Part shown: positions 1-3,280 of the stretch, piece by piece
Layout: the number at the start of each line of letters is the position of its first letter
How positions within the stretch are numbered: position 1 is the stretch's first letter
NCBI GenBank assembly: GCA_000004695.1
Contig: CH709164.1
Location: 1-3,280 of the forward strand
Source: Dictyostelium discoideum
Taxonomy: Eukaryota
Reading direction: 5' to 3'
DNA length: 3,280 nt
The notes under the pieces: generated by a model
The model's input: only the letters and a program-made list of their open reading frames with translations
Database searches by the model: none
What the model was told of the DNA's origin: nothing
Program-made: the position numbers and the translations under genes

Positions 1-89
1 GATATATTAATCAGTGGTGTTCTTTTCCTAGATTCGTAATCTGCTATCTTTCACAGAGGCATTGGTTTATTTCAGTTGCTCCAATTCAA

Positions 90-434
90 ATGTTAGAAGA
101 ACTTTACACTATGAGTAAATCTTCAAAATATTCAAATCAAGTACTTTTTTCAAGTGGTAAAGAAGAATATTTATCAAGTTTTAATAACTTTATATCTCAA
201 AGATTTGATGATTTTAAAATTATACTTCAAGAAGTTTCATCATTTAATGATAATAATAATAATAATAATGAATTACAACTATTTAAAAATTTAAAAATTG
301 ATTCAAATTTATTAATGAAATATACAGATACTATAATTACTTTAATTTCAGAGAAAAAACAAAATTTAATTGATAATGATGATAATCAATTTAATGATGA
401 AGTCTTGGGAACCATCAACTCTCAAAGTATATAG
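90..434 (+). CDS. Hypothetical low-complexity ORF (poly-Asn). Frame +3 is open from window position 3, so it may continue upstream of the window. It is possibly the C-terminal tail of the element's upstream ORF, and it overlaps the YR ORF in another frame across 370-434.
   Basis: Frame +3 runs from position 3 to the TAG at 432-434. Codon usage is Dictyostelium-like (AAT, GAT, TTA) at about 20% GC, with (AAT)6 at 252-269. I recognise no conserved domain. Composition jumps to about 38% GC near 400, where the YR domain begins. Confidence 0.3.
   Translation: MLEELYTMSKSSKYSNQVLFSSGKEEYLSSFNNFISQRFDDFKIILQEVSSFNDNNNNNNELQLFKNLKIDSNLLMKYTDTIITLISEKKQNLIDNDDNQFNDEVLGTINSQSI
246..269. repeat. Trinucleotide tract aat gat (aat)6, encoding NDNNNNNN in ORF 90..434.
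   Basis: Read directly. Confidence 0.9.
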
Positions 435-1316
435 CTCCAGTTATACAAGATTCCGCAATTTCTGTACTTTGAACTCTTTGAATCCAGCAAACATTACCTT
501 AGTTGTTTTCATGGATTATCTTACACATCTTTTCAAGCACAAACCTCCGTTAGCCTTCTCAACAATTAACGGTCATAGCTCTATGTTGAATCAGTTGTTG
601 CTCCTTAGGAATCAAACTGATATTGTTAATGATCCATTCATTACAAGAATTATAACTGGTATTCACAAGTTACGTCCTTCATCAGCAAAGTATAAAGAGA
701 TATGGGATGCAAATCAAGTATTCAAGCACTTATCTACTATCAAAGTCATCCCCAAGTTCACATACACTGCGCTATTAAACAAGACACTTGTTCTCTGTAA
801 AATGTTTGGTTTAGCAAGATCATAAGACTTGGTGAAGTGGTCGTTCAAAGGTCTCATTATTACTACTGACTCAATCAAAGGTCCAGTTATTAATGCTAAA
901 GAACAAAGAAGTGGTGTTGTTTCAATCTTATAATTAACTTCGTTAGATGATACAAACTCCCAAGTATGTCCTGTTCGCCTCCTTGCAACATACCTTAGAG
1001 CCTCTAAAGGAAGAAGAAAGCCCCATTCGGGTGACTCTGTCTTTGTTAAGAATGAGGGTGAACCTCTGGAAGTTAATGATATTAATTCAATTGTATTATC
1101 AACACTCTCAAGCTCCGGTATTGATACTAGCAAGTTCAAATCTCACTCTACCCGTTCAGCTATGGCTTCTCTGTGCTGTTGTCCAATAATGTTCCTTTCC
1201 ACGTTGTCAATAAGATGAGTCGCTGGAAATCAAACGATACTGTAGATACCTTCTACGATAAAAGAATCATTGGTGAAAAATCTGGTGCCACTATTTATAC
1301 GTTTTTATTTTCTTAA
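370..1316 (+). pseudogene. DIRS-like tyrosine recombinase (integrase-family YR), copy 1. It is disrupted by in-frame TAA codons at 823-825 and 931-933 and by a 2-bp (tg) insertion frameshift at about 1172-1175, which moves the reading frame from +1 to +3.
   Basis: The translation carries the YR N-terminal core-binding-like segment (SWEPSTLKVY...FRNFC...VVFMDYL...FSTINGHSS). Box I reads GLARS*DLVKWSF, with the TAA at 823 sitting at the usual Glu of R-x-x-E-L. A K-E-x-R hairpin region (NAKEQRSG) and box II H-x-x-R (KFKSHSTRSAMAS) follow. After the frameshift come RWKSNDTVDTFYDKR, which holds the W and the catalytic Tyr, and a stop at 1314-1316. The ORF track splits this gene across 370..825 (+1) and an off-frame 947..1189. 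Confidence 0.75.
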
Positions 1317-1417
1317 AAATTTCGCAAAACTCATAAAAATAAGTGTTTTCGACCCTTCACAACTTTCTGCACTGTGTCGGTTCGGAATTTTTATGTTTTT
1401 CGACCTTGCGCAATGAT
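1284..1417 (-). repeat. Truncated inverted copy of the distal roughly 120 bp of the 291-bp HSE-bearing unit. It behaves like a right-terminal inverted repeat abutting the YR stop codon.
   Basis: By manual alignment, 1284-1417 is the reverse complement of about 2266-2386 and 2561-2699 at roughly 90% identity, including ggtgccactatttatacg matched to cgtataaatagtggcac. The homology stops abruptly after caatgatcg at 1417. Confidence 0.85.
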
Positions 1418-2100
1418 CGAAGACAGGGGCCTCACGCATGCTAACCAAAGCAAAAGCTTTATTAAGTAAAATAAAAATACTGTTCGATATTATACGAACG
1501 AGCCTTCGTAAACGACGCATGTCTGTGATTATAGCAAACACGGACTCCCTTAACTGGGAGCCTTACTATGCCCCCATACGTTTTTCAACTATACACTATC
1601 TCTGTATAATACTCACTTATTAAAGGAATACCCATGCAAACACTCATTTTAAACTGGAAGGCGATTCAGTCGACCGACCAAGGTTTACACCCGAGAGCAA
1701 AACCAATGACTTGACTATAAACAGGACATTGTCGGTGAATTATTTGAACCAACTGATATCCACCCTGATATCACGTGGACTGTACTAGATTACAGTCATC
1801 GCGACTATACAGGCGATATCTATTACGATCTCTTTGCCTTTAAAGGTGACGATGATGTAGGTGACGAAGAGAGTCAGTTAGAGACTCTGTTATACCTCAC
1901 TACACCAACTGAGATAGATTTTAACTTATTGGCGTTTGGGGCAATTTCAGTAATTGACGATGGTGAAGGGGATTGACATTCTTAGTAGATGGTATGGCAA
2001 TCGTGGAATTACGGTTTACTGTAGAATCAACCTGTTGTAGAATCATATATACTGACACAACGGTCATTGGACTTTATACAGAACAGGGTCAGGGGTGTTT
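1418..2100. other. Unique central segment at roughly 40% GC, lying between the two inverted repeat blocks. I cannot place its origin. Its last roughly 30 bp show weak similarity to the unit end.
   Basis: I find no match to any other part of the window. GC content is clearly higher than in the flanking AT-rich repeats. It contains small direct repeats: ctgatatc twice (1753 and 1765) and tgtagaatca twice (2019 and 2035). Confidence 0.5.
1710..1976 (+). other. Met-less open frame of 88 codons bounded by TGA codons. It is acidic (GDDDVGDEESQLETLLYL...). It could be an exon or captured coding fragment, or chance.
   Basis: I translated frame +3 codon by codon from 1710 to 1973 and found no stop. 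A TGA sits at 1707-1709 and another at 1974-1976. There is no ATG, which is why the ORF track does not list it. Confidence 0.2.
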
Positions 2101-2198
2101 ATGACAGTCTTTGAGTTTGCGAAATTTATATTATCATATATATATATTATGAATAACATTTATTTATTTGAATTTCCCAAATATTTAAGATAATTTTT

Positions 2199-2216
2199 TA
2201 GAATGTTCTAGAACAT
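2199..2216. promoter_or_regulatory. Heat-shock element in unit 1. Three alternating perfect pentamers (aGAAt gTTCt aGAAc) sit inside the 14-bp perfect palindrome atgttctagaacat. An A-rich TATA-like run (aagaataaaaaaa) follows.
   Basis: tagaatgttctagaacat matches the Pelham consensus CTnGAAnnTTCnAG at 13 of 14 positions. The palindrome was checked by hand. Confidence 0.55.
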
Positions 2217-2489
2217 GAGAAGAATAAAAAAATTTCGAAAGAAAAGTAAAAATTTCGAACCGGCACAATGACGCGATCATTGCACAAGGTCGAAAAACTT
2301 AAAAATTCCGAACCGACACTATGCACAAAGTTGTGAAGGGTCGAAAATACTTATTTTTTTGAGTTTTGCGAAATTTTTAAGAAAATTAAAAATTTAATTT
2401 ATTAAATTATATTTTATATTAAATATATATATATATATTATGAATAACATTTATTTATTTGAATTTCCCAAATATTTAAGATAATTTTT

Positions 2490-2507
2490 TAGAATGTTCT
2501 AGAACAT
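2490..2507. promoter_or_regulatory. Heat-shock element in unit 2, identical to the unit-1 HSE and 291 bp downstream of it.
   Basis: The same tagaatgttctagaacat sequence, followed by gagaagaataaaaaat. Confidence 0.55.
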
Positions 2508-2740
2508 GAGAAGAATAAAAAATTTTCGAAAGAAAAGTAAAAATTTCGAACCGGCACAATGACGCGATCATTGTCTAAGGTCGAAAAACTGAAAAATTCC
2601 GAACCGACACTATGCACAAAGTTGTGAAGGGTCGAAAACTCGTATTTTTTTGAGTTTTGTGAAATTTTTAAGAAAATAAAAACGTATAAATAGTGGCACT
2701 AAAAAACTAAAACAATTTGATTTATGGAATTCCGACTTAG

Positions 2741-2756
2741 GGCGGGTGGGATGGGA
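2741..2756 (+). other. Canonical G-quadruplex motif GGGCGGGTGGGATGGG, preceded by TTAGGG.
   Basis: Four GGG runs with loops of 1, 1 and 2 nt, read directly. The surrounding sequence is more than 85% AT. Confidence 0.5.
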
Positions 2757-2818
2757 CTAATATATATATATATAATATAAAAATAATTTAATAAATTAAA
2801 TTTTTAATTTATATTATC

Positions 2819-2842
2819 ATATATATATATATATATATATAT
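2819..2842. repeat. (AT)12 microsatellite. Shorter (AT)7-8 tracts sit at 2423-2438 and 2761-2776.
   Basis: Read directly. Confidence 0.9.
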
Positions 2843-3280
2843 TATGAAATTTGGACGACAGTATTTAAGAAACCACCAGATTTTTCACCAATGATTCTTT
2901 TATCGTAGAAGGTATCTACAGTATCATTTGATTTCCAACGACCCATCTTCTTGACAACGTGGAACGGAACGTTATTTGACAACAGCAGAGAAGCCATAGC
3001 GGAACGGGTAGAGTGAGATTTGAACTTGACAATATCAATACCTGACTTTGAGAGTGTTGATAGTACAATTGAGTTCCTCTCATTAACTTAGAGAGGTTCC
3101 CCCTCATTCTTAATAAAGACAGAGTCACCCGAATGGGGCTTTCTTCCTCCTTTAGAGGCTCTAAGGTATGTTACAAGGTGGCGAACAGGGCATACTTGAG
3201 AGTTGGTATCATCTAATGATGATAATTCTAAGATTGAAACAACACCACTTCTTTGTTCTTTAGCATTGATAACGTGGCCC
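2842..3280 (-). pseudogene. DIRS-like tyrosine recombinase, copy 2. This is the 3' portion; the 5' end runs off the window. It has an in-frame TAA (seen on + as tta at 3088-3090), and its C-terminus is altered by the 174-bp segment, with the stop falling at 2842-2844.
   Basis: The reverse complement of 2874-3280 aligns to copy 1 at 880-1290 at roughly 90-92% identity. Its translation is ...NAKEQRSGVVSILELSSLDD...KPHSGDSVFIKNEGEPL*VNERNSIVLSTLSKSGIDIVKFKSHSTRSAMASLLLSNNVPFHVVKKMGRWKSNDTVDTFYDKRIIGEKSGG... The frame is continuous through box II and the Tyr motif because this copy has no tg insertion. Confidence 0.75.

Follow-up and report, generated by a model that had tools for sequence, protein, structure and literature searches.

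Results

Organization of the window

The window, i.e., the whole stretch of DNA that was analysed, corresponds to a complete unplaced contig (3280 bp) in the 2005 Sanger assembly of Dictyostelium discoideum AX4. The gene model DDB_G0294286 (AX4; protein P0060) is translated from this window after splicing, which joins an ORF of no recognised family, a transposon pseudogene and a putative phage pseudogene. The features are given below with their strand and the evidence for each (YR, tyrosine recombinase; HSE, heat-shock element; ICR, internal complementary region).

1-396, no strand: non-DIRS flank, very AT-rich (GC 15-28%); composition
90-434: left-flank ORF, 114 aa, with an Asn run, within/overlapping the flank 1-396
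397-1287, + strand: DIRS-1 copy 1, 890 bp from the 3′ end of the YR ORF (DIRS-1 nt ~3451-4339), a 5′-truncated pseudogene; 95.7% identity to 19239-20127 of the cluster locus L001
1285-1419, + strand: inner 135 bp of the copy 1 right LTR (DIRS-1 nt ~4510-4645); inverted repeat of 2565-2699, 90-96% identity to L001 right LTRs
1420-1433, no strand: 14 nt, AAGACAGGGGCCTC, matching neither the LTR nor the phage relative; alignments to the phage contig L002 and the canonical LTR
1434-1535, + strand: jumbo-phage-like segment A, start of a phage ORF (MLTKAKA...); 96% identity to L002 728-829
1529-2110, + strand: jumbo-phage-like segment B, putative pseudogene of a 173-aa phage protein from ATG 1634; 86.8% identity to L002 1599-2182
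2111-2126, + strand: relic of an older DIRS-1 LTR, TTGAGTTTGCGAA plus a shared ATT (2124-2126); matches the internal LTR sequence at 2360-2373
2124-2386, + strand: LTR U1, left-type, from a +-oriented DIRS-1; 94-96% identity to L001 left LTRs
2384-2725, − strand: complete right LTR of copy 2; terminus alignment; 2384-3274 aligns collinearly with four L001 copies at 94-96%
2757-2848, − strand: ICR of copy 2; complementarity to the LTR termini
2874-3280, − strand: DIRS-1 copy 2, 407 bp from the 3′ end of the YR ORF, reaching the contig end; 96% identity to L001 copies

Comparison of the flank 1-396 with the DIRS-1 copies of three DIRS/Skipper-type cluster loci (L001, L004 and L005) by blastn and tblastx gave zero matches, and a homology search with the left-flank ORF (1-434) found no protein homologue at E ≤ 0.01. 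Nothing was found by Rfam and tRNA scans of the whole window, thus indicating that it bears no tRNA-targeted element or structured RNA.

Two disabled DIRS-1 copies in inverted orientation

DIRS-1 (Dictyostelium intermediate repeat sequence 1), reportedly the subject of Cappello et al. 1985, is the founding member of the tyrosine-recombinase retrotransposons and was discovered in D. discoideum. The DIRS-1 parts of the window are 92-96% identical at the DNA level to copies in L001, a centromeric cluster locus of this organism, which holds a full-length 4815-bp DIRS-1 at 15789-20603 with RVT_1 and RNase H matches; positions 397-1287 and 2384-3274 are collinear with the full-length 4.8-kb element and align to the L001 copies at 94-96%. 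Just as in DIRS-1 (reviewed in PMC7192593 and PMC3950715), we find here a YR ORF encoding a Phage_integrase domain, HSE-bearing LTRs, ATT at element/target junctions, and an ICR with one half complementary to each LTR terminus (left and right). Unlike the complete element, both copies are stop-bearing 3′ fragments, copy 1 is devoid of the ICR and of most of the right LTR, and the window, with both copies truncated, holds no GAG or RT/RNase H/methyltransferase sequence.

The sequence-only reading had placed two copies of a YR coding segment at 880-1290 (+) and 2874-3280 (−) with roughly 90% identity, and this was borne out when the left part was aligned locally with the reverse-complemented right part: 880-1287 (+) and 3280-2874 (−) are identical in 371 of 406 aligned columns (91.4%). 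The alignment falls into the blocks 880-885/886-1171/1174-1287 vs. 3280-3275/3273-2988/2987-2874, separated by two indels (1 bp and 2 bp), and a separate repeat search of the window recovered the same inverted pair, which is far beyond chance expectation. Both arms are 3′ ends of the DIRS-1 tyrosine-recombinase ORF and both are pseudogenes; the conceptual translations keep ARS.DL, HSTRS and the C-terminal W...Y region and match Pfam PF00589 (E 1.7e-9 for copy 1, 5.4e-9 for copy 2), while stops or a frameshift disable either copy. The identity of the arms to DIRS-1 copies in L001 (94.1% and 96.3%) exceeds that of one arm to the other, so that the two are independent genomic copies. The arms are distinct in origin, being neither a local inverted duplication nor an artefactual one nor the result of assembly collapse.

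In copy 1, whose YR is 86-94% identical at the amino acid level to D. discoideum proteins, the reading frame is broken by two TAA stops (823-825, 931-933) and by an insertion of 2 bp at 1172-1173. Its YR ORF is fused straight to the LTR through a deletion of ~170 bp which takes out the ICR and leaves a GTG microhomology at the junction 1287/1288 (canonical DIRS-1 copies read CTGGTG-GTTTCTT...AGTG-CCACT at the deletion ends). A similar ICR-deletion junction is present in L001 at ~3947, and the deletion is, as judged by this comparison, a genuine genomic variant. Copy 1 is a non-mobile derivative without the ICR, a region experimentally essential for DIRS-1 retrotransposition (PMC7192593).

The LTR of copy 1 stops at 1419, and the fragment 1285-1419 recurs in inverted orientation at 2565-2699 (91%) and at 2274-2391 (93%). 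The expectation of HSE-bearing repeats after each YR copy held in part. The repeats are present, but a scan for GAAnnTTCnnGAA found no canonical HSE in the 135-bp LTR fragment of copy 1, and the perfect HSEs of the window lie only at 2201-2213 (in U1), 2492-2504 (in the copy 2 right LTR) and 226-238, the last outside the repeats. The 14 nt that follow at 1420-1433 may be either a junction filler or locally diverged phage sequence.

Nested LTR insertions in the right half

In DIRS-1, the inverted terminal repeats differ at their outer ends (~33 nt left-specific, ~55 nt right-specific), and the ICR (as defined in PMC7192593) is located just upstream of the right LTR. Positions 2136-2391 and 2427-2682 form direct repeats (96%, 291-bp spacing); a left-type terminus was found at 2124 and a right-type terminus at 2386/2387, and these come from two different elements, no single element having both LTRs. 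The outer terminus of U1 is intact (ATT-TATATTATC...) and aligns with two L001 left-LTR starts as well as the ICR's L half, while its inner side is interrupted by the copy 2 insertion at AAT 2384-2386, which is ATT on the − strand. The right LTR of copy 2 retains an intact 55-nt right-specific terminus (2387-2440). Of the older LTR into which U1 is joined, only 13 nt are left (2111-2123), where the canonical LTR reads ...TTGAGTTTTGCGAA-ATT-TTTAAG.

The ICR of copy 2, when read on the + strand, represents a circle-junction sequence, with the right-end part at 2757-2806, ATT at 2807-2809, and then the left-end part. It matches the LTR termini in inverted (2383-2414/2779-2810, 97%) and direct (2123-2147/2806-2830, 100%) orientation. 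The copy 2 YR has an in-frame TAA at 3090-3088, and its natural stop is at 2844-2842. Repeat units at 2127-2699 had been described as following copy 2, and the repeats do exist; however, a 174-bp spacer (2700-2873) carrying the ICR and absent from copy 1 intervenes between them and the YR, and 2124-2699 comprises two LTRs of different elements rather than one block.

The terminus alignments show the complete right end of copy 2 sitting at an ATT within a left-type LTR of another element, the intact left end of which in turn sits at an ATT within a still older LTR. Such nested ATT junctions are the signature expected if a tyrosine recombinase integrates a circular DIRS-1 intermediate into existing DIRS-1 DNA. 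To our knowledge, this circular-intermediate model has no direct biochemical proof yet. The two junctions provide clean sequence-level cases of intact DIRS-1 termini at ATT inside LTRs, and they fit the model. A trinucleotide model and a preference for pre-existing DIRS-1 as a target have both been described (PMC7192593). The earlier suggestion from the sequence, of two inverted DIRS-like elements inserted into one another in the manner of DIRS-1 clusters, was correct in kind: the sequence is D. discoideum DIRS-1 itself, with two nested LTR insertions at ATT.

The central segment resembles a jumbo phage

The elements are not joined tail to tail, as had been proposed: between the copies lie the truncated LTR, the 14 nt, ~677 bp of jumbo-phage-like DNA, the 13-nt relic of a third LTR and the fourth, left-type LTR. 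Nor is the core of about 680 bp unique, since 1434-2110 is 87-96% identical to L002, a phiKZ-like jumbo-phage contig. The latter is collinear with genes 00131-00137 of the Erwinia jumbo phage pEa_SNUABM_54 (MW879341.1, 272.6 kb), the nearest sequenced relative, which encodes a 27%-identical homologue of the 173-aa protein. A neighbouring L002 protein is conserved in 165 phiKZ-like jumbo-phage records, phrog_2921 was matched at E 1e-19, and members of the 173-aa protein family are located on 268-kb phage contigs.

Segment B bears a hairpin, a sigma-70-like promoter at 1582-1610 (promoter scan) and a Shine-Dalgarno sequence at 1623-1628. The gene downstream is not an intact phage gene: it has a nonsense codon (TGG to TGA, 1707-1709), three frameshifts (+1 at ~1690, −1 at 1967/1968 and −2 at 2022/2023), and a 3′ end lost at 2110. 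Between segments A and B, ~770 bp (L002 830-1598) are missing through a deletion at the imperfect repeat TTATAGC/TTGTAGT, which truncates a phage ORF. When the repaired translation was placed in the family alignment, replacements specific for the window were seen at conserved residues of the 173-aa protein (G53D, W157R and D142Y), the changes of L002 itself being conservative. Substitutions between the core and L002 are concentrated at the third codon position (17:9:37), and the core GC (41-43%) is still phage-like, so that little neutral decay can be demonstrated; the AT-biased drift of the phage piece relative to L002 (39 vs. 26 changes) is not significant.

We infer that 1434-2110 is a fragment of a phiKZ-like jumbo-phage genome decayed to a pseudogene. 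The likeness to such phages, pEa_SNUABM_54 among them, lies in sequence homology and in the gene order conserved via L002; unlike them, the window has only ~677 bp, with a large internal deletion and a disabled ORF.

Other sources of the core were considered. A Dictyostelium repeat was rejected, as the core had no match in 63 kb of the cluster loci L001, L004 and L005, and so was an origin from a cloning host, vector or plasmid, as searches at blastn sensitivity of E. coli genomes (5,426), PLSDB plasmids and phage DNA gave no match. Protein patterns and exact 38-42-mers detected no closer phage relatives in IMG/VR, GTDB representatives and JGI metagenomes.

Discussion

The window is very probably a scrap of a centromere-type D. 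discoideum DIRS-1 pile-up, with a palindromic look that comes from two separate dead copies, and a phage-like fragment in the center. The 3′ ends of these copies, each a YR ORF followed by the right LTR, face each other and so give rise to this look; we found nothing of weight against the layout. In the right half, an element with the left-type LTR is inserted at an ATT in an older LTR, and copy 2 is in turn inserted at an ATT in the left-type LTR. The joints 396/397, 1287/1288, 1419-1434 and 2110/2111, as well as the 770-bp internal deletion, are likely to reflect illegitimate events of the end-joining type. The phage fragment was most likely caught in vivo at a double-strand break in the gene-free array and decayed later.

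The window resembles the DIRS-1 clusters L001, L004 and L005 in having fragments in both orientations, nested LTR insertions, truncations and internal deletions. It differs from the clusters described so far, which consist of DIRS-1 and other Dictyostelium transposons, in the phage-derived segment inside, and our literature search found no report of a bacteriophage-derived segment within a DIRS-1 cluster. Capture of the phage fragment in vivo between two broken DIRS-1 LTRs of a centromeric array, with subsequent decay there, is a reading that we put at even or marginally better. DIRS-1 LTR sequence adjoins the phage piece at both ends (1419 and 2111), as seen on one assembled contig only. The joints are non-homologous: 2110/2111 shares at most a single nt, and 14 extra nt lie at 1420-1433. 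This is similar to end-joining capture at double-strand breaks (NUMTs/NUPTs, filler DNA), where a short foreign fragment lies between host sequences with no or minimal homology at the joints and with extra bases. The internal microhomology deletion, the pseudogene decay and a gene-free repeat array tolerant of insertions also recall the capture of foreign DNA, and a further parallel is the "you are what you eat" gene transfer in phagotrophs. Unlike NUMTs/NUPTs or bacterial transfer, the donor here would be a jumbo bacteriophage, and the case is known from a single contig. More speculatively, the DIRS-1 reverse transcriptase might have captured the fragment by switching templates, in which case the LTR/phage joint and the two deletions, that of the ICR and that of 770 bp in the phage piece, would all be "skips" in the same direction on one strand.

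A serious contender, which we rate somewhat short of even, is that the core arose in vitro, either in a chimeric plasmid clone or through a mis-join in the 2005 whole-chromosome-shotgun assembly, with contaminating phage or bacterial DNA brought between Dictyostelium fragments. The contig is small, unplaced and unique; the phage sequence left no trace in other Dictyostelium proteomes or in the cluster loci, and the newer Dictyostelium assemblies have no protein matching it. Exact look-ups of nine window ORFs in a collection of 15 billion proteins returned none beyond the AX4 model itself. The composition and the codon-position pattern have remained phage-like, blunt joints such as those at 1420-1433 and 2110/2111 would also be produced by co-ligation, and the frameshifts, which partly fall in short homopolymer runs, could be read errors, a point that counts against capture. 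On the other hand, a chimera requires two independent joints, both within a DIRS-1 LTR, while the LTRs make up well under 1% of the genome. DIRS-1 as a whole accounts for ~3.3% (PMC7192593). Nor is the fragment faithful to a working phage, given its nonsense codon, frameshifts, ORF-truncating deletion and radical changes at conserved residues. The lack of matches in E. coli genomes, plasmids, GTDB species representatives, IMG/VR and JGI metagenomes excludes a cloning-host element or a common contaminant as its source. If the core is chimeric, the two DIRS-1 halves would each be genomic, but the palindromic contig as a whole would have no counterpart in the genome.

Capture in vivo, if the core is real, would provide direct evidence that the DNA of a prey-borne phage can reach and integrate into the nuclear genome of an amoeba. 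Centromeric transposon arrays would then act as a sink for such DNA, and the core would be a fossil of phage entry into the nucleus of a bacterivorous amoeba. If it is an artefact, the DDB_G0294286 model and its contig deserve flagging.

We see hardly any chance for another suggestion, that the 410-bp inverted repeats flank a functional cassette whose LTR-promoter-bearing 1.6-kb core is flipped by the tyrosine recombinase, as in fim or the 2-micron plasmid. There is a formal likeness to fimB/fimE-fimS, Hin/Gin and FLP/FRT: 406-bp inverted repeats (91%) bracket a segment with two LTRs bearing perfect HSEs, DIRS-1 LTRs show promoter activity (PMC3950715 and PMC4482531), and a gene of the tyrosine-recombinase family is involved. 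The resemblance ends there, as no short conserved crossover sites, intact recombinase or regulated flanking gene are found, nor any evidence of two orientations on the one contig analysed. Both recombinase copies are pseudogenes with in-frame stops, copy 1 being also frameshifted and 5′-truncated and copy 2 incomplete. The repeats are diverged coding DNA, while the DIRS-1 recombination site deduced from the junctions is the LTR-terminus/ATT circle junction. Both arms have nearer relatives among other genomic copies than in one another, so that they are not maintained in concert. Both LTR promoters of the core face the same way, toward a dead gene, so that an inversion would merely swap dead YR copies. 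Moreover, inverted DIRS-1 fragments are commonplace and haphazardly placed in L001, L004 and L005. It is thus highly improbable that an inversion switch operates in the window; the inverted repeats could at most allow an occasional inversion by homologous recombination, as any inverted transposon pair would.

A local inverted duplication, whereby fold-back/hairpin repair or an assembly/amplification artefact copied one DIRS-1 3′ end in reverse, would explain the symmetric layout with a YR 3′ end and then an LTR on each side of the core, but we have dropped it as having next to no chance, for it is effectively refuted by the divergence of the arms (8.6% and two indels, with a closer relative elsewhere for each), by an ICR segment missing from one arm, by the unequal LTR extents (135 bp vs. 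complete), and by the different structures on the two flanks of the core. The palindromic layout itself is ordinary, the debris to be expected from DIRS-1 inserting into DIRS-1 in the reference genome of its species of discovery.

DIRS-1 sequences of the window

Translated conceptually, 397-1316 encodes a tyrosine recombinase (YR; Pfam PF00589), 86-94% identical to many Dictyostelium discoideum 'hypothetical proteins'. To place the window on DIRS-1, we used BLAST against L001, a 21-kb locus of a D. discoideum chromosome assembly bearing several DIRS-1 copies, and inspected the termini. One of the L001 copies is full-length (15789-20603, 4815 bp); the published length of DIRS-1 is 4814 bp (PMC7192593).

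Features of the window
1-396: not DIRS-1
397-1287, +: YR ORF of copy 1 (DIRS-1 nt ~3451-4339)
1285-1419, +: inner 135 bp of a right LTR, fused directly to the YR ORF of copy 1
1420-1433: segment assigned to neither side
1434-2110, +: foreign (phage-like) core
2111-2123, +: internal LTR piece, 13 nt
2124-2386, +: LTR with left-specific terminus
2384-2725, −: complete right LTR with right-specific terminus, copy 2
2757-2848, −: internal complementary region (ICR), copy 2
2874-3280, −: YR ORF, copy 2

Both recombinase ORFs are damaged: copy 1 has two TAA stops (823, 931) and a 2-bp insertion (1172-1173), and copy 2 has TAA at 3090-3088. At the 1287/1288 junction of copy 1, ~170 bp including the ICR have been deleted, with GTG microhomology.

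A phage-derived core

The one unexpected element of the window is its phage-derived core, in which a rare 173-aa phage protein is encoded in disabled form and which is flanked on both sides by broken DIRS-1 LTRs. A search with a stop-free stretch within 1700-1975 gave one homologue, the 173-aa protein P0121 (81% identity), encoded on the 2890-bp Logan contig L002. In DNA alignment, 1434-1535 corresponds to L002 728-829 (96%) and 1529-2110 matches L002 1599-2182 (87%), such that ~770 bp of L002 are missing from the window. The deletion lies between the imperfect 7-nt direct repeats TTATAGC/TTGTAGT (window 1529-1535; L002 823-829 and 1599-1605); it cuts short one phage ORF and takes out another whole.

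L002 is phage DNA. It has 46% GC and compact, overlapping ORFs, all on the same strand, and is collinear with genes 00131-00137 of the Erwinia jumbo phage pEa_SNUABM_54. Its last ORF matches phrog_2921 (E 1e-19) and has homologues in 165 phiKZ-type jumbo-phage records, some of which bear the annotation head structural protein. When 1.84 billion representatives were searched exhaustively with HMMER, the P0121 family came to only five clusters, with some members on 268-kb contigs; the sole Dictyostelium member was P0060, the AX4 protein of gene model DDB_G0294286.

Bacterial-type signals are kept at 1543-1640: a hairpin (GGACTCCCTTAACTGGGAGCC), a predicted sigma-70-like promoter at 1582-1610 (TTTTCA-17-TATAAT, 10/12 matches), and AAGGA 6 nt upstream of the ATG at 1634. 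The ORF itself is dead: TGG has become TGA at 1707-1709, the frame is shifted by +1 at ~1690, −1 at 1967/1968 and −2 at 2022/2023, and the 3′ end is lost at 2110. With four distant homologues as an outgroup, replacements specific to the window fall at conserved residues (G53D, W157R, D142Y, D6L), whereas those specific to L002 are conservative. Enrichment of third codon positions nevertheless persists among the substitutions between the window and L002 (17:9:37 by codon position), so most of this divergence arose between working phage genes.

In vivo capture or cloning artefact

We give roughly even chances to the capture of the phage core into the D. discoideum genome in vivo. The core adjoins DIRS-1 LTR sequence at both ends, as is seen in the junction sequences.

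Junctions of the core
1400-1450, left junction: GCGCAATGATCGAAGACAGGGGCCTCACGCATGC
2090-2140, right junction: TATGACAGTCTTTGAGTTTGCGAAATTTATATT

Had the core arisen in vitro as a chimeric clone, an LTR at both ends would be improbable under random co-ligation because LTRs occupy far less than 1% of the genome. The joints, moreover, resemble end-joining: one side has 14 unassigned nt, the other overlaps by at most 1 nt, and microhomology marks an internal deletion. The core is also a decayed pseudogene that does not reproduce a replicating phage faithfully, although read errors could explain some of the frameshifts and the base composition of the core is unchanged. Searches showed the core to be neither E. 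coli nor plasmid DNA, nor a bacterial sequence of a common kind; on the other hand, the core is known only from one small unplaced Sanger-era contig, it is absent from other Dictyostelium proteomes and from the cluster loci L001, L004 and L005, and no exact ORF of the window was found in other assemblies. On balance, a chimera is a serious candidate with somewhat less than an even chance, and the small remainder falls to other explanations. If the core is real, it represents a small, neat case of phage-to-amoeba DNA transfer; if it is an artefact, the contig and gene model DDB_G0294286 merit flagging.

The gene model is an annotation artefact. P0060 (partial), one of the proteins matched by the recombinase translation, comes from a 3280-bp contig and is a spliced translation of the window, which is thus a whole unplaced contig of the AX4 reference assembly. 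DDB_G0294286 (3-1973) joins four unrelated pieces: the 3-431 ORF, two YR pseudogene stretches, and 43 phage-pseudogene codons (1845-1973). The left flank, 1-396, is non-DIRS and very AT-rich, matches nothing in the DIRS clusters L001, L004 and L005, and DIRS-1 homology starts abruptly at ~391-397. An ORF of 114 aa with an Asn run (90-434) has no homologue among 5.8 billion proteins.

Palindromic layout and nested insertion

The sequence-only reading described a mirror-image layout of two inverted YR 3′ halves, and this is true: 880-1287 (+) and 3280-2874 (−) align with 371/406 identities (91.4%), one 1-bp and one 2-bp indel. Both arms cover one part of DIRS-1, the final ~400 bp of the YR ORF and then the right LTR, and face opposite ways; 2565-2699 and 2274-2391 are each an inverted match of 1285-1419, and 2136-2391 and 2427-2682 are direct repeats (96%). 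The arms are not copies of one another. Identity to copies in another strain's genome is 94.1% for copy 1 and 96.3% for copy 2, higher than between the arms, and their structures are unlike: copy 1 has lost the ICR and retains 135 bp of LTR, whereas copy 2 has the ICR and a complete LTR. Side-by-side inverted DIRS-1 fragments also occur repeatedly in L001 and in L004 and L005, two DIRS-1 cluster loci from GCA_054859385.1, and DIRS-1 is restricted to centromeres, with an insertion preference for pre-existing DIRS-1 sequence (PMC7192593). The palindromic layout is a known, ordinary phenomenon in the genome where DIRS-1 was discovered, and the primary interpretation proposed earlier, that of opposed, nested DIRS-like elements, was essentially right.

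Nesting in particular is borne out for the right half, where two intact ends lie at ATT inside LTRs. The left-type terminus begins at 2124 (ATT-TATATTATC...) and is preceded by TTGAGTTTGCGAA, which runs on into ATT-TTTAAG in an uninterrupted LTR. For copy 2, the right terminus in + strand reading begins at 2384 (AAT-TAAAAATTT) after ...TTTTTAAGAA, which in an uninterrupted LTR runs on into AAT-AAAAACG. At both junctions (2124-2126, 2384-2386) ATT is the meeting point of the intact element end and the LTR; it is also the centre of the circle-junction sequence kept in the ICR (2807-2809) and stands at the L001 element boundaries 15787-15789, 20601-20603 and 4256-4258. All intact DIRS-1 termini examined join their flank at ATT. 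This is as predicted by the model in which the YR inserts circular intermediates at a trinucleotide specific to the species (PMC7192593). An order of events follows: an old LTR, now only the relic 2111-2126, was entered by a + oriented element, whose left LTR was in turn entered by copy 2 (−). In L001, too, one element sits inside its neighbour's right-specific end, at an ATT site. Past 3280 of the window, the predicted sequence is the remainder of copy 2, then the ~45 bp that the left-type LTR (2124-2386) lacks on its inner side and the body of the element to which it belongs.

Nothing supports the other option raised earlier, an invertible cassette with the 410-bp repeats as a functional inversion switch: neither recombinase copy is intact, the repeats consist of coding sequence that has diverged and are not crossover sites, both core LTRs point right, at the dead copy 2, and inversion would only swap one pseudogene for another. 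Homologous recombination between the inverted repeats, at 91% identity, might on occasion flip the core, which is true of any inverted transposon pair and does not amount to a designed switch.

Variation among DIRS-1 copies

The ~170-bp ICR-bearing segment that separates the YR stop region from the right LTR is missing from several copies, with breakpoints that differ a little: CTGGTG-CCACTATTT at 1287/1288 of the window, CTGG-CTATTT at ~3947 of L001 and, by inference, CTGGTGG-CTATTT in another strain (proteins P0001 and P0056 end in GEKSGGY). Such recurrence could reflect a deletion hot spot, through a hairpin or skipping of the template, or a small subfamily without the ICR, spread via segmental duplication. 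The DIRS-1 sequence of the window is 92-96% identical to L001 and only ~86-93% identical to the DIRS-1 copies of L004 and L005, which alternate with genes giving weak rve (integrase) matches, so that these arrays also contain other LTR retrotransposons. Copies differ in the length of their (TA)n tracts, both at the LTR ends and within the ICR (2136-2147, 2427-2438, 2761-2774, 2819-2842), and the TA run is longer in the left-end copy carried by the ICR than in the actual left terminus (2124-2150).

Follow-up and report, generated by a model that had tools for sequence, protein, structure and literature searches.

The two inverted recombinase copies on the analysed stretch of DNA, an unplaced contig of 3280 bp from Dictyostelium discoideum AX4 (in the following, the window), are the 3' parts of the tyrosine-recombinase (YR) ORFs of two separate insertions of the retrotransposon DIRS-1, situated in a nested DIRS cluster. 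They are, with high probability, decayed fragments in which an excess of silent differences stems from selection on the active element lineages, followed by decay after insertion. An earlier sequence-only reading of the same DNA had recognized a recombinase but missed that it is the tyrosine recombinase of DIRS-1.

Identity of the element

When translated conceptually, window positions 397-1287 (copy 1) yield a Pfam Phage_integrase domain (PF00589, 1.7e-9) and a SAM-like N-terminal domain, and copy 2 matches PF00589 at 5.4e-9. The catalytic motifs HSTRSA and RW...Y are present in the window translations, i.e., these possess the Phage_integrase fold with the HxxR...Y region that a DIRS-1 element should encode. 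A search of a large protein collection returned 179 matches, essentially all of them from D. discoideum and close relatives, and many of these are gene models with fused domains of reverse transcriptase (RT) and RNase H. The RT/RNase H region is situated outside the window: in copies 95-98% identical to those of the window, the domains RVT_1 and RT_RNaseH are followed by Phage_integrase, as is typical of DIRS-1, and the ortholog of copy 1 in a second strain (locus L005, see below) extends upstream into that region.

An intact reference element (L002:15789-20609) has a length of 4821 bp, inverted LTR arms that are 97% complementary, and an internal complementary region (ICR) with 100% complementarity to both outer tips, namely the first 34 nt of the left and the last 40 nt of the right LTR. 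Of the three ORFs of the element, the longest has the YR at its C-terminal end. In this reference, the YR frame stays open over 546 codons and is free of in-frame TAA; its first ca. 230 codons overlap, in a different frame, with the end of the upstream RT/RNase H ORF, and window position 397 marks the first codon past this overlap. Since its length, LTRs, ICR, and three ORFs agree with published DIRS-1 (4814 bp, inverted non-identical LTRs, ICR of 88 bp; PMC7192593), the element is identified as DIRS-1 (Tdd-1), the founding tyrosine-recombinase retrotransposon, described from D. discoideum (Cappello et al. 1985; PMC7192593; PMC2665215). The LTR pieces within the window are 88-97% identical to the LTRs of the reference element and thus represent its inverted, non-identical terminal repeats of about 330 bp. 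In the ICR of copy 2, positions 2779-2810 pair at 97% with the outer tip of the right LTR of this copy (2383-2414), and positions 2806-2830 match the left-LTR tip at 2123-2147.

Organization of the window

The features of the window are compiled in Table 1.

Table 1. Features of the 3280-bp window (copies 1 and 2, the two recombinase copies; L002, locus of the intact reference element; ACTFIT, the second D. discoideum strain, with the orthologous locus L005)
Feature	Position	Strand	Remarks
AT-rich stretch, 21% GC, with ORF 90-434	1-396		Not DIRS-1; missing from the orthologous locus
Copy 1, DIRS-1 tyrosine-recombinase ORF, disabled (reference ORF 720-1608, 296 codons)	397-1284	+	95.7% identical to L002:19239-20127
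Copy 1, stop codon TCA to TAA in the catalytic box-I motif (LARS*DL)	823-825	+	All other copies TCA; derived on the copy-1 branch
Copy 1, stop codon GAA to TAA	931-933	+	G at this site in 12 of 12 other copies
Copy 1, 2-bp TG insertion, frameshift	1172-1173	+	Placement ambiguous within TGTG 1170-1175; found in the ACTFIT ortholog but in none of the other copies
Copy 1, junction of the 174-bp deletion, GTG microhomology	1284-1285	+	Alignment of 11 copies; 19 recombinase 3' ends surveyed
Copy 1, right LTR, interior fragment, truncated at 1419	1285-1419	+	88-96% identical to LTRs in L001, L002, L004, and L005
Non-DIRS spacer, 40% GC; 1434-2110 pseudogenised, jumbo-phage-like	1420-2122	+	Match to Logan contig L006; same sequence in the ACTFIT ortholog
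Left LTR of a third DIRS-1 element, 5' terminus intact at 2123/2124, inner end truncated	2123-2391	+	Direct repeat 2123-2147 = 2806-2830
Copy 2, right LTR	2383-2757	-	Contiguous as in canonical copies (2384-3274 vs. L002 932-46, 95%)
Copy 2, ICR, overlapping the recombinase stop codon	2760-2848	-	Complementary to the right-LTR tip and to a left-LTR-type tip
Copy 2, last 145 YR codons and native stop (2842-2844), running off the window	2842-3279	-	Ortholog L005:14852-13356, 98.0% identical to the reference
Copy 2, stop codon TAA (tta on the + strand)	3088-3090	-	CAA in the main family, GAA in copy 1; present in both strains
Probable low-quality contig end	3076-3280		Five isolated mismatches and scrambled final bases

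The two recombinase copies form an inverted repeat, in which positions 886-1287 pair with 2874-3273 at 91-93%, and which goes on in non-coding sequence (1285-1419 with 2565-2699). The LTR terminus of the third element, AATTTATATTATCATATA, equals the start of the left LTR in the reference element (L002:15789). A further repeat of 291 bp, seemingly a tandem one, consists of two adjoining LTRs, the left one of this third element and the right one of copy 2, and is due to nested insertion and not to a local duplication.

Concerning the first part of the window (1-396), no BLAST match was found in any of the loci, and its sole protein match is P0059, the gene model of this very locus. In the second strain, the sequence upstream of L005 position 10912, where AX4 has this stretch, is canonical DIRS-1. 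The stretch is either a chimeric contig end or a rearrangement specific to AX4. P0059 (DDB_G0294286 of AX4, "partial") opens with the translation from window position 3 and then avoids the stop codons by modelled introns; it thereby combines the ORF without matches, portions of the DIRS-1 recombinase pseudogene from which the stops are spliced out, and a part of the phage-like fragment described below. This annotated gene ("hypothetical protein") is an artefact.

Orthologous locus and quality of the contig end

Window positions 397-3273 have their ortholog in a second strain (GCA_054883475.1, locus-tag prefix ACTFIT) at L005:10912-13788, with 99.83% identity. It is located on a contig of 4.9 Mb and, on this one contig, lies 76-98 kb from the end, amid other pieces of DIRS and an element that carries an Integrase_H2C2 domain. 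The inverted repeat reaches about 1.45 kb there, and the YR of copy 2 extends about 1.06 kb further than in the window.

Between AX4 and ACTFIT there are zero differences over window positions 397-3075. Five differences specific to AX4 (3076, 3079, 3100, 3147, 3205) are all found within the last 205 bp, and at each of them AX4 has G or C and the ACTFIT ortholog A or T; the last seven bases (3274-3280) are scrambled in the AX4 contig only. Two of the five sites, 3076 and 3079, were checked against the remaining family members, and at both of them ACTFIT exhibits the consensus or a common family state. Owing to this clustering of all differences at the contig end, the five differences in copy 2 and the scrambled tip are probably read-end errors in low-quality sequence, by which the apparent private changes of copy 2 would be inflated. 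Conversely, lesions common to the window and the ACTFIT ortholog are real and predate the split of the two strains.

Selection on the recombinase

Codon-aware alignment of copy 1 and copy 2 over 133 codons, with a single 2-bp indel, revealed codon differences of which 17 are synonymous and 13 nonsynonymous, besides two codons with a stop, and the differences are distributed over the three codon positions as 8:7:22. With a ratio of synonymous to nonsynonymous sites of 94:305, dS amounts to 0.228 and dN to 0.056, such that dN/dS is about 0.25 (Fisher p 8e-5). Using the ACTFIT sequences for the same region, in which the five suspect differences are gone, dN/dS is 0.22, and over the full non-overlapping YR ORF of the ACTFIT ortholog (293 codons; 26 synonymous and 17 nonsynonymous differences) it is 0.17 (Fisher p 3.6e-8). 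The ratio is thus clearly below 1, and not close to it, in the short as well as in the long comparison. The sequence-only reading had counted roughly 15 synonymous and 14 nonsynonymous differences, had put the random expectation at a ratio of roughly 1 to 3, and had concluded that most of the divergence took place under purifying selection; the counts and the proportion of sites given above agree with these figures, and the conclusion is supported.

One might ask whether errors of sequencing, a mutational bias, or misalignment could have produced the excess of synonymous differences, as the five differences close to the end of the contig are probably errors and the genome is strongly AT-biased. 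Such an origin is highly improbable: the signal persists and even strengthens with the ACTFIT orthologs; in a neutral simulation that keeps the observed mutation spectrum, 12.3 +/- 2.8 synonymous differences are expected versus the 26 observed, a value reached in none of 5000 runs; the coding alignment contains no indel other than the one of 2 bp; and the region of overlap with the upstream ORF behaves differently, as expected.

Every other pair of DIRS-1 copies tested exhibits a dN/dS of 0.11-0.18. As low values are found in all pairs tested, the signal is family-wide and not peculiar to the two copies of the window.

In the overlap of YR and RT/RNase H, of which about 190 codons are common to both copies in the ortholog (L002 18520-19220), the YR frame has a dN/dS of about 1 and a dS of only 0.03. 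Such values would accord with dual coding together with the upstream ORF, to which we attribute them.

Relationships of the two copies

Identity to the intact reference element amounts to 98% in copy 2 and to about 95% in copy 1, whereas between the two copies it is 94%. In neighbour-joining trees, the copies group by genome, with ACTFIZ, ACTFIW, and AX4/ACTFIT forming one clade each. Copy 2 is nested inside the AX4/ACTFIT main group, together with the intact reference, and copy 1 with its ortholog constitutes a lone branch, which is sister to the whole AX4/ACTFIT group in 72% of bootstrap replicates. On this branch, polarised with the two outgroup clades, there are 12 synonymous, 6 nonsynonymous, and 2 nonsense changes (synonymous excess p 3e-4). 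The synonymous excess on copy 1's own branch indicates that its lineage stayed under selection after the split, and the sequence comparison thus implies that copy 1 derives from a separate, once active lineage that was still under selection after its separation from the main group.

Among the 13-18 DNA copies and 92 comparable proteins, neither another member of the copy 1 lineage nor an intact relative of copy 1 was found. Of these proteins, only P0059 and P0028, both gene models of the locus itself, genuinely resemble copy 1 more than the reference; a further protein, P0032, likewise has the higher score with copy 1, but the alignments behind its scores differ in length (195 vs. 250 aa). The DIRS-1 sample, about 125 kb out of four assemblies, is small, and the designation of copy 1 as a subfamily rests on one locus and its ortholog. 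Two subfamilies, each of them in a clade with intact members, had been envisaged on the basis of the window itself. With respect to separate lineages this is upheld by the tree and by the identity values (98% of copy 2 to the reference vs. 94% to copy 1), but among the copies and proteins compared, intact members were found only in the clade of copy 2 and none in that of copy 1. The accompanying statement that the two copies are not the product of decay of a single copy agrees with copy 2 being more similar to an intact element at another locus than it is to copy 1.

An affiliation of copy 1 with the clade of D. cf. discoideum (ACTFIZ), suggested by the residues PKFTYT and GIDT, was also considered; it is rejected, as the DNA tree places ACTFIZ as an outgroup (88%).

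The arms of the inverted repeat are adjacent, inverted, and have coding as well as non-coding sequence in common, as would be the case if one dead recombinase fragment had been duplicated in place and both arms had subsequently drifted neutrally. We regard this as very unlikely, given that dN/dS is 0.17-0.24 instead of about 1, that copy 2 is nearer to other loci than to copy 1, and that the structures downstream of the two arms differ, with the LTR of a third element and foreign DNA situated between them.

Inactivating lesions

Over the full extent of its ortholog, copy 1 exhibits three in-frame stops (two of them within the window, the third, like further indels, upstream in the ortholog), deletions of 3 bp and 16 bp, the inserted TG, the deletion of 174 bp, and an LTR that is truncated. 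In copy 2, over the region of the ortholog aligned to the reference, only one stop is found. Not a single lesion is common to both copies, and those within the window are fixed in the two strains. A different knock-out in each copy had already been noted, with TAA at 931-933 and the TG insertion at about 1172-1173 in copy 1 and TAA at 3088-3090 in copy 2; these lesions are all present and none is shared, which supports that the two copies were knocked out independently. The stop at 823-825, just upstream of the region considered in that reading (892-1290), was not listed there.

The stop codons of the two copies pair with GAA or CAA in the respective other copy. A genetic code of the kind known from ciliates, in which TAA would be a sense codon, was considered for this reason; it is rejected, since the reference YR frame is free of in-frame TAA. 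The standard genetic code of Dictyostelium also counts against such a reading.

Purifying selection in the coding sequence and the conservation of the locus in two strains could likewise be expected of present or recent host-domesticated recombinase genes, on which selection would act through the amoeba and not through the transposon. Of all the explanations considered, this is the least probable one. Stops occur in each of the two copies and are fixed in AX4 as well as in ACTFIT, copy 1 is in addition frameshifted and has lost its C-terminus, and the surroundings are the LTRs and ICR of canonical DIRS-1; furthermore, the two strains are essentially identical at the locus, such that its conservation is uninformative. 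An intact, syntenic, single-copy ortholog in other Dictyostelium species, which along with expression data would speak for domestication, was not found.

The 174-bp segment and the ICR-side breakpoint

The segment of 174 bp that distinguishes copy 2 from copy 1 comprises the native end of the ORF (...GGFLNTVVQIS*), followed by the AT-rich ICR and by the first part of the right LTR. It is present in 15 of the 19 recombinase 3' ends surveyed, with both outgroup clades included. The segment is thus ancestral and was deleted from copy 1, contrary to the previous assumption that copy 2 had gained it. With this deletion, copy 1 lost its last 10 codons together with the stop codon, its ICR, and some 58 bp of right-LTR sequence. 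Experiments have shown the ICR to be essential to retrotransposition (PMC7192593). That the 174 bp represent an intron, spliced from an RNA that was then retrotransposed in processed form, is rejected: none of the four possible deletion frames has GT...AG ends, and GTG microhomology exists at the junction.

Three independent DIRS-1 copies of the 19 surveyed break within 2 nt of each other, namely at window 1284/1285, at L002 3947, and at L001 13977. The shared breakpoint falls just after ...GGTGAAAAATCTGG(TG) (also given as ...AAATCTGG(TG)), about 30 nt upstream of the ICR. Two of the coincident breakpoints belong to deletions that remove the ICR (174 bp and 179 bp) and one is a junction to the interior of an inverted LTR; GTG microhomology is found at two of the three. 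The ICR between the breakpoints folds as a strong hairpin (z -2.9). In the 19 copies sampled, the 3' end of the recombinase near the ICR may thus constitute a recurrent breakpoint hotspot that yields ICR-less derivatives of DIRS-1.

The phage-like spacer

Positions 1434-2110 of the spacer between the DIRS-1 pieces match L006, a Logan contig of 2.9 kb and 46% GC from a public sequencing run, with 96% and 87% DNA identity. The gene order of L006 is collinear with that of the Erwinia jumbo phage pEa_SNUABM_54, and one of its ORFs matches phrog_2921 at 3e-21. Compared to an intact ORF of 173 aa (P0121), the spacer exhibits three frameshifting indels, and its substitutions are biased to third codon positions (20:13:41). 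The spacer is identical in both D. discoideum assemblies (ACTFIT: L005 11935-12637). Relatives of the phage-like ORF were not found among the IMG/VR viral contigs, direct blastn of the spacer against a phage collection gave zero matches, and neither Pfam nor PHROGs assigned a function to the ORF.

Judged from its sequence, the spacer looks like phage-derived DNA that was fixed within the DIRS cluster. A more specific interpretation, i.e., enterobacterial-type jumbo-phage DNA that was integrated in a centromeric DIRS-1 array and pseudogenised there, with the possible ICR-side breakpoint hotspot as a separate matter, is advanced tentatively, as we consider its chances to be slightly below even. 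If true, the spacer would represent a phage-to-eukaryote transfer kept in heterochromatin, plausibly from phage-infected bacterial prey. If confirmed, the phage-like spacer and the ICR-adjacent hotspot of deletion and rearrangement could matter more than the main finding.

Proposed history of the locus

The cycle of DIRS-1 leads from RNA to cDNA, then to ICR-guided reconstitution of a circle and to integration by the YR (PMC7192593). DIRS elements integrate preferentially into other DIRS copies, which results in fragmented, nested centromeric arrays (PMC2665215). The window would thus be a piece of a nested DIRS-1 cluster, a repeat array of the kind that forms the centromeres of D. discoideum, in which two DIRS-1 insertions came to lie tail-to-tail in opposite orientation, such that their recombinase 3' ends and right LTRs would constitute the inverted repeat.

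Element lineages that lose the function of their proteins would cease to be copied, so that the differences between lineages would be mostly synonymous, and with such selection on active lineages a low dN/dS between copies is to be expected. Copies once inserted would no longer be selected and would gather stops, frameshifts, and deletions. Copy 2, with its one stop, belongs to the main recent family, and copy 1, which is more decayed, would stem from an older, separately evolving lineage. The identity of the element, the dN/dS values, the tree, the polarity of every lesion, and the loss of the 174 bp are shown by the data; the timing, with a selected phase followed by a neutral phase, is what we infer from these patterns. 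DIRS-1 proteins can work in trans (PMC7192593); as this should weaken the selection on single lineages, the strong constraint observed is incompletely explained.

Comparison with known elements

The locus contains a known element that behaves as expected, and the main point of the sequence-only reading is correct but ordinary. It provides a worked example of how transposon copies record first the selection on their parent lineage and then neutral decay, in an element described since 1985; it documents that an older DIRS-1 lineage, about 5% diverged, persists as a fossil in the form of copy 1; and it bears on practice, as DDB_G0294286 is to be treated as an artefact and the contig end as error-prone.

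According to the lineage (master-copy) model of transposons, dN/dS is low between active lineages, and copies decay neutrally after insertion ("dead on arrival"). The window resembles this model in its low dN/dS followed by private inactivating lesions in each inserted copy, and nothing essential differs.

Crypton DNA transposons likewise possess a tyrosine recombinase, but lack an RT. The DIRS1-like, PAT-like, and Ngaro retrotransposons are similar to the element of the window in having a tyrosine recombinase with the same catalytic motifs and no DDE integrase (PMC3266345). These other YR families have split direct repeats or no terminal repeats, whereas the window exhibits the inverted LTRs and the ICR that are specific to DIRS-1.

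Compared to DIRS-1 itself, the window contains the same element, with the recombinase ORF 95-98% identical to that of the intact 4.8-kb copy and with the same LTRs and ICR, nested among other DIRS copies near a contig end. Despite this general agreement, there are some differences: only fragments are present (two 3' parts of the recombinase, two full or partial right LTRs, and one left LTR), and copy 1 is without ICR and about 5% diverged, compared to under 2% among near-complete AX4 copies (PMC2665215).

Follow-up and report, generated by a model that had tools for sequence, protein, structure and literature searches.

The DNA analysed here, a stretch of 3,280 nucleotides referred to as the window, originates from an unplaced contig of Dictyostelium (D.) discoideum AX4. 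Most of it is made up of two dead 3′ fragments of DIRS-1, a retrotransposon, which lie in inverted orientation and derive from a D. discoideum DIRS-1 cluster. The initial annotation drew attention to three in-frame TAA codons within these fragments, all of which were assigned to former glutamate (Glu) positions and tentatively attributed to a strong G-to-T bias, e.g., from oxidative damage, acting on GAA codons.

Layout of the window

The window is composed of the following parts, where ICR denotes the internal complementary region:

1–396, + strand: AT-rich sequence that does not belong to DIRS-1, with an open frame at 3–431 (GC 21.5%)
397–1284, + strand: copy 1, the 3′ part of DIRS-1 ORF II (tyrosine recombinase), pseudogenised by two nonsense codons and a frameshift
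1285–1419, + strand: DIRS-1 LTR fragment fused straight onto recombinase codons, without the ORF end or the ICR
1420–2121, + strand: non-DIRS insert (GC 41%) with remnants of two jumbo-phage-type genes
2122–2397 and 2383–2725 (span 2122–2725), − strand: two tandem DIRS-1 LTR copies
2726–2841, − strand: spacer that separates the stop codon of copy 2 from its LTR and holds the ICR
2842–3280, − strand: copy 2, the 3′ part of DIRS-1 ORF II, with its natural TAA at 2842–2844; the contig end cuts the other side

DIRS-1 is the founding tyrosine-recombinase retrotransposon, with an enzyme of this type in place of a DDE integrase. The translation of 400–1316 matches Pfam PF00589 (38.2 bits at a cutoff of 27.1) as well as the SAM-like N-domain, and intact copies display the tyrosine-recombinase motifs A-R-S-S-D-L, H-S-T-R, G-R-W and F-Y. 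More than 100 D. discoideum proteins match the copy-1 recombinase, with an identity of 86–93% to DIRS-1 proteins, and its homologues adjoin RT/RNase H genes in dense clusters. At the DNA level, copy 1 is 95% identical to an intact copy (L001:19242–20159). This intact element harbors a GAG ORF (16238–17245), an RT ORF (17296–19194) and a long overlapping ORF that ends in the recombinase at 20159, i.e., the window sequences are nearly identical to DIRS-1 copies of D. discoideum in which GAG and RT/RNase H ORFs are present, while the window itself holds 3′ parts only. The identity between the two window copies is 92% in a pairwise alignment and 89% in the multiple alignment with the disputed codons excluded. 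The L001 subfamily is nearer to both of them (92–96%) than they are to each other (89%), and copy 2 is 94–96% identical to the L001 copies.

The LTR pieces at 1285–1419, 2122–2397 and 2383–2725 match LTRs that flank elements in loci L001–L004, and are found in both orientations. In the DIRS-1 model the ICR is complementary to the LTR ends (PMC7192593), and in copy 2 the segment 2779–2810 is 97% complementary to the LTR end at 2383–2414. The ICR is missing from copy 1, where recombinase codons (...GEKSG) are joined to the LTR at 1280–1300. The same junction is found in L001:3536–4077 (at about 3940–3960); the two sequences are a recurrent or duplicated ICR-less deletion derivative, and an element of this type could not retrotranspose (PMC7192593). 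Copy 1 also carries an extra TG at 1172–1173 (CTGTGCTG as compared to CTGCTG), i.e., a +2 frameshift after which the frame runs into TGA at 1207–1209. Both copies are counted as dead because copy 1 is frameshifted with its 3′ end deleted, and copy 2 runs off the contig end.

Beside copy 2, the LTR repeat units 2136–2391 and 2427–2682 are 96% identical at a spacing of 291 bp. The tandem LTRs at 2122–2725 represent either a duplicated LTR or the LTR of the element itself with a solo LTR next to it. DIRS-1 is known to insert preferentially into other DIRS-1 copies (PMC3950715, PMC5633606, PMC7192593).

A locus orthologous to the window is found in an independent assembly (GCA_054883475.1), on a 4.89-Mb contig at 80–94 kb from one end; it is referred to as L005. 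It matches the window at 397–3273 with 99.83% identity over 2877 bp, i.e., five mismatches and no gaps. The first 396 nucleotides of the window, which carry an Asn run, have no counterpart at this locus, where DIRS-1 sequence continues upstream of 6912 instead. A Pfam search with the ORFs of 1–431 returned no match, nor was a homologue of the 5′ ORF found. The AX4 contig contains either a rearrangement or a chimeric join at about 393–397. By tblastn, the annotated AX4 protein P0060 (DDB_G0294286) maps to 3–431, 502–1125 and 1812–1973. DDB_G0294286 is an artefactual gene model, which joins the unrelated 5′ ORF, pieces of the DIRS-1 recombinase and a phage-like remnant, and which skips both copy-1 TAA codons as an "intron".

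The phage-like insert

The insert at 1420–2121 (702 bp) is located between DIRS-1 LTR pieces and is identical, with no mismatches, to L005 7935–8636. DNA searches with this segment against plasmids and phages gave no match, and the same holds for a Pfam search with the ORFs of 1401–2073. An exhaustive HMMER search with the ORF at 1710–1973 identified only two families besides P0060, those of P0121 (167 aa, E = 7e-22, 55% identity) and P0122 (166 aa, E = 1e-11); Pfam and PHROGs searches with P0121 and P0122 returned no match. Apart from the insert, the two genes whose remnants it carries were found only in PhiKZ-like jumbo phages, namely the metagenome contigs L006 and L008 and an Erwinia phage. 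The P0121 gene resides on a 97-kb metagenome contig together with PhiKZ_VTX, TubZ_C_2, DUF7193 and DUF7484 genes, and the P0122 gene on a contig of 130 kb, where the order of genes is the same. An annotated homologue is found in the 272-kb Erwinia phage pEa_SNUABM_54.

The 166-aa phage gene can be aligned to 1634–2108, with a +1 frameshift near 1688, a TGA at a conserved Trp (1707–1709) and more stops beyond 1973. In the phages, another gene is located two positions upstream of it; the N-terminus of this gene can be aligned to 1438–1545 on the same strand, and the phage gene order is kept. The insert is thus homologous to and syntenic with the phage contigs, and it is present in two D. discoideum assemblies. 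We lean toward the view that it is a decayed piece of a PhiKZ-like jumbo bacteriophage, fixed in a DIRS-1 cluster of a bacterivorous amoeba; the frameshift and the stops are the features that suggest the direction and age of such a phage-to-amoeba transfer. If this view is correct, the window would document phage-to-eukaryote DNA transfer captured in centromere-type repeat DNA.

Ancestral codons at the three TAA sites

The positions and reading frames reported for the three stops were confirmed:

823–825, + strand: TAA site 1, copy 1, in the frame starting at 400
931–933, + strand: TAA site 2, copy 1, in the frame starting at 400
3088–3090, − strand: TAA site 3, copy 2, in the context CTC TAA

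It was also confirmed that no stop interrupts the 141 codons at 400–822 and that, in a pairwise alignment of the two copies, the TAA at 931–933 faces GAA (the reverse complement of 3226–3228) and the copy-2 TAA faces GAA at 1069–1071. The ancestral codons were assessed by comparison with 14 further copies of the region, aligned from five DIRS-1-rich loci of other D. discoideum assemblies.

At site 1, all 12 other DNA copies that cover the position read TCA, and 69 of 70 homologous proteins have Ser. This TAA is derived from a Ser codon by a C-to-A change at 824. The stop had been placed at the near-invariant Glu of recombinase box I (R-x-x-E-L), which is off by one codon: in DIRS-1 this box reads A-R-S-S-D-L, where the acidic residue at R+3 is Asp, encoded by GAC at 826–828, and the stop occupies R+2. 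The equivalence of A-R-S-S-D-L with the R-x-x-E/D-L box is one that we take from established knowledge of the recombinase family. Searches of PDB sequences with the intact recombinase and with a family profile, aimed at placing box I relative to a recombinase of solved structure, returned no true match (only chance matches to TMEM106B), and the box was positioned by motif inspection together with the 12 DNA copies.

At site 2, GAA is found in each of the 14 other copies and Glu in 71 of 72 proteins. This TAA is derived from GAA by a G-to-T change at 931, and among the three stops it alone truly replaces Glu.

At site 3, the residue varies among the homologous proteins (Asp in 34, Gln in 14, Glu in six, His in five and Ser in five). 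The five L001 copies, which are the closest relatives of copy 2, all read CTC CAA, and the nine copies of the other subfamily all read GAT. Proteins that share the copy-2 haplotype (P0010, P0012 and P0057) have Gln; Glu is found in 6 of 66 proteins, none of which has that haplotype. Because the closest relatives read CTC CAA and the CTG GAA of copy 1 (1066–1071) is seen at this locus alone, at a codon that varies, the most parsimonious origin of the site-3 TAA is CTC CAA (Gln), in one C-to-T step, with some residual probability for a GAA ancestor. Compared with the CTC CAA of the subfamily, the CTG GAA of copy 1 is an adjacent double change, CC to GG, and may have arisen by tandem substitution or by inversion of a dinucleotide.

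From the above discussion, it becomes evident that the ancestral residues are Ser, Glu and Gln, i.e., Glu in one case of three. The proposed check of other copies for GAA at all three sites gave GAA throughout at 931–933 but not at the other two, where TCA (site 1) and CAA or GAT (site 3) were found. Both erroneous Glu assignments arose because of a misaligned motif (site 1) and a variable codon (site 3), and they illustrate that one decayed copy is unfit as a stand-in for the ancestor of another.

Origin of the stops

The explanation that we favor, with a probability of about 0.93, is that the three TAA codons are ordinary, independent nonsense substitutions which accumulated during neutral decay of dead DIRS-1 copies under a bias from G/C to A/T. 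Here, copies released from selection would have acquired the single-base changes TCA to TAA, GAA to TAA and CAA to TAA, none of which would have any function. That all three stops are TAA would follow from many A-rich DIRS-1 codons being one step away from TAA, and the common G/C-to-A/T direction would reflect the mutation bias of the species, which is approximately ten-fold and includes many transversions. Mutation-accumulation data for D. discoideum gave rates of 4.36e-11 for G/C to A/T and 0.44e-11 for A/T to G/C, with seven transitions and nine transversions (transition/transversion ratio 0.42; PMC7466956). While the identity of the element and the ancestral codons are shown by the aligned copies, we infer neutral decay as the cause of the changes.

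The outcome at the three sites can be compared with chance expectations. In the intact recombinase region there are 133 single-step paths to a stop, of which 5% start from a Glu codon and 42% end in TAA. Over the GAG, RT and YR regions the expected Glu share is 9.1% with uniform mutation and 15.5% with the mutation-accumulation spectrum (PMC7466956). Had it been true, a result of three Glu codons in three would have had a probability of 1e-4 to 4e-3. The probability of at least one Glu in three is 0.15–0.40, that of three TAA codons in three is 0.08–0.19, and that of three G/C-to-A/T changes is about 0.3 with the mutation-accumulation spectrum. Neither the observed set of one Ser, one Glu and one Gln nor the all-TAA outcome is unusual. 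Statements on the mutation spectrum drawn from three stop events alone are weak. A survey of nonsense codons covered 14,949 codons of other DIRS-1 copies, within DIRS-1-rich sequence of other assemblies that totals about 100 kb. The count leaves out codon 25 of L2a and codon 286 of L3b, which lie in non-homologous flank, and codon 307 of L004 (GAA to TGA), which is not a single step and is probably the result of an indel. The survey yielded 32 single-step nonsense codons, with ancestral residues Trp (7), Gln (5), Glu (4), Tyr (4), Ser (4), Lys (4), Leu (3) and Gly (1), which became TAA (16), TAG (9) or TGA (7). The changes were G:C to A:T in 12 cases, G:C to T:A in 10, A:T to T:A in seven, G:C to C:G in two and A:T to C:G in one.

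A specific G-to-T process, such as oxidative 8-oxoG damage acting on GAA, would direct stops preferentially to Glu codons. Two of the three changes in the window (TCA to TAA and GAA to TAA) are indeed G:C-to-T:A transversions, and to this extent the proposed bias is seen, as it is in the 10 of 32 nonsense codons of the same class in other copies. However, the remaining change is a transition (C to T), a Glu codon is ancestral at one site only, and in the survey Glu accounts for 4 of 32 (12.5%), as expected with either spectrum (p = 0.53 against 9.1% and p = 0.81 against 15.5%). Such a lack of a Glu preference is an observation, and G:C-to-A:T transitions are at least as frequent as G:C-to-T:A changes among the nonsense codons. 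Furthermore, the private substitutions of copy 1 are spread over all classes, with G:C to T:A in only 5 of 31, and in pooled DIRS-1 singletons this class makes up 30 of 184 with no class dominating. Frameshifts and deletions are also present in the other DIRS-1 copies; assorted lesions without a preference for Glu are what the initial annotation itself had named as speaking against its proposal. A strong oxidative bias on Glu is not needed to explain the data, and we regard a process of this type as very unlikely.

The pooled singletons do show a direction, with 0.27 G/C-to-A/T changes per G/C site versus 0.11 A/T-to-G/C changes per A/T site (2.4-fold). RIP-like or deaminase hypermutation was considered and ruled out, as the pooled singletons lack a single dominant class.

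Less likely still is an origin of the stops in faulty sequencing or assembly of an unplaced contig of low quality. The AX4 contig is indeed short and unplaced, its first 396 bases fail to match the orthologous locus, and the five differences to that locus are clustered near the contig end, at 3076, 3079, 3100, 3147 and 3205, where the window has G or C and L005 has A or T. Four of these (3079, 3100, 3147 and 3205) could be polarised using other DIRS-1 copies, which agree with L005, and the differences at 3076–3205 may reflect low-quality sequence or a small conversion tract. Yet the three TAA codons and the copy-1 frameshift are identical in L005, and because they recur in an independent assembly the stops are not sequencing errors. 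The lesions are genuine and were present before the two sequenced lines diverged.

D. discoideum uses the standard nuclear code. That TAA is instead read as sense (Glu or Gln), as is the case in certain ciliates and other protists, such that the copies would still be coding, is scarcely credible: the three internal stops are all TAA and two face GAA in the sister copy, but TAA terminates the GAG, RT and YR ORFs of intact DIRS-1, other copies read TCA, GAA, and CAA or GAT at the three sites, copy 1 is also frameshifted with its 3′ end deleted, and a histidyl-tRNA synthetase fragment beside the DIRS-1 cluster in L002 is open for 134 codons in the standard code. The initial annotation had itself preferred mutation over a reassigned TAA, and this judgment is upheld. 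Programmed readthrough was likewise ruled out, as intact copies have sense codons at the sites.

Nothing novel is left for the three stops. The result removes a false lead toward an alternative genetic code or a Glu-specific mutational process, and is otherwise of little weight; within the window, only the phage-like insert may merit further attention.

Compared with known systems, the in-frame TAA that faces GAA in a sister sequence resembles a ciliate-type reassignment, where TAA and TAG stand for Gln or Glu. In contrast to such a reassignment, TAA is the normal terminator in DIRS-1, the sites are sense in all other copies, and the organism uses the standard code. The window agrees with DIRS-1 in a recombinase ORF that is 86–93% identical to DIRS-1 proteins, and in LTR fragments and an ICR complementary to the LTR end; it differs from DIRS-1 in that the copies are truncated and mutated, and in that neither the ICR nor the end of the ORF is left in copy 1. 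The fragments are nested and inverted, as expected for DIRS-1 clusters, and nothing distinguishes the two copies from other decayed DIRS-1 fragments. With the AT-biased decay of pseudogenes and dead transposons no difference was found: the three changes are all from G/C to A/T, and the spectrum in other copies fits that obtained from mutation accumulation.

What the first reader, a model, noticed from the sequence alone, without database searches (positions are those of the whole stretch)
2127..2699. Palindromic heat-shock elements in tandem terminal-repeat units face into the antisense strand of YR copy 2
Each 291-bp unit carries tagaatgttctagaacat. This holds three perfect alternating nGAAn and nTTCn units inside a perfect 14-bp palindrome, followed by an A-rich TATA-like run. 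The units are oriented so that transcription initiating downstream of the HSE runs toward and antisense to the - strand YR gene. That mirrors the heat-shock-inducible antisense transcript reported from the right terminal repeat of Dictyostelium DIRS-1. Having two tandem promoter units is unusual and could increase output.
Basis: partly seen in the sequence, partly recalled or inferred. Interest (0 to 1): 0.6.

Follow-up and report, generated by a model that had tools for sequence, protein, structure and literature searches.

The report
Known DIRS-1 heat-shock promoter repeats
The two heat-shock elements are real, but they sit in terminal repeats of the classic Dictyostelium retrotransposon DIRS-1, whose heat-shock promoter was described in 1984, and the "tandem" pair is best explained by one DIRS-1 copy having landed inside the terminal repeat of another.

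Summary
A 291-bp tandem period spans 2136-2682, and TAGAATGTTCTAGAACAT occurs exactly at 2199-2216 and 2490-2507. Each copy holds three perfect nGAAn/nTTCn units and a 14-bp palindrome.

The window is an unplaced 3280-bp contig of Dictyostelium discoideum AX4 made of decayed DIRS-1 pieces. Unit 2 (2387-2725) is the complete right terminal repeat of a minus-strand DIRS-1 copy. It is followed by the internal complementary region (2758-2841) and the recombinase ORF (2842-3280), as in canonical elements. Its promoter faces inward, antisense to that ORF. This matches the published heat-shock E1 and lasDIRS-1 antisense RNAs.

Unit 1 (2124-2386) is not a duplicated promoter. It has a left-repeat-type outer end and is cut 39 bp before its inner end by the canonical right terminus of copy 2. 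It therefore lacks the TATAAATA box that is conserved across species (2685-2692 in unit 2). This is best read as a nested DIRS-into-DIRS insertion.

Both HSEs carry a TC-to-GA change that removes the fourth pentamer found in most of the other D. discoideum copies examined.

This is already known biology and of low interest. In passing, 1420-2110 is a decayed fragment related to a jumbo phage.

The parts
2124..2386 (+). Unit 1: a DIRS-1 LTR with a left-LTR-type outer terminus ((A)TT|TATATTATCAT(AT)n). It is truncated 39 bp before the inner end and lacks the TATAAATA box. It belongs to a different element from copy 2, presumably a plus-strand one.
   Evidence: The alignment with three left LTRs that have unrelated flanks diverges exactly upstream of ATTTATATTATC. 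It is 90-96% identical to LTRs in L001-L003. The inner break is at GAAAAT|TAAAAATTT.
2199..2216 (+). Heat-shock element 1, with three perfect pentamers aGAAt gTTCt aGAAc. The fourth canonical unit is destroyed by TC>GA at 2217-2218.
2387..2725 (+). Unit 2: the complete right LTR of minus-strand DIRS-1 copy 2. On the + strand it reads from outer to inner end. Its outer terminus is the right-LTR type, TAAAAATTTAATTTATTAAATTATATTTTATATTAAAT(AT)n.
   Evidence: Window 2381-3279 is colinear with L001 8404-7506 (90.9%). Window 2384-3274 matches L002 932-46 (95.2%) and 2386-3273 matches L002 6428-5544 (95.7%). Five independent insertions show the same terminus.
2490..2507 (+). Heat-shock element 2, identical to element 1, with the same TC>GA change at 2508-2509.
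2685..2692 (+). TATAAATA box, about 33 bp from the inner end of the LTR. It is the likely core promoter for inward (here antisense) transcription. It is absent from unit 1.
   Evidence: GTATAAA and the following CAATTTGATTTAT are invariant in LTRs of D. discoideum, D. citrinum, D. firmibasis and D. dimigraforme. The transcript is about 4500 nt against a 4814-bp element, and the cDNA lacks about 300 nt of the left LTR (PMC7192593).
2758..2841 (-). Internal complementary region (ICR) of copy 2. The L' part is complementary to the left-LTR 5' end, and the R' part is complementary to the right-LTR 3' end.
   Evidence: 2806-2830 equals 2123-2147 at 25/25 (D5). 2383-2414 against 2779-2810 is 97% complementary (I8). 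The right terminus 2383-2434 matches the reverse complement of the ICR at 50 of 52 aligned positions. This fits the published 33+55-nt ICR.
2842..3280 (-). 3' part of the tyrosine recombinase ORF of DIRS-1 copy 2. It is a pseudogene with an in-frame stop and ends ...GGFLNTVVQIS*.
   Evidence: Translation. Homologues end with the same C-terminus. Pfam Phage_integrase hit at 1e-09.
2111..2126 (+). A 14-16-nt remnant (TTGAGTTTGCGAAAtt) of an older LTR, into which the element of unit 1 appears to have inserted.
   Evidence: It matches the LTR segment TTGAGTTTTGCGAAATT (2360-2376) with one T missing, read. This is an inference.
397..1287 (+). DIRS-1 recombinase fragment, copy 1. It is truncated at the 5' end and carries stops and a frameshift.
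   Evidence: It is 90-96% identical to recombinase copies in L001-L003.
1285..1419 (-). Inner 135 nt of the right LTR of copy 1, fused directly to the recombinase ORF so that the ICR is deleted. It contains TATAAATA (reverse complement of 1292-1299) but no HSE.
   Evidence: I2 and I3. The same ICR-less fusion is present in L002 3536-4077, colinear with window 872-1419.

Best explanation
The window is a decayed patch of a Dictyostelium discoideum DIRS-1 cluster. The feature at 2124-2725 consists of two DIRS-1 long terminal repeats from two different element copies lying head to tail.

Unit 2 is the intact right LTR of a minus-strand DIRS-1 copy (copy 2). Next to it lie that copy's internal complementary region and the 3' end of its recombinase ORF. 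Unit 1 is the left-type LTR of another copy. Copy 2 integrated into it at an AAT trinucleotide (2384-2386), 39 bp short of its inner end. DIRS-1 is known to insert preferentially into existing DIRS-1 sequence.

Each LTR carries the well-known DIRS-1 heat-shock element about 75-100 bp from its outer end. In a complete LTR, heat-shock factor bound there would activate transcription that starts near the conserved TATAAATA box at the inner end and runs into the element. From a right LTR this produces antisense RNA: the published heat- and stress-induced 900-nt E1 RNA and the 4-kb lasDIRS-1 RNA. Here that RNA would run through the ICR and antisense to recombinase copy 2.

Unit 1 has lost its own TATA box and start region. 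At most it contributes a second upstream HSE, 291 bp further from unit 2's core promoter. Both HSEs belong to a sub-lineage in which the fourth pentamer has mutated.

Shown here: the identity, anatomy, termini, ICR complementarity, orientation and conservation. Inferred: the order of insertion, the position of the transcription start, and any activity of these particular decayed copies.
For: Identity. The recombinase is 96% identical to D. discoideum proteins, and AX4 model DDB_G0294286 lies on a contig of exactly 3280 bp and is built from window reading frames.

Canonical 3' end. Window 2381-3279 is colinear with recombinase-ICR-right LTR in three other strains at 91-96%. L002 15790-20609 is a full 4.82-kb element whose left LTR reads HSE, then TATAAATA, then ORFs.

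Two kinds of terminus. The left type begins at 2124-2127. Several other left-type LTR copies begin with the same ATTTATATTATCAT sequence, and those whose flanks were read have unrelated flanks. The right type, TAAAAATTTAATTT, begins at 2387. Five independent right ends begin there, each preceded by AAT, ATT or GTT.

ICR complementarity matches the published 33+55-nt design.

The HSE is present in 15 LTR copies in L001-L003 as TTAGAATGTTCTAGAACAT, followed by TCGAAG in 14 of them and TTGAAG in one. The TGAG variant is shared with the L002 6087-6427 LTR, so it marks a sub-lineage.

TATAAATA and the termini are conserved in four Dictyostelium species.

Literature. The heat-shock E1 antisense RNA, a GFP reporter driven by the right LTR, and the left LTR driving sense RNA are reported in PMC3950715. 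The ICR, the 4814-bp and 4500-nt sizes, and preferential insertion into DIRS-1 are in PMC7192593 and PMC5633606. Zuker et al. [quoted passage not shown]
Against: The other side of the proposed nested insertion would hold the missing 39 bp of unit 1 and that element's interior. It lies beyond the contig end and was not seen.

The contig is an unplaced shotgun contig from a highly repeated family, and it also contains phage-like DNA. Misassembly or chimerism therefore cannot be excluded.

No expression data were available. Both copies are pseudogenised and lie in RNAi-controlled heterochromatin.

Published statements disagree on how much of each LTR is missing from the mRNA (PMC5633606 against PMC7192593), so the start site near TATAAATA is an inference. 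E1 could instead start just after the A-rich run next to the HSE.

The perfect HSE is not conserved in the sampled D. dimigraforme, D. citrinum or D. firmibasis LTRs. It is therefore a lineage-specific regulatory addition, not a core part of the LTR.
Confidence: 0.85

Rival explanations
1. This is a true tandem duplication of one LTR within a single element, by unequal crossing-over or replication slippage. It creates a two-unit heat-shock promoter that raises antisense output.
For: The period is a regular 291 bp and the units are 96% identical. The outer 138 bp differ at only one position, and the units share the TGAG variant. An internal 85-bp duplication that doubles the HSE region does exist in another LTR, L003 14726-15139. 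LTR-internal duplications therefore do occur.
Against: A simple duplication would give identical boundaries and a b|a junction. Instead, unit 1 starts with the left-type terminus and unit 2 starts with the full right-type terminus, 40 bp of which is absent before unit 1. Unit 2's inner 39 bp is absent from unit 1. The junction is exactly the canonical right end seen at five independent insertions. The TGAG variant also occurs in another strain's LTR, so it does not require a local copying event. Mismatches concentrated in the CpG-containing inner half are also seen by eye between other LTR copies in the same alignment, though this was not counted. Unit 1 lacks the conserved TATA box.
Confidence: 0.05
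2. The head-to-tail arrangement, and perhaps the whole contig, is an assembly or cloning artefact. Reads from different DIRS-1 copies and a contaminating phage were joined together.
For: The window is an unplaced 3280-bp AX4 contig. DIRS-1 is highly repeated. Bases 1420-2110 are 87-96% identical to a jumbo-phage-like Logan contig. That sequence and bases 1-396 have no counterpart in the proteins or loci of other D. discoideum strains.
Against: The 2386/2387 junction has no shared repeat across which a misjoin could form, and it coincides to the base with a genuine DIRS-1 terminus. The two units differ at about 10 positions, so they are not a collapsed or duplicated read. Nested, truncated DIRS-1 junctions of this kind are common in long-read assemblies of other strains. 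The phage-like ORF carries a nonsense codon and three indels, which is unexpected for DNA from a live contaminant.
Confidence: 0.1

Closest known systems
Dictyostelium discoideum DIRS-1 (Tdd-1) LTR/ITR heat-shock promoter and the E1 and lasDIRS-1 antisense transcripts (Zuker et al. 1984; Cohen et al. 1984; Cappello et al. 1985; Wiegand et al. 2014, PMC3950715)
   Same: It is the same element in the same species. LTR sequence is 90-98% identical to other genomic copies. The HSE sits at the same place in the LTR. The order is the same: recombinase, ICR, right LTR. The promoter faces inward in the same way, so the right LTR drives antisense RNA.
   Different: These copies are decayed. The recombinase ORFs contain stops. 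The HSE has lost its fourth pentamer (TC>GA). The right LTR abuts a truncated left-type LTR of another copy, giving a head-to-tail pair.
Canonical eukaryotic heat-shock element (contiguous inverted nGAAn pentamers bound by HSF trimers)
   Same: There are three contiguous perfect alternating pentamers, and four in the canonical DIRS-1 LTR, embedded in a palindrome upstream of a TATA box.
   Different: The distance to the conserved TATAAATA is about 180 bp for unit 2 and about 470 bp for unit 1's HSE. HSF binding was not tested here.
Nested DIRS-into-DIRS insertions in D. discoideum centromeric clusters (Cappello et al. 1984; PMC7192593; PMC5633606)
   Same: A complete element terminus abuts an internal position of another DIRS-1 copy with no target-site duplication. 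An A/T-rich trinucleotide (AAT) lies at the junction, as at other insertions in L001-L003.
   Different: The target here happens to be an LTR in the same orientation, so two promoters lie in tandem. No other full head-to-tail pair was found among 20 LTR hits in 64 kb of clusters from other strains.

Membership tests
DIRS-1 retrotransposon of Dictyostelium discoideum | Encodes a tyrosine recombinase (Phage_integrase fold) closely related to DIRS-1 copies | tested here: met
   Up to 96% identity to D. discoideum proteins. Pfam PF00589 hit at 1e-09.
DIRS-1 retrotransposon of Dictyostelium discoideum | Terminal repeats of about 320-340 bp, inverted at the two ends of a roughly 4.8-kb element | tested here: met
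   Reference element L002 15790-20609 (4.82 kb) has inverted LTRs 92-96% identical to the window units. In the window itself only the right LTR of copy 2 is visible, because the contig ends.
DIRS-1 retrotransposon of Dictyostelium discoideum | An internal complementary region next to the right LTR, complementary to the left-LTR 5' end and the right-LTR 3' end | tested here: met
   D5 25/25 and I8 97%. The right terminus matches the reverse complement of the ICR at 50 of 52 aligned positions. The published design is in PMC7192593.
DIRS-1 retrotransposon of Dictyostelium discoideum | Alignment to the published reference sequence M11339 | not testable with these tools
   The reference record is not in any searchable collection here. 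Genomic copies from other strains were used as a proxy.
DIRS-1 LTR heat-shock promoter (E1 antisense) | Heat-shock consensus inside the LTR, oriented toward the element interior | tested here: met
.
DIRS-1 LTR heat-shock promoter (E1 antisense) | Heat-inducible transcription start within the right LTR | not testable with these tools
   No expression data were available. It is reported in the literature for DIRS-1 in general (PMC3950715).
DIRS-1 LTR heat-shock promoter (E1 antisense) | A complete core promoter (conserved TATAAATA and inner end) downstream of the HSE | tested here: met
   Met for unit 2 (2685-2692). Not met for unit 1, which ends at 2386.
Eukaryotic HSE | At least three contiguous inverted nGAAn pentamers | tested here: met
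   aGAAt gTTCt aGAAc at 2200-2214 and 2491-2505.
Eukaryotic HSE | Bound by heat-shock factor | not testable with these tools
   Needs ChIP or EMSA.
Single-event tandem duplication of a promoter unit | Both copies share the same boundaries, and the junction joins the end of the unit to its start | tested here: not met
   Unit 1 has the left-type terminus and unit 2 the right-type terminus. The inner 39 bp is present only in unit 2.

The most novel reading that the evidence does not exclude
The contig is a faithful picture of an AX4 centromeric locus in which two things are true. First, the head-to-tail LTR pair acts as a compound heat-shock promoter, with unit 1's HSE serving as an extra upstream enhancer for unit 2's core promoter. 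Second, the 690-bp jumbo-phage-derived fragment at 1420-2110, wedged between DIRS-1 LTR remnants immediately upstream, is genuine phage DNA captured into the amoeba genome and since decayed. It would then be neither a cloning nor an assembly contaminant.
Probability: 0.15. Interest if true: 0.45.

Novelty: already known. Interest (0 to 1): 0.1.

Why it matters
The finding matters little in itself. It rediscovers the DIRS-1 LTR heat-shock promoter and its antisense orientation, both in the literature since 1983-84, with right-LTR promoter activity reconfirmed by reporter in 2014.

The analysis gives a base-level account of how two LTR promoters came to lie in tandem, namely by nested insertion at a canonical terminus. 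It shows that the upstream unit lacks the conserved TATA box. It also shows that the perfect HSE was found only in D. discoideum among the DIRS-1 LTRs sampled from four Dictyostelium species, whereas the TATA box and termini are conserved in all four. These points are useful for anyone annotating DIRS clusters or assigning multi-mapping RNA reads.

If the adjacent phage-like fragment were a real genomic insertion, it would be a rare case of bacteriophage DNA captured by a bacterivorous amoeba. It may equally be contamination.

Tried and rejected
1. I first recalled that the DIRS-1 recombinase ORF lies upstream of the reverse transcriptase, which would make the recombinase-LTR adjacency here non-canonical. 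I rejected this. In three other strains the order is RT/RNase H, recombinase, ICR, right LTR, colinear with window 2381-3279.
2. I suspected the shared TC>GA variant was private to the two units, which would imply local duplication or gene conversion. I rejected this because the L002 6087-6427 LTR carries the same variant. My first motif filter had missed it.
3. The mosaic identity (outer half 1 mismatch, inner half about 9) could be a sign of gene conversion. This is not needed, because by eye other LTR pairs in the alignment also differ mostly in the CpG-containing inner half (not counted).
4. I tested 1420-2125 for E. coli or plasmid origin and found no match. Pfam and PHROGs gave nothing for its reading frame. 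IMG/VR and an exact 43-mer scan of GTDB genomes found nothing. Rfam on the whole window found nothing.
5. Look-ups of the AX4 proteins P0036, P0066 and P0013 for genomic context returned no records.
6. The old primary papers (PMC369062, PMC311061) are not held. A literature search found no base-level TSS or TATA data for DIRS-1. A search for the SRA run of the phage-like contig found nothing.
7. A regular-expression scan for 3-unit HSEs in loci from D. dimigraforme, D. firmibasis and D. citrinum found none. The alignment shows only degenerate versions or a deletion at that position.

Full report
OBSERVATION

The window contains a tandem repeat at 2136-2682 with period 291, 1.9 copies and 96% matches. 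The repeat finder reports it as 2136-2391 against 2427-2682. The 18-mer TAGAATGTTCTAGAACAT is exact at 2199-2216 and 2490-2507, where shuffles predict 0.01 matches. The three-pentamer heat-shock pattern GAAnnTTCnnGAA occurs at 2201-2213 and 2492-2504. A third, unrelated match at 226-238(-) is at the chance level of 0.10 per window. ATGTTCTAGAACAT is a perfect 14-bp palindrome. Because the two copies lie in a repeat, they count as one motif inherited twice.

IDENTITY

The reading frames at about 400-1287(+) and 2842-3280(-) encode tyrosine recombinase fragments. Pfam gives Phage_integrase at 1e-09. A composite of the two is 96% identical to Dictyostelium discoideum proteins. One hit, AX4 gene model DDB_G0294286, sits on a contig of exactly 3280 bp and is spliced together from window reading frames. 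The window is therefore an unplaced D. discoideum AX4 contig, and the element is DIRS-1 itself, not something that resembles it.

CANONICAL ANATOMY FROM OTHER STRAINS

I fetched three 21-kb DIRS clusters from other D. discoideum assemblies (L001-L003) and compared them with the window by blastn.
- Window 2381-3279 is colinear with L001 8404-7506 at 90.9%.
- Window 2384-3274 matches L002 932-46 at 95.2%, and window 2386-3273 matches L002 6428-5544 at 95.7%.
- L003 copies match at 91%.

Recombinase ORF, then an AT-rich spacer, then the LTR is therefore the normal 3' end of DIRS-1. L002 15790-20609 is a full 4.82-kb element with inverted LTRs. Its left LTR reads HSE, then TATAAATA, then inner end, then ORFs. 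LTR similarity extends inward to window 2725. Beyond that point right LTRs continue GGAATTCCGACTTAGGGCGGG..., as the window does, while left LTRs continue TTTATTTGGGAATTCC...ACACACA.

[quoted passage not shown] Bases 2806-2830 are identical to the left-type terminus at 2123-2147 (25/25; D5). The right-LTR terminus at 2383-2434 matches the reverse complement of the ICR at 50 of 52 aligned positions (I8). This is the published design of 33 nt complementary to the left end plus 55 nt complementary to the right end (PMC7192593).

WHAT THE TANDEM IS

The two kinds of LTR have different outer termini.
- Left-type LTRs begin (A)TT|TATATTATCAT(AT)nTATGAATAAC. Several other left-type copies begin with the same sequence, and those whose flanks were read have unrelated flanks. 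Unit 1 begins this way at 2124-2127.
- Right-type LTRs begin TAAAAATTTAATTTATTAAATTATATTTTATATTAAAT(AT)n. Five independent right ends in L002 and L003 start at exactly that T, each preceded by AAT, ATT or GTT. In the window this terminus starts at 2387, preceded by AAT.

Up to 2386, unit 1 follows the LTR consensus (...TTTTTAAGAAAAT). The consensus would continue AAAAACGTATAAATAGTGGCAC...GATTTAT. Those 39 bp are missing from unit 1 and present only in unit 2.

The 291-bp period therefore reflects two different objects placed head to tail. One is a left-type LTR cut 39 bp before its inner end. The other is the complete right end of minus-strand copy 2. A single tandem duplication would give equal boundaries and cannot produce this arrangement. 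DIRS-1 is reported to insert preferentially into existing DIRS-1 copies, and its recombinase is thought to act at a trinucleotide shared by the circle junction and the target (PMC7192593, PMC5633606). Nested insertion of copy 2 into the LTR of another copy is therefore the straightforward reading. Immediately upstream of unit 1, a 14-16-nt remnant (2111-2126, TTGAGTTTGCGAAAtt) of a still older LTR suggests one more level of nesting.

Among 20 LTR hits in the 64 kb from other strains, no other full head-to-tail pair occurs. One LTR, L003 14726-15139, has an internal 85-bp duplication that doubles its HSE region.

THE HSE ITSELF

Fifteen LTR copies in L001-L003 read TTAGAATGTTCTAGAACAT at this motif. 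Fourteen continue TCGAAG and one continues TTGAAG. The 14-copy form has four perfect alternating pentamers inside an 18-bp palindrome. Both window units instead read ...ACATGAGAAG, a TC>GA change at 2217-2218 and 2508-2509 that removes the fourth pentamer. The same variant occurs in the L002 6087-6427 LTR, so it marks a DIRS-1 sub-lineage and does not indicate local copying. The two units differ at about 10 positions. Most of these lie in the CpG-containing inner half. By eye, other LTR pairs in the same alignment also differ mainly there, though I did not count this.

Across species the picture is different (alignment A2). The LTR termini and the block GTATAAA...CAATTTGATTTAT are conserved in D. 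citrinum, D. firmibasis and D. dimigraforme. The perfect HSE is seen only in D. discoideum. D. dimigraforme lacks that 22-nt segment, and the other two species carry degenerate versions.

HOW IT MOST LIKELY WORKS

The literature reports the following.
- The left LTR drives the 4.5-kb sense RNA.
- Heat shock or stress induces a 900-nt E1 antisense RNA.
- The right LTR, in forward orientation only, drives a GFP reporter and probably the 4-kb lasDIRS-1 antisense RNA (PMC3950715; PMC2175303).
- Zuker et al. [quoted passage not shown]

In the window, unit 2 reads HSE (2490-2507), then TATAAATA (2685-2692), then inner end (2725), then ICR, then the antisense strand of recombinase copy 2.

The element is 4814 bp, the transcript about 4500 nt, and the cDNA lacks about 300 nt of the left LTR (PMC7192593). 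Together with the cross-species conservation of TATAAATA, this places the main start near the inner end of the LTR, predicted at about 2715-2725. This step is an inference, for two reasons. Another review describes only a small part of the left LTR as missing (PMC5633606). I could also find no base-level start-site data.

Unit 1 lacks the TATA box and inner end. It is not a second promoter unit and could at most add an upstream HSE. Copy 2 has an in-frame stop, and DIRS-1 is under RNAi control (PMC3950715). Activity of these particular copies is unknown.

CONTEXT AND CAVEATS

Copy 1 (397-1287, +) is a recombinase fragment with a truncated 5' end, stops and a frameshift. It is fused directly to the inner 135 nt of its right LTR (1285-1419), so the ICR is deleted. 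The same ICR-less fusion exists in L002 3536-4077.

Between that LTR stub and unit 1 lies 1420-2110, with GC about 0.40-0.43. It is not DIRS-1.
- It is 96% and 87% identical to two separated parts of a 2.9-kb Logan contig, L004, which has GC 0.46.
- L004's genes are syntenic with jumbo Erwinia phage pEa_SNUABM_54. The 158-aa ORF matches at 45% identity, P0121 at 27%, and a phrog_2921 or head-protein-like ORF at 66%.
- The window copy has a roughly 770-bp internal deletion, three indels and a TGG>TGA nonsense codon. pN/pS against L004 is 0.28.

This fragment is either genuine captured DNA that has decayed or a sign that the contig is chimeric. That uncertainty is the main caveat on treating the LTR arrangement as a real locus. 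Against an artefact, the 2386/2387 junction coincides to the base with a true DIRS-1 terminus.

VERDICT

It is wrong that they form a duplicated promoter of one element. The biology is already known, so interest is low.

Noticed in passing
window 1420-2110: This GC-richer segment (about 0.40-0.43) sits between two DIRS-1 LTR remnants and is jumbo-phage-like DNA. It is 96% (1434-1535) and 87% (1529-2110) identical to Logan contig SRR13837124_95410 (L004). L004's ORFs are syntenic with Erwinia jumbo phage pEa_SNUABM_54. The window copy has a roughly 770-bp internal deletion, three indels and a TGG>TGA stop in the homologue of P0121. It is either real captured phage DNA that has decayed or a chimeric or contaminated AX4 contig. 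AX4 gene model DDB_G0294286 splices an 'exon' out of it.
   Followed up: partly
window 1-396: This AT-rich sequence is not DIRS-1. It holds a 114-aa poly-Asn-containing ORF (90-434) that has no relative except the AX4 model on this same contig, and it has no match in L001-L003. Its origin is unknown.
   Followed up: partly
window 1283-1290; L002 3536-4077: Copy 1 has the recombinase ORF fused directly to the right LTR, with the last roughly 10 codons and the whole ICR deleted at a gtg microhomology. The same ICR-less fusion is found in another strain. It is therefore a propagated or ancestral deletion variant, which should be unable to retrotranspose given that the ICR is essential (PMC7192593).
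   Followed up: partly
L003 14726-15139 (minus strand): This DIRS-1 LTR has an 85-bp internal tandem duplication, joined at an AATTTC microhomology, that doubles the HSE region. The two halves carry markers of different LTR sub-lineages, and both HSEs are damaged (TTCAGAAC and TTCCAGAAC). The LTR combines a right-type outer terminus with a left-type inner flank.
   Followed up: no
alignment A2 (L005, L006, L007 against the window LTR): In DIRS-1 LTRs of D. dimigraforme, D. firmibasis and D. citrinum, the termini and the TATAAA-to-inner-end block are conserved. The perfect HSE was seen only in D. discoideum in this sample. D. dimigraforme lacks the 22-nt segment, and D. firmibasis has only GAAttTTCtgGAG. 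Only a few copies per species were sampled.
   Followed up: partly
L001 3413 and L002 6428 (equivalent to window position 497/498): A left terminus in one strain and a right terminus in another both abut the recombinase ORF at the same site (...CCAGCAAACATT|ACCTTAG...). This suggests a recurrent or inherited nested insertion point inside the recombinase gene.
   Followed up: no
literature (PMC3950715, PMC5633606, PMC7192593): Published descriptions disagree on ORF numbering: the recombinase is called ORF II in one paper and ORF3 in another. They also disagree on how much of each LTR is missing from the DIRS-1 mRNA. The genomic loci examined here place the recombinase at the 3' end, next to the ICR.
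   Followed up: partly

Follow-up and report, generated by a model that had tools for sequence, protein, structure and literature searches.

The internal complementary region of DIRS-1 in a nested Dictyostelium discoideum cluster and its deletion from a neighbouring copy

Introduction

In LTR retroelements, strand transfers at the R region let reverse transcription use repeats to rebuild the ends that are missing from the RNA. The product is linear DNA, made without a circle-junction splint, and it is inserted by a DDE integrase with target-site duplication. DIRS-1 resembles these elements in that repeats rebuild its ends, and differs from them in that a circle-junction splint is used.

The internal complementary region (ICR) has been recognised since DIRS-1 was first sequenced. 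The published ICR has 88 bp, of which 33 nt are complementary to the 5' end of the left LTR and 55 nt to the 3' end of the right LTR (PMC7192593). The model of its function is that of Cappello, Cohen and Lodish (cited in PMC7192593), and the reference sequence is GenBank M11339. The ICR is a double-stranded inverted copy of the junction between the right and left ends of the element. In the mechanism proposed in the literature, the transcript of DIRS-1 and its single-stranded cDNA would lack the outermost terminal sequences, and the antisense single-stranded cDNA would be incomplete, without the left LTR. Both cDNA ends would anneal side by side on the ICR, which would act as splint and template. 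The missing termini would then be filled in, and the circle would be closed and afterwards made double-stranded. The tyrosine recombinase (YR) would insert the circle at a short sequence of ATT type, with no duplication of the target and often in other DIRS-1 copies. That the ICR is essential was shown experimentally in 2020: its deletion abolishes DIRS-1 retrotransposition, with spliced cDNA still being made (PMC7192593).

In DIRS1-like elements, a right extension has been described which is complementary to the right ICR only, together with the concept of a 3-bp circular junction (PMC3266345). The organisation of DIRS-1 in clusters with nested copies is known (PMC3950715), and nesting of DIRS elements in one another at ATT-type sites has been described for the family (PMC3266345, PMC7192593). 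Here we analyse a stretch of D. discoideum DNA of 3280 bp, called the window throughout, in which two copies of the 3' part of DIRS-1 differ by a segment of 174 bp.

Results

The window is part of a DIRS-1 cluster of D. discoideum AX4 in which copies are nested. When translated, the YR region reaches up to 95% identity with D. discoideum proteins, the majority of which carry PF00589. RVT_1 and RNase H domains lie upstream of the YR in related D. discoideum loci, which contain many nested copies; the reverse transcriptase (RT) region itself is outside the window, and RT/RNase H were seen in these related loci. The tyrosine recombinase, the RT/RNase H domains of the related loci and termini that are inverted copies of each other place the element in the DIRS order. 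Eight loci (L001-L008) from other D. discoideum assemblies and from sister species were used for comparison. Five are from D. discoideum (L001, L002, L006, L007 and L008), and the other species are D. firmibasis, D. dimigraforme and D. citrinum (L005). A search for full-length copies from terminus to terminus returned only candidates of 4110 and 4255 bp and none at the published 4814 bp; the element length used here is the literature value. The features of the window and of the comparison loci are collected in Table 1.

Table 1. Positions of the DIRS-1 features in the window and in the comparison loci
Feature	Position	Strand	Remarks
Copy 1 tyrosine-recombinase region	397-1287	+	Two in-frame stops, 2-bp frameshift
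Copy 1 deletion-junction GTG	1285-1287	+	From pairwise alignment
Copy 1 right ITR fragment	1288-1419	+	Begins 35 nt inside the ITR; truncated by unrelated sequence at 1419
Left-type terminus of another DIRS-1	2124-2386	+	Begins ATTTATATTATC; inner side cut by copy 2 right end
Copy 2 complete right terminus, 350 bp	2384-2733	-	ITR 2424-2733 and right extension 2384-2423
Segment in copy 2, deleted from copy 1	2700-2873	-	YR tail, ICR, linker and ITR inner end
Copy 2 right ITR, inner 34 bp	2700-2733	-	EcoRI-containing GGAATTCC at 2726-2733
GC-rich linker, ICR to ITR	2734-2757	-	Conserved across species
ICR core	2758-2848	-	Left ICR and right ICR
Right ICR (R')	2758-2807	-	Reverse complement of last ~55 nt of right terminus, ...AAATTAAATTTTTAA, including right extension
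Putative circular-junction trinucleotide AAT (ATT on other strand)	2806-2808	.	ICR halves meet; TTTTTAA/TTTATATTATC in every ICR
Left ICR (L')	2807-2848	-	Reverse complement of left-terminus start ATTTATATTATC...
Last YR codons upstream of ICR (GFLNTVVQ...)	2849-2873	-	From translation
Copy 2 tyrosine-recombinase ORF, 3' part	2874-3280	-	One in-frame stop, hence pseudogene
ICR-less deletion junction			Sequence AAATCTGGTGCCACTAT
Complete-segment copies	L001 (two), L002 (two), L006 (two), L007 (two), L008 (two), copy 2		
Segment interrupted by another rearrangement	L001 1201, L008 16492		2 of 16
Rearranged at left edge of segment	Window copy 1, L002 947, L001 10977		3 of 16
38-nt right-end sequence, context 1			After ...GTTATTCATAAT(AT)n at true element ends, then varied unrelated flanks
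38-nt right-end sequence, context 2 (ICR)			Inverted, after GGGCGGGTGGGATGGGACTAAT(AT)n, then TTTATATTATC
Left-terminus starts matching L'	Window 2124, L002 12789, L003 2011, L005 9552		And others
G-quadruplex site in the window	2740-2755	+	
G-quadruplex sites in other loci	L001 8657, 5042; L002 8294, 3074; L003 10055, 5974; L004 8625, 4151; L006 1917, 11663; L007 5115; L008 3907		

Upstream of copy 1, window 1-396 is AT-rich, non-DIRS sequence with a 114-aa open reading frame (90-434) containing (AAT)n. It meets copy 1 exactly at ATGAAGTCTTGG (397), upstream of which canonical copies have other DIRS-1 sequence, and it gave low-complexity (AAT)n matches only when compared with the fetched loci. 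Downstream, the sequence that truncates the right ITR of copy 1 (1420-2104) has 685 bp and about 40% G+C. A blastn search of it against the 8 DIRS loci gave no match, and its open frame of 88 aa (roughly 1711-1974) had no homologue among the 5.8 billion proteins searched. The AX4 gene model DDB_G0294286 spans window 2-1975 and joins the non-DIRS open reading frame, DIRS-1 recombinase pseudogene fragments and sequence of 1420-2104. The protein P0065 (DDB_G0294286, AX4) has the sequence of this spliced gene model, from window base 2. This 'hypothetical protein' is almost certainly not the product of a real gene.

Pairwise alignment of copy 1 (1100-1440, +) with copy 2 (2540-3060, reverse complement) gave a single clean gap of 174 columns between flanks that are about 91-93% identical. 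This confirmed what a sequence-only reading of the window had noticed, namely 174 extra bp in copy 2 bounded by GTG. Copy 1 reads ...AAATCTG-GTG-CCACTAT at the junction. In copy 2 the segment has a GTG on each side, which leaves the breakpoint uncertain by 3 nt. The YR of copy 2 ends in ...EKSG GFLNTVVQIS-stop and that of copy 1 in ...EKSG ATIYTFLFS-stop. A GTG at both edges is also what a small mobile insertion with a 3-bp target-site duplication would leave, with copy 1 as the empty site, and the window alone cannot polarise the two states.

The two states were polarised by a census of all YR 3' ends in the five D. discoideum loci and the window (n = 16). The complete segment followed by the right ITR was present in 11 of the 16; the remaining ends are rearranged (Table 1). 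Two copies each from D. firmibasis and D. dimigraforme have the same order of YR, segment and right ITR. Identity between species is about 88-90% in the segment, as compared to about 73-76% in the adjacent YR coding DNA. GGFLNTVVQIS-stop or a close variant ends most of the relatives with an annotated C-terminus among the 120 listed, and none of these 120 YR relatives has the tail of copy 1. All full-length matches to the segment lie in the same YR-to-ITR context, and the filled state is the consensus among copies from four species. The only partial match, at 3548-3681 of the D. citrinum locus, lies within DIRS-1 terminal-repeat sequence.

Because the segment is found in most copies and in other species and supplies the consensus YR tail, it is the canonical DIRS-1 state and copy 1 is a deletion derivative. 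An insertion would have to account for its position, shared by 11 of 16 D. discoideum copies and by copies of two other species, for a conserved YR C-terminus and stop codon encoded by the inserted DNA, for its inner 34 bp being ITR that is found at left ITRs too, and for the absence of the copy 1 tail from the 120 listed proteins. We regard it as almost certainly wrong. The GTG is microhomology and not a target-site duplication. The earlier suggestion of either a target duplication or a microhomology-mediated deletion thus survives in its second half, the deletion in copy 1, and its first half is removed by the census. The segment had also been said to rewrite the end of the YR frame. The two tails do differ, but that of copy 2 is the canonical one and that of copy 1 is aberrant. 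The GTG was also considered as the trinucleotide used by the recombinase and was rejected, the junction trinucleotide of the element being AAT/ATT.

The segment had been proposed to be an ICR that joins a terminal-repeat end to a terminal-repeat start, and both of its halves do match the termini by reverse complement. The extent of this assignment has to be narrowed: an ICR is present, but it accounts for only about 91 of the 174 bp, and the rest is made up of the inner 34 bp of the ITR, a GC-rich linker of 24 bp and 25 bp that code for the YR. Its placement between the YR and the right ITR is correct, with the YR stop codon (TAA, 2842-2844) lying inside the left ICR. The YR frame, labelled ORF3 in that reading, is usually named ORF2 in the literature (PMC3950715, PMC3266345).

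On the element strand, the left ICR (2848-2807) reads TTCATAAT(AT)nGATAATATAAAT and the right ICR (2807-2758) reads TTAAAAATTTAATTTATTAAATTAT...(AT)nTTA. On the + strand the left ICR is ATTTATATTATCAT(AT)nATTATGAA, i.e. the start of the DIRS-1 left terminus. The left terminus of copy 2 itself is outside the window, and L' was compared with the left termini of other DIRS-1 copies (Table 1), whose starts it equals except in the length of (AT)n. In a clean copy (L002 2969-3056), exact reverse-complement matches of 34 nt to the left start and 55 nt to the right end share 1 nt and give an ICR of 88 bp in total. The left ICR has 42 nt in the window and 34 nt in the clean copy because its (AT)n is expanded. 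The right ICR has 50 nt in the window, with deletions of 1 nt and 4 nt relative to the right terminus of copy 2 itself. With the (AT)n expansion and the two small deletions, the window ICR comes to 91 bp. The halves abut as TTTTTAA/TTTATATT in every ICR, sharing A/AAT. The 38-nt right-end sequence TTTAATATAAAATATAATTTAATAAATTAAATTTTTAA occurs in two contexts only, at true element ends and, inverted, in the ICR. The inner 34 bp of the ITR are found inverted at the inner edge of left ITRs (e.g. L002 13040-13110). A further 10 D. discoideum copies and 4 copies of the two other species have YR stop, ICR and right ITR in this order.

The 2758-2848 core is very probably the DIRS-1 ICR, as judged by position, length and two-part design, and with the same high confidence the segment is ordinary DIRS-1 sequence and copy 1 a dead deletion derivative. 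Literal ICR strings gave no match in searchable paper text. The ICR of the window belongs to a decayed element, the ICR being imperfect and the YR of copy 2 carrying a stop codon. Right-end and left-end sequence side by side could also be the relic of a real end-to-start junction, left by tandem DIRS-1 copies or by a recombined circle junction, and DIRS-1 copies do insert into each other in the window and in related loci. However, the junction has the opposite orientation to the termini of the element itself and comprises 88 bp only, beyond which the terminal-repeat sequence continues in neither direction. The YR stop falls within it, and its boundaries did not vary among the copies and species examined; such identical recurrence is not that of a chance nested insertion. 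A relic of this kind is very improbable.

The region has 6-23% G+C, (AT)n tracts pair with anything similar, and there are many short inverted repeats in the window. Complementarity could then arise as a by-product of AT-rich low-complexity sequence. The inverted copy of an AT-rich 'spacer' that had been reported was found again, 2383-2414 pairing with 2779-2810 over 32 nt with 97% complementarity, as was the direct copy of a 'unit start' (2123-2147 and 2806-2830, 25 nt, 100% identity). When up to 1 mismatch is allowed, a 26-mer from the spacer match has two sites only, 2386-2411 (-) and 2782-2807 (+), and a 19-mer from the unit-start match occurs only at its two places; neither result was reproduced in 200 shuffles (0 of 200 each). 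The exact 55-nt and 34-nt matches of the clean copy are likewise at odds with low complexity. In the alignment of ICRs with their termini, 96.4% of the ICR/junction cells pair, and a shift of the partner columns by 1-3 lowers this to 41-48%. The probability that low complexity alone produced the complementarity is negligible.

The right half of the ICR is complementary to the right terminus in every ICR listed whose species has a fetched right terminus. D. discoideum has the right end AATAAATT, D. firmibasis AATTATTT and D. dimigraforme AATTAATT, and in all three the ICR is complementary to the species' own version. Two positions have changed on both sides, ICR and right terminus, between species. 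The observed covariation score was matched by 1 of 500 shuffles, in a small sample of 6 rows, 3 species and 2 compensatory positions. The left-end core is invariant in these species, and the covariation concerns the right half only. D. citrinum was left out of this test because no right terminus of the right-extension type was found in its locus (L005). In that locus, a left-type-ended ITR runs directly into the left ICR half (3416-3681). Within this small sample, the complementarity between ICR and terminus appears to be maintained between species.

The 350-bp right terminus of copy 2 agrees with the published start of the right LTR at about 4465 of 4814 (PMC7192593). The sequence that had been labelled an AT-rich inter-unit spacer (2384-2423) proved to be the right extension of this terminus, and the supposed unit start at 2124 is the left-type terminus of a different DIRS-1 that has copy 2 inserted in its ITR. 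The two 'units' are nested elements and not a tandem terminal repeat. At a shared AAT/ATT (2384-2386), at AAGAAAAT^, the left ITR of the other DIRS-1 gives way to the right end of copy 2. The left end of this outer element is at an ATT within a short ITR-like remnant (2105-2126). Both window junctions fit an ATT-type trinucleotide; not all genomic ends do, with an A preceding 11 of 14 left ends and a T starting 5 of the 8 right-end flanks listed (6 of 9 with a degenerate ninth).

Two further arrangements were seen in the comparison loci. The unrelated loci L001 (~413) and L002 (~3428) have DIRS-1 termini inserted into the recombinase gene at one and the same site (copy 1 coordinate ~495). This suggests preferred target sites within DIRS-1 itself. 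At L002 8334-8640, L001 8698-9053 and L003 ~6070-6226, the right ITR that follows an intact ICR ends as a left-type repeat (GATAATATAAAT), without the right extension. Such left-type-ended right repeats may result from exchange between the inverted ITRs of neighbouring elements.

In copy 1, the loss of 174 bp between two GTG triplets took away the inner end of the ITR, the linker and the ICR together with the C-terminus of the YR. Given the published requirement for the ICR, copy 1 would have been incapable of autonomous transposition after the deletion. We infer that the deletion most likely occurred after integration, with microhomology-mediated repair or replication slippage over the self-complementary ICR as its cause. 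As CATAAT(AT)n is present in each half, the strand of the ICR folds into a long hairpin (z = -3.07), and slippage or end joining at GTG across this hairpin is the simplest explanation.

The hairpin and the GTG microhomology at the junction would also suit a deletion during reverse transcription: the RT would have passed from one GUG triplet to the other over the folded ICR, and recombination with resident DIRS-1 copies would have brought the ICR-less cDNA into the genome. Two more copies with the left breakpoint TCTGG(TG), which have 0 private substitutions in common with copy 1, suggest a recurrent process and point the same way. However, a DIRS-1 element without ICR cannot complete retrotransposition in the published assay (PMC7192593), and the end points of the deletion lie 29 and 58 nt outside the hairpin base. 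Replication slippage or end joining explains the same junction, and there are three cases only. We consider an RT jump possible but rather doubtful, and we favour the deletion of copy 1 after integration.

The left breakpoint TCTGG(TG) is common to 3 of the 16 D. discoideum YR 3' ends (window 1285-1287, L002 940-950 and L001 10977 on the - strand). The copy at L002 947 carries an ICR deletion of 179 bp whose end points are within 5 nt of those of copy 1; the right breakpoints of the two are 5 nt apart, in the palindrome TAGTG-C-CACTA. At L001 10977, TCTGGTG is joined to an inverted ITR piece, again at GTG. Common descent of the deletions in copy 1 and L002 947 was rejected: the two share 0 private substitutions, and L002 947 is closest to an intact neighbour. 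From these sequence comparisons, the two deletions are probably independent. Recurrence at one spot in 3 of 16 copies is suggestive of a recurrent process or hot spot, within this small sample.

The linker between ICR and ITR reads GGGCGGGTGGGATGGG on the + strand at 2740-2755, the only G-quadruplex motif in the window. In 149 kb of DIRS loci from four species, searched on both strands, all 13 matches to the standard four-run pattern are this ICR-adjacent site. Three species have kept the four G-runs, with loops that differ; the linker of the D. citrinum locus has three G-runs only. A G-quadruplex-aware fold strongly preferred the quadruplex, as computed with RNA parameters. The motif is on the antisense strand, which is the strand of first-strand cDNA and of the E1 antisense RNA. 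An antisense transcript is driven from the right LTR (PMC3950715). No paper in the open-access literature mentions both DIRS-1 and a G-quadruplex. A predicted quadruplex could hold the ICR single-stranded, pause polymerases or mark the start of the second strand. The combined proposal, that the linker quadruplex is part of the end-restoration module and that TCTGG(TG) and TAGTG-C-CACTA form a hot spot, driven by structure or by an enzyme, at which the ICR module is removed, is speculative and we think it unlikely.

Discussion

For annotation, these results mean that the window is to be read as a nested DIRS-1 cluster, that copy 1 in it is ICR-less and dead, and that what looked like tandem terminal repeats belongs to two elements. 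The AX4 gene model DDB_G0294286 is assembled from transposon debris. Where the retrotransposition assay for DIRS-1 is already in use, the conserved G-quadruplex motif and the repeated ICR loss at one breakpoint could be followed at little cost.

PAT-like and Ngaro elements have split direct repeats, and like DIRS-1 they carry internal copies of terminal sequence that are thought to let a shortened transcript regenerate the ends and the circle (PMC7192593, PMC3266345). Their repeats are direct (A1-B1...A2-B2), whereas DIRS-1 has inverted termini and an inverted internal copy of the junction. There is also a likeness to the ICRs of DIRS1-like elements in other eukaryotes (PMC3266345). There, left and right ICR meet at a trinucleotide complementary to the terminal ATT, to which the AAT between the halves would correspond here. 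In both, the right extension is complementary to the right ICR only, and a short motif is common to both termini and both ICRs, in our case CATAAT(AT)n. The sequences themselves are unrelated to those of that survey and the lengths differ (85-130 bp there), and the trinucleotide rule holds here in most, but not all, genomic flanks. The closest system is the published ICR of D. discoideum DIRS-1. The window copy differs from it in being slightly decayed: its (AT)n is expanded, its right half is short of 5 nt, and the element around it is pseudogenised. It agrees with it in species, in element, in position beside the right terminal repeat and in its two-part design. The feature is the long-known ICR of DIRS-1 in the type species, and as an ICR it is already known.
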